A stretch of 57,603 nt of DNA from a virus (Duplodnaviria > Caudoviricetes): the IMG/VR virus record IMGVR_UViG_3300041809_000885, positions 1 through 57,603 of that record; one strand, 5' to 3'. Made by a program: the position numbers and the translations under genes. Numbering within the stretch: the first letter of the stretch is position 1; every line of letters starts with the position of its first letter. Shown here piece after piece: positions 1-57,603 of the stretch. Under the pieces are notes generated by a model. That model saw nothing but the letters and a program-made list of their open reading frames with translations, was not told where the DNA came from and did no database searches.

Positions 1-234
1 CGCGCCACGAAGGTCCGCGCCACGAAGGTCCGCGCCACCAAGGTACGCGCCACCAAGGTACGCGCCACGAAGGTCCGCGCCACGAAGGTCCGCGCCACCA
101 AGGTACGCGCCACGAAGGTTCGCGCCACCAAGGTTCGCGCCACGAAGGTCCGCGCCACCAAGGTACGCGCCACGAAGGTTCGCGCCACCAAGGTTCGCGC
201 CACGAAGGTTCGCGCCACCAAGGTTCGCGCCACC
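1..234. repeat. Tandem 15-bp repeat CGCGCCACSAAGGTH (15 full copies plus a partial), coding the pentapeptide repeat
   Basis: Read directly; each unit is 5 codons on the minus strand. Confidence 0.97.
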
Positions 235-327
235 GTTTACGGCCTCGGTTAACGCGTCTTTGAGGTTAGTTGCGCGATCGGATTTGAACAGGTCGGCGCC
301 GTTGCGGTGTTTCACGAAATAAGTCAT
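1..327 (-). CDS. Pentapeptide repeat protein, 3'-truncated by the window edge (not in the ORF track)
   Basis: ATG at 327 with upstream GAGGA; reads MTYFVKHRNGADLFKSDRATNLKDALTEAVNGG then A(N/D/Y)L(G/R)G repeats, open to position 1. Confidence 0.9.
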   Translation of the reverse strand, partial: MTYFVKHRNGADLFKSDRATNLKDALTEAVNGGANLGGANLRGANLGGANLRGAYLGGADLRGANLGGANLRGAYLGGADLRGADLRGAYLGGAYLGGADLRGADLRGA

Positions 328-356
328 TTGTGTTCCTCTAGGTTTGAGCCGGTTAT

Positions 357-385
357 ATGTTACAATGTATAGGCGAGGGGGTCAA
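357..385 (-). promoter_or_regulatory. Sigma70-like promoter TTGACC-N17-TAACAT
   Basis: Upstream of the pentapeptide gene; spacer carries the TATAC-N3-GTA motif shared with the promoters at 1665 and 2017. Confidence 0.6.
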
Positions 386-459
386 GCCTCAAAGGTTGGT
401 GATTAGCAGATACAGCGCGATCCACGACAGCGCGTTGATGGCGAGGGCTGTTAGCAGGA

Positions 460-1026
460 TCAGGTTTGGACGCATGGCACCATGTCCGGCCGGCTTTCCT
501 GAATCTCTTGCGCCATGATGTCGTCAAGGCGCGAGGAAATTTCATCGGCGAGTTCGCGCGCCACTTCGGCGAGATAATCATATTCGTTATCTTCGATCCC
601 CCAAAGGGATTCGGTTTCATCCGATTCGCAATGCGAGACGACAACGCCGCAATAATGCCATTCGCCATTGCACCATGCGCGCATATATTCAAAATCGTTG
701 TCGACGGCGCGCGCAACTATTTCCTTTTTCGTCGGCATGCGGCCCAACGATTGCGCCAGCTTCGCCAATTCGTCGTTGCCCAAACCCCAACCGTCTTTCT
801 TGGCAATCTTGGCGGTTTCGCAAACGTCGTAATAGCGCTTCGAACTCCGATCGGAAGCGAGGACGCGTTCGCCAGGCGCCTTGTCGCGCGTCGTCCAATC
901 GGACACAACGCCGTGCCCATCGCATTCTTCCCACGGCGCGCCGTGCGAATCGTCATGCTCGAAACGAACGCGGTACTTACGGCCCTTGTGCTCGAATATA
1001 TCGCCGTCCCAAAGATGCTTTGACAT
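460..1026 (-). CDS. Hypothetical phage early protein
   Basis: 188 aa, ATG with GAGGGA RBS, natural acidic composition. Confidence 0.8.
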   Translation of the reverse strand: MSKHLWDGDIFEHKGRKYRVRFEHDDSHGAPWEECDGHGVVSDWTTRDKAPGERVLASDRSSKRYYDVCETAKIAKKDGWGLGNDELAKLAQSLGRMPTKKEIVARAVDNDFEYMRAWCNGEWHYCGVVVSHCESDETESLWGIEDNEYDYLAEVARELADEISSRLDDIMAQEIQESRPDMVPCVQT

Positions 1027-1060
1027 GGTGATTCCCTCGTTTGTGTTGCTTCTACCGCCT

Positions 1061-1091
1061 CAAGCCCGGTATCCTTTCGGAGCCGGGCTTG
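1061..1091 (-). other. Intergenic GC-rich hairpin with GAAA loop (processing or stability element; no U-tract)
   Basis: CAAGCCCGG/CCGGGCTTG stem closing TCC-GAAA-GGA on the minus strand. Confidence 0.45.
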
Positions 1092-1111
1092 AAAGCGATT
1101 TTGGTTTTGAG

Positions 1112-1636
1112 TTATTCCACCTCCTCTTTTACTAGCGCCACATCATCCCCGAAGCATTCTTCGAGTGATTCGTAAATCGGTCGCGCGCCGTGCCGCGCGT
1201 CAAAATCGTCGTCTTGTTCCCAAGGGAATACCTCGAAGCATTGCCAGGCGGTATCGCAGCCAAAGCCCTCGATTTCATCTTCGAGCGCCGTGATCTCGTC
1301 TTGCATAGCTTCGAGCTCGCCTTCCGTTGCGCCGGCGGTTTCCGCCTCGTCATATTCGTTGCGGAGCTCGTCACAGCGCTTTTGCATTTCGTCGCGTTCG
1401 TCTTGCGTTTCGGGCGATTCCATGAGTGTCGCATAGATGGTGTATTCCGCCTCGCCGTCCACATCGAGATTTTCTTCGCACCACGCTTGGCCCTTGCCAT
1501 GCTTGAACGTGGTTAGCGCGGCGAGACGCGCCAAAGCATAGGGATGATCCGTCTTGACGATGTAGTCGGGAAAGAGGTGCGAAACGCCATCGTTTCCGTT
1601 GCCGGATGAAACTGCATAGTAGCGGGCTTGTGCCAT
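1112..1636 (-). CDS. Hypothetical acidic phage protein
   Basis: Start moved to ATG 1636 (MAQARYY...) after AAGGGGAA RBS and promoter. Confidence 0.8.
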   Translation of the reverse strand: MAQARYYAVSSGNGNDGVSHLFPDYIVKTDHPYALARLAALTTFKHGKGQAWCEENLDVDGEAEYTIYATLMESPETQDERDEMQKRCDELRNEYDEAETAGATEGELEAMQDEITALEDEIEGFGCDTAWQCFEVFPWEQDDDFDARHGARPIYESLEECFGDDVALVKEEVE

Positions 1637-1664
1637 TTGGTTCCCCTTCGGTTTCGATCCGCTA

Positions 1665-1692
1665 ACGATACACTGTATAAACAGGAATGCAA
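1665..1692 (-). promoter_or_regulatory. Leftward promoter TTGCAT-N16-TATCGT
   Basis: Shares CTGTTTATAC..TGTAT with the divergent promoter at 2017. Confidence 0.55.
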
Positions 1693-1717
1693 GGGGTTTA
1701 TTATCACAAAAACGTGA

Positions 1718-1997
1718 TGTGACCGTTCTTTTGCCTGATCCAGGCGGTTGGGCACACATCGGTCACGCAAAAAACCCTTGGTACCATTGACTTGTGACCA
1801 GTGTGACCAGTGTGACTATTATCTTATATATGGAGTATTATTATATAGTGCCGTACAGCTATAGGCACAGCGCTGCAGATAGGCACGCTGGGGCGTATAG
1901 GCCCTATGTACGCGATTTTGGGTTGGTCACGGTCACACATTGAAATCATTGGGGAATTTCCAAAAGATTGGTCACAAGTACGGTCACATCGGTCACA
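1718..1997. repeat. Iteron-like array TGTGACC/GGTCACA around an AT-rich core; candidate replication origin
   Basis: About 10 copies: 1718, 1793, 1802, 1811 in one orientation; 1761, 1925, 1931, 1970, 1982, 1991 in the other; non-coding. Confidence 0.65.
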
Positions 1998-2016
1998 AAT
2001 TAGTACGATTATACCG

Positions 2017-2045
2017 TTGACAAGGCTGTTTATACGTTGTATAGG
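2017..2045 (+). promoter_or_regulatory. Rightward promoter TTGACA-N17-TATAGG
   Basis: Near-consensus, upstream of AGGAGG RBS and ATG 2085. Confidence 0.75.
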
Positions 2046-2084
2046 TGTTTTTGTGAGATTTTAGGACGGTTTTAGGAGGATAAA

Positions 2085-2354
2085 ATGCGGTATCGTTGTG
2101 ACGAATCGACCAAACAAGCGGACGGCGCCGTTACCTGGTACGCTAAATGGATGGGCGGACCATCCCTTGCCAAGATTGAGAATTGCCGCTTGGCGAACCT
2201 TGAAGGCGATATGCGCCGCACTGTGACAATTACCGGCGAGCCCGATGCGTGGTTTAGTCAGCCGGCGGAATGCTCGATTGCTGGCGTCAAGGTTCGCGGC
2301 TATGTGATGGGAGACGACGAAGGTAATTTGGTGTTTCGCCAGGTCTATTACTGA
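2085..2354 (+). CDS. Hypothetical phage protein
   Basis: 89 aa, strong AGGAGG RBS. Confidence 0.8.
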   Translation: MRYRCDESTKQADGAVTWYAKWMGGPSLAKIENCRLANLEGDMRRTVTITGEPDAWFSQPAECSIAGVKVRGYVMGDDEGNLVFRQVYY

Positions 2355-2411
2355 TTCAGGTTTGGAACCGTCCGCAATGGTGCGGCGGGTTAGAAGAGAA
2401 GGGGAAATGAT

Positions 2412-2612
2412 ATGCAGTTCGAATCATACTGCGAAGCGCTGGCGCAAGTTCCAGAAGATGCTAAGTGGTCGAGTTCTTTCGGATATGCGGGCGAAGGCGG
2501 TTTCGTGGAATTCTGGCGAACTCCGGCGGGCTCGCGATACATAATAAAAAACGGTTCCTATCTAGAGTCGGCGCCGTTTACTTGGACCGTCTCGGAACTG
2601 ATAGCGGCTTAG
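2412..2612 (+). CDS. Hypothetical small protein
   Basis: 66 aa, GAAGGGG RBS. Confidence 0.6.
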   Translation: MQFESYCEALAQVPEDAKWSSSFGYAGEGGFVEFWRTPAGSRYIIKNGSYLESAPFTWTVSELIAA

Positions 2613-2896
2613 CGCTTCGCGTTATACGCCATGATGTTGCGGGTTCCGGCTTTTCGGCCGGGGCCCGTTTTCATTTGTTCGAGATCATGCGCGATCGCGA
2701 ATCGGTGGTTGGCTTGAGCTCTGACTTTTTGCGCCAATAGCGCCAGCGCCCAAGCGGGCGGGGGATGCCGGCCGGCTTTCCAGTTAAGGGCGCAGTGGCG
2801 GCTAACTTTGTGGTCGAGCAGTGCGGCGATGTCGGATCCGGTTGCGCCAGGCTTTAGCGTTTCGATGGCGCGCACGAACGGGGTAAGCACTGTCAA
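2609..2896 (-). CDS. Putative HTH (Cro/XRE-like) regulator
   Basis: GSDIAALLDHKVSRHCALNWKAGRHPPP resembles a Cro-type HTH; TTG start uncertain. Confidence 0.55.
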   Translation of the reverse strand: MTVLTPFVRAIETLKPGATGSDIAALLDHKVSRHCALNWKAGRHPPPAWALALLAQKVRAQANHRFAIAHDLEQMKTGPGRKAGTRNIMAYNAKR

Positions 2897-2912
2897 ATCG
2901 AAATCTCGCCGG

Positions 2913-3052
2913 TACTCTTGAGTCGCTTGCTATCATCTCGCACCGCCAGGCGCCGCGCGCCAGCCTCCAACCTCTAACCCGTTCAATCCAGGCCGTCAAA
3001 GCCAGCTCGACCTGCCAACCGCGCACCACGTCCCGTATCCCACTCAAGAGTA
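2913..3052. promoter_or_regulatory. Pair of 11-bp inverted sites TACTCTTGAGT (2913-2923) / ACTCAAGAGTA (3042-3052)
   Basis: Perfect inverted repeat; each copy quasi-palindromic (ACTCWWGAGT); upstream of the HTH gene. Confidence 0.4.
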
Positions 3053-3291
3053 AGATACAGACCGCACAACGATCAAACCTTATATGATATATAGATCAAT
3101 AGCTTAGGAGGTACAGCTAACCTAGACGCGTCCGGGGTGCCGAAATGGAACCGGATCATGGTGCGGTGCAGCGACGATTTATTATCACATTATCGTGATC
3201 GTTCGCGCTTAGGTGGATGCCCAAGTGAAAAGCAATCTTTGGGTACGCCCACCCGACCCCCCGCCGGTAAAAAATTTTAAAAAAGTGCATA

Positions 3292-3320
3292 TTGCAATGG
3301 TCCTAGACCCGTGCTACACA
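3292..3320 (+). promoter_or_regulatory. Promoter TTGCAA-N17-TACACA
   Basis: Follows an A/T tract; precedes the long rightward operon. Confidence 0.5.
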
Positions 3321-3378
3321 CCCCCGCCATTGACCGCTAACCAGTCACCCGCTCGTTTAAACCCGAAAGCCCGCAAAA

Positions 3379-4284
3379 ATGGCCCTTGAAAACAAACCCA
3401 CCAGCGCCGCCTACAAGCCCGACGTTTGCGTCTATCATGGCGCCTGCGACGACGGGTTCGCCGCGGCGTGGGCGGTTTGGAAGCGGTGGCCGGATTGCAA
3501 GTTCATCCCGGGCCTGTACGGCAAGGAGCCAGTGCCGGAGCAACTGAGCGACAAGCGCGTGCTGATGGTTGATTTCAGTTACAAGCGTGAAGTTCTCGAT
3601 GCGCTCGACTGTATTGTCAGGGACATGACGATCATCGATCATCACAAAACCGCGCAGGCCGACCTCGAGACGTTCGCCATCTTCAACCCGGTCAGCGCCG
3701 ACGACATCGACGAAGTACTGGCCGCTACGCAGCCGGGCCTCGGCCCCATTCGCGCGTGGTTCGACATGCAACAGTCCGGCGCGATGATGGCCTGGAAGTT
3801 CACGCATCCCGGCGCGTTGATCCCGCACTTTATCGAGCTGATCCAGGACCGCGACCTCTGGAAGTTCGAGTTCGGCGAGAACACCAAACAGTTTTCTGCG
3901 TCTCTGCGCACTTACCCGATGGAGTTCGAGGTTTGGGACCGCCTGATCCACAAGCCGCAATCGCTGATTAATGACGGCGAGGCGATCTTGCGGGCGCACA
4001 ACGCCAACATCGAGAAGTTCATCAAGGAGGTTTACGACGAGCGCATCGGCGATCATGTGGTGCCGGTCGTCAACGTGCCCTATCACTATGCCAGCGACAC
4101 CGCGCACGCGATGCTGCAGGCCTACCCGCACGCGCCGTTCGCCGCCTGTTGGTTTCATCGCGGTGACGGCATGATCCAGTACAGCTTGCGATCGGAGGAC
4201 AGCCGCGTTGACGTCAGCGAAGTGGCGAAGCAGTTCGGGGGCGGCGGTCACCGTAATGCGGCCGGATATCAGGTAAAGGCATGA
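3379..4284 (+). CDS. DHH/DHHA1 family phosphoesterase
   Basis: Motifs YHGACDDG, VDFS, IIDHHKT, DRDLW, SLRS, GGGGHRNAAG. Confidence 0.92.
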   Translation: MALENKPTSAAYKPDVCVYHGACDDGFAAAWAVWKRWPDCKFIPGLYGKEPVPEQLSDKRVLMVDFSYKREVLDALDCIVRDMTIIDHHKTAQADLETFAIFNPVSADDIDEVLAATQPGLGPIRAWFDMQQSGAMMAWKFTHPGALIPHFIELIQDRDLWKFEFGENTKQFSASLRTYPMEFEVWDRLIHKPQSLINDGEAILRAHNANIEKFIKEVYDERIGDHVVPVVNVPYHYASDTAHAMLQAYPHAPFAACWFHRGDGMIQYSLRSEDSRVDVSEVAKQFGGGGHRNAAGYQVKA

Positions 4285-4445
4285 TTCTGGCGATCTGCCT
4301 CATCTTCTATTTTCTCCCGCCGATCGCCAGCCTGTTCGTCGGCCAGCACTTCGAACTTTTCGGCCGCATCTGGTTATTCAATATCTGCTGGGTACTGTTC
4401 TGGCCGGTGCTAATCTGGTTCATTCCGTGGAGAAATTACCCGTGA
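4281..4445 (+). CDS. Small membrane protein, superinfection-immunity (T4 Imm-like) candidate (not in the ORF track)
   Basis: 54 aa MILAICLIFYFLPPIAS...IWLFNICWVLFWPVLIW; YFLP and IxxxN pattern; ATGA overlap. Confidence 0.5.
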   Translation: MILAICLIFYFLPPIASLFVGQHFELFGRIWLFNICWVLFWPVLIWFIPWRNYP

Positions 4446-4606
4446 CCGACCCCCGTCTCACCGACACCGCCCGCTCGTCCGCAGCCCATACTCGCAAGAT
4501 CATCCCCAACCGCAACACGATCGCGGTCAAGCCGTATAAGCATGTCGAGATGACGAAGTCGGAGATGTACGAGATGCTGCGCAAAGCGGTGGAGAATACC
4601 AAATGA
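4442..4606 (+). CDS. Hypothetical 54-aa protein
   Basis: GTGA and ATGA overlaps with both neighbours. Confidence 0.6.
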   Translation: MTDPRLTDTARSSAAHTRKIIPNRNTIAVKPYKHVEMTKSEMYEMLRKAVENTK

Positions 4607-4779
4607 TCTCGCTTCTGGTCTTCCTTGGAACGGCGACGCCGCACGCCTCCGTCCCTTGCTGGCTGGTGCATGCGTATATCGAGGTGCTGGGCGAGAAGGC
4701 GGCGCGCGCCAAGGGCCGTCAGCATGGTTACACCGACGCCGAGATCGACGCGGTGCGCGCGAGGTGCTTTTCCAAATGA
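4603..4779 (+). CDS. Hypothetical 58-aa protein
   Basis: ATGA overlaps on both sides. Confidence 0.55.
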   Translation: MISLLVFLGTATPHASVPCWLVHAYIEVLGEKAARAKGRQHGYTDAEIDAVRARCFSK

Positions 4780-4913
4780 CGCTCGCCGATGTCTACGAGA
4801 TGGGCCGGATGCACACCGTCAGCGGTGATGTCAACTGGTGGATACTGGGCCCGGCCTTGATTGCGATCGCGCTGATCATCCTGGAGCACACGTCGAGCGG
4901 GAGGAGCCTGTGA
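4776..4913 (+). CDS. Small membrane protein
   Basis: ATGA-coupled; hydrophobic WWILGPALIAIALIIL. Confidence 0.5.
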   Translation: MTLADVYEMGRMHTVSGDVNWWILGPALIAIALIILEHTSSGRSL

Positions 4914-5221
4914 CACCGTTGCAGCTCATCACCGCCGGCCAGAAACTCTATGGCCGCAAGAAGTGGAAGCACAAGCTGGCCGCAGCGCTGGGCGTCGACC
5001 AGTCGACCATCCACCGTCTCACCCATCGCGACATCGTGCCCGGTCCGTACATCGTCGCCATCGAGGGTTTGCTCGACCAGAAGCGCCGGCAGGACGAGCT
5101 CGACCGCGCCGCCCGCAAGCTGCTGCCGAGAAAATTCCGCACCCGCAAGACCATGCACCGCAAACCAATCCCGCAGAAGATCGGATCGCATCCGACGCAC
5201 AAACCTACGGAGCCCACATGA
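4910..5221 (+). CDS. HTH DNA-binding protein
   Basis: GGAGGAG RBS and GTG start; KHKLAAALGVDQSTIHRL. Confidence 0.75.
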   Translation: MTPLQLITAGQKLYGRKKWKHKLAAALGVDQSTIHRLTHRDIVPGPYIVAIEGLLDQKRRQDELDRAARKLLPRKFRTRKTMHRKPIPQKIGSHPTHKPTEPT

Positions 5222-5664
5222 ACATCCGCTTCGAGAAGATCGCTCGCGTAATCGAACGTGACATCCGCAACCAGGTCGTCATCGACCAGATGAAGACTCT
5301 CAACCGCAAAGGAAAGCTCATGGTGCTTGTCAGACGTCACCGGATACCCCTCTTGTTTGGAGCCGTCGCACTTGCCTGGACCTTCGCGTGGTGCTGGGCC
5401 ATCGTGGCCGCCAACGCCGCCGAGTGCCCCGACCCCGGGGTCAAATGCAAGGTGCTTTTTCTCAATGAGCAGGAGGAGCGCATGCTGATGGGCCAGAACG
5501 GCATCCTCGACACCGCGGCGCAGGCCCGCTCACTGGATCTCGGCCAGTTCGCCGTCTACCTGAAGACCCGGATTGGATCGGCACCGGCCGGCGAGGTGAA
5601 GCCGGTGGAGCAGCCGAAGCCAGCTGAAAATAAACCAGCAGCTCCGGTTGACAATCCCAAATAA
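5218..5664 (+). CDS. Membrane-anchored or exported hypothetical protein
   Basis: ATGA-coupled start; hydrophobic segment followed by a CPDPGVKC pair. Confidence 0.65.
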   Translation: MNIRFEKIARVIERDIRNQVVIDQMKTLNRKGKLMVLVRRHRIPLLFGAVALAWTFAWCWAIVAANAAECPDPGVKCKVLFLNEQEERMLMGQNGILDTAAQARSLDLGQFAVYLKTRIGSAPAGEVKPVEQPKPAENKPAAPVDNPK

Positions 5665-5683
5665 GTAGTCAACACTGACTACC
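5648..5683 (+). promoter_or_regulatory. TTGACA promoter overlapped by palindrome AGTAGTCA-ACAC-TGACTACC (5664-5683)
   Basis: Palindrome is 18/20 identical to the reverse complement of 11643-11662. Confidence 0.6.
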
Positions 5684-5715
5684 GCCCGCCAAGCAATCCA
5701 GCCCGGCAGGCGGGT

Positions 5716-5765
5716 ACGGGGCTCCACGCGCGACCCTCCCCCCTCACGCAGGGAGCCCCGTTTTT
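5716..5765 (+). terminator. Rho-independent terminator-like hairpin with C-rich loop
   Basis: ACGGGGCTCC/GGAGCCCCGT 10-bp stem followed by a T-run. Confidence 0.6.
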
Positions 5766-5780
5766 ACTTCGAGGAGACAT

Positions 5781-5951
5781 ATGCCCAAACGCCGACCAAA
5801 GAAGCGAGTTGTTTCTCGATCTTTTAGAATTCCTCCTGACCTCGATAAGATGTTGGATGCGGAATCTAAAAAACGGGAATGGTCGAAGAGTTTCTTAATT
5901 CGCGATATATTGGTTTCGTGGTGTCAATATCAAAGAGCGGGGTCGCGATGA
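5781..5951 (+). CDS. Ribbon-helix-helix (CopG/Arc-like) regulator (not in the ORF track)
   Basis: GAGGAG RBS; 56 aa, VSRSFRIPPDLDKMLDAESKKREWSKSFLIRDIL. Confidence 0.8.
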   Translation: MPKRRPKKRVVSRSFRIPPDLDKMLDAESKKREWSKSFLIRDILVSWCQYQRAGSR

Positions 5952-6646
5952 CCCATACTTTGGTTTTACCAAAGCGTTTCGGAATTTCTGTAGAGGAGAG
6001 ATTTTTTGACTTCTTTATCCCAGAACCAAATTCAGGATGTTGGCTGTGGGTAGGTAGCGTATCTGATAGCGGGTATGGAAAATTTTCAATCGGAAATCAC
6101 GTTCAGGTTCAGGCACATCGGTTTTCGTGGGAGCTGCATAACGGGGATATTCCGGAAGGGTTGTTTGCTTGCCACAAGTGCGATGTCCGCTGCTGTGTAA
6201 ATCCAGAACATTTATTTATCGGGACTCAGTCCGATAACCTAAACGATATGGTGCAGAAGCGACGGGATAATCCAGCGCGCGGTGAGCGCAATGCTCGATC
6301 TCGTTTTACCGAAGAGAAAATACAAGCGATTCGTTCGGATACCAGAAGGCTTCGTATAATAGCCGCAGCCTACGACATTAGCATCAGTTGGGTTACCGAA
6401 ATAAAAGCGGGGCGAGGTTGGAGACATTCCTACGAGTATAACCCCGAAGAAAAGCTACGGTTTAAAAGGAGCTGTTCTTTTAGATCGCGCGGCGAAGATC
6501 ATCTGAGTTCAAAACTAACTGTTGAGCAAGTCATCAGCATCCGCAATGACGCCAGAGGATGTAATAAACTAGCTGCCGAGTACGGCGTTAGTCGGAATTC
6601 GATTAAGCGAATCAGAAATAGGACTGCTTGGAAACACGTCGAATGA
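5948..6646 (+). CDS. HNH homing endonuclease with duplicated C-terminal DNA-binding module
   Basis: PEPNSGCWLW, AHRFSW, CHKCDVRCCVNPEHL..GTQSDN; AT-rich; ATGA-coupled start. Confidence 0.9.
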   Translation: MTHTLVLPKRFGISVEERFFDFFIPEPNSGCWLWVGSVSDSGYGKFSIGNHVQVQAHRFSWELHNGDIPEGLFACHKCDVRCCVNPEHLFIGTQSDNLNDMVQKRRDNPARGERNARSRFTEEKIQAIRSDTRRLRIIAAAYDISISWVTEIKAGRGWRHSYEYNPEEKLRFKRSCSFRSRGEDHLSSKLTVEQVISIRNDARGCNKLAAEYGVSRNSIKRIRNRTAWKHVE

Positions 6647-6852
6647 CCGACGTTCACGCTCCCGATCTCTGGCCGCAACGCCGTCCCGCGATGTACACGC
6701 CGGAACGCGATGCTTTCCTGCGGGACAACCGCGACGTGCCGGTGGCGATACTGTCCTACAAGATGAATCTGAGCGAGACGTTCATCAAGCGCTACCAGCG
6801 CAAGCTTGGAATTCGCAAATTGACCGGCAACAAGCCGAGAAAGTCCAGATGA
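6643..6852 (+). CDS. Small basic protein, possible HTH
   Basis: ATGA overlaps on both sides. Confidence 0.6.
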   Translation: MTDVHAPDLWPQRRPAMYTPERDAFLRDNRDVPVAILSYKMNLSETFIKRYQRKLGIRKLTGNKPRKSR

Positions 6853-7841
6853 AGGTCGCGGCAATTACAACCACGATACATATTCCGGCGGTTCTGAAAC
6901 TGCTTCGTCAGTGTTCGGCTGACGTCGGGATGTTCGTGGCAATCGAGCAAGTACCTGACAAGAAGTTATTGGATTGTTGCCATGAGGCCGGCGCGACGGT
7001 TGTGTTAGGCGAGAACTGGAAGTGTTCCGAGGCGATTGGCTGGCACACCTTGAGTCGCAGGAATATCGCTTTCCTTGAAGCCTTGAAGCAAGGAGCGGAA
7101 ATAATATACTCGTTCGATACCGACAACATTCCGATGTCGCTGACGCACTTCGATTCGATTGAGAAAATTCTGACCGAGCGCTTCGACGGAATTCTCGCTT
7201 CCAGCAAGACCGGGTGGTTCGATGCCGGCCAGATGTTGAACCCTTGGGCCCGACACCGCGGCATTCCCTACAGCAACATCCCGGCGCACCACTACGATAT
7301 AGCGACCAACTTCCGCGCCGGTATCGCGGCAGGCCTCGTGATCGGCAATCCGGATATTGACGCCACGCTGCGGATGGAGAAGGCGCCGGAGATTCATACT
7401 ATCTCGAAGCTTGGCGAGATGGGGGTGCTGGTCGACGTCAACACCCACACCGTTTTCAATACGCAAAACGTAGCTATGTTGCGCGAACTGGTGCCTGCGT
7501 GGTTTCTCATGCCGCATGTCGGCAGGTACGACGATCTGTACGCCAGCTTAATCGTGCAGCGTGTGGCGCGCGAGCGCGGCCTGCATGTCCATTTCGGCCA
7601 GCCGCTGGTGTGGCAACAGCGTCATCAGCACGACCTGATCGTTGACCTCAAGGCCGAGATTGACGGCATGTCCCATATCAAGGACATAGCCGAGCTACTG
7701 GATCACATCCCGCTGCCCGGCAAGAGTGTCCTCGAGGATACGCGGATCATCTACACGACGCTGGAACACTGCGCGTGGCTGCCGGACGAGGCGATCTACG
7801 CGGCGCATAAATGGCTGGATGACGTAGAGGAGGTGATATGA
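6849..7841 (+). CDS. STELLO/GT75 (RGP)-like glycosyltransferase or nucleotide-sugar mutase
   Basis: ITTTI, RRNIAFLEA..GAEIIYSFDTDN (DxD), FNTQN, RYDDLYAS motifs. Confidence 0.7.
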   Translation: MKVAAITTTIHIPAVLKLLRQCSADVGMFVAIEQVPDKKLLDCCHEAGATVVLGENWKCSEAIGWHTLSRRNIAFLEALKQGAEIIYSFDTDNIPMSLTHFDSIEKILTERFDGILASSKTGWFDAGQMLNPWARHRGIPYSNIPAHHYDIATNFRAGIAAGLVIGNPDIDATLRMEKAPEIHTISKLGEMGVLVDVNTHTVFNTQNVAMLRELVPAWFLMPHVGRYDDLYASLIVQRVARERGLHVHFGQPLVWQQRHQHDLIVDLKAEIDGMSHIKDIAELLDHIPLPGKSVLEDTRIIYTTLEHCAWLPDEAIYAAHKWLDDVEEVI

Positions 7842-7949
7842 AAGTGATTATCAACAAGCAGGAAGGATACTCACCGTACCTTTATATTCATGCTTATCCG
7901 GTTAACGCACACAAACGCTGAGACCTACTAGATATTGATGGGACAATCG

Positions 7950-8129
7950 ATGACGGAATTAGAGGCGCTGACCAATGAAATCGACGCGCACGTTTCTCGC
8001 AATTCCGATCTGGAACTTTCAACACTCCACTTGAGCGCACGAACCGCACAAGCGTGGTGGCGGCTTCTCAAGGCTCTGCGGCCGGACAAATGTCGCGTAA
8101 ATGCGACGGATCAGTCTGAAACAGGCTAA
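7950..8129 (+). CDS. Cassette 1 passenger, hypothetical
   Basis: Short ORF just inside the left end; alternative start at 7938. Confidence 0.5.
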   Translation: MTELEALTNEIDAHVSRNSDLELSTLHLSARTAQAWWRLLKALRPDKCRVNATDQSETG

Positions 8130-8144
8130 ATATAGGAGAGACAA

Positions 8145-8486
8145 ATGAAACTCTACATTTCGGAACCGGAACTGAAAGAAGGCTGTCACGTCGGACAAAT
8201 CCTTGTCCACGACGATGAAAACAATGACATTGCCTATTTCTTACACAATGAAGATGCGACTGTCCCACAGAGCTACGAAACCGCGCTTGCGATGGCGCGA
8301 GCACTGGTTAACGCAGAGGAATACCGTACCGCCCTGATACACATTAGAGGCTCATATACCCCAGATCAACCGGCAGATAGCGCGGCTGATGAGGTTTCGT
8401 GGGTGATGCGACACGTCGGAGGCTTACGCAGGGTAGCAGCTAACGCCTTAGATCATCTGGGCATTCTTGGAGAGAAAAATGTCTGA
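8145..8486 (+). CDS. Cassette 1 passenger, hypothetical
   Basis: 113 aa, AGGAGA RBS. Confidence 0.8.
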   Translation: MKLYISEPELKEGCHVGQILVHDDENNDIAYFLHNEDATVPQSYETALAMARALVNAEEYRTALIHIRGSYTPDQPADSAADEVSWVMRHVGGLRRVAANALDHLGILGEKNV

Positions 8487-8673
8487 AGCAATGCAATTCA
8501 CTAACGGACTCACGCATGCCCAAGACGACGAGATTGACAATGTGATGATCGATCTTGTTCGGATCGTTGACAGGATCGACCGCATTGGCATTCATCGCAA
8601 CTATTCGCTCGCCATTACCAAGATCGAAGAAGCAAAGCATTGGTTGCGCGACCGCAAGCACAAACCCGCGTAA
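8479..8673 (+). CDS. Cassette 1 passenger, Tad1/Acb2-like helical-hairpin protein (candidate anti-defence)
   Basis: C-terminal RNYSLAITKIEEAKHWLRDR resembles the recalled Tad1/Acb2 hairpin motif; GGAGAG RBS. Confidence 0.55.
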   Translation: MSEAMQFTNGLTHAQDDEIDNVMIDLVRIVDRIDRIGIHRNYSLAITKIEEAKHWLRDRKHKPA

Positions 8674-8848
8674 ATGCGCACCATGACCACAACATCTAGG
8701 GCCGTGTGTCTAAACCGGATAAGCATGTTTATATTAAAGCCGATGAGACGGCCTGTGAAACCACGACGATCGACGAATGGATAAGGATGCTACAATTAGG
8801 AAAGCATTGGCTGCGCCAACAGAAAAACAAAGCATCGAAGGCCAAGGC

Positions 8849-10087
8849 ATGAAATTAGCAATTGCGTTTTCGACAAAAGACCAGGTCGCGCTGACCGAGC
8901 AGACTTTGCCGTGGATTATGCACAGCGATATTGACATGTACTGGTGTGACGGTTCGCGCACCAACGAAGGCATTCGATTTTTCGAAGAGCATTCGGAAGG
9001 CGCATGCATGCTGAGCAGCGCCCGGGTCTTCGGCGGCGCTGATGCAGCAATCGCGTGGAAGCTGACCGTGTTGCTGAAGTCCAACGCGACCCACATCGGC
9101 CTTCTAGAAAACGACGTCCTGCTTGACGAGAACTGGTTTTCCCCCACTACGGAACTGTTCAAGCGGGGAGAGCAGGATGGCTTGCACGTTGGAGCAGTGT
9201 CTGCAAGATCTTACGTCGATCGTGTCCTCATCCAGCGAGACGGCTATGCCGTCATGCATAACATCGGAGCAGGATTTATTATTTTCACGCGAGAAGCCGC
9301 AGAGATCGTTCTTCGTTCATTCAGGACTTCATGGTGGCCAACCACTCGCTTGTTGTGGGCTCAGTTGTCCGGGATTGACGTAGCAACATACGCCGCCTTC
9401 CGCGGCAACGAGCAGTGGGTCACCACCGACTGGGGATGGGAAGCCCAGCTCGCCAGCCACGGGTTAGCCAGCCTCGCGCTCACTCCGGCGAAGTGTACCA
9501 TGATCGGGCAGAACCCGCCGCTGGAGCAGCAGGGATTGCAGTTGGTGACGTGGCCAGCTGTTTCCGGGCTAGTGAATGACCAGGCATTCGAGATCTATCG
9601 AGGTAACCTCCTCGCCATCCGCGCCGGCGTGCATCAGATCGAACTCCCTGGCACCATCCACCGCGACGGCGCCGGCATGCTTTTCTTTCCCCACCAACTC
9701 GGCAATCTGGCGGGAGGTGAACCGTGGCAAGGCAATTTGGAATTACAGTGGGCTCAGGGCTGGGGCCCGTTCGCCTACCGCGCTGGTCCGGGCGGCGCAT
9801 CTCTTTCCGTGCGCATCTCTGGTTCCTGCTCCTTCCACGTCACTGGCGGGTCCACCGGCGCGAGGGCGGCTATAACGGACACCCGCTCTGGATTTAACTT
9901 CGCGCCGGACTTGCCCGGCGGCATGCAGCAGTTCGGCTCGATCAACGTGCCGGGCGGCCCGGTGCCGCGGCAAATCACGATGGAGATGAGCGAAGGCGCG
10001 GTGTTCTACGGGCTGCAGACCGCCGACCCGCAGCTGCTTGATACGACGTTCAGGTTCGACTGGTCGCAATTGCCGGAGGCGAAGTGA
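8849..10087 (+). CDS. GT-A fold (GT2-like) glycosyltransferase with extra C-terminal domain
   Basis: MKLAIAFST..., CDGS, LLENDVLL; likely start 8849 by ATGA coupling. Confidence 0.7.
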   Translation: MKLAIAFSTKDQVALTEQTLPWIMHSDIDMYWCDGSRTNEGIRFFEEHSEGACMLSSARVFGGADAAIAWKLTVLLKSNATHIGLLENDVLLDENWFSPTTELFKRGEQDGLHVGAVSARSYVDRVLIQRDGYAVMHNIGAGFIIFTREAAEIVLRSFRTSWWPTTRLLWAQLSGIDVATYAAFRGNEQWVTTDWGWEAQLASHGLASLALTPAKCTMIGQNPPLEQQGLQLVTWPAVSGLVNDQAFEIYRGNLLAIRAGVHQIELPGTIHRDGAGMLFFPHQLGNLAGGEPWQGNLELQWAQGWGPFAYRAGPGGASLSVRISGSCSFHVTGGSTGARAAITDTRSGFNFAPDLPGGMQQFGSINVPGGPVPRQITMEMSEGAVFYGLQTADPQLLDTTFRFDWSQLPEAK

Positions 10088-10647
10088 TGCCTGCGCGAAA
10101 TCAAGTTTTGCGTATGTGTCGTTGCCAAGAAGAGTTTTCAGTTATGGCCTATATGGGGGCTAAGCGAAAATTTTGTTCGCCGCAATGCCATATTGATTTT
10201 GTGCGAGCCACAAATAAAACTCCCGAGCAGAAATTTGAGGAGTACCACATTCCCGAACCTAATTCGGGATGCTGGCTTTGGTTAGGTTGCCTTGACGGAA
10301 AGAACTACGGAATTCTTAGTATCAAGCGACGAAATGTTTACGCGCACAGGTTTTCTTATGTTAAAAAATATGGAGCGATCCCGGCCGGCAAGGAATTAGA
10401 TCACACTTGTCGAAATACATTTTGCTGTAATCCCGATCACGTTGAACCGGTTACGCACAGAGAAAACATGTTGCGAAGTCCGGTCACACTGGGAGGACGG
10501 CACGCTAGGAGAACACATTGTCCGCAAGGGCACGCATATGATTTGGAAAACACTTACGTCGGACCGTTGGGGACTCGTTTTTGTAAGGCGTGTCGTAGAG
10601 CTTTTGATAAGAAGCGCGGGCATGCCAGAGGAGTTAGGGCATCATGA
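10087..10647 (+). CDS. HNH homing endonuclease
   Basis: PEPNSGCWLW, LDHTCRNTFCCNPDHVEPVTHREN, THCPQGH..CKAC; AT-rich. Confidence 0.9.
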   Translation: MPARNQVLRMCRCQEEFSVMAYMGAKRKFCSPQCHIDFVRATNKTPEQKFEEYHIPEPNSGCWLWLGCLDGKNYGILSIKRRNVYAHRFSYVKKYGAIPAGKELDHTCRNTFCCNPDHVEPVTHRENMLRSPVTLGGRHARRTHCPQGHAYDLENTYVGPLGTRFCKACRRAFDKKRGHARGVRAS

Positions 10648-11642
10648 AAAAAGCTTTGGTGTTGGGCGCGAGCGGGTTCCTCGGCCAACATATGGAATAC
10701 CGACTCAAACAGGAAGGGTATTATGTCGTTTCTGTTGCGCGGCACGCGGCGCCTTATCGCAAAAGCGTAGCGAATGAAAATAACATACTTGATCTTACCA
10801 ACGAGGCTGGTTTTCACCACCATTTTTATCGGCATCACTTTGATGTGGTGTTTCAACTGGCCGGAAATGTTGGGGGTTTGGGACATATTGCTGTCGGCGA
10901 TAACGACGCAGCAATTTTAACAGATTCGCTGAAGATCAATCTTTATACGCTCGAAGCAATTCGGAAAACGCAGGCCGCTGAAAAAATACTGTTCGCGTCT
11001 TCTCAATGCGTCTACCCGGATACAATCGAAATTGATCCGTTTGCCTCCGAGCGAATCCCGGATCACGTTACGCAGCCGTGGCGCGAAAAAGATGCCAGCT
11101 TCGATACGTTTGCCTTCGGGCAAGAAAAATTATTTGCGGAAAAATTATACGACGCTTACGCTCGTAACTACGGGATCAACCCGAGAGTGGCGAGGTGCGG
11201 AAACACATACGGCCCGTTTTGTACTTACGACGGTGATCGTGCTAAATCTGTTGCCGCGATCTGTCGAAAAGTTGCAACAGCTCCTTATGCAGGAACGGTC
11301 AAGCTCTGGGGGGACGGAACGGCCCGACGATCTTTCACCTACGTCGACGACGTGATCGACGGCATGCTCAAGCTGATGGAATCCGACTATCAGGGTCCGG
11401 TCAATATCGCGCACGGCGAGACGGTGTCGATCGTCGAGCTGTTCGAGGCGGTGTGCCGGGCCGCCAACAAGGTACTGGCATGGGAGAGCGAGCCGGGGCC
11501 GGTCGGCGTGCATTCCCGCGGTTCCGACAACACCCTGGCGAGGAAGGTATTGGGCTGGGAGCCGAAGACGTCGCTGATGATGGGGTTGGCGGTCACGTAT
11601 CCGTGGGTGCGGGATCAGGCCTTGACGAAGGCCCCGGCTTGA
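10644..11642 (+). CDS. NAD-dependent epimerase, GDP-mannose 3,5-epimerase-like SDR
   Basis: GASGFLG, LAGNVGGLGHI, ASSQCVYP, WGDGTARRSFTYVDD; YxxxK appears as FGQEK. Confidence 0.85.
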   Translation: MKKALVLGASGFLGQHMEYRLKQEGYYVVSVARHAAPYRKSVANENNILDLTNEAGFHHHFYRHHFDVVFQLAGNVGGLGHIAVGDNDAAILTDSLKINLYTLEAIRKTQAAEKILFASSQCVYPDTIEIDPFASERIPDHVTQPWREKDASFDTFAFGQEKLFAEKLYDAYARNYGINPRVARCGNTYGPFCTYDGDRAKSVAAICRKVATAPYAGTVKLWGDGTARRSFTYVDDVIDGMLKLMESDYQGPVNIAHGETVSIVELFEAVCRAANKVLAWESEPGPVGVHSRGSDNTLARKVLGWEPKTSLMMGLAVTYPWVRDQALTKAPA

Positions 11643-11662
11643 GGTAGTCATTGTTGACTACC
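11622..11662 (+). promoter_or_regulatory. Promoter TTGACG-N17-TAGTCA overlapped by palindrome GGTAGTCA-TTGT-TGACTACC (11643-11662)
   Basis: Perfect 8-bp arms; followed by the GGGAGG RBS that originally served the recombinase. Confidence 0.65.
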
Positions 11663-11722
11663 AAGGGAGGATAACATGACATGCTTATCCGCTTCCCACA
11701 CACAAACGCTGAGGGATACTAG

Positions 11723-12058
11723 ATGTTGAGGACGCGCGATAAGTTGGCCGCTGAGCTTCGAAATGTTGCCGCAATAGCCTCGCCAGACAATGCGGCGAAG
11801 TATGAGGCTTTCGCGAAGCGCGCCGAGACTGGCGAGTTTGACGACTATGCCGACACCTATGTGTGTCCGATCACCCAACTCTATTCGGAACTAACCGCCG
11901 CAGGCTTCACCAAGTTTGCCGCCCGCGTCGCCAATGGCGAATTCGACGCCACGAAGGAAGAAAGTGACGAATGGGCACGTAGCCCATCTGGGCAGGACGC
12001 CGCAAAGCGGCTTCCGCCGGAAATGCGTGAGATTTTAGGTCTGAAACTCAACAACTAG
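11723..12058 (+). CDS. Cassette 2 passenger, hypothetical with internal GEFD repeat
   Basis: 111 aa; start lies inside the conserved left end (GAGGGA RBS). Confidence 0.8.
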   Translation: MLRTRDKLAAELRNVAAIASPDNAAKYEAFAKRAETGEFDDYADTYVCPITQLYSELTAAGFTKFAARVANGEFDATKEESDEWARSPSGQDAAKRLPPEMREILGLKLNN

Positions 12059-12068
12059 GAGAACCGCA

Positions 12069-12308
12069 ATGCCGCCAGAGATCAGCAACCAAGAAGCTAT
12101 CGAAATGATGAACCGCTGCAAGCAAGAGATTGTTGGCATGCGGGCAACAATCGATCGCCTCAAGCCCAAAGCCGATGCTTATGACAATCTCGTTGTCGTG
12201 CTGGGCCTGCTGCCACGCCCGAGCATCGGCATGGGCGAGGATTTGGTTTGGATCATCGACAAGCGAATTCGGGAATTGACACCGAAACCGGCTGAGAACG
12301 CGGATTGA
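12069..12308 (+). CDS. Cassette 2 passenger, small coiled-coil protein
   Basis: 79 aa, AGGAGA RBS. Confidence 0.75.
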   Translation: MPPEISNQEAIEMMNRCKQEIVGMRATIDRLKPKADAYDNLVVVLGLLPRPSIGMGEDLVWIIDKRIRELTPKPAENAD

Positions 12309-12359
12309 ACATGACCACAACACTTAGGGCTGTATGTCCTAACCGGATAAGCATGTAAC

Positions 12360-13058
12360 ATGATTCTTGCCTACATCAGGGTTTCGACAGCGGATCAGGC
12401 CAATGCCGATCGCTCCAGTTTGCAAACCCAAACCGATATCGTGGAAGGTTTCGCTCGAGCCCGAGGCGTTGATCGATTCGGCATTCAGATTTACACCGAT
12501 GCCGGGGTGTCCGGCGGGGTCAAGCTGTCCAAGCGAGAGGCCGGCGCCCAGCTGCTGGCCGACATGGCGCCGGGCGACACCGTGATCGCCAGCAAGCTCG
12601 ATCGCATGTTCCGTTCCGCCGTTGATGCGCTCAACATGCTGGAGTTGTTCAAGGAGAAGGGTGTCCATCTCGTGCTTTACGATATGGGGCACGAACCCGT
12701 GACCGGCGAGGGCACTGCCCGCCTACTGTTCACCATCCTGGCCGCTGTCGCCGACATGGAACGGATCAGGATCCGCGAGCGCACCGCCGAGGGCCGCAAG
12801 GCCAAGAAGGCGAGGGGCGGGCCGGTCGGCAATGTCCCGTTCGGTTTCCGGAAGGTCGGGGAGGGGCGAGCAGCCTGCTTGGTTCCCAATGACAGCGAAG
12901 TACAGGCAGCTGCGAAGATGCGGCAGCTATACCAGAAAGAAGGCCTGATCGGCACGTCGCGTAAGCTGGCCGAGGCCGGAATATTGTCGCGGGCCGGCAA
13001 ACCCTTCACGCCGATGGCGATCCGGCGAGTGGTGTTGGAGGCCGTCAATGCAGTTTAA
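12360..13058 (+). CDS. Serine recombinase (resolvase/invertase catalytic domain plus short C-terminal recombinase-type domain)
   Basis: AYIRVST, DAGVSG, SKLDRMFRS, ERIRIRERTAEG, PFGF. Confidence 0.93.
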   Translation: MILAYIRVSTADQANADRSSLQTQTDIVEGFARARGVDRFGIQIYTDAGVSGGVKLSKREAGAQLLADMAPGDTVIASKLDRMFRSAVDALNMLELFKEKGVHLVLYDMGHEPVTGEGTARLLFTILAAVADMERIRIRERTAEGRKAKKARGGPVGNVPFGFRKVGEGRAACLVPNDSEVQAAAKMRQLYQKEGLIGTSRKLAEAGILSRAGKPFTPMAIRRVVLEAVNAV

Positions 13059-13263
13059 AAATGTTTCGTCCAACGGCTCTGAGTTGTTACTGGAATGGAA
13101 TTTGGAAGGTCCTGCAGTGATTGTTCTTTGGGACGAAGGTAAATCCGGGCATGGGTGCGTGCTTTCCTGTAATGATGCGAGAAAGATGGCGGCGGAATTG
13201 ATACGACTTGCCGAGGATATAGAGACCTACGGCACTTCGATTAATCCGATTAAGGTTGGTTGA
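13048..13263 (+). CDS. Hypothetical protein
   Basis: 71 aa, GGAGG RBS. Confidence 0.55.
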   Translation: MQFKNVSSNGSELLLEWNLEGPAVIVLWDEGKSGHGCVLSCNDARKMAAELIRLAEDIETYGTSINPIKVG

Positions 13264-13265
13264 AT

Positions 13266-13472
13266 ATGACCTCTGAAGAACTCGAAGCCAAGTGCAAGGA
13301 GTTGTGCCCGCACTGCAAGGCAGGCGAGCCGGTGCGCCGGCGCCTTGATACTTTTGAATGGGTACACGACTTTTCGTTCGGCTCGGTTGATCCCAATACC
13401 GGACGGAAAAGCGGGTTCGGCCACAGCATCTGCGGCGCGCATGATTTAAGGAAGCAGAATGGGCAATCGTGA
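13266..13472 (+). CDS. Small Cys/His protein
   Basis: CPHC..WVH..HSIC pattern. Confidence 0.65.
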   Translation: MTSEELEAKCKELCPHCKAGEPVRRRLDTFEWVHDFSFGSVDPNTGRKSGFGHSICGAHDLRKQNGQS

Positions 13473-14904
13473 GTATGCAACCAAGCTGTTGATCAAGGGC
13501 GAAGAAGCAGCCCGCGACAAATCGGCGCCGACCAACCAGGATCACGCCTATCAGCTCTTGAATTCCGCCATATACGCTGACCCGACCTGGGGCCACGCGC
13601 TGTACGTCAACGGCTGCACGGCTTCCGATCTGATCCGCCCGCACGCCGCCGTTGCTCTGTTCCGTCGCGCGCTTGAATGTGAGCAGACGCCGAATGAGCG
13701 GCACCGGACGCTGACTAACCTTGCTTGGGAACTGATGAAAACAGGCGGCCACAAGGAAGCTCTACCCTTGTTGCACGAGGCGATCAACCTTGAGCCGAAG
13801 TCGTCGCTGCCCTACATGCACATGTCGATGTGCCACCAGATATTCGGCGAGACCGACGTTGCCGTTGGCTATGCCAAGAAATGCTTCGATCTCGCCCGGA
13901 CCGAAGACGGCACTTACAATGCGATCGCTGAATTCCAGCTGGCGTTTGCGTTGCTGTTCGACGGGCAGTACGCCGCTGGTTTGAAGCATTTTGAATCCCG
14001 CTTCGAAGCGCGGCTGCCGAATTTTCTGCTTTACCCGTATCCGAAATGGCGAGGCGAGCGTGGCAAGACGTTATTTCTCGTGGCTGATCAGGGGTTGGGC
14101 GATACTCTTAGTTATAGCCGCTTTGTGGAGTTGGCATCTAAGCGATGCAAATTTATCCACATGTGCGTACAGGCAGAACTTAGGCGTGTTTTCGAACATG
14201 CTTTCCGCCATCTATCGAACATCAATTTTATGCCTTCGCCATCAAACTTCCCCGGTGACGCCGACGCCTGGTCTACCTTCGTGAGCCTGCCATTCGCACT
14301 CGGCCTCACCGACGAGGAAATCGCCAACGCGCCGAATATCGACATGCCGCGCCCGCCGATGTCGAACCAGTGGAAGGTTGCCGATCGCCAATTCCACGTC
14401 GGCATTGCCTGGTCCGGTTCGCCGCTGAACGACATTGACAAGCATCGTAATATTCCGATCCATTACTTCATGGAGCTGTATCGGGTCCCCGGAATTCAGT
14501 TATACTCGCTGCAGGTCGATGCCAAGAAGACCGACCTGAACCTGTGGGGCTTTGCCCCGCTCATTCGTGACCTAAGTGGATATCTACGCGACGTGGCCGA
14601 TAGCTGTTCTGTGTTGTCGGAGTTAGATCTCGTAATTTCTGTCGAGTCAGCTCTTGGCCACATCGCCAGCATGTGCGATAAAGAATGCTGGATACCATAT
14701 TCGCATTTAGGTCGCGATTACAGGCTCGGTTCCGACGGGACGAACCGGCTGTGGACGCCAAAACATCGCGTATTTCAGCAAAAAGATGATATGCGATGGG
14801 AGCCAGTTTTTGACCGAATCGTCGAAGCCCTGAAGGAGAAAGTGCATGGCAACGTGGTCGAAACCGGTCTTCTCCGAGATGATATCCGAAGTCGGGTGGG
14901 ATGA
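13459..14904 (+). CDS. TPR-repeat protein with C-terminal GT-B (GT9-like) glycosyltransferase domain
   Basis: N-terminal helical repeats; DQGLGDTL, GIAWSGSP, LDLVISVESALGH. Confidence 0.85.
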   Translation: MGNREYATKLLIKGEEAARDKSAPTNQDHAYQLLNSAIYADPTWGHALYVNGCTASDLIRPHAAVALFRRALECEQTPNERHRTLTNLAWELMKTGGHKEALPLLHEAINLEPKSSLPYMHMSMCHQIFGETDVAVGYAKKCFDLARTEDGTYNAIAEFQLAFALLFDGQYAAGLKHFESRFEARLPNFLLYPYPKWRGERGKTLFLVADQGLGDTLSYSRFVELASKRCKFIHMCVQAELRRVFEHAFRHLSNINFMPSPSNFPGDADAWSTFVSLPFALGLTDEEIANAPNIDMPRPPMSNQWKVADRQFHVGIAWSGSPLNDIDKHRNIPIHYFMELYRVPGIQLYSLQVDAKKTDLNLWGFAPLIRDLSGYLRDVADSCSVLSELDLVISVESALGHIASMCDKECWIPYSHLGRDYRLGSDGTNRLWTPKHRVFQQKDDMRWEPVFDRIVEALKEKVHGNVVETGLLRDDIRSRVG

Positions 14905-15067
14905 AGATACCCAGGAACTGACGGTGACCTTCAAGAAGAAGGGCAAGACCGCGGCCTACAAGGGCTTCGACGAAGGCAAGGCCGAGGAGCTTTCAAAAGC
15001 GCCGTCGGTCGGCTCGATGTTCCTGTCCGAGATCAAGCCGTTTGCCGACAGCTGGCGATATGTCTGA
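14846..15067 (+). CDS. KTSC domain protein
   Basis: SEMISEVGWDEDTQELTVTF..Y....APSVGSMFLSEIK. Confidence 0.85.
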   Translation: MATWSKPVFSEMISEVGWDEDTQELTVTFKKKGKTAAYKGFDEGKAEELSKAPSVGSMFLSEIKPFADSWRYV

Positions 15068-15269
15068 TTCCGCCGAGCCTGTTGACTGGCAGGCAAAATT
15101 CAAGGCTTCTCAGAAGATCAATAACAAGCATGTTGCCGCTGAGCGTGAGGCTAAAAGGGATCGCGAAAAAGCGGAACATGCTATGCGGGAACTTGCTCGC
15201 GATCGCGACCACTGGAAAGAACGGGCGCATATTGCCGAGGCTGCTTTGAAATCGCTGGGAGCAAAATGA
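15060..15269 (+). CDS. Small coiled-coil protein
   Basis: Overlap-coupled ORF. Confidence 0.65.
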   Translation: MSDSAEPVDWQAKFKASQKINNKHVAAEREAKRDREKAEHAMRELARDRDHWKERAHIAEAALKSLGAK

Positions 15270-15532
15270 CTGACGAACAACCCGACGAGTCCGAGAAACG
15301 CGCCCTCCTGTTCGAGGACATGGCCCGCCAGATCCGGCTCAACAAGGATGCCAAGTTCGGCGGCGCCTTCCTGCTGATCCCGCCCGGCACCGACGACGAG
15401 GCGATTTTCCGGTCCCTGATGCTCAACCAGGAAGAGGCCTCGATCTTCTGGGCCTCGGTCCAGACCATCGCCAACGTCGCGGTGGCCGCCCTGGACAATG
15501 CCCCGCGTCAGCAGGGCTTCCGGCGGGGCTAG
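15266..15532 (+). CDS. Hypothetical protein
   Basis: 88 aa, phage-like codon usage. Confidence 0.75.
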   Translation: MTDEQPDESEKRALLFEDMARQIRLNKDAKFGGAFLLIPPGTDDEAIFRSLMLNQEEASIFWASVQTIANVAVAALDNAPRQQGFRRG

Positions 15533-15594
15533 GCCTTGGGGATTGCCCGGGTCCGTGCTAAGCAGGCGCATCCAGCGTTTGTGAGGCAGGTCGC

Positions 15595-17760
15595 ATGTTG
15601 AAGAAACTATTGGTTTCCGTCGCCCTCCTGGCCGCCGTCCCGGCCTTCGCCCAGTCCGTCCAACAGTCCGGCACCGTCACTAGGGGCCACGCGTCTTATT
15701 GGGTCACTAGTGGCGTTATAGGAGACGCGGGGAGTGCTGCGGATAGCCCTGTAACTTCGTTTGGAGTGACCAACAACGGCGGCGCGGGCATCTGCGTCTC
15801 GTCCGATCGCCAAACCGCCGCCGGTCGCAACCAACTTTGCTTTGGGGCCTCGACCGCCGGTCCGGCCACCATCAGCCTGCAGAATTACGGCACCGCTTCC
15901 CCCCAGAATCTCCAGTTCGTCATCAACGGCACGCCGGTCACGGTTCCCACCGGTGGCAGCAGCTTCCTTCAGCTTTCCGGTGCGGTTGTCACCGGACATC
16001 TCCCGTGCTTCAGTGGTACTTTCGGCCTTGTCGTCGATTGCGGCACGTCGATCGGTGCTGGTACCCAGTTCGGCCTGCCCTACTACTCGACGGCCTCGTC
16101 CCTCGGATCGACCGGAGCCGGCGCCAACGGACAATTTTTGATCGGGCAAACCGGAAGCATGCCGCTGTGGATTTCGCTATCGGGTGATGCTACTTCGGTT
16201 TCCGCTGGCGGCGCGTTGACGTTGGACAAGGTCAATGGCATCCCATTTTCTTCATCCTACAGTGCCAATGGTGTTTTGATCGGCGAAGGCACCAATGCAT
16301 TTCATTCTGTTGCTACGCTGAATGTTGGCCAGTGCCTGCTTAGTCAGGGAGCTTCCGATCCGATATGGTCGTCCTGCGCGGCAGGTTCTGGATCAGCTGG
16401 CGGTTCAAATACGCAAGTCCAGTTCAACTCATCCACGTCTCTTGGCGGGTCGGTGAATTTAACATGGATTTCTCCCGCCCTGACCATTGGTCTTGCCGGA
16501 GCAACCACCGGGCAACTTGCATTAGCTCCCGCCGGGTCCGGATCGGGCACGGTTACTGTTCAAAATCCTTCGACAACATCCGCTTACAATTTCAATTTGC
16601 CCACGACCGCTGGATCGCTGGGGCAACCGCTGCTTTCCGGAGGCGGCGGCTCGACCGCCATGTCGTTCGGCACGCTCGGCCTCTCGGGGGGCGGGACAAA
16701 TTGTTCGTCTGCATCTGGCACTTGCCTAGATAATATCACCGGTTTTGCATCGACCGGATTTGTACAGCGGACGGGTGCCGGGTCGTATACATTTTCGCTC
16801 GTTGTTCCGGTTTCGGGCGGAGGTACTGGACTAGCCAATGGAACATCCGGAGGCATTCTCGGATTCACGGGATCCAGCACGATCGCCTCGTCCGGCCTTT
16901 TGGCGGTCAACGGAATTATGATCGGTGGCGGTTCTGGCGTACTCCCCAGCACCATCACGGCTTGCACTAACGGTCAGATTCCAGTCGGCGTGACCTCTGG
17001 GGCACCGGCCTGCCAAACTTTGAGCGCAGATATCGGGGCCATCACCTCTGGCGGGGCTGTTACTATCGCCAATAGCGCGGTAACCGTTGCAAAACAAGCT
17101 AATGCCGCGGCTTATTCACTGGAAGGAAATTTTACCGGGTCGTCAGCTGCTCCTCAGTTTTCTACTATCGGAGCTTTAACCCAGAAGGCCTCGCCGGCAT
17201 CCAGTGATTTGCTTTTGCTGCAAGATCAGGCTGCGTCCGGCGCGCTTAAATACGCGACTGTGTCGTCTATTGCCTCGGCAGGATCGGTCGCGGCGGTTAA
17301 CGGGTTGACGGGCAACGTTACCGTCAACAACAGCGGCATCATTACGGCCACGACGTCGGCTCCCAATATCACGATCGGCATAAATCCGGCGGCGATCACC
17401 AACTCTTTGAGTGGCAACGTAGCTCTTAATAACACGGCCAACTATTTTGATGGTCCCAGCATCGCACAAGGGACTTCGGGTACGTGGTGGGTAAGCGGGA
17501 ATGTTCTCGTTCAGGACAGCAATGCGGCTTCACAATTTTACTGCAAATTATGGGACGGCACGACGGTTATAGATTCAAATAGTTCTCAGACTGTAAGCTC
17601 GAACGCTTCCATAAGTCTGAGTCTTTCGGGGTTTATAACGAGCCCAGCGGCCAACATGAGGATCAGTTGCCGGGATTTTACCGCAACAACAGGCAGCATA
17701 ATAGTAAATCAGAGCGGAAATTCCAAAGACAGCACGATCAGCGCGCACAGAATTCAGTAA
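15595..17760 (+). CDS. Tail-fibre-like Gly/Ser/Thr-rich protein with Sec signal peptide
   Basis: MLKKLLVSVALLAAVPAFA|Q; fibre motifs GGSNTQVQFN, VSGGGTG, AVNGLTGNVT; 12 Cys in 6 apparent pairs. Confidence 0.75.
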   Translation: MLKKLLVSVALLAAVPAFAQSVQQSGTVTRGHASYWVTSGVIGDAGSAADSPVTSFGVTNNGGAGICVSSDRQTAAGRNQLCFGASTAGPATISLQNYGTASPQNLQFVINGTPVTVPTGGSSFLQLSGAVVTGHLPCFSGTFGLVVDCGTSIGAGTQFGLPYYSTASSLGSTGAGANGQFLIGQTGSMPLWISLSGDATSVSAGGALTLDKVNGIPFSSSYSANGVLIGEGTNAFHSVATLNVGQCLLSQGASDPIWSSCAAGSGSAGGSNTQVQFNSSTSLGGSVNLTWISPALTIGLAGATTGQLALAPAGSGSGTVTVQNPSTTSAYNFNLPTTAGSLGQPLLSGGGGSTAMSFGTLGLSGGGTNCSSASGTCLDNITGFASTGFVQRTGAGSYTFSLVVPVSGGGTGLANGTSGGILGFTGSSTIASSGLLAVNGIMIGGGSGVLPSTITACTNGQIPVGVTSGAPACQTLSADIGAITSGGAVTIANSAVTVAKQANAAAYSLEGNFTGSSAAPQFSTIGALTQKASPASSDLLLLQDQAASGALKYATVSSIASAGSVAAVNGLTGNVTVNNSGIITATTSAPNITIGINPAAITNSLSGNVALNNTANYFDGPSIAQGTSGTWWVSGNVLVQDSNAASQFYCKLWDGTTVIDSNSSQTVSSNASISLSLSGFITSPAANMRISCRDFTATTGSIIVNQSGNSKDSTISAHRIQ

Positions 17761-18413
17761 TGGCTTTCATCAACACCCTGTACAATCTGTGGCCGAACGG
17801 CGATCGCCTGATCCCGGGGCTGCGCGACGGCATTGCCAAGTCAGCACCGGTTGTTTTTCCGAAGTATGGGTTCACTTCGAATTTGCTGATCGCGCATCTG
17901 ATGGCGCAGATCAGCCTTGAATGCGGCGCCGGAATGGAAGTCGAAGAGGATCTTAATTATTCCCCGCAGCGTCTTCCTGCGGTATGGCCCTTGCATTTCA
18001 ATAGCGGCAACGCGTGGATATACGCCCACAACCCGCAGAAGCTCGCCAATTATATTTACGAGCCGCCGCTACACAACGACCTGGGTAATTTCCCCAAGTC
18101 TAATGATGGCTGGTGGTTTCGAGGGCGCGGGGCGACGCAGCCGACTGGCCGGGACGGATATACAAAACTGATGGCTTTCCTCGCTAAAAACGGCGTAAGC
18201 CTCGACATCGTCACCAACCCCGATCTCGTCAACGCCCCCGAACACTTCCTGGAATGTGGTGCGGCCGATTTCATCCTTTGCGGCTGCCTGCTGTGGGCGC
18301 AGGCCGACAACGTGGTGCAGGTCACCCGCCACCTGAACGGCGGATATACCGGGCTTTCCGACCGGATGACGTGGCTTCGCCGCTGGAAGGCTGCCCTAGA
18401 CACCGTATCCTAA
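17760..18413 (+). CDS. GH19 (chitinase-like) endolysin
   Basis: HLMAQISLECG, EEDLNYS, DGWWFRGRG..QPTGRDGY, VTRHLNGGYTGLSDR; start 17760 by TAATG overlap. Confidence 0.9.
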   Translation: MAFINTLYNLWPNGDRLIPGLRDGIAKSAPVVFPKYGFTSNLLIAHLMAQISLECGAGMEVEEDLNYSPQRLPAVWPLHFNSGNAWIYAHNPQKLANYIYEPPLHNDLGNFPKSNDGWWFRGRGATQPTGRDGYTKLMAFLAKNGVSLDIVTNPDLVNAPEHFLECGAADFILCGCLLWAQADNVVQVTRHLNGGYTGLSDRMTWLRRWKAALDTVS

Positions 18414-18452
18414 ATGTGACAGGTTGCCGCAACCCGCAGGAGCATCCTAATC

Positions 18453-18797
18453 ATGAACCTCAGTGGCAAGCAGTGGATCGGCATCGTCGGCGTCATCCTC
18501 AACACGCTCATGACTTCCACTGCGGTTTTCACCAAAATCTGGGGCCCCGATACGGCATCGCTTATCGTCATGGTGCTCGGAATGATCAACACCATGTTCA
18601 GCGGCATCGGCGTCATCTTGGCCAGTCAGCTTAATACCGTCAAGGACGTGCTTGCCATGCCTGGGATCGAACATGTTTCCGTCAATTCGCAGGCCACCGA
18701 CGGATTGGCCGCTATGGCGATCGATCCCGCTATCAACAAGATCGCTCCGACTCGTGCCGCCATGGCAGACATTACCGAAACCACCAAAGGATCCTGA
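18453..18797 (+). CDS. Holin-like protein with two TM segments
   Basis: Two hydrophobic segments; follows the endolysin. Confidence 0.55.
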   Translation: MNLSGKQWIGIVGVILNTLMTSTAVFTKIWGPDTASLIVMVLGMINTMFSGIGVILASQLNTVKDVLAMPGIEHVSVNSQATDGLAAMAIDPAINKIAPTRAAMADITETTKGS

Positions 18798-18798
18798 C

Positions 18799-19179
18799 AT
18801 GAAAAAACTCCTTCTCGTTATTCCCCTCGCGCTGATGCTGGGGGCTTGTGCCTCCCTGCAGACCGCATGGTCCGTCGTCACCGGCGCTTCGATCTCGCCG
18901 ACCCAGATCATTATCGCCGCCAATGCCTTCGATGCCGGCGAGGCCAGTGCCACGCAGTACCTGCTGTATTGCAAGGCTACAGTTCCGGCGCCGTCCTATT
19001 GCGCGCTGTCCACGCGCCAGCAGGTGGTTGCCGCGGTCCGTGCCGGCCGCGTCACGCGCGCCCAATTGGAACCGTACATTGTTTCCAACACTGCCGGCCC
19101 GGCAGCGCTTTACAATGCGTTGGTGGCGACGGTGACCTCGTTGCAATCGCAGATTCCGACCGCAGGAGTTGCCAAATGA
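18799..19179 (+). CDS. Lipoprotein (spanin-like or lysis accessory)
   Basis: MKKLLLVIPLALMLGA|C lipobox. Confidence 0.7.
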   Translation: MKKLLLVIPLALMLGACASLQTAWSVVTGASISPTQIIIAANAFDAGEASATQYLLYCKATVPAPSYCALSTRQQVVAAVRAGRVTRAQLEPYIVSNTAGPAALYNALVATVTSLQSQIPTAGVAK

Positions 19180-19466
19180 GCATTCTTATCACCTCAGTCC
19201 TCGCGATGATCGAGGCTTTGTTGCCCGCGATCACCTCGACGGCCAATGCCACGATGATTGACGGTATCGTGACCGCACTGACCAACATGTTGCCGTATAT
19301 TATCCAGGAAGTCGAAGCCCTGGTGACCCCGGTCAAGAACATCATCGCGGCGCTATCGGCCAACCCGGCAACTACAGCAGCACAGTTGACCGCCTTGCAG
19401 ACGCTGGATCAGCAGGTCGATGCGGCGTTCGACGCGGCGGCGTCCGCGACCGATGCCGGAACGTAA
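19176..19466 (+). CDS. Hypothetical lysis-module protein
   Basis: ATGA-coupled, AGGAG RBS, amphipathic. Confidence 0.7.
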   Translation: MSILITSVLAMIEALLPAITSTANATMIDGIVTALTNMLPYIIQEVEALVTPVKNIIAALSANPATTAAQLTALQTLDQQVDAAFDAAASATDAGT

Positions 19467-19530
19467 CCGTCTCGACGCTGTTTAATTCCCACCGGGGTAG
19501 GTGAGAATGGCACGCGCATCGAGACGGCAA

Positions 19531-19815
19531 ATGACCGAGTTCAGCGACAACGGAAGTGCAAAGCTGGAGCGGGAATGGCACCTTAACAAGGGTATCCCTG
19601 TCGTATGGTTGGTGGGGAGCCTTGTTATCGGACTGGCACAGTTTGGCGGCCTGGTCTGGTACGCGTCTCAATTCAATACCCGCGTCGACATCGTGGAAAA
19701 GACGGTGGCCTTGATCGCGCCGCAGGGCGAGCGGCTGACAAGGCTTGAGGAAAAACTGGTGGCGGTTCAGGCGACTACCAACCGGATCGAAGCCCTTCTC
19801 ACCATCAAACACTGA
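19531..19815 (+). CDS. Single-TM coiled-coil protein (holin/XhlA-like)
   Basis: WHLNKGIPVVWLVGSLVIGL then coiled coil; start could be 19507. Confidence 0.6.
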   Translation: MTEFSDNGSAKLEREWHLNKGIPVVWLVGSLVIGLAQFGGLVWYASQFNTRVDIVEKTVALIAPQGERLTRLEEKLVAVQATTNRIEALLTIKH

Positions 19816-19832
19816 CTTCGGGAGTATCATCC

Positions 19833-20510
19833 ATGAAGTACCTGTTTTCCGTATTGATTTTTTTCGCCCTTTTTTCATCGGCCGAGGCTGGACACCGGCA
19901 CTACAAGCATCGCACGCACCACGTTCAGCGACACCATGCTGTGCATCACGCAAGGCATCACGTGCGTCACAGGTACCATCGACGGCATCGACATCATTAC
20001 CGACAGCCCGATCTTCGGGCGCATCACGGAGTCGGCGTGGTGCGGGCGAAATTAGGCGCGACGACGCATGTGGCCGCGCGTGCCGCCGCGGCTTTCCAGT
20101 GCATCATCGACAAACTGGAGCAGCAAGGATATCCGGTTAAGTTCATGGGCGGTTTTGCGCGCGGCGGGCATATTCCCGGCAGTCTGCATTACTCGGGCCT
20201 GGCGCTTGATGTGAACCAGGTAGCTCGGAACGTGACCCGGCCCGCGATGCCTTCGAACGAGATCGCGCTGGCGAATTCCTGCGGGCTGATAAGCGGGGCG
20301 CAGTGGCGCTGGGCCGATAGCGGGCATTTTCAACTGGGCGGATGGGCAGGCAGGATGTCGGTAGACCCAACCCGGCTACAAGGTTATAAAGGCTCCCATG
20401 GCAGGTTGGTCGCATCAAAAACGGGTGGCGTTCGAGGAGGCGTTCTACGCTTTTCTCGCGCAGTGCCGAATCAATTCGAAGAACCTCGGTTTCGTCTCCC
20501 TTGGCGATAA
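19833..20510 (+). CDS. Secreted M15-family Zn peptidase-like protein with His/Arg-rich linker
   Basis: Signal peptide MKYLFSVLIFFALFSSAEA; SLHYSGLALDVN and DSGHFQL motifs. Confidence 0.7.
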   Translation: MKYLFSVLIFFALFSSAEAGHRHYKHRTHHVQRHHAVHHARHHVRHRYHRRHRHHYRQPDLRAHHGVGVVRAKLGATTHVAARAAAAFQCIIDKLEQQGYPVKFMGGFARGGHIPGSLHYSGLALDVNQVARNVTRPAMPSNEIALANSCGLISGAQWRWADSGHFQLGGWAGRMSVDPTRLQGYKGSHGRLVASKTGGVRGGVLRFSRAVPNQFEEPRFRLPWR

Positions 20511-22311
20511 TCTCTATTATGGCCAGAAGTATTTCATCACCAAAGCGCTCGACGGCCTCGAGGAAGACAAGCACGACATCTACGTCCTGAAGTCCCGCCA
20601 GCTCGGCATCACCACGATCGCCCGCGCGCTGTCCACCTTCTATCTCGGCATTCACCGCGGCCTGTCCGGCGCTTTGGTGTTCGACTCGAACGAGAACAAG
20701 AACCTGGCGCGAGACGAGCTCGTGACCATGATCAGCGATCTTCCCGAGCGCCTGAAATTCCCGACCATCAAGAAGGACAACCGTGATGGCCTCACCCTCG
20801 TCAACAACTCGAAAATCCTGTTCAAGTCTGCGGGAGTTAAAAAAACTAAAACTTCTGGCACGTTGGGACGATCTGCAGGTCTTACACTTTCTCACGGATC
20901 TGAACTCTGCTCGTGGGACAATGACGAAGGACTTGTTTCGTATCGAAGATCGCTATCGGATAGTCATCCCGATCGCCTTTATATCTGGGAGTCCACCGCT
21001 CGCGGACCTAATGCGTGGCAGGATATGTGGTACGAGGCGCGAGCCGACGTAAACCATTGTGTCTGCGTTTTCATCGGCTGGTGGGCGCATGACGGCCAAC
21101 GCATCGAGCGCGACAGCAAGGACTGGGAGTTTTACGGCACCCAGCCGCCGACCGCCGACGAGCAGAAGAAAATCGACAAGGTCAAGGAGCTGTACGATTT
21201 TGCCATATCGCAGGAGCAGCTGGCGTGGTATCGCCGACTGGTTGATCCGGCTTCTCGCGATACTGGCGATACTGACGCTGGTTTCGAAGCGAACCAGTTC
21301 CAGAAGCAGGAAGATCCATGGGATGAGGATGAGGCGTTCCAGATTACGGGCAGCGTATTTTTCTCTGGTGAGAGCCTTAAAGATCAGTCGGACAAGTATG
21401 TTTCCAACAAATACAAATCCTACATGTTTTTGCCCGGCACTGAATTCTGCGATCTTAAGGTTTATCCGGCGGAGACGTCGCGCAATATAGAATTGAAAGT
21501 GTGGGAGCCTCCGCAGCGCGAGGCGGTGTATTCGTTCAGCATCGACCCGGCGTTCGGCGAGAACGAGAACAACGATCGTTCGTCGTTTCAGGTTTTACGT
21601 TGTTACTCCGATGGCGTCGATCAGGTCGCCGAGTACGCCTACCCGCTGATTTCGACTAAACATTTTGCGTGGGTGATTGCGGCGGTCATGGGTTGGTACG
21701 GTGCTGAGCCGTTGACTGAGATATTCTGGATACTTGAACTTAATGGTCCCGGTAGCGCTGTTCTCGATGAGATGAAAGGGCTGAAGTTTCAGATCGAGAA
21801 TTCTTACGGCCCGTTGGCCGAGCAGGGCATTCGTAATATCTTTCAGAACGTCAAACAATACATCCATTCTCGTCCGGATTCGATGACCGGCGGCGCAGCC
21901 TGGCATTGGAAAACTTCGGGACAGAACAAAGTGATGATTCTCGAAAAGTTTCGAGGTATTGTCGCTAATGGCCAGATGCGGATCAGGTCGCAGGAATTGA
22001 TTCGAGAGATGCAGCGGGTGGCACGCGATGGAGACACTATCAAGGCCAGCGGCACCGGCGACGCCGGCAAGGATGACCGTACTTTGGCCGGCGCTCTCGG
22101 GGTTCATAACTGGGACGTAAAGATTCGGCGCAACCTGATCGTCCAGAAGCGGTCGCGCGAGGCCGAGAAGGTGCGCAAGATGCGGAGTGTTGTTGACCAG
22201 ACGCAGATGTTCAACCAAAACATGATGTCGGCGTTCATGGGTCAGAAGCAGCAGAGCCGGATTGCGCAGCAGCGGCTGGCGATGAAGAACACATGGAGAT
22301 ACGGGAGATAG
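20398..22311 (+). CDS. terL: Terminase large subunit
   Basis: VLKSRQLGITT (Walker A), HGSE, WESTARG, SIDPAFG, ELNGPG, KDDR. Confidence 0.93.
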   Translation: MAGWSHQKRVAFEEAFYAFLAQCRINSKNLGFVSLGDNLYYGQKYFITKALDGLEEDKHDIYVLKSRQLGITTIARALSTFYLGIHRGLSGALVFDSNENKNLARDELVTMISDLPERLKFPTIKKDNRDGLTLVNNSKILFKSAGVKKTKTSGTLGRSAGLTLSHGSELCSWDNDEGLVSYRRSLSDSHPDRLYIWESTARGPNAWQDMWYEARADVNHCVCVFIGWWAHDGQRIERDSKDWEFYGTQPPTADEQKKIDKVKELYDFAISQEQLAWYRRLVDPASRDTGDTDAGFEANQFQKQEDPWDEDEAFQITGSVFFSGESLKDQSDKYVSNKYKSYMFLPGTEFCDLKVYPAETSRNIELKVWEPPQREAVYSFSIDPAFGENENNDRSSFQVLRCYSDGVDQVAEYAYPLISTKHFAWVIAAVMGWYGAEPLTEIFWILELNGPGSAVLDEMKGLKFQIENSYGPLAEQGIRNIFQNVKQYIHSRPDSMTGGAAWHWKTSGQNKVMILEKFRGIVANGQMRIRSQELIREMQRVARDGDTIKASGTGDAGKDDRTLAGALGVHNWDVKIRRNLIVQKRSREAEKVRKMRSVVDQTQMFNQNMMSAFMGQKQQSRIAQQRLAMKNTWRYGR

Positions 22312-22312
22312 C

Positions 22313-22852
22313 ATGGCAGTCGTTCTCAAATGCCCGGCTTGCGAGAAAAAGTTCAAGTATGACGTTGCGCAGGGTTGGCCGGATTTTTGCCCGTTGTGCA
22401 GTGCCGACATCAATAACCGGGTGCCCGACGACGTCGTCGTGATGCCTGCCTTTCTGTCGCAGAAGTCGAAGAATAACGACAAGGTGGCGCGCGATATCAT
22501 GGACAGCTCGGAAAAGCGGGCCGAACTCGGCGCTGCCATGGCCGGCGTTCCGGTATCCGAGATGTCGAACCTCAAGATCACCAATCTCAACGACCGCAGG
22601 GATGCCGAGTTCTCGGCGATCGAGGTCAACAACCCGGTGACCCAGCGGATGGCCGAGATGAAGGCCCGCGGCATGCCGACCGGCTTCGGCGTGGCTCAAG
22701 CCAACGAATACGCGGCACAGGCCCACACCGGCGTTGCCCCGCACGCTGGCCTGCGCTCGCGCAATCGGGTACAAGCAGCGTTAGCTCCGATCGGGAGCGC
22801 CCCGCTGCCGCTTGAGATCACCAACAACCCGAATTACAGGTCGCCTGTATGA
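22313..22852 (+). CDS. Zn-ribbon hypothetical protein
   Basis: CPAC..CPLC at the N-terminus; between terminase and portal. Confidence 0.75.
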   Translation: MAVVLKCPACEKKFKYDVAQGWPDFCPLCSADINNRVPDDVVVMPAFLSQKSKNNDKVARDIMDSSEKRAELGAAMAGVPVSEMSNLKITNLNDRRDAEFSAIEVNNPVTQRMAEMKARGMPTGFGVAQANEYAAQAHTGVAPHAGLRSRNRVQAALAPIGSAPLPLEITNNPNYRSPV

Positions 22853-24579
22853 TCCCTCTCCCGACAGCCGAGAAGGAACTGATCCCGGCGGCAATGGAAT
22901 TGATCGAGACCTGCCGGGTCAGCCAAGGCAATCGGGCGGCGTATTACCGGTTGCTGAATCAGATCGCCGAGACCGGCCGCCCCGACGGCAACAAGGCGCT
23001 CATCAACATGATGAACGCACATCTTGAGCGCACGCAGTCGCATCTGTTCTCGCCGATCGAGTTGAAATTCTCTTGCGACTTCGACAACGACTACAAGCCC
23101 GATGTGATCAAGCGCGGGCAGGTCGCCGCCAAGCACTTGACCCGGCATTGGGAGCGATCCGGCTGCGGCACGCTGTTCGGTCAGGGCGTCAAGGAAGGTT
23201 TGAAATACGGTGCCGCGCTGCTCAAGCAATGGCCGAAGTCCGAAGGGCCTGTCGGCAAGGAGCGGATTTATTACGAGAAGAAGCTGGTGATGCCGTGGAA
23301 TTTCGGCGTCTACCGCGAGAGCGAGAGTGACATCGATAATCAGGAAGCGATGTGTGAGACGTCGTATTTGACCGGTCCCGAGGTATGGCAGCGCATCTGG
23401 CGCTTTCCCAAGGCTAAGGAACTGTACGATCGTATCATGGTTCACGGTCAGGTCGGGCAAAGTACCGGCAGCGGTCCCGATAGTTTTTTTCATCAGGTGC
23501 TGTCGACATCGCAACTCAACACCGGCGTCAACGCGGCGACGCGTCCGCTGTCGGGCGGCATTGTCCAGCTTGGCAACGATCCGAATTACCCGACCATCAG
23601 TCCGACCGACGGCGCCCCGACGGTAAAGTTTCACGAGCTGTGGGTGAAGGGTGAGGAAGATTACGCGACCATTCAGGTTGTCGAGCCCGATATCCTGGTG
23701 ACGCGGTTTAAGATGTCAAACCTGATGGGTATCGATCGCGTGCAGCCGTATCGGTTGATCCAGCCGAACCCGATGGTGAACTGGTTCTGGGGCCGCAGCG
23801 AGCTGATTGACCTGATCGAGCCGCAGGGCTTCCTGTCGGCGTTGTGCGATGATTTGAAGCGGCTGATCGGTTTACAGATCGATAAGATCCTGTCGTTCTC
23901 TGGCGATAACACCATGACGGACGAGGCTTATGCTCAGTTCCGGTTGGCCGGTTACTGGAACGGTGGGCCGAATTCGAAGGTCGAGGATCTGACGCCGAAA
24001 TTCCCGTCCGAATTGCTGCCGATCATCAAATACGTGCAGGAGCAGATCAACACGCTCGGCTCGTTCCCCGATATCATGCAGGGCAAGGGTGAGTCCGGCG
24101 TGCGCGCCGGTGCTCATGCGGAAACACTGATGAAAACGGCTTCGCCGACGCTGCGTGACCGCGCGCTGCTGACCGAGCAGCAACTGGCGGCCTGTGCCGA
24201 TCTCACCATGACGATGATGGAAGCCAAGGAAGACCGCAAATACTGGACCGATGCGGAGAAGATGGAAGATACGTCGTTCATGCTGAGCGATCTGCCGGAA
24301 GACTGGCGCGTCACGGTGGATAGCCACTCGTCGAGCCCGATCTTCGCCGACGAGGCGACGCAATTGCTGTTTGCGCTGCGCAAAGTCGGCGACGTCGACG
24401 GCGAATTCATCATCGACCACACCGCGGTGCCCGATAAGGAGACCGCCAAGGCCTCGCTCAAGCAGCGCAAGGCCGCTGGTCAGCAGATGCAGGAAAAGCT
24501 GATGGCGCAGCTATCGCCGGAAGGCAAGGACAAGGCGATCGAGAAGATGCTTGGGCACACGGGTGGTGGGCACCATTAG
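22849..24579 (+). CDS. Portal protein
   Basis: 576 aa; position after TerL and before scaffold/capsid; FWGRSE and MQG..ESGVRAG portal-like motifs. Confidence 0.8.
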   Translation: MIPLPTAEKELIPAAMELIETCRVSQGNRAAYYRLLNQIAETGRPDGNKALINMMNAHLERTQSHLFSPIELKFSCDFDNDYKPDVIKRGQVAAKHLTRHWERSGCGTLFGQGVKEGLKYGAALLKQWPKSEGPVGKERIYYEKKLVMPWNFGVYRESESDIDNQEAMCETSYLTGPEVWQRIWRFPKAKELYDRIMVHGQVGQSTGSGPDSFFHQVLSTSQLNTGVNAATRPLSGGIVQLGNDPNYPTISPTDGAPTVKFHELWVKGEEDYATIQVVEPDILVTRFKMSNLMGIDRVQPYRLIQPNPMVNWFWGRSELIDLIEPQGFLSALCDDLKRLIGLQIDKILSFSGDNTMTDEAYAQFRLAGYWNGGPNSKVEDLTPKFPSELLPIIKYVQEQINTLGSFPDIMQGKGESGVRAGAHAETLMKTASPTLRDRALLTEQQLAACADLTMTMMEAKEDRKYWTDAEKMEDTSFMLSDLPEDWRVTVDSHSSSPIFADEATQLLFALRKVGDVDGEFIIDHTAVPDKETAKASLKQRKAAGQQMQEKLMAQLSPEGKDKAIEKMLGHTGGGHH

Positions 24580-24590
24580 CGAGATGAAGG

Positions 24591-24767
24591 ATGCCGGTAT
24601 CCGACCGTGACCATTTTGACGCTTTAAGGGCCGCAGATCAAAGGGCGGTGGAATTACTTGCGACCGCTAATGCCGCGAATATCAGCCGCACCCGAGAAGC
24701 GATAGCGATATTGATTTCAGTTATTTCGGTAATCGTAGCTGTTGCGGCAATCACACTTCATCACTGA
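24591..24767 (+). CDS. Small protein with C-terminal TM segment (not in the ORF track)
   Basis: 58 aa MPVSDRDHFDALRAADQ...AIAILISVISVIVAVAAITLHH. Confidence 0.5.
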   Translation: MPVSDRDHFDALRAADQRAVELLATANAANISRTREAIAILISVISVIVAVAAITLHH

Positions 24768-25111
24768 CGGAAGTTCGGCGTGATCACTCCCGGACTTTGC
24801 TGGGCGCCGCGAAGCACCGGGTCGGACATTGCTCGCGTGCGCGCCTTCACTTCCCCCCGCGCATTGGCGAGGCTGCGGAGAATGCGGGCTTCCTCGACGA
24901 GGTCGAGGTCTTCGAGCATGACGCCGTGTACTGAATCCAATTCGATTGATGCCTGCTGCCCGAAATCGTCCTCAACGATGTACCGGCCCGGCAATTCTCG
25001 ACCCTTGGCGGTTTCATACGCGGAGTAGTGCGCGAGTGCACGTTCTTTGTCTTTGAAAAGAAGCGCCCACACCATCGCATTCGGTCCGAAGTGGATTGAG
25101 AGGCTGTACAT
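24761..25111 (-). CDS. Hypothetical protein in the reverse-oriented pair
   Basis: 116 aa, downstream of the HTH gene. Confidence 0.75.
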   Translation of the reverse strand: MYSLSIHFGPNAMVWALLFKDKERALAHYSAYETAKGRELPGRYIVEDDFGQQASIELDSVHGVMLEDLDLVEEARILRSLANARGEVKARTRAMSDPVLRGAQQSPGVITPNFRQ

Positions 25112-25114
25112 CGA

Positions 25115-25333
25115 TCACCCTTGTTTCTGTGAGCCGCCATTGGCCCACGTTATGAATTCCTCGCGCGGGAATCTCCACACGCCTTTGGGCTTGCCCGCCA
25201 GTCGAAACACCGGCGGGCGATTTTTTCTCATCTTGATGTAGAGGTAGAGGGTCGTCGTAGTGACGCCGAGATAATCGGCCGCCTCTTTGGCGGTGAACCA
25301 CGGTCGCTGCGACGGCGTCGGGCTAATTCCCAT
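25115..25333 (-). CDS. Excisionase/MerR-like HTH (HTH_17/AlpA-like) protein
   Basis: FTAKEAADYLGVTTTTLY..PPVFRL..WRFPREEFITW. Confidence 0.85.
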   Translation of the reverse strand: MGISPTPSQRPWFTAKEAADYLGVTTTTLYLYIKMRKNRPPVFRLAGKPKGVWRFPREEFITWANGGSQKQG

Positions 25334-25488
25334 GAGTATTTCGAAATAATTCCAAGGACGATGAACCACTTATACAACTTATGAACTTTTGTCAATTCCG
25401 CCTCTCGCCTTCTTCCCAGTTCCAAACGAGGTTGTGCGGGCACATGACGTGCGATGACTTCAACCCCTAAATAGGAAAGGGCCGCCAG

Positions 25489-25533
25489 ATGTTCACCGCC
25501 AACAAGCGCAAGCACCGCAAGGGCCGGAAGTAA
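25489..25533 (+). CDS. 14-aa basic micropeptide MFTANKRKHRKGRK
   Basis: AGGAAAGG RBS, GC3-rich codons, heads the capsid-assembly cluster. Confidence 0.5.
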   Translation: MFTANKRKHRKGRK

Positions 25534-25540
25534 TTCCGCA

Positions 25541-25912
25541 ATGCCTATCCCAGCTCCTGCAGCACCGGGCGGACAGCCTGCGCAGCCTCCCTTCGGACAA
25601 ACACCGGCCACCGGTGCGACGCCGAACAAGGGCTACGAAGCTGCCGGACTGCAGGAGCTGGGGGTCATCGTGAAGCAGATGGAAAAGATCCTGCCGCAAG
25701 TTGGCGCAAGTTCGGATGTCGGTAAAGCAGTGCTCGATTGCCTGAACAAGCTGGTCAAGTTCGTTCCCGCCGGATCGGTCACCCCCGCCGCCCAGAAGAA
25801 TTCCATCGAAGCCCAGCAGCGCGCCATGGCGCAGAACAATCAGCAGGCGCAGGCCGTGCAGCAGATGCGACAGAAGCAGGCGCAGCCACAGGCTCAAGGA
25901 GCCGCCGCGTGA
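25541..25912 (+). CDS. Pro/Gln-rich head-region protein
   Basis: 123 aa, phage codon usage. Confidence 0.75.
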   Translation: MPIPAPAAPGGQPAQPPFGQTPATGATPNKGYEAAGLQELGVIVKQMEKILPQVGASSDVGKAVLDCLNKLVKFVPAGSVTPAAQKNSIEAQQRAMAQNNQQAQAVQQMRQKQAQPQAQGAAA

Positions 25913-26088
25913 AAAGCACCATTTTCGAGAACAAGACCGAGATGCCGGGTCCGAACGATCCGGGCGTAGTGCGCACCGCGCAGACCCGGGTCCAGATGCA
26001 TCAGAATTACGAACCGGCGATGAACATTCCCGACAAGGATATGAGCGTCACCAATGTCCAGCGTCCCCGCCGCGGACACGGCTACTGA
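25909..26088 (+). CDS. Small head-region protein
   Basis: GTGA-coupled, AAGGAG RBS; weak similarity to the next ORF. Confidence 0.7.
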   Translation: MKSTIFENKTEMPGPNDPGVVRTAQTRVQMHQNYEPAMNIPDKDMSVTNVQRPRRGHGY

Positions 26089-26098
26089 GGAGACAGCA

Positions 26099-26287
26099 AT
26101 GTCGAACGTCAACATCTTCCAGAATTCCGCCAAGTCGATCCCCGAGAGCGATGAGCAGATCATCCGGGTCAGCATGAAGCAGATCGACATTGGCGGTCGC
26201 ACCTCGCACCTGCCGGGCCAGGAGAAGTCGCCGGCCATGAACATCAGCCACGTTCCGAACGCCGGCACCATGACGGGAAGCAAGTAA
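26099..26287 (+). CDS. Small head-region protein
   Basis: GAGGAG RBS. Confidence 0.75.
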   Translation: MSNVNIFQNSAKSIPESDEQIIRVSMKQIDIGGRTSHLPGQEKSPAMNISHVPNAGTMTGSK

Positions 26288-26290
26288 GCC

Positions 26291-26899
26291 ATGGCGAAGA
26301 CAGTCGAGGTCGACGAAGCCGAGTATAACCAGATGGTCGCGCTGCGTGGCGTGGCCTCCCGCATGGTTGCCAAGCCGGAATCCCGTCGCCTGCTGGAGCA
26401 GGCCCAGAAACTGGTCGATCCGAACGCGGCGACCCCATTGCTTGATGCCGAGGCCGCCCAATTGGCGCCCGTCACCGCGCTCGAGAAGAAGTTCAACGAC
26501 GAAGTCGCCGCGCTGAAGAAAGAGCGTGAGGACGAGAAGCGCGAGCAGACCCTGGCCGCGATCGCTGGCAAGCAGGAAGCCGCCTTCGCCCGCCTCAAGT
26601 CTCAGGGCCACTACACCGATGAAGGCGTCGAAGCCGTCCGCAAGCTGATGGAGACCAAGGGCCTCATCGACGTCGATGATGCCGTTGCCATCTTCGAGCG
26701 CGCCAATCCCCCGCAGATGCCCGCGACCCCGTCCGGCATCACCGGCGACAAGTGGAATTTCACCGACACCTCGGCGCCCGGCACTGACAAGGCCATCGCC
26801 GATCTCATCGCCAGCAAGGGTGAGGGTTCGGTCGCCGACTCGGTTGTCGGGCGGATGGCGAACGAAACCCTTATGGAGATACGGGGGGCTCGTAGATAA
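26291..26899 (+). CDS. Putative capsid scaffolding protein
   Basis: Charged helical 202 aa upstream of the capsid gene. Confidence 0.65.
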   Translation: MAKTVEVDEAEYNQMVALRGVASRMVAKPESRRLLEQAQKLVDPNAATPLLDAEAAQLAPVTALEKKFNDEVAALKKEREDEKREQTLAAIAGKQEAAFARLKSQGHYTDEGVEAVRKLMETKGLIDVDDAVAIFERANPPQMPATPSGITGDKWNFTDTSAPGTDKAIADLIASKGEGSVADSVVGRMANETLMEIRGARR

Positions 26900-26968
26900 A
26901 TGTTGAATTCGGCACATAGCCATGAGATACCGGGTAGGGGCATTGTTGCCCTTACAGGAGGTCTCGTT

Positions 26969-27637
26969 ATGCCGAATCCCAACGGTCGTCCTCGACAGTT
27001 TCCCGATGTCCAATTGGTTTGTCGCCAGTGCGAAAATACTTTTTTCATGCGCGGCTCGGAAGCGCGCGGGTACGAGAAAAAGCACGGCAGAATCAAACCG
27101 TTTTGTTCAATGGAATGCTTTTACAAAGCGGCGAACCGTCATGTTATCGATCTGACGGAAGACGCTCCGACTTATATCTGTGCGGGGTGCGGAAAACAGG
27201 CGCGTCGGCGCCGTGATGTACTGCATGGCAAGCCCGGGCAGTGGGATATGCGGCAGAAATACTGTACGCTAGGCTGTTCGCACCAAGCGACGGCGACCAA
27301 GATTGCAGCGCGACGTGCTGAAGGTGATTATGGAAAAGGGCACATCAGTTCCGACGGCTATCACGTCGTAAAGACGTTTGGCGGTCGCCAGATGCGAATG
27401 CATCGAGTTATCATGGAAAAGATCTTGGGGCGGGCGCTGCGCGGGAACGAAAATGTACATCATATCAATGGCGATCGTGCCGATAATCGCCCGGAAAATT
27501 TAGAGTTGTGGGTGAAGACCCAACCCTGCGGCCAACGGGCTGCGGATCGCGTCGCTGCTGCAATTTCTCTTTTGCAGGATTATCCCGAATTGGCCGAGGC
27601 CGTAGGCTTTCGACTAGTTAAATATATAGGAGGCTAG
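26969..27637 (+). CDS. HNH endonuclease with N-terminal Zn fingers
   Basis: HRVIMEKILGR..ENVHHINGDRADNRPENLEL; CxxC/FCS motifs; CAGGAGG RBS. Confidence 0.9.
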   Translation: MPNPNGRPRQFPDVQLVCRQCENTFFMRGSEARGYEKKHGRIKPFCSMECFYKAANRHVIDLTEDAPTYICAGCGKQARRRRDVLHGKPGQWDMRQKYCTLGCSHQATATKIAARRAEGDYGKGHISSDGYHVVKTFGGRQMRMHRVIMEKILGRALRGNENVHHINGDRADNRPENLELWVKTQPCGQRAADRVAAAISLLQDYPELAEAVGFRLVKYIGG

Positions 27638-27638
27638 T

Positions 27639-28679
27639 TTGCCGCTCCCAGGTCTCGGTGTCGCACCCGCAGCAGGCTCACTTTATACTGAACTAAGTGC
27701 TGTGACAAGGCGCGCTTTTGTGCCAAAATTGTTTGTCCAGCTCTATTTTGGTAGTCCATGTTTATTTTACATGCTGGGCAACTCGCAGCGCGCTGCCGGC
27801 GGCCTGAATCAGGTCACTATACCGTTGCAAGGAAATTCCATGGTCCAAGGTCAATGGACCGGGTACGGTGGAGGATTCAATTCCCCCGTTATCACCCCCG
27901 GCATCCAGAACGGCCAATGGAATTTGGCCTACTGGGTGGTCCCGGTCCCGCTGCCGTTCGGCGAAACGGTGATCCAGGCGACCGACCGCGAGGTCAGTCT
28001 GCTCAAGACCCGCATGAATGACGTCTACGCGGTCACCCGCCAGAATATGGCGCGGCTGATGTTCACCAACAACTCGGCGAACCCGCTGCTGCCCGACTCA
28101 TTCTACAACGCCTTCGATGATGGCACCAACGTGCCGACCTACGGCGGCATCAACCGCAACGCGCAGGGCAACTCGGCCTTCAAGGGCCAGTACATCAACC
28201 TGAACTCCGGCACCTACTCGCAGGGTACCGCGGGCTTCACTCGGGCAGGCATGGCTACCTTGCTGGCCGGCGTCACCGACGCGGCGGGCGGTGAAGCGCC
28301 GACTTACGTGGTGATGAATCCGGGCGATTACGCCACGCTCAACAACACCTTCATCTCGATCGAGCAGATCAACCCACCGCCGGGTTCGACCTACACGATG
28401 GACACCGCGGTGCGATCGTCCTTCCCGAACCTCGTGGTGTCCGGCATCCCGATTTTCTCGGATCACTTTTGTCCGAAGGGAAGCTGCTTCGGCGTCAACG
28501 TCAAGTACACGTCAATGTACATGTCGGAAGACGCGGCGTTCGACTTCTCCGGCTTCTATTCGCTCGTTCCACTGGGCCAGATCGGACAGCAGGGCGTCGT
28601 CGTGGTCGGGTACGACATCCTGACGGCGAAGTCGGTCAGCGGTTTCTATGGCTACAACCTGCAGGGCTCTGCATTCTAA
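27639..28679 (+). CDS. Major capsid protein
   Basis: 346 aa, GGAGG RBS with TTG start; position; YGGINR and GIPIFSDHFCP motifs; strong codon bias. Confidence 0.85.
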   Translation: MPLPGLGVAPAAGSLYTELSAVTRRAFVPKLFVQLYFGSPCLFYMLGNSQRAAGGLNQVTIPLQGNSMVQGQWTGYGGGFNSPVITPGIQNGQWNLAYWVVPVPLPFGETVIQATDREVSLLKTRMNDVYAVTRQNMARLMFTNNSANPLLPDSFYNAFDDGTNVPTYGGINRNAQGNSAFKGQYINLNSGTYSQGTAGFTRAGMATLLAGVTDAAGGEAPTYVVMNPGDYATLNNTFISIEQINPPPGSTYTMDTAVRSSFPNLVVSGIPIFSDHFCPKGSCFGVNVKYTSMYMSEDAAFDFSGFYSLVPLGQIGQQGVVVVGYDILTAKSVSGFYGYNLQGSAF

Positions 28680-28693
28680 AAGGAGAGTTTTAA

Positions 28694-29869
28694 ATGCCAG
28701 TTCCGTTGGCAGGTCCAGGGCAGGGATTGCCCTATCCCCAGAACAATTATCCTAGCGAACTGCAAAATGCCCCGCAGGACGCCTCGAGCAATCGCCTCGG
28801 CCTCGCGCCTGGCGATTCGTTCGTGTTGCCGGCCGGCGACTGGATCATCACCCTCGGGATGTATTGCGTGCTGCAATATCTCGACCCCGTCACCAACACC
28901 TGGACGATGTCGGCCGGCGCGGCATGGACCCGCGGGCAGATTTTCGTCACGGCCGACGGATTCACCCAGCGCATCGCCAATCTGACCGGTTGCATCGTTT
29001 CGGCATCGATCATCAACGGCGGCACCAGCTACGTGCAGGCTACCACGACCATCACGGCGATCGGTACTTTCGGCAACGGTGCGGCTCCGACCCTGCTTCC
29101 GATCGTCGGCGGCGCGCTCGGCCTCACCGGCACGTTCACCATCGACGTTCCGACCAAGGGCGCCGGTTATGGTGTGCCCCCGATCATCATGATCCCGCCG
29201 CCGCCCCCGGCGAACGTCAATGCGAACGGCGTTGGCGGTATCCAGGCCACGGCGATCGCAGTGATCGGCTCCGGCGGGTCGATCTCCTCGGTCAGCATCA
29301 CCAATCCCGGCGCCGGCTACCCGACGGTTCCGACCGCCGTGGTGGTGCCGAGCCCGTTTGATCCGAATCTCGCCACCGGCATCACGCAGGCCTCGGTGAC
29401 GTTCTCGCTGGCTTCGGCCGGCGCGATCACCGGCGTGCTGGTGACCAATAATGGCGCTCCGCTCAATAACGGTTCGCTGGGTTCGGTGACGCTGTCGGTC
29501 GGCGGTGCTGGCAGCGGCCCTGCCTCGCTGACGGCGAATGTGCTGCAGACTGTTGTTTCCGGCACCGTGTCGGGTACCGGCACCGGTTTCGGTACGGCGG
29601 TTTCGATCCTCACTTCCGGCGGCGCTCCGCTGCCGGGTTCGATCACCAATGGGCCGGATTCGAACTATCTGACCTTTATGCCTCGACCGGCAAATATCTC
29701 GTCCCCGTCGGTTACCGCAGGCGCGGTGGCGGCGATCTACGACGGCGGCCTGTTCGAGTCGGCTCCGACGTTCACGGCGCTCGGCGCGCTCGCCGGCTCG
29801 GTCGCTCCGACGCTGGCCATGATCATGGGTGGTCGTGCCGATATCGCGATCATCCAGCCGGGACCGTAA
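28694..29869 (+). CDS. Gly-rich virion structural or decoration protein
   Basis: Repeated ITNPGAGY/INGGTSY motifs; follows the capsid gene. Confidence 0.7.
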   Translation: MPVPLAGPGQGLPYPQNNYPSELQNAPQDASSNRLGLAPGDSFVLPAGDWIITLGMYCVLQYLDPVTNTWTMSAGAAWTRGQIFVTADGFTQRIANLTGCIVSASIINGGTSYVQATTTITAIGTFGNGAAPTLLPIVGGALGLTGTFTIDVPTKGAGYGVPPIIMIPPPPPANVNANGVGGIQATAIAVIGSGGSISSVSITNPGAGYPTVPTAVVVPSPFDPNLATGITQASVTFSLASAGAITGVLVTNNGAPLNNGSLGSVTLSVGGAGSGPASLTANVLQTVVSGTVSGTGTGFGTAVSILTSGGAPLPGSITNGPDSNYLTFMPRPANISSPSVTAGAVAAIYDGGLFESAPTFTALGALAGSVAPTLAMIMGGRADIAIIQPGP

Positions 29870-30133
29870 ATGGCCGAGACCTTCAGCCAGAGTTTGACGG
29901 GCGTCAGTTCGAACGCCCGTTATAACGCGGCCAAGGTGCTGCAGGTTGGCGATACGGATATGGCCGGCAATGTCGTATCGGCGGGTAACGTCAATTTCGT
30001 CGGGGCCCAGCAGGGAGCAATGCAGCGCAACGGCTACATTCTCTGTCAGGGCCCCGATGGTTCCCAATCGTACCACGTCATCGACGCCGAGCGTTCTATT
30101 CTTCCCAGCTATATCGTTCTGAGGAAGGTGTAA
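29870..30133 (+). CDS. Small virion-associated protein
   Basis: 87 aa in the structural operon. Confidence 0.7.
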   Translation: MAETFSQSLTGVSSNARYNAAKVLQVGDTDMAGNVVSAGNVNFVGAQQGAMQRNGYILCQGPDGSQSYHVIDAERSILPSYIVLRKV

Positions 30134-30159
30134 GGTAGTCGGCAAAGGAGTGCCTTGCT

Positions 30160-30924
30160 TTGCTGACGTCTTATCTCACCTCGACCCGGTCATTGCTTCA
30201 GCTCCCCGGCAGCAATTCCACCAGCCTGTATTCCGACGCCGACCTGACGCGGTTCATCAACACGGCGCGCGGGCAGGTCGCCGGCGAGGGCGAGTGCATC
30301 CGCGTTCACGGCACGATCTCGACTGTGGTTGGTCAGGAGTCTTACCCGTTCTCCGGCATCAATGTCGGCGTGCCCGCAACTACCGGCGTGCAAGGCGTGA
30401 TCAACATCCAGAGCATGCATTACGTCGCCGGCAATGGGCAGTTATGGCTGACGCCGCGCCCGTGGCCATGGTTCTCGCTGTACAACCGCAACAATGCCGC
30501 GCCGCAACCTGGTCCGCCGAAGGAGTGGGCGCAATATGGTCAGGGCGCGGCTCCGAGCGGCGTCGCCAACACCACCGTGAACGGCGGGTCGTTCTACGTC
30601 TCGCCGCTGCCGGACGACATCTACCAGCTCAATTGCAACACGGTCTGCTATCCGCAGGCACTGGCGGCCGATAGCGATGTCGAGGCACTGCCGTACTTCT
30701 GGACCGATGCGGTGCCGTTCTTCGCCGCCTATTTCGCCCTGATGTCGGCGCAGACCAACGCTCGCATGGCGGATGCCGCGCAGATGTACAAGGGGCATTA
30801 CAACGAGTTCATGTCGCGGGCACGCAACCAGTCCAACCCGAGCGTCAATAGCTGGATTTACAGCCAGGCCGGGGATCCCGCGCAGGCGCAGAAGATGGGC
30901 ATCAAGGCGGGAGGTGCCCAATGA
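30160..30924 (+). CDS. Head-tail adaptor / tail tubular A-like protein
   Basis: FINTARGQVAG..CIR, PLPDDIYQ, WTDAVPFFAA. Confidence 0.65.
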   Translation: MLTSYLTSTRSLLQLPGSNSTSLYSDADLTRFINTARGQVAGEGECIRVHGTISTVVGQESYPFSGINVGVPATTGVQGVINIQSMHYVAGNGQLWLTPRPWPWFSLYNRNNAAPQPGPPKEWAQYGQGAAPSGVANTTVNGGSFYVSPLPDDIYQLNCNTVCYPQALAADSDVEALPYFWTDAVPFFAAYFALMSAQTNARMADAAQMYKGHYNEFMSRARNQSNPSVNSWIYSQAGDPAQAQKMGIKAGGAQ

Positions 30925-31859
30925 TCACCGACGCATTTGAATATCTCAAACAGACGGAGCGCTTCTTACGCGAGCAGAAGCAGCAGTTTGAGAATCCGGC
31001 CGATCTTCTTTCTTATATCAACCGTGCTCGGCGAGAAGTGGCTGGCCGCACGCAATGCATCCGCCGCCTGACGCCGATCTCCGGGCAATGCGTGTCGGTG
31101 CAAGTGCTTACCGGCGGCAGCGGCTATGTTAATCCAGTGGCGACGATCACGACGCCCGATTTCCCCAGTGGAATATTGCCAAGCCCTAACGGGAGGCAGG
31201 CCACCGCTGGCGTCTCGATGAACGGCGGGGTGATCACGGGCATCGACATCAACGATGGTGGCGACGGGTATTTTCAACCCATTATCACGATCACCGATGC
31301 GTCCGGGCCAGGCGCAGGTGCAACGGCTACTGTTGCGATATCGCCGATCAACACTTTAAACATCGGACAAGAGGTCTATCCATTCTCGAGCATTTACCTC
31401 GGCAATTGGCCGGGCGTGGACTCGGTGCATGCGATTAAATCAGCCAGCGTGATCTACGCAAATTACCGCTACATGCTGCCAATGTATGCCTTTAGCACCT
31501 ACCAGAGTCAAATTCGGCAGTACCCGTTCCAGTACCAATATGTACCAACTTTCTGCTCGCAATTCGGTCAGGGTGCGGGCGGATCGTTTTATGCGTACCC
31601 GTTACCTTCACAGACTTACCAGTGGGAGTTCGACTGCTTCTGCTTGCCGACCGACATGACGCTGGATAATTCGGTTCCGGAAGCAATCCCGCAGCCGTGG
31701 ACCGATGCCGTGCCGTATATGGCGGCGCAGCTTGCTTACATGGAACTCCAGAATCTGAACATGGCAAAATATTACCAAACCGAATTCGATCGGATGACCC
31801 TTGGTTATTCGTCACAGGCTAGACCGGGGCGGGCGATAAATCCCTACGGAAGAGTCTGA
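30921..31859 (+). CDS. Second adaptor-like paralogue with inserted Gly-rich domain
   Basis: YINRARREVAG..CIR, PLPSQTYQ, WTDAVPYMAA. Confidence 0.65.
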   Translation: MITDAFEYLKQTERFLREQKQQFENPADLLSYINRARREVAGRTQCIRRLTPISGQCVSVQVLTGGSGYVNPVATITTPDFPSGILPSPNGRQATAGVSMNGGVITGIDINDGGDGYFQPIITITDASGPGAGATATVAISPINTLNIGQEVYPFSSIYLGNWPGVDSVHAIKSASVIYANYRYMLPMYAFSTYQSQIRQYPFQYQYVPTFCSQFGQGAGGSFYAYPLPSQTYQWEFDCFCLPTDMTLDNSVPEAIPQPWTDAVPYMAAQLAYMELQNLNMAKYYQTEFDRMTLGYSSQARPGRAINPYGRV

Positions 31860-33463
31860 TGATAGAAGCCTCCCAGCCCCAAGGCGATCAGCCGACGCCT
31901 TACACCCCCGCCGGTCCGCCCGACCCGCTGATCTTCGAGGCTTTCGAGGGTATCAACACCGCGACGCTGCGCCCGGGTGTCGACGACAAGCAGGCCGCGT
32001 GGCTCGACGGCTTGATGCCGCTCGGGCCGGGCCGGAATTTGCGGACGATGTGGGGGGTCGCTCCGGCGCTATTCACGCCGCCCGACAACGACCGCGTGGT
32101 TTTTTTCGACTTCTTCAACATCGGTACCACGCCCTACATGCTGGTGGTGGTCAACACCGGCGAAATTTATGCGGTCAACACCAATACCGGATCTTATTCG
32201 TCGATCGCTCCCGACGGCACGATCCATAACCCGGTCCGGGTAAACATGGGGCTCACCCAGTACGGCGCCAAGTACGTCCTGATCGTTGCCCAGCAGACCA
32301 ATGGCTATTTCATCTGGGATGGCACGACGTTTTACAGCCCGGGAGCCTCGTTCGGCGGCGGTGTTATCCCGCTTGCGATTAGCGGCACCGCGATCGAGAT
32401 TTATGCCGGTCGGGTGTGGATTGCCAACGGTCCGACGATCACCTTCAGCGTGCCGGGCTCGGTGATCGACTTCTCGTCCGGCAACGGCGGCGGCAATTTC
32501 ACCTCGAGCGACAGCTTCCTGCGCGTCGCCTACATCCAGCTGAAACAGACCAATGGATTTTTGTATCTGATCGGCGATTCCAGCGTCAACTATATTTCCG
32601 GCGTCAACACCTCGGGCTCGCCGCCGGTGACGACGTTCACCAACCAGAACGCCGATCCGGAAGTTGGCTCGCCGTGGCCGGCTTCGGTCGATGTGTTCAG
32701 TCGCAATATCCTGTTCGCCAATGCCTTCGGTGCCCACGTTTCCTATGGCGGCGCGGTGACTAAGATCAGCGACATGCTGGATGGCATCTATAATACTGTA
32801 CCGAATTTCGGTAATATCAATCCATCGGCGGGCAAGGCGATCATCTTCGGCAAGAAGTGCTGGATGCTGCTGCTGCCGATCATCGATCCGGTGAAAGGCC
32901 AGCAGGTCAACAAGCTCCTGCTCTGGAATAGCAAGATATGGTGGGCATCCGAGCAGGACGTCCCGCTGATCTATATCCAGCACCAGGAGATCAATTCGGT
33001 TCTGACTTGCTATGGCACTGACGGCGGGTCGGTCTATCAGTTGTTCGCGCAACCTTCGACCGCCTTTAAGAAGACAGCCCAAACCAAGCTATGGGACAAA
33101 CCGGGTGGGTATCAGTTTACGAAATGGGTGACCCGGTTGTGGGGCATCGTTCAGTATTACAGCAATCTGTCTCCCACGCTTAATATTTCGATCGACAACG
33201 AAGTAAGTTCGAATTTGAACGCCATCACTACTGTCCCCGATGCCGTTGAGTGGGTTAACAATCTTGGTGCCGTGGTGACATGGCTGAATAATCTGGGGCA
33301 ACCGGTTCAATGGCTTTCCAGCGGTGTGGGATATTCGGTGCTGGCTCCCGAAGCGGTAAGTCAGTCCGGGGTGCTGACCGGGTTTACAATTTCGACGAAT
33401 GCCGCTGATATGGCGATTGTGTCGATGATGATTCAGGATACGATCGCCGGAAATCGAGGGTAA
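31859..33463 (+). CDS. Tail nozzle / tubular B-like (beta-rich) protein
   Basis: 534 aa, beta-rich, follows the adaptors. Confidence 0.6.
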   Translation: MIEASQPQGDQPTPYTPAGPPDPLIFEAFEGINTATLRPGVDDKQAAWLDGLMPLGPGRNLRTMWGVAPALFTPPDNDRVVFFDFFNIGTTPYMLVVVNTGEIYAVNTNTGSYSSIAPDGTIHNPVRVNMGLTQYGAKYVLIVAQQTNGYFIWDGTTFYSPGASFGGGVIPLAISGTAIEIYAGRVWIANGPTITFSVPGSVIDFSSGNGGGNFTSSDSFLRVAYIQLKQTNGFLYLIGDSSVNYISGVNTSGSPPVTTFTNQNADPEVGSPWPASVDVFSRNILFANAFGAHVSYGGAVTKISDMLDGIYNTVPNFGNINPSAGKAIIFGKKCWMLLLPIIDPVKGQQVNKLLLWNSKIWWASEQDVPLIYIQHQEINSVLTCYGTDGGSVYQLFAQPSTAFKKTAQTKLWDKPGGYQFTKWVTRLWGIVQYYSNLSPTLNISIDNEVSSNLNAITTVPDAVEWVNNLGAVVTWLNNLGQPVQWLSSGVGYSVLAPEAVSQSGVLTGFTISTNAADMAIVSMMIQDTIAGNRG

Positions 33464-33466
33464 AGA

Positions 33467-34252
33467 ATGTCTTATAGCCTTACCCAATTCGCTAATAGCC
33501 CCGGCCCGGATCAGCTGTCGGCGCTGGACAATAATTTCAGTACGCTCAGTGCCGCCGATACCATTGCTTGTGCAATCGCCGGTACCAATACGCTGACGCT
33601 GACTCAGAATGCTGCGGGACTGGTGCCGTCGGCAACATTAGCCGCTTACAGCAATTATATGCTGTTCACCGGCGTGGCTTCGGCGACCAATACCAGCGCC
33701 GTGACGGCAACGGTCGGATCGCTCGGCGCGTTGAATGTCTACAAGGACACACTTGCCGGGCCAGCGCTGCTGACGGGCAATGAAATCATAATCGATAACG
33801 CGATCAGTCTGCGCTACGATTCGACGTTGAATAGCGGGACTGGCGGTTTCCATCTTACCTCGTCCACCGCGAACGTCAGCACGGCGATTTCCCCTTCATC
33901 GGTGCAGGTCAATGGCGGGGCGACGCTGACCAACTGGCTGACGGGTAACTCGCCGACCCTAACGTTCACGGCGACGCCGGGACTGACAACGCAGGATCAG
34001 ACTTTCACCCTGACCGCTCTGGCCGCCGCCGCGGCAGCGTCGCTCCCCGCGCCCGGCGACTTCCTCGCGGTCAGTCCGTCATCGGTGGCTGCCGCAGGCG
34101 TGTCGTACCAGGCGTTCGCCGGCTCGCTCGCCTCGCTGAGTTCGACGACGTCGGTGGTGACCGTCACTATCCGGCTGTCTAACCTTGCTTCTGCCAGCCT
34201 CGCATCCAACAGCGGTATTTATCGCTGGAAAGCCGAGAGGTTCACGCCTTGA
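33467..34252 (+). CDS. Tail fibre/needle-like protein
   Basis: LSALDNNF N-terminal motif; Thr/Ser-rich; no signal peptide. Confidence 0.55.
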   Translation: MSYSLTQFANSPGPDQLSALDNNFSTLSAADTIACAIAGTNTLTLTQNAAGLVPSATLAAYSNYMLFTGVASATNTSAVTATVGSLGALNVYKDTLAGPALLTGNEIIIDNAISLRYDSTLNSGTGGFHLTSSTANVSTAISPSSVQVNGGATLTNWLTGNSPTLTFTATPGLTTQDQTFTLTALAAAAAASLPAPGDFLAVSPSSVAAAGVSYQAFAGSLASLSSTTSVVTVTIRLSNLASASLASNSGIYRWKAERFTP

Positions 34253-34590
34253 GCGGGCTGGCCAACCTTTTCAACGTCCCGCGCACCGAGGATGAGCGGG
34301 CGGCGTGGTCGTTCTCGCACATGGCGCACCATCGCGACATCAACGCTGCGATTTACAGGCTTCTCGCGGTCGCACTTCCAGAGTATATCCTTGACCCGAT
34401 CGATCCGAACGACAGCGGGCAATGGGAGTACCAGCATCAGCTTATGCATGATAACGAAAATGCGATCCTTGGAATCCAGGGACAGGATCTAACGGGCATC
34501 GACTGGAAGAACCCACAAATACTCGAGGCGTGGGTTTTCCTGAACGCAAACGAACATTATCAGGCGGCAGAAATATTACTCATAGGATGA
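34249..34590 (+). CDS. Hypothetical virion-module protein
   Basis: 113 aa, His-containing motifs. Confidence 0.7.
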   Translation: MSGLANLFNVPRTEDERAAWSFSHMAHHRDINAAIYRLLAVALPEYILDPIDPNDSGQWEYQHQLMHDNENAILGIQGQDLTGIDWKNPQILEAWVFLNANEHYQAAEILLIG

Positions 34591-35063
34591 ACGTGAACAT
34601 GGCAGAAGCAGCGGTAAAAGAAATCGATCACGTCCCGGCGCCGACCCGCCGCTTCGAGCTGGCCGATCTCAGCCAGCATGGCGCGTGGCTACTGAAGCGG
34701 TTTTCCGCCAAATTTCCCGACATGACCGACAATACGATTGCCGGGTATCTGCGCGGGATACTTTTCAGCAACGAGCATTTGTTTTTGTATCAGGACAATG
34801 CGGTTGGTCTCGCGCAGCTGGTTTACAGTCCCGGCATTCGTCCGGTGAAAGTCGTGCAGGAACGGTTCGTCTGGATCAAGGATCGCAATAACAAGGAATG
34901 GTGCGAGAACGCGGCCGACTTCTACTCGGAGATGCAGGCGTGGGGCAAGCGGCAGGGTGCTGAGCGCCTTATCGCTTGCGAAGACACCGACGTGCCGAAG
35001 GCGATGATCGAGGCGAGGATCGGTCGCCTGTTCGACACCAAGATCAGCCACGCGAGGATATGA
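34587..35063 (+). CDS. Hypothetical, possibly degenerate GNAT fold
   Basis: ATGA-coupled; WGKRQGAERL segment. Confidence 0.6.
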   Translation: MNVNMAEAAVKEIDHVPAPTRRFELADLSQHGAWLLKRFSAKFPDMTDNTIAGYLRGILFSNEHLFLYQDNAVGLAQLVYSPGIRPVKVVQERFVWIKDRNNKEWCENAADFYSEMQAWGKRQGAERLIACEDTDVPKAMIEARIGRLFDTKISHARI

Positions 35064-35593
35064 TGGACCTTGACCAGATGGTTGCCGAGCACCCGGAGAT
35101 GTTCACTGGGCTGTATCGTCTCGGCGAGGCGCGAGCAAAACCGGCGATCACCTATCAAGTCGAGACCGTCAAGGCCGTGCAGGACGAGGGCCTGGCGCTG
35201 CTCGATCTCCACTACGACGAGATCGCGCAGTTCAAGGGCGTGCAGAAACTCGACCCGGATTGGGATTTCTATTACCGGATCGAGGCGCAGGGCAAGTTGT
35301 GGGTGCTGACGGCGCGGGCCGGCGGACAGATGATCGGCTACACCGTGATGATGCTGTCGAGCGACCCGCATTACCGCAAGTTGATGCGGGCAACCGAGGA
35401 TATCCATTTCATCCTTCCCGAGTACCGCAAGGGACTGACCGGCTACCGGATGCTGGCCAAGACCAAGCAGGCCATGAAGGAAAAGGGCGCCCGTACCGTC
35501 ACTTTCCGGACCAAGGCCAATGCGGACCACGGCCTGCTGTTCGAGCGGCTGGGTGGAGTTTTGCACGATCTGGTGTATACGATTGTTCTATAG
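35060..35593 (+). CDS. GNAT-family acetyltransferase-like protein
   Basis: MIGY, FILPEYRKGLTGYRML, LFERLG. Confidence 0.75.
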   Translation: MMDLDQMVAEHPEMFTGLYRLGEARAKPAITYQVETVKAVQDEGLALLDLHYDEIAQFKGVQKLDPDWDFYYRIEAQGKLWVLTARAGGQMIGYTVMMLSSDPHYRKLMRATEDIHFILPEYRKGLTGYRMLAKTKQAMKEKGARTVTFRTKANADHGLLFERLGGVLHDLVYTIVL

Positions 35594-35602
35594 GAGCGTG
35601 CT

Positions 35603-36862
35603 ATGGGCGATACCGTCGGACTGGCAGTGGATGCGCTAAGCAGTATTGCTGCGCCAGCGGCCGAAGCGGCGCCGGCAGCTGCGGGCACCGGTGCGGGAAT
35701 CGCCGATATCGTGGGCACGGGTGCTGGCCTCGCGGGGGGTGCCACGGGGCTCGAAGGCACGCTTCTCGCCGGCGGCTCCGGGCTAGGCCTTGCGGACCTC
35801 GCGGCGGGCACGGCCGGCCTCGGCGCGGCAGGTACTGCGGCTGATTTCCTGGCTGCCCCTGGCGCTACCGGGCTGGCGGCAGGTGCTACAACCCCGATCG
35901 GCGGTGCCGCGGCCGATGCGGCGGCCAGCACGGCTGCTTCCACCGGCCAAGCCAGCGGTATTGCCGACCTTGTTCCGGGAGGCGGTCCGGGAGCACTGGG
36001 GGCTGCGGTGCCGACCCCCCAGCCGACGGCGGTCGGGGGAGTCACGGGGTCCACCAACCTTTCCGGCACGGGCACGAGCCTTCCTGGAGGCAGTACGGGG
36101 GTGGCAGGGACTTCCGGCGTGGGAGCAACCCCCAGCGCGATCCCGAGCGGTTCTGGCGGCGCCGCAGGCATCGCCGGACCTGCCGGAGCAACACCCGTGG
36201 ATGCCACCTCCGCAGCGGCCGGTACCGGCCCTGGCGCAGCAGCACCGACCGCGGCGGCTCCTTCCTCGTCGATCGACCAGTTGCTGCAGAAAGCAGGCAA
36301 TTCCATCACCAGCAACCCGCTCGGCATTGCGCTGGGAGCCGCCGGTCTCGGGTACAACATCTATTCGGGCCAGAAGAACACGGCCAACCAGAAGGCGCTG
36401 ACGGCCGATGCCAACGCGGCAACCGCGAATTCGAACCAGATGGTGCAATCCGGCGAGGCTTTGCAGCAATATCTGACCAGCGGCACCTTGCCGCCGGCCT
36501 ATCAGCAGCAGGTCGATCAGGCGATCGCGGATGCCAAGACTTCGGCAATCTCGAACGCGGCGCAGCAAGGCCAGAATACCGACCCGACCCAGAACACCGC
36601 GCTGGCCGCGACACTGGCCAAGATCGATGCTTCGCGAGCAGGCATGCAGACCCAGGTGGCAACGCAGCTGTTCTCATCGGGCACCAGCCTCGTTCAATCC
36701 GGCGCGACGGCGGCCGGGCTGTCCGGGCAGCTATTCCAGGCGCTGGTGCAGAACGACACCACGCAGGCGGCGAATACCGGCAAGGCGATCGCCACGCTGG
36801 CGGCTGCCCTCAACGGCAAGTCGTCGAACAGCGCCGGCGGCATCACGATCAGCACCGGGTAA
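35603..36862 (+). CDS. Gly/Ala-rich internal virion (ejection) protein
   Basis: Composition and position. Confidence 0.6.
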   Translation: MGDTVGLAVDALSSIAAPAAEAAPAAAGTGAGIADIVGTGAGLAGGATGLEGTLLAGGSGLGLADLAAGTAGLGAAGTAADFLAAPGATGLAAGATTPIGGAAADAAASTAASTGQASGIADLVPGGGPGALGAAVPTPQPTAVGGVTGSTNLSGTGTSLPGGSTGVAGTSGVGATPSAIPSGSGGAAGIAGPAGATPVDATSAAAGTGPGAAAPTAAAPSSSIDQLLQKAGNSITSNPLGIALGAAGLGYNIYSGQKNTANQKALTADANAATANSNQMVQSGEALQQYLTSGTLPPAYQQQVDQAIADAKTSAISNAAQQGQNTDPTQNTALAATLAKIDASRAGMQTQVATQLFSSGTSLVQSGATAAGLSGQLFQALVQNDTTQAANTGKAIATLAAALNGKSSNSAGGITISTG

Positions 36863-36865
36863 CCA

Positions 36866-38563
36866 ATGCCGGATGTACAGCCCCAGGATGCCGCTGCCGA
36901 CAAGCCTTCGCCCGCGATTGCCGATCTCGCGCCGGCCGCGGATGACAAGTCGGTGTCGGGACTGGTTTCCAGCCTGACCGACTTGCAGCGCAGCAAGGTT
37001 GCGACTGATACCCGGCTTGAAGGCGAATTCAACAGCCAGCAGTCCCGGGACCGGGTGGTGCGCAATCAGGCTTTCCAGCTCGAAGGCGTGGCGGCGTCCG
37101 AGATCCCGAAACCGTGGGACGCCGAGAAGGAGCACAAGAAGCGCGAGAGCAATCCGATCGAGGCATTCGGCTCCGCTGGCGGCCTGTTCGCCATGGTGGC
37201 GTCGGCGTTCACCAAGGCGCCGATGGAAAACGCCATCAACGGCATGGCCGGCGCGGTGACCTCGATCCAGAATGCCAACGAGAAGGATTACGAGCGCGCC
37301 TATGACGCGTTCAAGACCAATGTGAAACTGGCCGAGCAGCGCTTCAAGACCCAGCACGAGCTTTACAGCGACGCGCTCAGTCTGCAGTCGGCGGATGCGG
37401 CGGCATCGGCGGCGAAATTCCACAATGCTGCGACCAAGTTCGGCGACCAGCAGATGCTGATGCTGGCCGAGCACGGCATGATCAAGGAAATCTACGAGTT
37501 GCAGTCGGCCCGCGCCAAGGCCAACGAGGATATGGTCAAGGCAGCCGACTCGATCGACCTGCATACCATCCAGAAAGCGGCGGTCGATGCGGTCAAGAAG
37601 GGGTTCACGCCCACCGATGATCCGGCAATGGACAAGGTGCAGCTCGCAGCCTCGATCTATCGGATTTACAGCGGGCAGGGCAAGGTTCAGTCGGCCGAGC
37701 AGGAAGCAGTCGGCAAGTACGTCAACGCGCATATGAACCAGGAGCCGAACGGGTTTGCGGAAGGGTTGGCGCAGATTCATCAGCAGTTCAGTGCGAAGGC
37801 GCCGAACATCGAGGGTTACCAGAATGCCAAGGAAAATTGGCAAACCAACCATCCCGGCGAGACACTGTCAGCGGACGAGGATGCGAAGCTGCTACAGCAG
37901 TTCGGACTGACCCTCCGCCCCGGCTCAACCGGGGGAGGGAATTCACAAAGTTCGCAGGCGAGAAAAACTCGCGCGATCGAGGAAATTCAGAAAAAGCACG
38001 CCGACGAAGGCAAGCCTGTTACGATTGCGGAGGCTGAGAAAGAATACAACAAAACCGTGCAGGTGCCGACCGCGCACGATACCCATCAGGATGACGTGCA
38101 ATACGCCAAAGCCGAGCGTATGGAGCACACCATGGATCAGATGGATGAACTGCTTCTCAAACACAAGGCGCTCACCGGTATCGGAGGTACACTCACTCGC
38201 CCCGTCGAAGCGATCAGCAACATTCTTGGGTCGAACGAGACCGATCGCAAGCAGTTTCAGCGTTTCGCAACCGAGCTAAAGGAATGGGGGCAGTCTGTTG
38301 TCAACGATCGTACCGGGCGTCCGTTATCTTCAGAAGCCAGGGATGCAGCGGTTATTTTCGCCGGGCTCAATCCAGGCGATACGTCTGCTAATACGATCCG
38401 CGCCATCGTCGAACTTCGCCCGGTTATTCGAAAAATCAAGGAAGACATCAAAGCGCGCGGACAAGGCCGAGGTCCTGTATCGGGCGGAGGCGAATCGCCG
38501 ACACCCCCGAAAGAAGAAAATTTGCAAGATCAGCCTTGGCTTAAAGACCCGGTGAAACCCTGA
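36866..38563 (+). CDS. Internal virion (ejection) protein
   Basis: 565 aa, helical, position. Confidence 0.6.
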   Translation: MPDVQPQDAAADKPSPAIADLAPAADDKSVSGLVSSLTDLQRSKVATDTRLEGEFNSQQSRDRVVRNQAFQLEGVAASEIPKPWDAEKEHKKRESNPIEAFGSAGGLFAMVASAFTKAPMENAINGMAGAVTSIQNANEKDYERAYDAFKTNVKLAEQRFKTQHELYSDALSLQSADAAASAAKFHNAATKFGDQQMLMLAEHGMIKEIYELQSARAKANEDMVKAADSIDLHTIQKAAVDAVKKGFTPTDDPAMDKVQLAASIYRIYSGQGKVQSAEQEAVGKYVNAHMNQEPNGFAEGLAQIHQQFSAKAPNIEGYQNAKENWQTNHPGETLSADEDAKLLQQFGLTLRPGSTGGGNSQSSQARKTRAIEEIQKKHADEGKPVTIAEAEKEYNKTVQVPTAHDTHQDDVQYAKAERMEHTMDQMDELLLKHKALTGIGGTLTRPVEAISNILGSNETDRKQFQRFATELKEWGQSVVNDRTGRPLSSEARDAAVIFAGLNPGDTSANTIRAIVELRPVIRKIKEDIKARGQGRGPVSGGGESPTPPKEENLQDQPWLKDPVKP

Positions 38564-41500
38564 TGGATGATTTAGGTTTAGACACGCAAGGTATGTTATC
38601 CGGTGACCCCGGCGCTGCGCCCGCGTTCGATCTCGGCGGCGAGACAACCAAGAGCAAGGATTTGCCGCAGATATCTTCGGCACAGGACTACACAGCATTG
38701 CCGGCCGGCAAGTCGTATCTCGACCCGCAAGGACAGAAGCGATTCAAGCCGATTCGCAACAAGCAGGATTATCTGTCGGTGGAAGAAGGTGCCGAGTACG
38801 CTGACCCAACCGGCAACATCCGCACCAAGCCGAAATATGAGAGCATCGACTTCACGCCGCAGACCCTGTTCGACATCGCGCATTCCGACAAGGGCCGGAA
38901 GAAAGTGCTTGAGAAATACTACCCGGGCAAGGTGCGCGATGACCCCGCCGGCGGTTTCATTATCGAGGACGAGGACGGCAAGCTGCGCAAGCCCGGTCGG
39001 GGTGCTACTGCGGCCGGCGGGTTCCTTGCATCTGAGGTAATCCACACGGTGCTTGCTGGCGGCGGGGCTATCATAGGCGGTGCGGTCGGATCGGCGGTCG
39101 GTACCCCCGGAGTCGGCACCGCTGTCGGAGGCGCGGCCGGAGCCGGGTATGGCGGCTATATGGCTTCGCGGTTCAACGACACGATCTCGCAGCTTGCTGG
39201 TGTATACGACGATGAAGGCGCTACTGAGGATGCAGTTATTAGTGGTGTATTTTCCGCTGTCGGCGATGTCGGCGGGCGCGCATTGTCGGCAGCCGTACCC
39301 GGAGCCAAGGAAGCTGCGAAAGCCGCAGGACGCGGCGCATCCAAGACAGTCAACAAATTTCTAGGCAGCAATCCTGAAGGCGTGGAAACTGGGTTGAATA
39401 TTGCTTCGCAGGGCGAGCAGCCTGGTGCTGGTCCGTTCGGGCTGTCCAAACCGGGGACGGCGGTGTCGCCGTCGGCGATGTTTGAATCCTCGCCACATCT
39501 GACCAACGTCGCCGAAATTCTGCAGCAGAAATTTGACAAGTCGGATACCTATCTCGCCAATGCCGAGAAGTTCATGGACAAACGCGCCAAGGACATTCTT
39601 GCGAGCAAGGATATCGGATCGATCATCGAGGACTCGGTGGTACATCCCAAAGCGGCGGTGCCGACCGAGAAAGCAGGCCTTCTGCTCAAGGACTCCTACC
39701 ACGCTAAGATCATGCAGGAGTCGGCTGAAGCCGATGCACGTCTACAAGCGGAACTGGCGAATCGCCGCGCAGCGGTCGAAGCCAAACACGCACCAGCGAT
39801 CGAAGCCGACCGCGCTCGCAACGAGGGCATTGTCAGAACCGCTGAGCAGGCCAAGGCGGCTGCGGACGCGCTGGTGCAGGATGGCTTGCGAACAACCGAG
39901 CGGCAAGCGGCTGATGCAATCCGGGTAGCGCAAGTCGGGCACAACGCCGGAGATCTCTGGCGCACGGTGGCAGAAAGCTTTGTCGCGCTTCGTCGCAGTA
40001 TAGGCCAGCGCGCCACCGGTATGTATGGCGATGCCCATGCGGTATCAGGTGGTCTTGTTCCTCCGGGCGCGGAAGGCCTGGCTCCGCGTGCGCAGGCGCT
40101 TCTCGATCAGTTACCGGAAGGTTTTGCAGCCTCGCATCCGACCATCGTTCGGCGCATCGCCGCCATGGCGGGAGAAGTCGGCGAGAACGGCGAGGTGGTG
40201 CGGGAGCCGGTAAGCGCGGCATGGACCGAGTTGCACGAGTTGCGCACCATGATCCGGCAGGACATCAAGTGGAACGACTTATCATCCGACGTCAAGAACG
40301 GCGCGCTCAAGCACATGCAGAACGGCATCGACGAGGTGCTGCATTCGGTCGAGAACCAACCTGAGTTGCGCGAGGCGTCTCGCCTGTTGCGACTGGCCGA
40401 CGATTTCTACCGTGAGAACATGGGTCCGCTTAACAATGCTCAAATAAAGGCATTGGTGAAAGCACTCGATAGCGGCCTACAGGCTGATCCGAAGGCGCTA
40501 TTGGATATCGCGATCAAGGATGGCAAGACCGAAGTGGCAAACACGATCCGAAACACGGTTGGGCCGACGACATGGGACGCCATGCGTGGGGCTGACGTGA
40601 TCGAGATGTTGTCGCAGTCCCGGCAACTGGACGGCTCGATAGACGCGCTGAAATTCGCCAAACAAGTCGGGGACCGCTTCCAGAATGGTGTGCTGGGCGT
40701 GCTGCACGGCGAGCAGGGTGGCGGACGGCTTCAGAAGCAGGCAATGGAGATCATGCAACTGCGCGGCAAACTGCCTATTGCGCCGCGACCCGGAGACACC
40801 GCCAACGACGTCATTTTGCGCGCTAGAGCGGCTGCTGAGGATGCGAAGAACCTGGCAAAGACGGACCCGCTGAAGGCCATGCAGAACGAGATGAAGCAAG
40901 TCGAGGCAGCGATGAAGAAAGAAGCTGCGGCCGGTAAAAAACCTGATCCCTTGGCATTCCTGGATAACGCGACCGTCGGTGCTAACGCAGCGGTGGATCG
41001 CATTCTCGGTGATCCTGATTTGATTGTGGCGGCGAGCCGGGCGTTCAAAGGCGGGGAGCGATCGCCCGAATTCCAGCTGATGCGGCAGGTATGGGCTGAG
41101 CGCTTCATGCGGGAAGCCGGCCTCGAGCCCGGCGAGAAGCTGGCCAAGACTTCGCCCGAGATACAAGCCTTGATGTTCCCCGGGGTGACCCTAGACGACA
41201 TGCACATGCTGGCCAAAGAGATGAAGCTGTTGATGAGTGGGCACACCATGCAGGGCGGCGACGTAGCCGGCGGCATGATGGCGCAGGCGGCCGTCGAGAA
41301 CCCGTTTGGGAGGGCTTCTGGGCTCGGTAAAGTCGCTGGCCCTATGAAAGTAGTCCCCGGAGCCAATTTTGGCGCCCGTGCCGCTCTGACGGCATATTAC
41401 AACACGATCAGGGGCGTCCTAACATCGCCATCGACTTTGAGATGGCTGCGGAAGGGGCTAGGGTCGCGTGATCCTGCCGAGCGGGAAGCTGCGCGGACCG

Positions 41501-41601
41501 AGTTAAGCGCCGCCCTGCAACGCGGCGGGGCGATGGGTGCTGTTGTCGGTGAGAACATGGGCGAGTTTGAGAAGCAGCCGGATACCGGAGTTTTGAATTG
41601 A
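38563..41601 (+). CDS. Large internal virion (ejection) protein
   Basis: 1012 aa; Gly-zipper hydrophobic segment; helical. Confidence 0.65.
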   Translation: MDDLGLDTQGMLSGDPGAAPAFDLGGETTKSKDLPQISSAQDYTALPAGKSYLDPQGQKRFKPIRNKQDYLSVEEGAEYADPTGNIRTKPKYESIDFTPQTLFDIAHSDKGRKKVLEKYYPGKVRDDPAGGFIIEDEDGKLRKPGRGATAAGGFLASEVIHTVLAGGGAIIGGAVGSAVGTPGVGTAVGGAAGAGYGGYMASRFNDTISQLAGVYDDEGATEDAVISGVFSAVGDVGGRALSAAVPGAKEAAKAAGRGASKTVNKFLGSNPEGVETGLNIASQGEQPGAGPFGLSKPGTAVSPSAMFESSPHLTNVAEILQQKFDKSDTYLANAEKFMDKRAKDILASKDIGSIIEDSVVHPKAAVPTEKAGLLLKDSYHAKIMQESAEADARLQAELANRRAAVEAKHAPAIEADRARNEGIVRTAEQAKAAADALVQDGLRTTERQAADAIRVAQVGHNAGDLWRTVAESFVALRRSIGQRATGMYGDAHAVSGGLVPPGAEGLAPRAQALLDQLPEGFAASHPTIVRRIAAMAGEVGENGEVVREPVSAAWTELHELRTMIRQDIKWNDLSSDVKNGALKHMQNGIDEVLHSVENQPELREASRLLRLADDFYRENMGPLNNAQIKALVKALDSGLQADPKALLDIAIKDGKTEVANTIRNTVGPTTWDAMRGADVIEMLSQSRQLDGSIDALKFAKQVGDRFQNGVLGVLHGEQGGGRLQKQAMEIMQLRGKLPIAPRPGDTANDVILRARAAAEDAKNLAKTDPLKAMQNEMKQVEAAMKKEAAAGKKPDPLAFLDNATVGANAAVDRILGDPDLIVAASRAFKGGERSPEFQLMRQVWAERFMREAGLEPGEKLAKTSPEIQALMFPGVTLDDMHMLAKEMKLLMSGHTMQGGDVAGGMMAQAAVENPFGRASGLGKVAGPMKVVPGANFGARAALTAYYNTIRGVLTSPSTLRWLRKGLGSRDPAEREAARTELSAALQRGGAMGAVVGENMGEFEKQPDTGVLN

Positions 41602-41867
41602 CCGACTTTACCGATGAGATGGACAAACTGGCCGCCAGCCTCGCCAAGGACGCCAATATGGCCGAGAAGGCGTTCGGGGACCGCCTTGACGCGTTCAAGG
41701 CGCTAATGCCGTACTATGCCCTGCTCCTGAAGAACAAGGGCGGGGATAAGCCGGACGAGGACGACCTGCCCAATTTCGACAATTTCACGGCCAGTATCCA
41801 CAACACGGAGAACGACGATGGCGAAAGAGAACCCGGGGTTCGAGATCGTCGGCGGAACGGAAACTGA
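41598..41867 (+). CDS. Hypothetical protein
   Basis: TTG start overlapping the previous stop, GGAG RBS. Confidence 0.65.
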   Translation: MTDFTDEMDKLAASLAKDANMAEKAFGDRLDAFKALMPYYALLLKNKGGDKPDEDDLPNFDNFTASIHNTENDDGEREPGVRDRRRNGN

Positions 41868-42096
41868 AGCTGCGCCGCAGGCCTCGAGCGTCCAGATTGC
41901 CATGCTGACACTGGCGCTGAAAGCGCTTTCCCAGCGGGCGCTGGTCGCGATCGCCGACCTGTTCACGCTGCTGACGGTGGGCTCGGCATTCTGGCTATGG
42001 AGTTCAATTCCGGCGCCAAACGACCGCCAGATCATCGCGCTGTCGATCTATGCCTGCTTTGTGTTAGCAGCGAACTACATCGTAAGGAGAAAGTGA
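41818..42096 (+). CDS. Small membrane protein with two TM segments
   Basis: Two hydrophobic helices. Confidence 0.65.
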   Translation: MAKENPGFEIVGGTETEAAPQASSVQIAMLTLALKALSQRALVAIADLFTLLTVGSAFWLWSSIPAPNDRQIIALSIYACFVLAANYIVRRK

Positions 42097-43493
42097 TGCG
42101 GAAGCTCCTCGCAGCATGGCTGCTGATTATGTCGGCCATGTTCGGTCCGGCAGACGCGCAGCAAGTCAACATGTACTGGAATACGGGAGGCACTGGCTTC
42201 TCGGCATGGCAACCGGTATCGGCGGCAAATCCGTTGCCGATTTCAGGATCGTTCAGCGCTACGGGCTTTCCGGGTACCACGCAAACCACCGGCACCCCGA
42301 TTTCGGTCACGACCGGCGGCGTTACCGGCACACTTCCTGCGGGCACCGTCGTCGTTGCTTCCAACGTCGGCACTACCAATAATGCTTATTGCAAACTCGG
42401 CGCGTCGGCCACGACGTCCGACCAGTTGATCGCTCCCAACTCGTGGTTCGGATTCACCGTCGGGTCGAACACCCAGTTGACTTGCATCACATCGACATCC
42501 ACCACGACCGTCAACATGGTTGGCGGCGCTGGATTGCCGACGGGAGCAGGGGGCGGGGGCGGATCGGGCGGCGGCGCGGTCACGCTCGCTTCTGGTGCCG
42601 TCGCTTCCGGTGCATATTCATCAGGTTCGATTGCTAGTGGAGCATTTGCGTCTGGCTCGATCGGATCGGGGGCAGTGGCGTCCGGTGCGATTGCCTCGGG
42701 AGCGGTGGCAAGTGGCGCCGTTTCAGCCGGGGCGCTGGCAACAGGCGCCGCTGTCGATGGCTGGGATATAACGCAAGGCACCAAGAGCGACGCGGCCTGC
42801 GCCTCCGGAGCGACCACGCCATGCTCTGTCGAGGCTCGTCTTGCCCATATCGAAACTCTGGCGGCGGCAGCGATTCCGTGTCTCGCCGGGACAGCGTTCA
42901 ATACCAATGCCGCGATTACGACGGGAAATGTGGGCGCAACTAACTGCGACGTGAACGGAGGTCTTTACGTCAACCTCGGGACGCAATTAGGAACCGCCGG
43001 GACGGCCAATGCCAAGGTGTTGAGCGTTCAGGGCATCGCGTCAATGACGCCGATCTCCGCAAATATCGCGCAGGTGAATGGCGTCACGGTCCTGACCGGA
43101 ACTGGCGCAACCGGAACCGGCGCGCAGCGCGTAACCGTTGCAACGGATCAGGCGACTAATGCGGGGGCGGCTCTTAACCTCGGCGGCGTCGGCGTTGTCA
43201 ATGGGGGCAACTATTATGTCACAGTAGCGGCCTCGCAGACCGCGCAAGTGCTGCAATCCTCGACCGGAGCGACGGGAGATTATCTCTCACATTGTGTGAT
43301 TCAGCCTACTACTACATCAGCGGGCACCGTTATCATTTATGATAACGCCACGACGATTTTCACTTTTACAATTGGAACGCTTTCGAACCTCGTTCCATTC
43401 ACAATTCCGGTTGGCGCGGTCAGCAGAAGCGGCGCCTGGAAGGTGACGACTGGAGCGTCGGAAACCGCGACTTGCGTTGGAAAGTTCTCCTGA
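42096..43493 (+). CDS. Exported fibre-like protein with Sec signal and xxSGA pentapeptide repeat
   Basis: MRKLLAAWLLIMSAMFGPADA|Q; 8 Cys; AAGGAG RBS. Confidence 0.75.
   Translation: MRKLLAAWLLIMSAMFGPADAQQVNMYWNTGGTGFSAWQPVSAANPLPISGSFSATGFPGTTQTTGTPISVTTGGVTGTLPAGTVVVASNVGTTNNAYCKLGASATTSDQLIAPNSWFGFTVGSNTQLTCITSTSTTTVNMVGGAGLPTGAGGGGGSGGGAVTLASGAVASGAYSSGSIASGAFASGSIGSGAVASGAIASGAVASGAVSAGALATGAAVDGWDITQGTKSDAACASGATTPCSVEARLAHIETLAAAAIPCLAGTAFNTNAAITTGNVGATNCDVNGGLYVNLGTQLGTAGTANAKVLSVQGIASMTPISANIAQVNGVTVLTGTGATGTGAQRVTVATDQATNAGAALNLGGVGVVNGGNYYVTVAASQTAQVLQSSTGATGDYLSHCVIQPTTTSAGTVIIYDNATTIFTFTIGTLSNLVPFTIPVGAVSRSGAWKVTTGASETATCVGKFS
42585..42749 (+). repeat. Eleven 5-residue coding repeats (consensus xxSGA)
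   Basis: LASGA VASGA YSSGS IASGA FASGS IGSGA VASGA IASGA VASGA VSAGA LATGA. Confidence 0.85.
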
Positions 43494-44482
43494 TGCTGCC
43501 AGATCGTATCATCGCGGGCCTGCTCGCATTCGCGCTTGTCTGGTTCCCGCCGCTTGCCTTTGCGCAGTCGGCTGTCCTGAATGGATTCCCTCCGGGGGTT
43601 TTCCAGAACCGGGCGGCGATGGATGCCCCGGTATCTGCCCCCTATACCGGACCCGGCGATGTCGTCAGTGGGGCGACTTTCTGGGGCAGTTGCGCACGAG
43701 TCTATAACGCAGCTTCGGCGAGCACTTCGACTTCGCTCTGCGATCTGGTTTCGTCATCGGCCCCAACGACTGTGCTTTGCACATTGCGAGGAACTTCCGC
43801 AGGAACCGTCGATCTAACGGCCTATTGCACTGGATTAGTTACGCCTGCTGCACTTTGTGCCCTGCAAACCGGAGGAGTCTGCAATGTCTCCCAGATTTAC
43901 GATCAAAGCGGCAGTGGTCATCCCGTTTCAATAACAACGGCGGCCAATCAGCCGGTACTTTCATTTAGTCTTGTCAACGGATTGCCGGGTCCGGTTGGGT
44001 CCAATGCAAACGGTACTGTGCTTGTTTCGGCTGGAAACGTCTTGCCTGCATCTGCGCCCTACACAGAAACTGCGGTCTATGAAAGGACAGGGAGTTTTAC
44101 GACTAGCCTGGCGGCAGTCGGGTTTACTGGAACGCCCGCCACCATCGGCCCGAATAGTTCAGCTAATTCTGCTAGACTAAACACTCCAAGCGGCACCATC
44201 ACAGCAACAGCAAATGATAGCGCTTTCCATGTTGTTCAAGGCGTATTTGCTACTGGAACATCAAATTCAATTCTTAATGTAGACGGCACATCCACGACCG
44301 GGACCACTACGCCATCCACCATTGCTGTATCGATTAGAATGTTCACCGGGAACGGCTCCAGTTCCATTACCGGTCCTGTGATGGAAGGCGGTTTCTGGCC
44401 CCTAGCATTTACGACCGGAAATCTTCACAGCATGTGCCTTAATATGACCGGAGCCTACGGCCTCTCATCAAGCGGATGTTAA
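43493..44482 (+). CDS. Exported ConA/LamG-like (arabinofuranosidase-B-like) protein
   Basis: Signal ...LLAFALVWFPPLAFA|Q; VSQIYDQSGSGH motif; 8 Cys. Confidence 0.6.
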   Translation: MLPDRIIAGLLAFALVWFPPLAFAQSAVLNGFPPGVFQNRAAMDAPVSAPYTGPGDVVSGATFWGSCARVYNAASASTSTSLCDLVSSSAPTTVLCTLRGTSAGTVDLTAYCTGLVTPAALCALQTGGVCNVSQIYDQSGSGHPVSITTAANQPVLSFSLVNGLPGPVGSNANGTVLVSAGNVLPASAPYTETAVYERTGSFTTSLAAVGFTGTPATIGPNSSANSARLNTPSGTITATANDSAFHVVQGVFATGTSNSILNVDGTSTTGTTTPSTIAVSIRMFTGNGSSSITGPVMEGGFWPLAFTTGNLHSMCLNMTGAYGLSSSGC

Positions 44483-44483
44483 A

Positions 44484-44540
44484 GTGAAGCGTTTCCTTCT
44501 CACGTGTTTGCTCCTGCTTGCTCCGGTTTCAGCAAAGTGA
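44484..44540 (+). pseudogene. Orphan Sec signal-peptide mini-ORF MKRFLLTCLLLLAPVSAK*
   Basis: GTG start; stop overlaps the next GTG; flanked by 10-bp direct repeat AAAGTGAAGC. Confidence 0.55.
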
Positions 44541-47500
44541 AGCACCTCTCCCGCCGCGATTTCGTCCACGCCGGCTGCACGGTAGCCGCAGCAACCCTCA
44601 CGCCGTCCATTATCGATAAGGCTGAAGCCTATTTCCCGCATGGCGTTGTTGCTTCAACCGTGAATAATAATCGCGTCACGATCAATCCAGACAACGGCTA
44701 CGCCAATCTCGCCAAGGGGTTCACCTGGAACGTCGATCCGACCAACCAGAGCTCGGACGGCTATCCCGTAACGACGCCATCGGTCGCATGGCTTGCCAAT
44801 ATATCCATGCCCGCTGGATACTATGGTAACTTCGTCTGGAAGTGGTCCGGCCAAGGTTCGCAACAGTTGCAGTGCGGTCCTGCCATCTGCGTATCAACAA
44901 ACACCACTATTCTTCCGAGTACATTCCTGAGCAACGGCGATTTTGCAGGCGGCAGCCTCACCATCATTGGTCAGTCGGCTCCCCGCACCGTCTTGGCCTT
45001 CGGCTGGAATATTCAGTCCATTAGTCAGGGTACAAGCAATGGCTCCGGCGGATTCCTGATCCGCGTCAATGTCAAGTCTGGCTATCTCGCGCTTGGCGGT
45101 GGCAACGGGTCTACAATTCAGATAGCGGGTTGCAACTCAAATACGGGTGCCAACAACACCGGAACATCAACCTGGACGATCACCAATTCAACACCAGCAT
45201 CGGCGTATTTTGAACTCGCGGGATCGCTGTTCACCAACGCTCAAGCCAGTGCCGCTGGGCAGGCTTACTATGCCGCGATCAATCTCGACCTCTATATGTA
45301 TAATTCCGGCACCTTCTCCGGCATGTCGAATCTGGTGTGGTGCGAGAGTGCAAACGAAACACCAATCGCCAACGGTCAAATCGTCGATCCGGTTCTGGTA
45401 ACCCAGCTTCAAACCCTGATGGGCACGCCGGGTGGCGTAGGTCGAGGTAATCCCGGCTGGCTGCGATTCATGAATCAGTCGCAGGTTCTAGGTTCTAGTT
45501 TCGAGGGAGATTTTGCACAGCGCTGTCCCTCGACATACCTCTATTATCCGGCGTCTCAGGGACAATTCCGAAATGGCTACTGGGTTGGTTCAATTACCAA
45601 CGGCGGCAGCGACGCTTATACCTGCTCGAATCCGTCGTTCTCTACCAGTAGCGGCTGGACCGGAGCCTATCAGGATGGTGAGATTGTTCAGGGCCAATGG
45701 GTAACAACCAACACGGGCGTCAATCCAACAATCGCTGTCGGCGGTCGCGCCACCGTTCCGATTTTCAATCAGTACTTTTACCCGCAACTGATCAGTTTCT
45801 CCCAGCCTGCCGGCGGGCAAACGGTTGCCTCGGGAACCTACAATAGTGGGACCGGCGCTGTATCGCTGACGCTGGCGGCGGGTGTCAGTGGGGCTACGAT
45901 AGCGTCAGGCGATTCGATCACGGTGACGTTGACCGGAACAGGATCGGTCGCAACCATCAATGGAGCGTACACGGCAACGGCAGGGACCACCGGGACCACG
46001 GTTAATTTCACGGCGGCTACGGGCCTCACACTGACCATTACGGGCGGAACGTTCAGAGACCACACCGCAGGCAACGGACTTACGATTGCTATCCAGTTCA
46101 GTGCACCATGGACCTCGCCGCAACTACATGGCGGAACGCCATACGTATTCACCTACACTACCTCGACATCCGGCCACTTCGGAGACGACACCGTATTCGC
46201 CTCCACGCTGGCCGCGAATATTGATTTTGCGATCGGCAACGATGCCACGCTCGCCGCTGGCGGTATCGACCACGGCAATGCCGGAGGTGGACAAGTTATC
46301 ATCGTTCCGCAACCGGCACAGGCCGGCGCGTTAACGATCACCTATTCGTCAGGTCCAAACATCTATACGATTATCCGAATAAACCCGTCCGCGTTCACGT
46401 CAGGCCACAATGTCACGCTGATCTACAAATACTTGCTCGGCGGCTTCGTGCTCTCATCAGTACCGGGATTGCTTCAGAGCCTTCCTTACGAGTGGATTGC
46501 GCAGCTTTGCAATCAGGTTAATGCGAACTGCTGGTATAATTTCGGGGATACCAAGGGAGCATTTGTCACCGCCGTTACCAACTTCTTCGCCCCGAACAGC
46601 GGAAATTTCAATTCTGGCCTCAAGTTCGGATTTGAGCCGTGGAATGAAATCTGGGATTCCGCGGGCAATCCGGTCTATGGCTTTCTCAATATCCTTGGTG
46701 AAATTCTTTCGATCGGCAACGTTTCCAGCAACTCTGCGGTCTACAGCTACGCGGCACTTCGAACAGTACAATATTCAGCTCTTGCCAGGGCAGCATGGGC
46801 TTCTGGCGGGGGCGTTGCCAATAATTTTTATGTGTTTCAGCCAAGCCAGGTTGGCGCTGGCGTTTCGGGCGCTTCTTTCGATCAGTATCAACTGCAAGGC
46901 GCCAATCTAAATTATAATACCAAGACTGTTCTCGCGAGTTACGGGGGCCTCAATGGCGTGGCCGGATCGACGGCGCCGGTATCGACCAACTATGCCGCGT
47001 CTCCAAATCGTCCGATAGACATCACCAACGCTACCGGATGCGCGCCCTATTGGGGATGTCCGTTCCTAGGCGGCAACGATCCCACCGCAAGCAACATCAA
47101 CGGGACCGTCGCGCAAAATGCGACGATGCTTGCGCCAGCGCTTAACTATGCCAACGGATCCACGGCGACTGCCTTTGCTGAAATGGTTAGCATGTTCACC
47201 ACTAACGTGTCCGGACCTAGCGGGTCTGGCCTCGCTGGATTTGAACCTGGCGGATACTATGTTGGCACCATCTTCCCGCAGGAAGAGACGTTATGCGCCT
47301 CCTACGATAATAGCGTCTCAACCGGCGTTCGATATAACAGCCTGCCAAATCTGGCTCAGATGCATTATGAGGGTGGTCCACAGTGGGGCTGCGGCGTTAA
47401 CGGCGTAAATGGCATCAATAGCGTCAACGCGGCCGATATTGCTGCTTTAGCCGCGCGCTTCATTGCGCTCGGTTGGGGTACAAGTTCTCCGAACCTGAGT

Positions 47501-48013
47501 TCCTACACCCTGACCGGAAATCCAACGGTTAGTTCCGGGACCTACAATAGTGGCACGGGGCAGGTTGTCCTAACGCTCGCGACCGCAATCGCGGATTCCG
47601 GCGCGACCGACTCCGTTGTCATGTCGCTGACCGGGACCGGATCAATCTCAAGCTTGAACGGAACCTTCACGGCAGCGATAACCAATGGAGGAATAACCGT
47701 TACCTACACGGCGGCGACCGGCCTTACCGTGACAATCACGGGCGGAACGGTCCTCGATATAACCGCAGGCGCGACTGAACTCGCAACAAAGCTTGTTACC
47801 CTATGGCAGGCTTGGAAGTACGATGCGTCCTATGGTAACTTCATCCAGACCTATTATTATGCGGCTCTTACGACAATTAGCGGGGCCAATCGCGAAACGC
47901 GCGGGGCGCAATATCTTATGGGTGGGCAGAACCAATGGTGTCTGTGGCCGGGCGGATATTCTGCTCCAAATCAATATACCAGCTACAATGCGATTGCGAA
48001 CTACAACGCCTAG
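44537..48013 (+). CDS. Large Tat-signal protein; tailspike / glycoside-hydrolase-like with duplicated beta-domain
   Basis: LSRRDFV...AEA twin-arginine signal; WLRFMN, PYEWIAQLCN, FEPWNEIWD, HYEGG motifs. Confidence 0.65.
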   Translation: MKHLSRRDFVHAGCTVAAATLTPSIIDKAEAYFPHGVVASTVNNNRVTINPDNGYANLAKGFTWNVDPTNQSSDGYPVTTPSVAWLANISMPAGYYGNFVWKWSGQGSQQLQCGPAICVSTNTTILPSTFLSNGDFAGGSLTIIGQSAPRTVLAFGWNIQSISQGTSNGSGGFLIRVNVKSGYLALGGGNGSTIQIAGCNSNTGANNTGTSTWTITNSTPASAYFELAGSLFTNAQASAAGQAYYAAINLDLYMYNSGTFSGMSNLVWCESANETPIANGQIVDPVLVTQLQTLMGTPGGVGRGNPGWLRFMNQSQVLGSSFEGDFAQRCPSTYLYYPASQGQFRNGYWVGSITNGGSDAYTCSNPSFSTSSGWTGAYQDGEIVQGQWVTTNTGVNPTIAVGGRATVPIFNQYFYPQLISFSQPAGGQTVASGTYNSGTGAVSLTLAAGVSGATIASGDSITVTLTGTGSVATINGAYTATAGTTGTTVNFTAATGLTLTITGGTFRDHTAGNGLTIAIQFSAPWTSPQLHGGTPYVFTYTTSTSGHFGDDTVFASTLAANIDFAIGNDATLAAGGIDHGNAGGGQVIIVPQPAQAGALTITYSSGPNIYTIIRINPSAFTSGHNVTLIYKYLLGGFVLSSVPGLLQSLPYEWIAQLCNQVNANCWYNFGDTKGAFVTAVTNFFAPNSGNFNSGLKFGFEPWNEIWDSAGNPVYGFLNILGEILSIGNVSSNSAVYSYAALRTVQYSALARAAWASGGGVANNFYVFQPSQVGAGVSGASFDQYQLQGANLNYNTKTVLASYGGLNGVAGSTAPVSTNYAASPNRPIDITNATGCAPYWGCPFLGGNDPTASNINGTVAQNATMLAPALNYANGSTATAFAEMVSMFTTNVSGPSGSGLAGFEPGGYYVGTIFPQEETLCASYDNSVSTGVRYNSLPNLAQMHYEGGPQWGCGVNGVNGINSVNAADIAALAARFIALGWGTSSPNLSSYTLTGNPTVSSGTYNSGTGQVVLTLATAIADSGATDSVVMSLTGTGSISSLNGTFTAAITNGGITVTYTAATGLTVTITGGTVLDITAGATELATKLVTLWQAWKYDASYGNFIQTYYYAALTTISGANRETRGAQYLMGGQNQWCLWPGGYSAPNQYTSYNAIANYNA

Positions 48014-48153
48014 CCGACGCGCAGGGCCAGCAGCTCCGTCCCCACGCTACCCCACGTATCCATCCCCGCCAAGCCCTTTTGGGAGGGGTAGATCGGTTAA
48101 AACCACGACGACTTGGCTACCCCTGCCGATCGAAATATCAAAGTTCATCATTT

Positions 48154-48294
48154 TCATTTCGCCATGACCGGCGCGGCGTTGTCGTTTGCTTCCGGCTTGT
48201 TCGGATTGCGCGGATCAAACTTATCCTTGAGCGTACCCTTCTGCATGGGAACGCCTCGCAACCGCTCCAGGATCAGATCGTTATCGTTTTTCAT
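48154..48294 (-). CDS. Small hypothetical protein
   Basis: MKNDNDLILERLRGVPMQ..., at the end of the minus-strand operon. Confidence 0.45.
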   Translation of the reverse strand: MKNDNDLILERLRGVPMQKGTLKDKFDPRNPNKPEANDNAAPVMAK

Positions 48295-48358
48295 GGCTGG
48301 TCCCAAGGGCGCGTGACAAACGTCTTGGTGTCTCTGCTTGCGGCGGTGAGGGTGCGGG

Positions 48359-48535
48359 TCATGCTCGTTTCTCCAATCCTTTAAGCACCTTCTCCACCGA
48401 GGCATCGCCCGGATCCCGGCCGTGCAGTACCCATTCGCGCACCGTCGTGTAGGACCGGCCGAAGTGGCGAGCCAGGTCCGCCACCCTCATATTGCGCCGT
48501 CGCATCACCGCTTTCAATCGCTTCTGCAGGGTCAT
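48359..48535 (-). CDS. Cro/XRE-like HTH protein (not in the ORF track)
   Basis: 58 aa MTLQKRLKAVMRRRNMRVADLARHFGRSYTTVREWVLHGRDP. Confidence 0.8.
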   Translation of the reverse strand: MTLQKRLKAVMRRRNMRVADLARHFGRSYTTVREWVLHGRDPGDASVEKVLKGLEKRA

Positions 48536-48538
48536 GGC

Positions 48539-49711
48539 TCAACCCTGCTTGAAGAAGCTGTCGAGCATGCCGGCGAGCTCGGGATTGGCGGCTGCCGGCT
48601 GCCCTTGGGCGATGCCGAAAGAGCCTGCACCTCCTGAAGCAGCGGTGGCCGACCCGCCTTGAGTATTGCCGGGATGTGGGAAGGGGGCCTGCGGGGCTGC
48701 CGCGGGCTGCTGGGGGGCCTGTCCGTTCGGACCCTGCGGAGCATCGGCCTGCATCTCCGCGGCTGTCCTGCGCCGCCTGCGGGTCGTGGGGGCTGGTTCA
48801 GAAGGGGATGTCGTTGCCGCAGTGGGGGCAGGATTCTGCGCTGGCCAGCCAAGGGCGCCCACAGCCGCCGCAGGGGTAGGAACGAAAGGGGCGGGCTGCT
48901 GCGCCTGCTGGGCAGGGCCGGTCACCAGCGGGCTGGATTGCAGGAACTGCTGACCGGGAGGCGGAAGCTGTGTCGGAGTAGCGGCGATCTGACCCTGAAC
49001 GCCAAGGACTGCCCCCGCCGGCCTTGCGACGTCATTCCGACCGACCAGCGCATCGGTCTTTTTCTCGGCATAGGCCGCCTGTCGCAGCTCGGCGGTCGGC
49101 GCGTCGATATAGCTCACCGGCTGGAATTGCAGGGTGCCCTGCACCCCCGGTACGAACGAGATGCGGGTGATCAGGTTGGCGATATTGACGCCGTTGCCCT
49201 TGCACTTCTCGACATACTCGCGCATCGGCCCATGCGAATTCGGCGGTACCGCCAGCAGGAACAGGGTCTGGAAGCCGGGGATCAGCAGCGCCACTTTCTG
49301 CTTCTGCGAGCACCACGGCACTTTCTTGCCGTTGTTGTTGATCTTGGTCCACTCGGCGCGCGGGCAGATCGCGCAGGTGGGGGCCTGCGGCGAGTTCGCC
49401 GACACCGACGGGCCGATGCCGTTGTCCGAGAAGCAGTCCGGTCGCGAGCCCTCGGCCTGCGGATCGTAGGCACCGGCGAAATAGACCCGGCTCATGACCG
49501 GATTGACGCCGATAATCGCGGCATCCAGGTAGACGCCGATCGCGGGGTCGAAGGTCGGCACCGGGATCTCGTTGTTGCCGGCGTCGATCAGGGTGAACCG
49601 GCCGCCGCCGATCGAGACGTGCGGGGGCATCGCCGAACCGAGATTGGCCGACAGCGTGGAAGCGAGATCGGGGGCCTGAAGGTTTTGAAGATGGGTGGGA
49701 AGATTCTGCAT
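48539..49711 (-). CDS. Putative ssDNA-binding/annealing protein with Zn site and disordered tail
   Basis: PDCFSDNG..CAICP..CSQK; Pro/Ala/Gln tail; position in the replication module. Confidence 0.55.
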   Translation of the reverse strand: MQNLPTHLQNLQAPDLASTLSANLGSAMPPHVSIGGGRFTLIDAGNNEIPVPTFDPAIGVYLDAAIIGVNPVMSRVYFAGAYDPQAEGSRPDCFSDNGIGPSVSANSPQAPTCAICPRAEWTKINNNGKKVPWCSQKQKVALLIPGFQTLFLLAVPPNSHGPMREYVEKCKGNGVNIANLITRISFVPGVQGTLQFQPVSYIDAPTAELRQAAYAEKKTDALVGRNDVARPAGAVLGVQGQIAATPTQLPPPGQQFLQSSPLVTGPAQQAQQPAPFVPTPAAAVGALGWPAQNPAPTAATTSPSEPAPTTRRRRRTAAEMQADAPQGPNGQAPQQPAAAPQAPFPHPGNTQGGSATAASGGAGSFGIAQGQPAAANPELAGMLDSFFKQG

Positions 49712-49712
49712 T

Positions 49713-50177
49713 TTAGCTCCGTTTGATGTTAAGTCTCGAGTAATGCGACACGGACATGCCGGGAGGCACCATGCCGTTGTTGTTCTCCATGTGCTCGCGC
49801 ACCACGGAAATCGGAATGTTGATCTTGACTTCGTCGCCGACGTCGGCCCAGTGCTCGGCCGCCCAGTCGAACAGCGTCTCGGTGCTCTCGACTTTCGAAT
49901 TCATGATGTTCGAGATGTAGGCGGTGCCGGAGTCGGTCTTGGTCGAATCCGCCTTGCGCTCGGCCAGCCGGGCGAACAGGGTGTCCTCGATCTCCTTCAG
50001 TCGCGTCTTGTGCGGCTCGGCCCACTCATTGAACTTGGCCTGCGCCGCCTTGATCAGATCCTCGATCTTGAAGTTCTCGGCGATCAGGGCGTCGTCGGAG
50101 ACGTCGGAGTTGTGGCCGAACGACACATCGCCGAGGATCATAACGGTGGGTTCGACTGGTTTCTTGCGAGGGGGCAT
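49713..50177 (-). CDS. Replication-module hypothetical protein
   Basis: Coiled coil, KTDSGTAY, PPGMSV. Confidence 0.75.
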   Translation of the reverse strand: MPPRKKPVEPTVMILGDVSFGHNSDVSDDALIAENFKIEDLIKAAQAKFNEWAEPHKTRLKEIEDTLFARLAERKADSTKTDSGTAYISNIMNSKVESTETLFDWAAEHWADVGDEVKINIPISVVREHMENNNGMVPPGMSVSHYSRLNIKRS

Positions 50178-50302
50178 TTATACTTCCTAAGACCATGATG
50201 CCGGGGCTTTCCCCCGGCTGGTTTCATGGACGGCTCCTGAGTGAGAGACTTGTGACTTTGCCTATATGGCTACATCGAGCGAATGTCGTAATTTCTACGA
50301 CT

Positions 50303-51880
50303 CTATTTTATCATTGTCAACAACGATCCTTGCAGCGACAGATTATTTTCAAGCCGCCGGAAAATCTCGATCTCCAGCGGGTTCGATACCAGCTGCACCA
50401 CGTTGACCGGGAATTTCTGGCCGGGTCGGTGCGCGCGTCGGTTGGCTTGCGCGTACAACTCAGCCTTGTCGGTGGTTCCGTACCAGGTAACAGTTCTGGC
50501 CATCCAGAGATCAAGCCCATGCGCCATGGTGCCGGGATCCGCAACGATCCCTTGAAGATCGCCTTCCTGGAACGCGGCGAATATTTTCGAGCGTTCTTTC
50601 TGGCTGACATCCCCGTTGACCACTTCTACTGTGCGGTGCTTCGTTTCCTTCGCCAGTAGATTGACCACCGAGGTGAACGGCGCAAACACCAAGAACTTGC
50701 CGGGGGCTTCCTCGAGGATTTCGTTCAGGGCGTGGATGCGCGGCTTGGCATCGACTGCGTGCGCCTTATGCCCGGAATCGTAGACGGCACCGAGCGAGAT
50801 TTGGATGAACTTCTGGCGCGCGGCGGCCTCGTTGACAGAACTAATCTCGATGCCCGACTTCATCGTGACTTGCAGGTCGCGCTTGAGATCCGCCATCATT
50901 TTTTTCTGCTCAGCGGTAAGTTCGACCGATCTCTGCTGCGTCACGCATTCGGGTCCGTCCCACACGTCCGAAAGCTCATAGCGGATCGACGGTGACAACA
51001 GCTTGGCCGCTTTCTCGTATCCATCGCGTTTGGGCAGCCACTTGAACGAGTTCGGAAACGGCTGGTACATGGTGTCGAGCTTGAAGCCGGTCTTCGATTT
51101 GCCCCACGCATTGTTCACCAGTTTAGCGAGGCCGTAGGCATCAGTCGGAGCGTTGGGAGTGGGGGTGCCGGTCAGGAGCCACAGGTATGAACGACGCCCC
51201 AGCACTTGCATCGCAATCCGGTGTCGCGTGGTTCCGGGGTCTTTGTAAGCGCTGGCTTCGTCGATGATAGCAAGCTGGATATCAGTGCGATCTCGAAGCT
51301 CTTTGCTAAATCCGTCAATTTCAAATTTTCTTCGGGTGTGAGATCCCGTTCCAACACCGTCGAAATTGATGATGTAAAAGTCAACATCACGGGACAAAGC
51401 ATTGGAGCGCTGAGACGGCGTACCGTGACAGATGGCGTAGGTGCGTCGATCCAGGAAGTTCTTGAATATGGCAGCGGCCCAGACCCGATCGAGAGTGGAA
51501 AGCGGCGCGACGACGATGGCACGGAATTCTCCCTTCGGATATTGCTGCATCAGGTAGTCGGCCGCCCATAAAGTGCTGAGCGTCTTCATGGTGCCCATGT
51601 CGGACAGATTGAACATCCGGCGGTGCAGCACCGAGAAGTTGGCCATCACCTTCTGGTGAGGCAAGGGCGTGAAGCCGGGCTGGATCGGGAAGTCGTAATT
51701 CGATTCGTTGATGATCTCCGGCACTTCGAAGTTGTACCAGCGTAGCGTCTGCAGGTTGGTCAACGTCTTGGGTACGGCGAAATAGCTACCATTTACGAGC
51801 TTCAGGTCAGGGATGTATTGCGCGAGCACGCCGGGCTGGCCCGGATAGATCACGTGGGATCCGTGGAGCCAGAAGGTCAT
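50303..51880 (-). CDS. SNF2-like superfamily 2 helicase
   Basis: DMGTMKT, IIDEAS, LTGTP, AHGLDL, QANRRAHRPGQ. Confidence 0.92.
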   Translation of the reverse strand: MTFWLHGSHVIYPGQPGVLAQYIPDLKLVNGSYFAVPKTLTNLQTLRWYNFEVPEIINESNYDFPIQPGFTPLPHQKVMANFSVLHRRMFNLSDMGTMKTLSTLWAADYLMQQYPKGEFRAIVVAPLSTLDRVWAAAIFKNFLDRRTYAICHGTPSQRSNALSRDVDFYIINFDGVGTGSHTRRKFEIDGFSKELRDRTDIQLAIIDEASAYKDPGTTRHRIAMQVLGRRSYLWLLTGTPTPNAPTDAYGLAKLVNNAWGKSKTGFKLDTMYQPFPNSFKWLPKRDGYEKAAKLLSPSIRYELSDVWDGPECVTQQRSVELTAEQKKMMADLKRDLQVTMKSGIEISSVNEAAARQKFIQISLGAVYDSGHKAHAVDAKPRIHALNEILEEAPGKFLVFAPFTSVVNLLAKETKHRTVEVVNGDVSQKERSKIFAAFQEGDLQGIVADPGTMAHGLDLWMARTVTWYGTTDKAELYAQANRRAHRPGQKFPVNVVQLVSNPLEIEIFRRLENNLSLQGSLLTMIK

Positions 51881-52029
51881 TTTTTACGACGTGCTACTTG
51901 CAAAGCACTGCGACGATTAAGCTCGATAAGCCGTTCTATTTTAATCGCGATGTATGTATGGGAGTGACCCGATTCCAACAGTCCTTTAATTAGAGCAAGA
52001 TTCTTATTTCTGCGCGGGGGACGTTTCAT
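51877..52029 (-). CDS. Small basic protein
   Basis: ATGA-coupled on both sides; AT-rich. Confidence 0.5.
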   Translation of the reverse strand: MKRPPRRNKNLALIKGLLESGHSHTYIAIKIERLIELNRRSALQVARRKK

Positions 52030-52337
52030 ACAACAATCCCCCTCACCGCCAACCAGTCGGTCATCGCCTGGATCACCACGTCCGCGGTGCCGGCAACGGC
52101 GTGACCGCCGGCCGCGCGCACCTCGTTCATCCGGCGTTCCTGAAGTTTGGTCGGCTCCTTGCCCGGTCGCTTGATCTCCAGTGACCAATAAGCCCCGTTC
52201 AGGCACAGGCAATAGTCGGCCACGCCGCCCTTGCCGTAGCCGGCCATGTACGGCTTGAAAGCGTAGACGCGCTCGGGGCCGAGCTTCTTGAGGAAGGCGT
52301 CCACGTCACGTTTTTCCCATGATTCGGGGGTTGTCAT
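52026..52337 (-). CDS. VRR-NUC domain nuclease (resolvase-like)
   Basis: TPE, GVADY, LEIKRPGKEPTKLQ. Confidence 0.88.
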   Translation of the reverse strand: MTTPESWEKRDVDAFLKKLGPERVYAFKPYMAGYGKGGVADYCLCLNGAYWSLEIKRPGKEPTKLQERRMNEVRAAGGHAVAGTADVVIQAMTDWLAVRGIVV

Positions 52338-52801
52338 TTTTGGTACTTTTTGTATTTGAATTTGCCAACACGCTCGTAATAATTTCGTTTGTGCCTATCT
52401 CCGCAAGTACGACAGTTTCGCATCAGACCACGCTTACCCGTCCATAGATACGTGTTTTCGGGCGTGAATTCATGCCCGTGATTACAGTGAGTTTTCAACA
52501 AGTTCTTTGCTGCGATGCCTTCACCGCGATGAATATTTTCTTTCCACGTCCTAGGCGCGAGGTGATCGGGATTACAACAAATACGATTCCGGCAGTTATG
52601 ATCCATAGCCAAATGCGACGGAACTTCTTTGCGAAGTAGCGTGTACACCAACCTATGTGTTCGCCATGACCGCCCTTCATAAGTCGTGCCTCCGTAATGC
52701 TCTTTCTTGTCTCTGATACCGCCGAGCCATAGCCAACATCCGGAGTTGGGTTCAGGAATTATGTTGTCTTCTAAAAAACTTGGAAGCCCTGACCAACTCA
52801 T
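52334..52801 (-). CDS. HNH homing endonuclease
   Basis: PEPNSGCWLW, MDHNCRNRICCNPDHL, KTHCNHGHEFTPENTY; start 52801 by ATGA overlap. Confidence 0.9.
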   Translation of the reverse strand: MSWSGLPSFLEDNIIPEPNSGCWLWLGGIRDKKEHYGGTTYEGRSWRTHRLVYTLLRKEVPSHLAMDHNCRNRICCNPDHLAPRTWKENIHRGEGIAAKNLLKTHCNHGHEFTPENTYLWTGKRGLMRNCRTCGDRHKRNYYERVGKFKYKKYQK

Positions 52802-53529
52802 TTCGGCCTCGCAACGTGATGATGCTCGCAATCGGTGCAGGGGCAGTAGCCGCACAATGGATTCTTGCGTTTTTCCCACTCGCCGCTCGCCATGTCGTCC
52901 CTGATCTGCTCGGCGATATTGTTGACCTTGGCCCATGTCGAGTTGAAGTCGCTGAGATCGTGGATAGTGCCCATCCGGTTCTCACCGAGCCACGCGTAGC
53001 AGCCGGCGATTCTGACGACGTGCGAATTGGCGGCTTTCACCATTATAGCCTGGAGCGCGATTTCAAAAACGTTCTCATACTTTGACCCGCCAGATTTCCA
53101 GTCCACGAGGAAAGCATTGTTGCTGCTGATCATCACGACGTCAGCTTTTCCGCGGCACCACACGTCCTTGTCGAAGAAGCCAGTTGGCTTGCCTTCCACC
53201 GTGACCCCCAACTTGACTTCGGCCTTGGCACCGCGCTCGACGATCGGTGCGACAAACGGCTCCCAATGCTGCATCTCATAAGGAAGTGGCTTGCCGCCAA
53301 TGCGATGCTCCATCGCTGTATGGATTTCGTTGCCTTTGCGCATCGCTTCCGTTTCCGTAAACGGTATGTCCTTTTTCACAAAGCGACGAAACATCTGGTA
53401 CGGACAAATACTGTCGTAGCAGTTCAGCATTGTATACGAAAACACGATCGGCTTCGGGGCGAAATCCGGCATTTTGTTCGTCCTTGGGTCTCGGCGGAGG
53501 TAGTCAGGAATGTCGAGGGTGTCGGTCAT
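52798..53529 (-). CDS. PD-(D/E)XK Cas4/AddB-like exonuclease
   Basis: SYT..CP, GNEIH, RGKADV, VDWKSG, CGYCPCTDC. Confidence 0.88.
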   Translation of the reverse strand: MTDTLDIPDYLRRDPRTNKMPDFAPKPIVFSYTMLNCYDSICPYQMFRRFVKKDIPFTETEAMRKGNEIHTAMEHRIGGKPLPYEMQHWEPFVAPIVERGAKAEVKLGVTVEGKPTGFFDKDVWCRGKADVVMISSNNAFLVDWKSGGSKYENVFEIALQAIMVKAANSHVVRIAGCYAWLGENRMGTIHDLSDFNSTWAKVNNIAEQIRDDMASGEWEKRKNPLCGYCPCTDCEHHHVARPK

Positions 53530-53672
53530 CGGTGATGCCTCGGAGCCTTAGCGTGCGGCAAATGCCGGTCGATCACAAGACCGTGCTCCTTGTAGACCGA
53601 CCACGACGCGCCGGCGAGGTTCGGCGCCATGTGCAGGAAGATCATCAGCGCGGCCATCGCTCCGAAGCTCAT
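53526..53672 (-). CDS. Small hypothetical protein
   Basis: ATGA-coupled. Confidence 0.45.
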   Translation of the reverse strand: MSFGAMAALMIFLHMAPNLAGASWSVYKEHGLVIDRHLPHAKAPRHHR

Positions 53673-53953
53673 TTGTGCTTCTCCAGCGCCTGAACCAGTC
53701 GTACCTGCCACGGCTCCAGCTTGAAGCCGTAGATGGTCTCGATGAATTCCACGAACCCCATCTTTTCGCTGGGGGTAACCGGAGTAACAGGCTTGACCGC
53801 GCAACGCTTCCGGCGCTTCACCGGTTTGGGTGCTGCGACCTTCACAGCCTTACGAGCCCGCCGTTTGCGCGTCGGCTTCGGCTTCGGCTTTTTCGGCGGC
53901 GTCGGTGTTTCGGCGGGCGGTTCGTCAAACATCGGCAGCGGGTGTTCGTTCAT
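53669..53953 (-). CDS. Small Lys/Pro-rich protein
   Basis: AAGGAG RBS. Confidence 0.65.
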   Translation of the reverse strand: MNEHPLPMFDEPPAETPTPPKKPKPKPTRKRRARKAVKVAAPKPVKRRKRCAVKPVTPVTPSEKMGFVEFIETIYGFKLEPWQVRLVQALEKHK

Positions 53954-54082
53954 CGGTTGTCTCCTTGGTTAAGCGCTTCTCTAGCGCGGCGATCAGTTTT
54001 CGAAGTTCTTCAAGATCGCGCAGCAGACTAAGCGAAGCGCGAACATGGATGACGTCATTATCGTCGTCTACGATGGTCCACA

Positions 54083-54481
54083 TCAGCGAAACCTCCGGAG
54101 AATCATTGTTTTTGCGTGCTCAAACGAATCGGCTCGTGCCACCGTTGGATGATGCTGCCACGTACCAAAATCCGGACAGTCGCCAACTAAAATTGTCAGA
54201 ATGCCAGCGCCAATCGCAATACCCGCTTCGACGAGAGCGCCGCGAAGTTTGTCATTGGCGCAGCCGTAGACAATGACGGCATCCGACTGTTTTACGTCTT
54301 CCTCGTCAACCAGCCAAAAGATATGAAAATCTTCAGGCGATAGCTCGTGGCCGGGATGCTCCAGGGCTGCTTGATCGTGCCAGCGGGCGTGAAGATTTAT
54401 GCCTTCCGCCTTCCACGCTTCGCGATAGCCTTGGAATTGCTCGGCGTAGGTAAGTTTGCTGGCAATATAAACTCGAATCAT
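54083..54481 (-). CDS. Nucleoside 2-deoxyribosyltransferase-like protein
   Basis: VYIAS, D..DV..SDAVI, GALVEAGIA; start 54481 by overlap with the PolA stop. Confidence 0.75.
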   Translation of the reverse strand: MIRVYIASKLTYAEQFQGYREAWKAEGINLHARWHDQAALEHPGHELSPEDFHIFWLVDEEDVKQSDAVIVYGCANDKLRGALVEAGIAIGAGILTILVGDCPDFGTWQHHPTVARADSFEHAKTMILRRFR

Positions 54482-56355
54482 TTCTCGTACCTTTCGCCTA
54501 ATGCGCCCTCGGCCGCCAACGGGATGCCGGGCAGCCATGACGGTTCAACCGTCATCTCGGCAATGCAAAGCTGCAGCATTTCTTCCTCGCGGCCATTACG
54601 AGGTATCAGCAACAGTAGCTCATCGTAAGGCCAGTTCAAGCTTCTTATCCCGTATTTTTTCTTGATCCGGATCATTGCCTGGCTGACGATCATTCGACTG
54701 ACGCCCTCGCAGATGTTCTGCGTCAGCTTGCTTCCCCATATGAACCGCCAACCGTCGCGCTTCTTGACGCGCCAGCCGGTCTTCGGGTTTTCGTCGTCCG
54801 GTTGCGGGGTGTGATACTCCATGCTGTCGTAGATCATCGGCGCACCCTCGATATAGATGCGGTGATCCTTGATAAACATCGGGCCGAACATCATCGGGTC
54901 GCCGCCGGCCAGTCGCGCGATTACCCGCTCGCATTGCGCCCAGTAGCCGGTGCGAGGCGCGCATATCCAGGGGGTGTCCTGTCGGAACGTATCGACGAAG
55001 GCGTTAGCCGTTTCGATCGACATGTCGACGCGCGGACCATAGGTGCCGGCCGCGGCGGTAGCCTTGAACTGCTTGCCTGACGCGCCATAGATGCACATCA
55101 ACTGCCCCTGCTTGCCCATGCCGCGTTTGGCCTTCAACTCGTCATAACGAGGATCGCCGTATTCCGGATTGTAGATTTCCTCCTGATAAAATTTCGATGC
55201 GGTGGAAGAATACGGATCCTCGTTGTTCCTGAATTTCTGCAGGATCGGGTTGGTCGGGTCGGCCAGATAATGCGCGACGCGGCACTCGATCTGGCTGGCG
55301 TCGACCGGCGCTAGATAAAATCCAGTCGGCGCCTTGACCGCGCGACGGATAGGGGCACCACGTTTGAAGTTGAGCCAATTGCATCCGTCGCCACCGCTTG
55401 GTCGTAGCGTTCCAGCTCCAGCGTAAAAAAGATAAACAGGTGCAGGTCCGCGTGACGCCACCCAGCCCAGCGTTGCCGCGCGGGTCTGCAATTGCGTAGA
55501 CTTTGCATCGATGCGCGCTTCCGCCAGCGCACGAACGCGCGGGTTGTCGTGCTCAAGCAGGTAGTCCCGCATGAAGGGATCGTTCTTGGCGAAGGCATAA
55601 ATCTCGTTTCCTTTCGGCGACGTCTTGGTTTCGATCTCGATGCCCTCGGCGCGCAGCAGCTCGGCGAACGCCTCGGCGGAAGACAGCTGTTCCTTGGTGA
55701 TGCCGAGGGCTTCGACGCCGTTGATCTTCTTGGCGGCTTCTTCCTCCCACAGCTTGGCCAGGATCGCGGTGTCGAGTTCTAAACACGGTTCTGAAAACAT
55801 CTTGACGACAGAATCGATTACATCCAATTCTGCCGCAGGAAATTTGTGATCGCGCAGCAAACGCTCGAAAATTATAACCTTCGATTCAACTTCGTCGCAG
55901 GCTCCCTGTGCCAAGGCCTGCTGTACCTGCGGCGCCATCTCATGCCAGTGCTTGCCTTCGAAGGAACCATAGGGAGTCGTTTTGGGAGGTAGATTAAAAT
56001 ATTTTCGAACCGAGTCCAATGAAACCGACAGATGATTGCCAAACATCAATCGACTCATCGCAAGGGTGCAGCCACTCATCTTTGGATGCACATCATAGCG
56101 CATACTTAGGACGCCGTGATCCCATTGAGCATGATGCGATACCAGAAAAATGTCGGACCAATCCTCTTGTTTTAAGATGTAGCGTAATTCGCGCTCATCG
56201 TACCAAACGGCTGATGTGTTGCGATCCCACTTGATGGCGGCGCCGTGCAATTCAAAGCGTGGATCACGAATGTATGCCTCCGTCGACATCGAACTAAGTG
56301 AATAGCCGATCTTTCGATCCCAAAAAGATTCGCAATCAAAAAATACAAGTCTCAC
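54478..56355 (-). CDS. polA: Family A DNA polymerase with 3'-5' exonuclease
   Basis: FDCES, HHAQWD; motif A DASQIECR; motif B RGMGKQGQLMCIYG; motif C PYDEL. Confidence 0.93.
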   Translation of the reverse strand: MRLVFFDCESFWDRKIGYSLSSMSTEAYIRDPRFELHGAAIKWDRNTSAVWYDERELRYILKQEDWSDIFLVSHHAQWDHGVLSMRYDVHPKMSGCTLAMSRLMFGNHLSVSLDSVRKYFNLPPKTTPYGSFEGKHWHEMAPQVQQALAQGACDEVESKVIIFERLLRDHKFPAAELDVIDSVVKMFSEPCLELDTAILAKLWEEEAAKKINGVEALGITKEQLSSAEAFAELLRAEGIEIETKTSPKGNEIYAFAKNDPFMRDYLLEHDNPRVRALAEARIDAKSTQLQTRAATLGWVASRGPAPVYLFYAGAGTLRPSGGDGCNWLNFKRGAPIRRAVKAPTGFYLAPVDASQIECRVAHYLADPTNPILQKFRNNEDPYSSTASKFYQEEIYNPEYGDPRYDELKAKRGMGKQGQLMCIYGASGKQFKATAAAGTYGPRVDMSIETANAFVDTFRQDTPWICAPRTGYWAQCERVIARLAGGDPMMFGPMFIKDHRIYIEGAPMIYDSMEYHTPQPDDENPKTGWRVKKRDGWRFIWGSKLTQNICEGVSRMIVSQAMIRIKKKYGIRSLNWPYDELLLLIPRNGREEEMLQLCIAEMTVEPSWLPGIPLAAEGALGERYEK

Positions 56356-56672
56356 TTGCTTGCATCCGTCATGATGTTGTGAATGATCGGGAGCAACGTG
56401 TGATCATCGTCGGCGATCGTCTCGTCCGAGAATGCGAGGAACGGGATCTTGAGAATATGGTTCGGCGCCTGCGGGTGATCGGCGGGGAGCCGGTAGGCGA
56501 TAATCCTTCGGCGAGACTTGTCGTGTGGGCCGAGCGATCGGAATTCAAGCTCGCATTCTGTGAGGTACCGGACGGCACGTTGCTGGTCGCGCTGGATGGT
56601 CGGCCCGCCGGGCATGCGGATGTGGGCGCGGCGGTTGGGATGATCGGCGAAGAATTGGGCGTCAACGCTCAT
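56352..56672 (-). CDS. Hypothetical protein
   Basis: 106 aa, overlap-coupled. Confidence 0.7.
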   Translation of the reverse strand: MSVDAQFFADHPNRRAHIRMPGGPTIQRDQQRAVRYLTECELEFRSLGPHDKSRRRIIAYRLPADHPQAPNHILKIPFLAFSDETIADDDHTLLPIIHNIMTDASK

Positions 56673-56925
56673 AAATCCACCGCAATCCGGATTTGCAGCG
56701 CTTGTCGACGTGCAGGGTCTGTCCGGGGTCCGGGTTCTCGCCGGTGATCAGGCATCGCTCGGGGCGAGGCTTGGGAAGCGGGACGGCGAGATCGGCACTG
56801 TGCGCCTTGTGCATCAGAGCAACAATGCCTGCAACGAGGCCCCCGCCGAAATAAACAATAAAAAATACCACGAATGCAGCGCGACCAAGCGGCGCCGCAT
56901 TATCCCACCAAGAACCACTTTTCAT
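56662..56925 (-). CDS. Small membrane protein
   Basis: TM segment, PLPKPRP linker, Cys pair. Confidence 0.6.
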   Translation of the reverse strand: MKSGSWWDNAAPLGRAAFVVFFIVYFGGGLVAGIVALMHKAHSADLAVPLPKPRPERCLITGENPDPGQTLHVDKRCKSGLRWIYER

Positions 56926-57347
56926 TTCCGCATCTCCAGCGCTCGGGTTAAAATGATCTCGGACCAGCGCCGGAGCGCATCGACCTTGGCATCGCCGGTC
57001 ACCTTGCTTGAGGCCTCGGCGAGGTCGACCAGCTGCACCGCGATCTGCTCGGCGTGCTTGCGCGCCTTGCGCTGCTCGTGCTGAATCGACGACGACACCT
57101 CGATCACCTGCCGGTAACTGTCATCCTCGCCCTTCTCGGCTGCGGTCATGCCCTCGGACGTGATGTGCAGGTTGAACATGCCTTCCGGATCCTGCGGCGA
57201 GGTGCGGCCCTTGAGAAAGCCGCGCTTGACCAGCGACTCGGCCGGCGCCTTCCAGCGGCCGATCGGCATCATCGGCTCGCCGGTGGCGGCAATCATCAGG
57301 ATGGTGAGTTCGTCTTGCGTAAGCTGTTTTTGGTCGAGGTCGGTCAT
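56922..57347 (-). CDS. Hypothetical protein
   Basis: Start moved to 57347 (MTDLDQKQ) after GGAG RBS. Confidence 0.7.
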   Translation of the reverse strand: MTDLDQKQLTQDELTILMIAATGEPMMPIGRWKAPAESLVKRGFLKGRTSPQDPEGMFNLHITSEGMTAAEKGEDDSYRQVIEVSSSIQHEQRKARKHAEQIAVQLVDLAEASSKVTGDAKVDALRRWSEIILTRALEMRK

Positions 57348-57348
57348 C

Positions 57349-57603
57349 TCAATGCTCCAAAAATGCAATTGGGCGTTTTGACTGCCAGCACAGCGCGCAT
57401 GTAGCGCAGCAGTCGGATCGATAAGTCTGCGCGGGGCAAACAATTGATTTGCCTGCTTCCGCTTCGCTTTTGATCACCGTGGTATAAGGCACGCCGGGCT
57501 TGCCGCGCAGGTAATGCCCAGATGATCGGACGGCAAAACGCCGCCAACGGGTGAAAACCAACTCGCGCAGTTCGCGGCCGATCGGGTCATTCTCGGTGCG
57601 CGC
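57349..57603 (-). CDS. C-terminal fragment of a Cys-rich (GP88-like) protein, 5'-truncated
   Basis: VCPAQT..CCATCALCW..IAFLEH; frame open to the window end. Confidence 0.55.
   Translation of the reverse strand, partial: ARTENDPIGRELRELVFTRWRRFAVRSSGHYLRGKPGVPYTTVIKSEAEAGKSIVCPAQTYRSDCCATCALCWQSKRPIAFLEH

Follow-up and report, generated by a model that had tools for sequence, protein, structure and literature searches.

Two segments of the analysed window, which comprises the complete 57,603-bp viral record, are very likely non-autonomous cassettes of the IS1595 family inserted by a transposase acting in trans; the trans-mobilisation itself is inferred. Each of these segments, designated E1 and E2, would represent a mobile insertion cassette in which transposase-recognised ends of about 50 nt on the left and about 46 nt on the right surround two or three small accessory genes. 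In the proposed mechanism a DDE transposase supplied in trans would insert the cassettes through a staggered cut 8 bp apart at an AT-rich target (nWWnnWWn), whereby those 8 bp would be duplicated. The most likely supplier would be the 349-aa zinc-ribbon and DDE protein of autonomous relatives, 1.4-2.8 kb in size, with the same 15-nt tips, and the home of the lineage would be mainly uncultured tailed phages, probably of Alphaproteobacteria.

Anatomy of the two cassettes

A 12-nt perfect terminal inverted repeat is common to E1 and E2 and runs on imperfectly to about 25 nt, with a further inverted block, similar to CTAGATGTTG, some 40 nt inside each tip. The 12-mer CATGCTTATCCG is present in exactly four copies in the 57,603-bp record, two forward and two reverse, all of which are the tips of E1 and E2; the reversed-pattern control gave no matches in this record. 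The left ends (7889-7938 and 11680-11729) are identical at 42 of 50 positions, or 84% over 50 nt, and the right ends show 87% identity over 47 nt (8682-8728 and 12310-12356). Each element has its own perfect 8-bp duplication. The interiors, three ORFs in E1 and two in E2, are unrelated and nearly all coding, and are located on the + strand, the same as the flanking genes. Coordinates of all features are given in Table 1.

Table 1. Coordinates of E1, E2, their cargo genes and the adjoining phage genes.
Feature	Position	Strand	Remarks
5' part of small phage ORF split by E1	7838..7888	+	3' part is 8736-8852
E1 left target-site duplication	7881..7888	no strand	TTTATATT, same 8-mer as 8728-8735
E1, non-autonomous IS1595-family cassette	7889..8727	+	839 bp; tips, inverted repeats, duplication
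E1 conserved left (L-type) end	7889..7938	+	50 nt; in register with all 38 L-type ends
E1 cargo ORF1	7950..8129	+	59 aa; alternative start 7935; function unknown
E1 cargo ORF2	8145..8486	+	113 aa; function unknown
E1 cargo ORF3	8479..8673	+	64 aa; two-helix hairpin (predicted); weak Acb2/Tad1-like lead
E1 conserved right (R-type) end	8682..8727	+	likeness to E2 right end
E1 right target-site duplication	8728..8735	no strand	TTTATATT
3' part of small phage ORF split by E1	8736..8852	+	same frame as 5' part after E1 removal
E2 left target-site duplication	11672..11679	no strand	TAACATGA
E2, non-autonomous IS1595-family cassette	11680..12355	+	676 bp; tips, inverted repeats, duplication
E2 left (L-type) end	11680..11729	+	nt 44-46 (11723-11725) are the start codon of E2 cargo ORF1
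E2 cargo ORF1	11723..12058	+	111 aa; function unknown
E2 cargo ORF2	12069..12308	+	79 aa; function unknown; kept in E2-type copies of L053 and L061
E2 right (R-type) end	12310..12355	+	likeness to E1 right end
E2 right target-site duplication	12356..12363	no strand	TAACATGA; holds ATG of downstream gene
Serine recombinase (resolvase) gene adjoining E2	12360..13058	+	Pfam Resolvase, E 4.5e-32

No match to DDE_Tnp_IS1595 (PF12762) was detected in the window at E <= 1, and neither the ORF list nor the domain search revealed a transposase remnant inside E1 or E2. Since they contain only small unrelated ORFs and the window has no PF12762 match, E1 and E2 should be considered derivatives rather than insertion sequences proper. 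With the completeness of the window rated at only about 90%, a transposase on the missing part cannot be excluded. The original prediction, made from sequence alone, had described two elements with shared ends, inverted repeats and their own 8-bp duplications, interiors of unrelated small genes oriented with the host operon, and no transposase in the window; all of this held. Classification as miniature inverted-repeat elements (MITEs) was ruled out, because coding sequence fills nearly all of E1 (839 bp) and E2 (676 bp).

Insertion sites

In silico removal of E1 together with one copy of the duplication places both parts of the interrupted ORF in one frame of 55 codons. The relative G002 carries at the same place an intact homologue of 53 codons, in which TTTATATT is present once, at the homologous codons, and thus represents the uninterrupted E1 site. 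Because the closest relative, G001, is devoid of the small ORF, the precise uninterrupted site is known from G002 only. The uninterrupted E2 site is seen in L187, L189 and L195, where the epimerase-resolvase junction is intact, and none of the eight relatives examined has IS tips. All eight possess the resolvase gene without any IS tips; the resolvase beside E2 is a phage gene located outside the element. Empty-site alleles in relatives, one of the checks suggested with the original prediction, were therefore found for both cassettes, as were other loci with the same ends, on many viral contigs with 8-bp duplications.

A family of cassettes in viral genomes

A scan of the viral collection with a 24-nt tip pattern revealed at least 118 matching stretches. 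A total of 67 unique duplication-flanked viral elements were recognised, including E1 and E2 and hence at least 65 further ones; 56 are transposase-less cassettes versus 11 autonomous copies. Identical 8-nt flanks were found at 71 of the 159 tip pairs in the fetched loci, compared with none of 159 in an offset control, in which the compared 8-mers were shifted by 8 nt. On the basis of this family-wide control, the duplications of E1 and E2 are beyond chance. The duplications are 70% A+T, versus 43% in the flanks, and their positions 2, 3, 6 and 7 are W in 82-84% of cases, corresponding to the pattern nWWnnWWn. The cargo is diverse, with 93 clusters among 119 ORFs, so that the predicted combination of fixed ends with variable accessory cargo held. 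At some loci the cassettes stand in tandem. The same tips also bound non-coding MITEs of 168-223 bp in metagenome-assembled genomes (MAGs) of Desulfobacteraceae.

The E2-type cassette occurs at three unrelated sites, each time with a different duplication and without a transposase. E2 is 92% identical to the copy at L053:1779-2455 and 82% identical to that at L061:10806-11477, the flanks of these copies being only 28-39% alike, and homology ends exactly at the tips.

An alternative interpretation is that the ends are regulatory or site-specific recombination sites, such as integron-attC-like sites or promoter and terminator modules, and that the flanking 8-mers are coincidental. The translation signals in the left end (see below), the tandem arrangement of some cassettes and the report of integron cassettes in phages (PMC9892861) speak for it. 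Against it stand the frequency of identical flanks relative to the offset control, the loss of homology between copies exactly at the tips, the presence of the same ends on elements encoding a DDE transposase, and the lack of promoter-like or terminator-like sites, none being found on the + strand within E1 or E2. Moreover, the adjoining recombinase is a serine resolvase that is kept in relatives without the elements. This interpretation can practically be dismissed. Integron gene cassettes in particular were ruled out by the duplications and the adjacent serine resolvase, attC structure not being among the features examined.

Autonomous relatives and the transposase

Members of the family of 1.6-2.3 kb with the same tips encode a 349-aa IS1595-family transposase in addition to passenger genes. 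In all four long-element proteins scanned (349-366 aa), DDE_Tnp_IS1595 was identified with E values of 7e-32 to 8e-35, and an N-terminal zinc ribbon, Zn_ribbon_IS1595 / Zn_Tnp_IS1595 (PF12760), with 1e-9 to 2e-13. The predicted assignment to the IS1595 family thus held, and an IS1595 transposase, suggested as a further check in related phages, was found in these elements with the same tips. In the transposase alignment the D, D and H/D positions are conserved; the third catalytic position is H, followed by six residues and then K, and there is also an E-x3-R-x2-R motif. The ISSod11 group of IS1595 is characterised by nnnGCnTATC ends and a DDHK-type catalytic signature. The tip CATGCTTATC of E1 and E2 fits this end consensus; the suggested placement in the ISSod11 group is tentative and rests only on the consensus and the catalytic signature.

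Autonomous copies with duplications were found at 11 viral loci (1,567-2,265 bp, the transposase gene being split in one) and 12 MAG loci (1,411-2,845 bp, two being the same insertion), and every one of them carries passengers. Among 50,697 GenBank phage records there were two distant matches to the 349-aa transposase, both with at most 27% identity. Distant chromosomal relatives in Bryobacterales MAGs are plain insertion sequences of 1,038-1,052 bp with near-identical tips, whose transposases share 39-41% identity with it (three aligned) and which target AGnnnnCT.

The cassette ends agree with those of the 349-aa elements in their first 15 nt and in the CACAYAC block; past about nt 25 the L- and R-type ends diverge from those of autonomous elements. 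No autonomous element with L/R-type ends was present among the loci fetched; consequently the 349-aa clade is the best candidate for the mobilising enzyme, whose identity is inferred, and its cognate status remains unproven. In L036, L053, L066 and L111 a few kb separate an autonomous element from a cassette, and both kinds also occur in G004, whose 63.6-kb record has terminal repeats and is rated 100% complete. PF12762 had no match in 9 of 15 further cassette-bearing viral records, six of these nine being rated 100% complete. Mobilisation in trans is inferred from the lack of an IS1595 transposase domain in these nine records and in the window, with further indirect support from the E2-type cassette at three sites. 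As no transposition was observed, this part of the original prediction has genomic support only and is not demonstrated.

It is unlikely, if possible, that the cassettes, while truly transposable, are moved by a different transposase, from another IS1595 lineage or the host, and not by the 349-aa clade. The cassette-bearing records G006, G008 and G009 contain further IS1595-family genes, which encode 303-331 aa and share 26-30% identity with the 349-aa clade; the one in G006 lies about 750 bp from an L-type cassette. Moreover, the inner parts of the cassette ends are unlike autonomous ends. However, the 303-331-aa genes are not flanked by CATGCTTATCCG tips or duplications. It is the 349-aa elements whose ends the cassettes match in the outermost 15 nt and the CACAYAC block, with which they share 8-bp AT-rich duplications, and beside which they are found at four loci.

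According to another scenario, E1 and E2 were autonomous IS1595 elements with passenger genes when they inserted, lost the transposase in place and never moved as cassettes. Deletion derivatives do arise: L028:8061-9225 contains between the ends an 84-aa fusion of the N and C termini of the transposase, a deletion intermediate, and in L008 the transposase gene is split into 307-aa and 51-aa pieces. Nevertheless, E1 and E2 have no such remnant, the transposase-less E2-type cassette occupies three unrelated sites with its own duplication at each, and a single 50-nt sequence, unlike the autonomous left end, is common to all 38 L-type left ends. This shared, in-register end points to a self-propagating cassette lineage and renders in-place loss very improbable.

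Left end, orientation and expression of cargo

The 38 L-type left ends align in register without exception, with conservation reaching nt 50. TGA at position 31, TAG at 41, ATG at 44 and TGA at 48 are all present in 21 of the 38; ATG44 occurs in 31, and in 22 of these it is the start of an ORF of 45 aa or more. The first cargo gene thus often starts at an ATG inside the conserved left end, although nt 44-46 of E1 are ATA rather than ATG. The conserved left end therefore has stop codons in every frame ahead of an ATG at which the first cargo gene often begins.

The elements are mostly oriented with the surrounding genes, 71 flanking genes being co-oriented and 5 opposed; where genes were called on both sides (27 elements), 24 are co-oriented, none opposed and 3 mixed. 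These counts were obtained with a simple codon-usage gene caller trained on the window, which gave the wrong strand for at least one transposase (L066). Considering the co-orientation, the lack of a promoter-like site of their own, and the stops and ATG, the cargo is probably expressed by read-through transcription and re-initiated translation, a mode of expression that is inferred.

Cargo genes of E1 and E2

E1 ORF1 matched nothing in Pfam below E 0.05 and nothing in PHROG at E <= 0.01. The closest homologue of E1 ORF2 (74% aa identity) is encoded by another viral contig, L284, with no IS tips within 2 kb of it; none of the four loci with ORF2 homologues showed a duplication-flanked element around the gene, and the search yielded no further copy of the E1 cassette. 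E1 ORF3 matches the Pfam family Acb2_Tad1_hairpin with E 1.1e-3 and 19.5 bits, under the 27-bit cut-off, and its profile, built from nine homologues, hit PDB sequences of Tad1 chains with E 0.14-0.15 and an Acb2 homologue with E 1. The structure model (pLDDT 84) predicts helices at residues 13-36 and 40-61, and a fold search with this model gave no significant match. A homologue of E2 ORF1 is gene 119 of Rhodobacter phage RcTiptonus (69% nt identity), an ordinary operon gene with overlapping neighbours and without IS ends. Any benefit provided by the cargo is inferred.

Comparison with known systems

E1 and E2 represent a variant, resident in phages, of IS1595 passenger elements and mobile insertion cassettes, apparently belonging to an undescribed family, no description of which was found in the literature searched. 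The IS1595 family, including 'transporter IS' with passenger genes (Siguier, Gagnevin and Chandler 2009, as referenced in PMC3129680 and PMC8101967), is characterised by 8-bp duplications and terminal inverted repeats, its transposase combining an N-terminal zinc ribbon with a DDE_Tnp_IS1595 domain (PMC8101967), and the presence of passenger genes next to the transposase makes IS and transposons harder to tell apart (PMC3129680). All these features are found in the phage lineage, which differs by residing in phage genomes, by passengers in all duplication-flanked autonomous copies found, by cassettes outnumbering autonomous copies, and by the target nWWnnWWn instead of the AGnnnnCT of chromosomal relatives.

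Mobile insertion cassettes consist of IS ends around one or more passenger genes without a transposase, and can be activated if the cell contains a cognate transposase (PMC3129680). E1 and E2 share this arrangement of ends and passengers. Unlike MIC231 of IS231 from the Bacillus cereus group (De Palmenaer et al. 2004, as referenced in PMC3129680), which belongs to the IS4/IS231 family, they are IS1595 elements hosted by phage genomes; the phage cassettes also have far more diverse cargo, a left end supplying stops and a start codon, and strong co-orientation with host operons. With MITEs, including viral ones, they share a non-autonomous nature, inverted repeats at the borders and, by inference, the need for a transposase from elsewhere, but MITEs are non-coding. 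A survey of viral MITEs (Nadal-Molero et al. 2024, PMC11602168) detected them in only 0.01% of viral sequences and noted that IS are rare in phages, whereas the cassette family alone accounts for the viral stretches counted above. The mycobacteriophage elements MPME1/2 are likewise small, phage-specific and recognised through filled and empty sites in relatives, but MPME1 is a single 439-bp element type with an unexplained 6-bp sequence added at insertion (PMC3029335), in contrast to the 8-bp duplication, known transposase family and variable cargo seen here. Integron cassettes resemble the phage cassettes in that conserved boundaries enclose exchangeable genes without promoters of their own, which are expressed from outside and sometimes form arrays; they rely on integrase-mediated recombination at one attachment site, while the phage cassettes move by DDE transposition with duplications at many sites.

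Possible significance

A bolder reading, taken as a whole, is that of a phage-borne, DDE-driven cassette system with an integron-like role, a portable left-end adaptor, arrays and inter-phage circulation of cargo; it is offered tentatively, as somewhat less likely than not. The 50-nt left end would then be a portable expression adaptor, halting the interrupted host frame in all three frames and restarting at its own ATG, so that any gene placed behind nt 50 could be expressed in any phage operon with no need for a promoter. Arrays of cassettes spaced by 8 bp would build up, and accessory and counter-defence genes, among them DNA methylases, NADAR and possible nucleotide sponges, would pass between unrelated phages during co-infection.

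Transposable elements are held to be rare in phages, so the abundance of matching stretches, the complete genomes with autonomous copies and the dozens of cargo genes would indicate a previously unseen route of gene exchange, acting between phages beside recombination and homing endonucleases. The short ends and the 349-aa transposase could also make a compact tool for gene insertion into phage genomes. Since the cargo consists of dispensable, portable and presumably selected small phage genes, it may provide a shortlist for host-takeover and counter-defence functions.

Structure of the cassettes and evidence for insertion

The window, a 57,603-bp whole viral record with a completeness rating of about 90%, contains two cassettes, E1 and E2, listed with other features in the table. 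The terminal 12-mer is confined to the four E1 and E2 tips in the whole record, and the reversed-pattern control gave no occurrence. Between the two cassettes, identity is 84% across 50 nt of the left ends and 87% across 47 nt of the right ends. The terminal inverted repeat continues imperfectly out to about 25 nt, and about 40 nt inward of each tip there is another inverted block, resembling CTAGATGTTG. TTTATATT is found on each side of E1, and TAACATGA on each side of E2. The interiors, containing three small ORFs in E1 and two in E2, all on the strand of the neighbouring genes, are unrelated to each other. A domain search of the whole record found no DDE_Tnp_IS1595 match.

Coordinates of the cassettes, neighbouring genes and related loci
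Feature	Location	Remark
E1	7889-8727	starts with CATGCTTATCCG, ends with reverse complement of CATGCTTATCCG
E2	11680-12355	starts with CATGCTTATCCG, ends with reverse complement of CATGCTTATCCG
RGP-like glycosyltransferase	6849-7841	sugar-modification block
412-aa protein of unknown family	8849-10087	sugar-modification block
NAD-dependent epimerase/dehydratase	10644-11642	sugar-modification block
Tandem cassette loci	L100:3017-3026; L131:2899-3806; L161:1542-1551
Other IS1595-family genes	G006:C1:21846-22295; G008:C1:35401-35850; G009:C1 (four places)
Multi-copy chromosomal IS	L246-L275 (Bryobacterales MAGs), L226, L243	tips no more than 2 mismatches from phage elements

Uninterrupted sites in relatives, together with E2-type cassettes at unrelated sites, are evidence that E1 and E2 are insertions. 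The E2 site is uninterrupted in three relatives (L187, L189 and L195), where a short spacer separates the epimerase stop codon from the resolvase ATG; the L187 resolvase is 88% identical to that of the window. IS tips are absent from all eight relatives examined. In the window, E2 lies between the ribosome-binding site and the ATG of the resolvase gene, and its duplication restores the ATG. Removal of E1 and one copy of its duplication joins 7838-7888 to 8736-8852 in a single frame of 55 codons, and an intact 53-codon homologue of this split ORF is found at the same place in the related viral record G002, with TTTATATT present once at the corresponding codons. The related record G001 lacks the small ORF, and the contig L185 has a different gene there. 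L185, the nearest relative found with the glycosyltransferase, was rejected as a precise empty site, having other genes at both sites. E2-type cassettes were identified in L053 (92% identical) and L061 (82%), each with its own duplication; their flanks are unrelated to those of E2 (28-39% alike), and homology stops exactly at the tips.

A script that joined the flanks of all fetched elements and searched the fetched loci returned three junction-spanning matches, only one of which may represent a true empty site, namely L115 against L010, where 127 nt are 81% identical and the match runs past the end of the locus. Only 11 of the 118 viral loci, which are partial contigs, share any ORF with the window, and most of these matches come from the terminal tandem repeat of the window or from E2 cargo. 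The record begins within this 15-bp repeat (window 1-240), which is open in several frames and gives spurious protein matches to other repetitive loci. Since the viral loci cover contigs only partly, no conclusion on host-phage diversity can be drawn.

The neighbourhood of E1 and E2 is a sugar-modification block (window 6849-11642), the synteny of which is kept in the relatives G001-G003 and L185. The window also contains an HNH endonuclease gene (10084-10647; Pfam HNH_3, E 9e-12). A contig of the public sequencing run X2 joins 10084 directly to 10642, and in relatives an HNH gene lies elsewhere: in L185 it is flanked by the epimerase and resolvase genes, and in G003 it is located upstream of the gene for the 412-aa protein. 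In this the gene behaves like a free-standing homing endonuclease.

Abundance and target preference of the family

A 24-nt degenerate tip pattern matched at least 118 stretches among the viral contigs. With two mismatches tolerated in the tips, the fetched loci and the window together yield 67 unique elements, 259-2,265 bp long, whose 8-nt flanks are identical. Among tip pairs lying 150-8,000 bp apart, 71 of 159 had identical 8-nt flanks, and none of the 159 did once the compared 8-mers were moved outward by 8 nt. The duplications contain 70% A+T, compared with 43% in flanks of the same genomes; A or T occupies positions 2, 3, 6 and 7 in 82-84% of cases, and the preference is symmetric.

Some cassettes are arranged in tandem, with exactly 8 bp from the right tip of one to the left tip of the next, a spacing observed in three of the four tip pairs within 60 nt of each other. 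In L131 one 8-mer is present left of, between and right of two different cassettes, and a contig of the soil run X2, placed at window 8727/7888, shows the same 8-bp tandem arrangement. This spacing could reflect cassette arrays built up as one cassette after another inserts into a resident duplication, and a relation to a junction intermediate is also conceivable.

Probable cognate transposase and its relatives

Elements of 1.6-2.3 kb bearing the same tips as E1 and E2 encode a 349-aa protein. All four proteins of this type scanned against Pfam contain DDE_Tnp_IS1595 (E 7e-32 to 8e-35) and Zn_ribbon_IS1595; these two domains and an 8-bp duplication are among the features of the IS1595 family (PMC8101967). 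In the transposase alignment, D, D and H/D positions are conserved and an E-x3-R-x2-R motif is present. Histidine at the third catalytic position and tips of the form nnnGCnTATC are marks of the ISSod11 group. In the usual autonomous layout the left end is followed by one to four passenger genes, the transposase gene, with its stop codon about 38 nt from the tip, and the right end; unlike this layout, L066 and L208 carry a passenger behind the transposase gene.

More than 120 cluster representatives, nearly all metagenomic, are at least 72% identical to the transposase. In a cellular search comprising one genome per species (185,579 species), only 11 loci reach 73% identity, all of them on MAG contigs, mostly of Alphaproteobacteria; ten have flanking duplications and span 1,411-1,831 bp, and an additional MAG relative with 64% identity spans 2,845 bp. 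The next relatives, with identity of 49% or less, are plain chromosomal IS present in multiple copies. Those of Bryobacterales and related MAGs are 1,038-1,052 bp long with near-identical tips, and their duplications follow AGnnnnCT (25 loci), in contrast to the AT-rich rule of the phage lineage. The 50,697 GenBank phage records yielded just two transposase matches, both with identity of 27% or less.

The MAG matches belong mostly to Hyphomicrobiales and other Alphaproteobacteria, and some of the MAG contigs are equal in length to viral records. A cassette in Rhodoplanes elegans DSM 11907 lies among phage-like genes, and Desulfobacteraceae MAGs contain non-coding MITEs of 168-223 bp with the same tips.

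Source of transposase in cassette-bearing phages

A PF12762 match is missing in nine of 15 further cassette-bearing viral records, six of these nine being rated 100% complete. Four records contain a 347-351-aa gene of the 349-aa clade, one has another lineage only, and one has a 62-aa remnant. In L036, L053, L066 and L111 an autonomous element and a cassette are no more than a few kb apart; the viral record G004, which has terminal repeats and is rated 100% complete, contains one of each, and in L028 the transposase gene has an internal deletion. With no transposase domain match in the window or in nine of the 15 records, and with cassettes and autonomous elements residing together in others, mobilisation in trans is the simplest reading, as the original prediction had proposed; this is an inference, and transposition was not observed.

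Other IS1595-family transposase genes are present in the cassette-bearing records G006, G008 and G009, the last with four IS1595-domain genes. They encode proteins of 303-331 aa, 26-30% identical to the 349-aa clade, and their surroundings yielded neither matching tips nor duplications.

Cargo genes

The 119 ORFs of 100 elements fall into 93 clusters. Few of the 114 scanned cargo ORFs have a Pfam family, namely N6/N4 DNA methylase (three), DUF1281_C (two), and NADAR, TnpB-like protein, C5 DNA methylase, DHHA1, radical SAM and antitoxin domain (one each); matches to 47 PHROG families were also obtained. The cargo of the duplication-flanked element L025:1253-2408 is a TnpB-like gene (367 aa; Pfam OrfB_IS605 and Cas12f1-like TNB), a case of one mobile-element gene carried inside another.

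The five cargo proteins of the window have no Pfam or PHROG assignment, apart from weak matches of E1 ORF3 (Pfam, E 1.1e-3; two unnamed PHROGs, E 0.002-0.004). The structural model of this protein is a confident two-helix hairpin, the likeness of which to the Acb2/Tad1 hairpin family is sub-threshold, and its membership in that family is on balance rather doubtful. A fold search with the model gave no matches at E <= 0.001 among the 33 listed; T4 Vs.4 (rank 7, E 5.7) was discarded as uninformative for a two-helix hairpin. In the protein atlas nothing usable was found for E2 ORF1, and E1 ORF2 had only matches scoring 0.81.

Cargo genes also occur as ordinary phage genes. A homologue of E2 ORF1 is gene 119 of Rhodobacter phage RcTiptonus, located inside an operon, and a homologue of E1 ORF2 in L284 has no tips nearby. 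None of four viral loci with E1 ORF2 homologues has a duplication-flanked element around the gene.

The C-terminus of the ORF split by E1 resembles that of E1 ORF3 (8479-8673). The 34-nt stretches 8631-8664 and 8798-8831 are 76% identical and both proteins contain a KHWLR motif; their global alignment is weak (score 13).

Left end, orientation and expression

The 38 L-type left ends all fit one gap-free alignment, with conservation to nt 50 and background thereafter. Stops at nt 31, 41 and 48, one per frame, and an ATG at nt 44 occur jointly in 21 of the 38; this ATG occurs in 31, and in 22 of these it begins an ORF of 45 aa or more. It is the start codon of E2 ORF1 (11723), and E1 has ATA in its place, its ORF1 beginning at a later start.

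The cargo strand deduced from the left-end motif agrees with that of a codon-usage caller in all 22 elements. The flank strands were taken from the same caller; a crude longest-ORF rule, which left most flanks uncalled, was dropped. Within 400 bp of the elements, 71 flanking genes are co-oriented and 5 opposed. Both flanks were called for 27 elements, and of these 24 are co-oriented, three mixed and none opposed (binomial p about 1e-7). The plus strand within E1 or E2 has no promoter-like or terminator-like site. The left end and orientation features are likely signs of adaptation to phage genomes, as inferred from sequence.

RNA-library contigs of run X4 (100% alike) cover parts of E1 and E2 cargo, and one of them extends across the E2 right end and on into the resolvase gene; carry-over of DNA into this library is not excluded. 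Peat, soil, wetland and lake runs gave small word shares only, which were not used as evidence, and uncovered parts in runs X2-X4 were not interpreted.

Comparison with known systems

IS1595 members with passenger genes, like mobile insertion cassettes, are already established as concepts (PMC3129680). The literature searched, which was incomplete, yielded no account of such elements or cassettes of the IS1595 family in phages; the supplementary tables of viral MITEs in PMC11602168 could include family members. What is probably new is a phage-resident lineage at such abundance, with a fixed left end providing stop and start codons, an orientation bias of the cassettes, broad cargo, and stacking of cassettes at 8-bp spacing.
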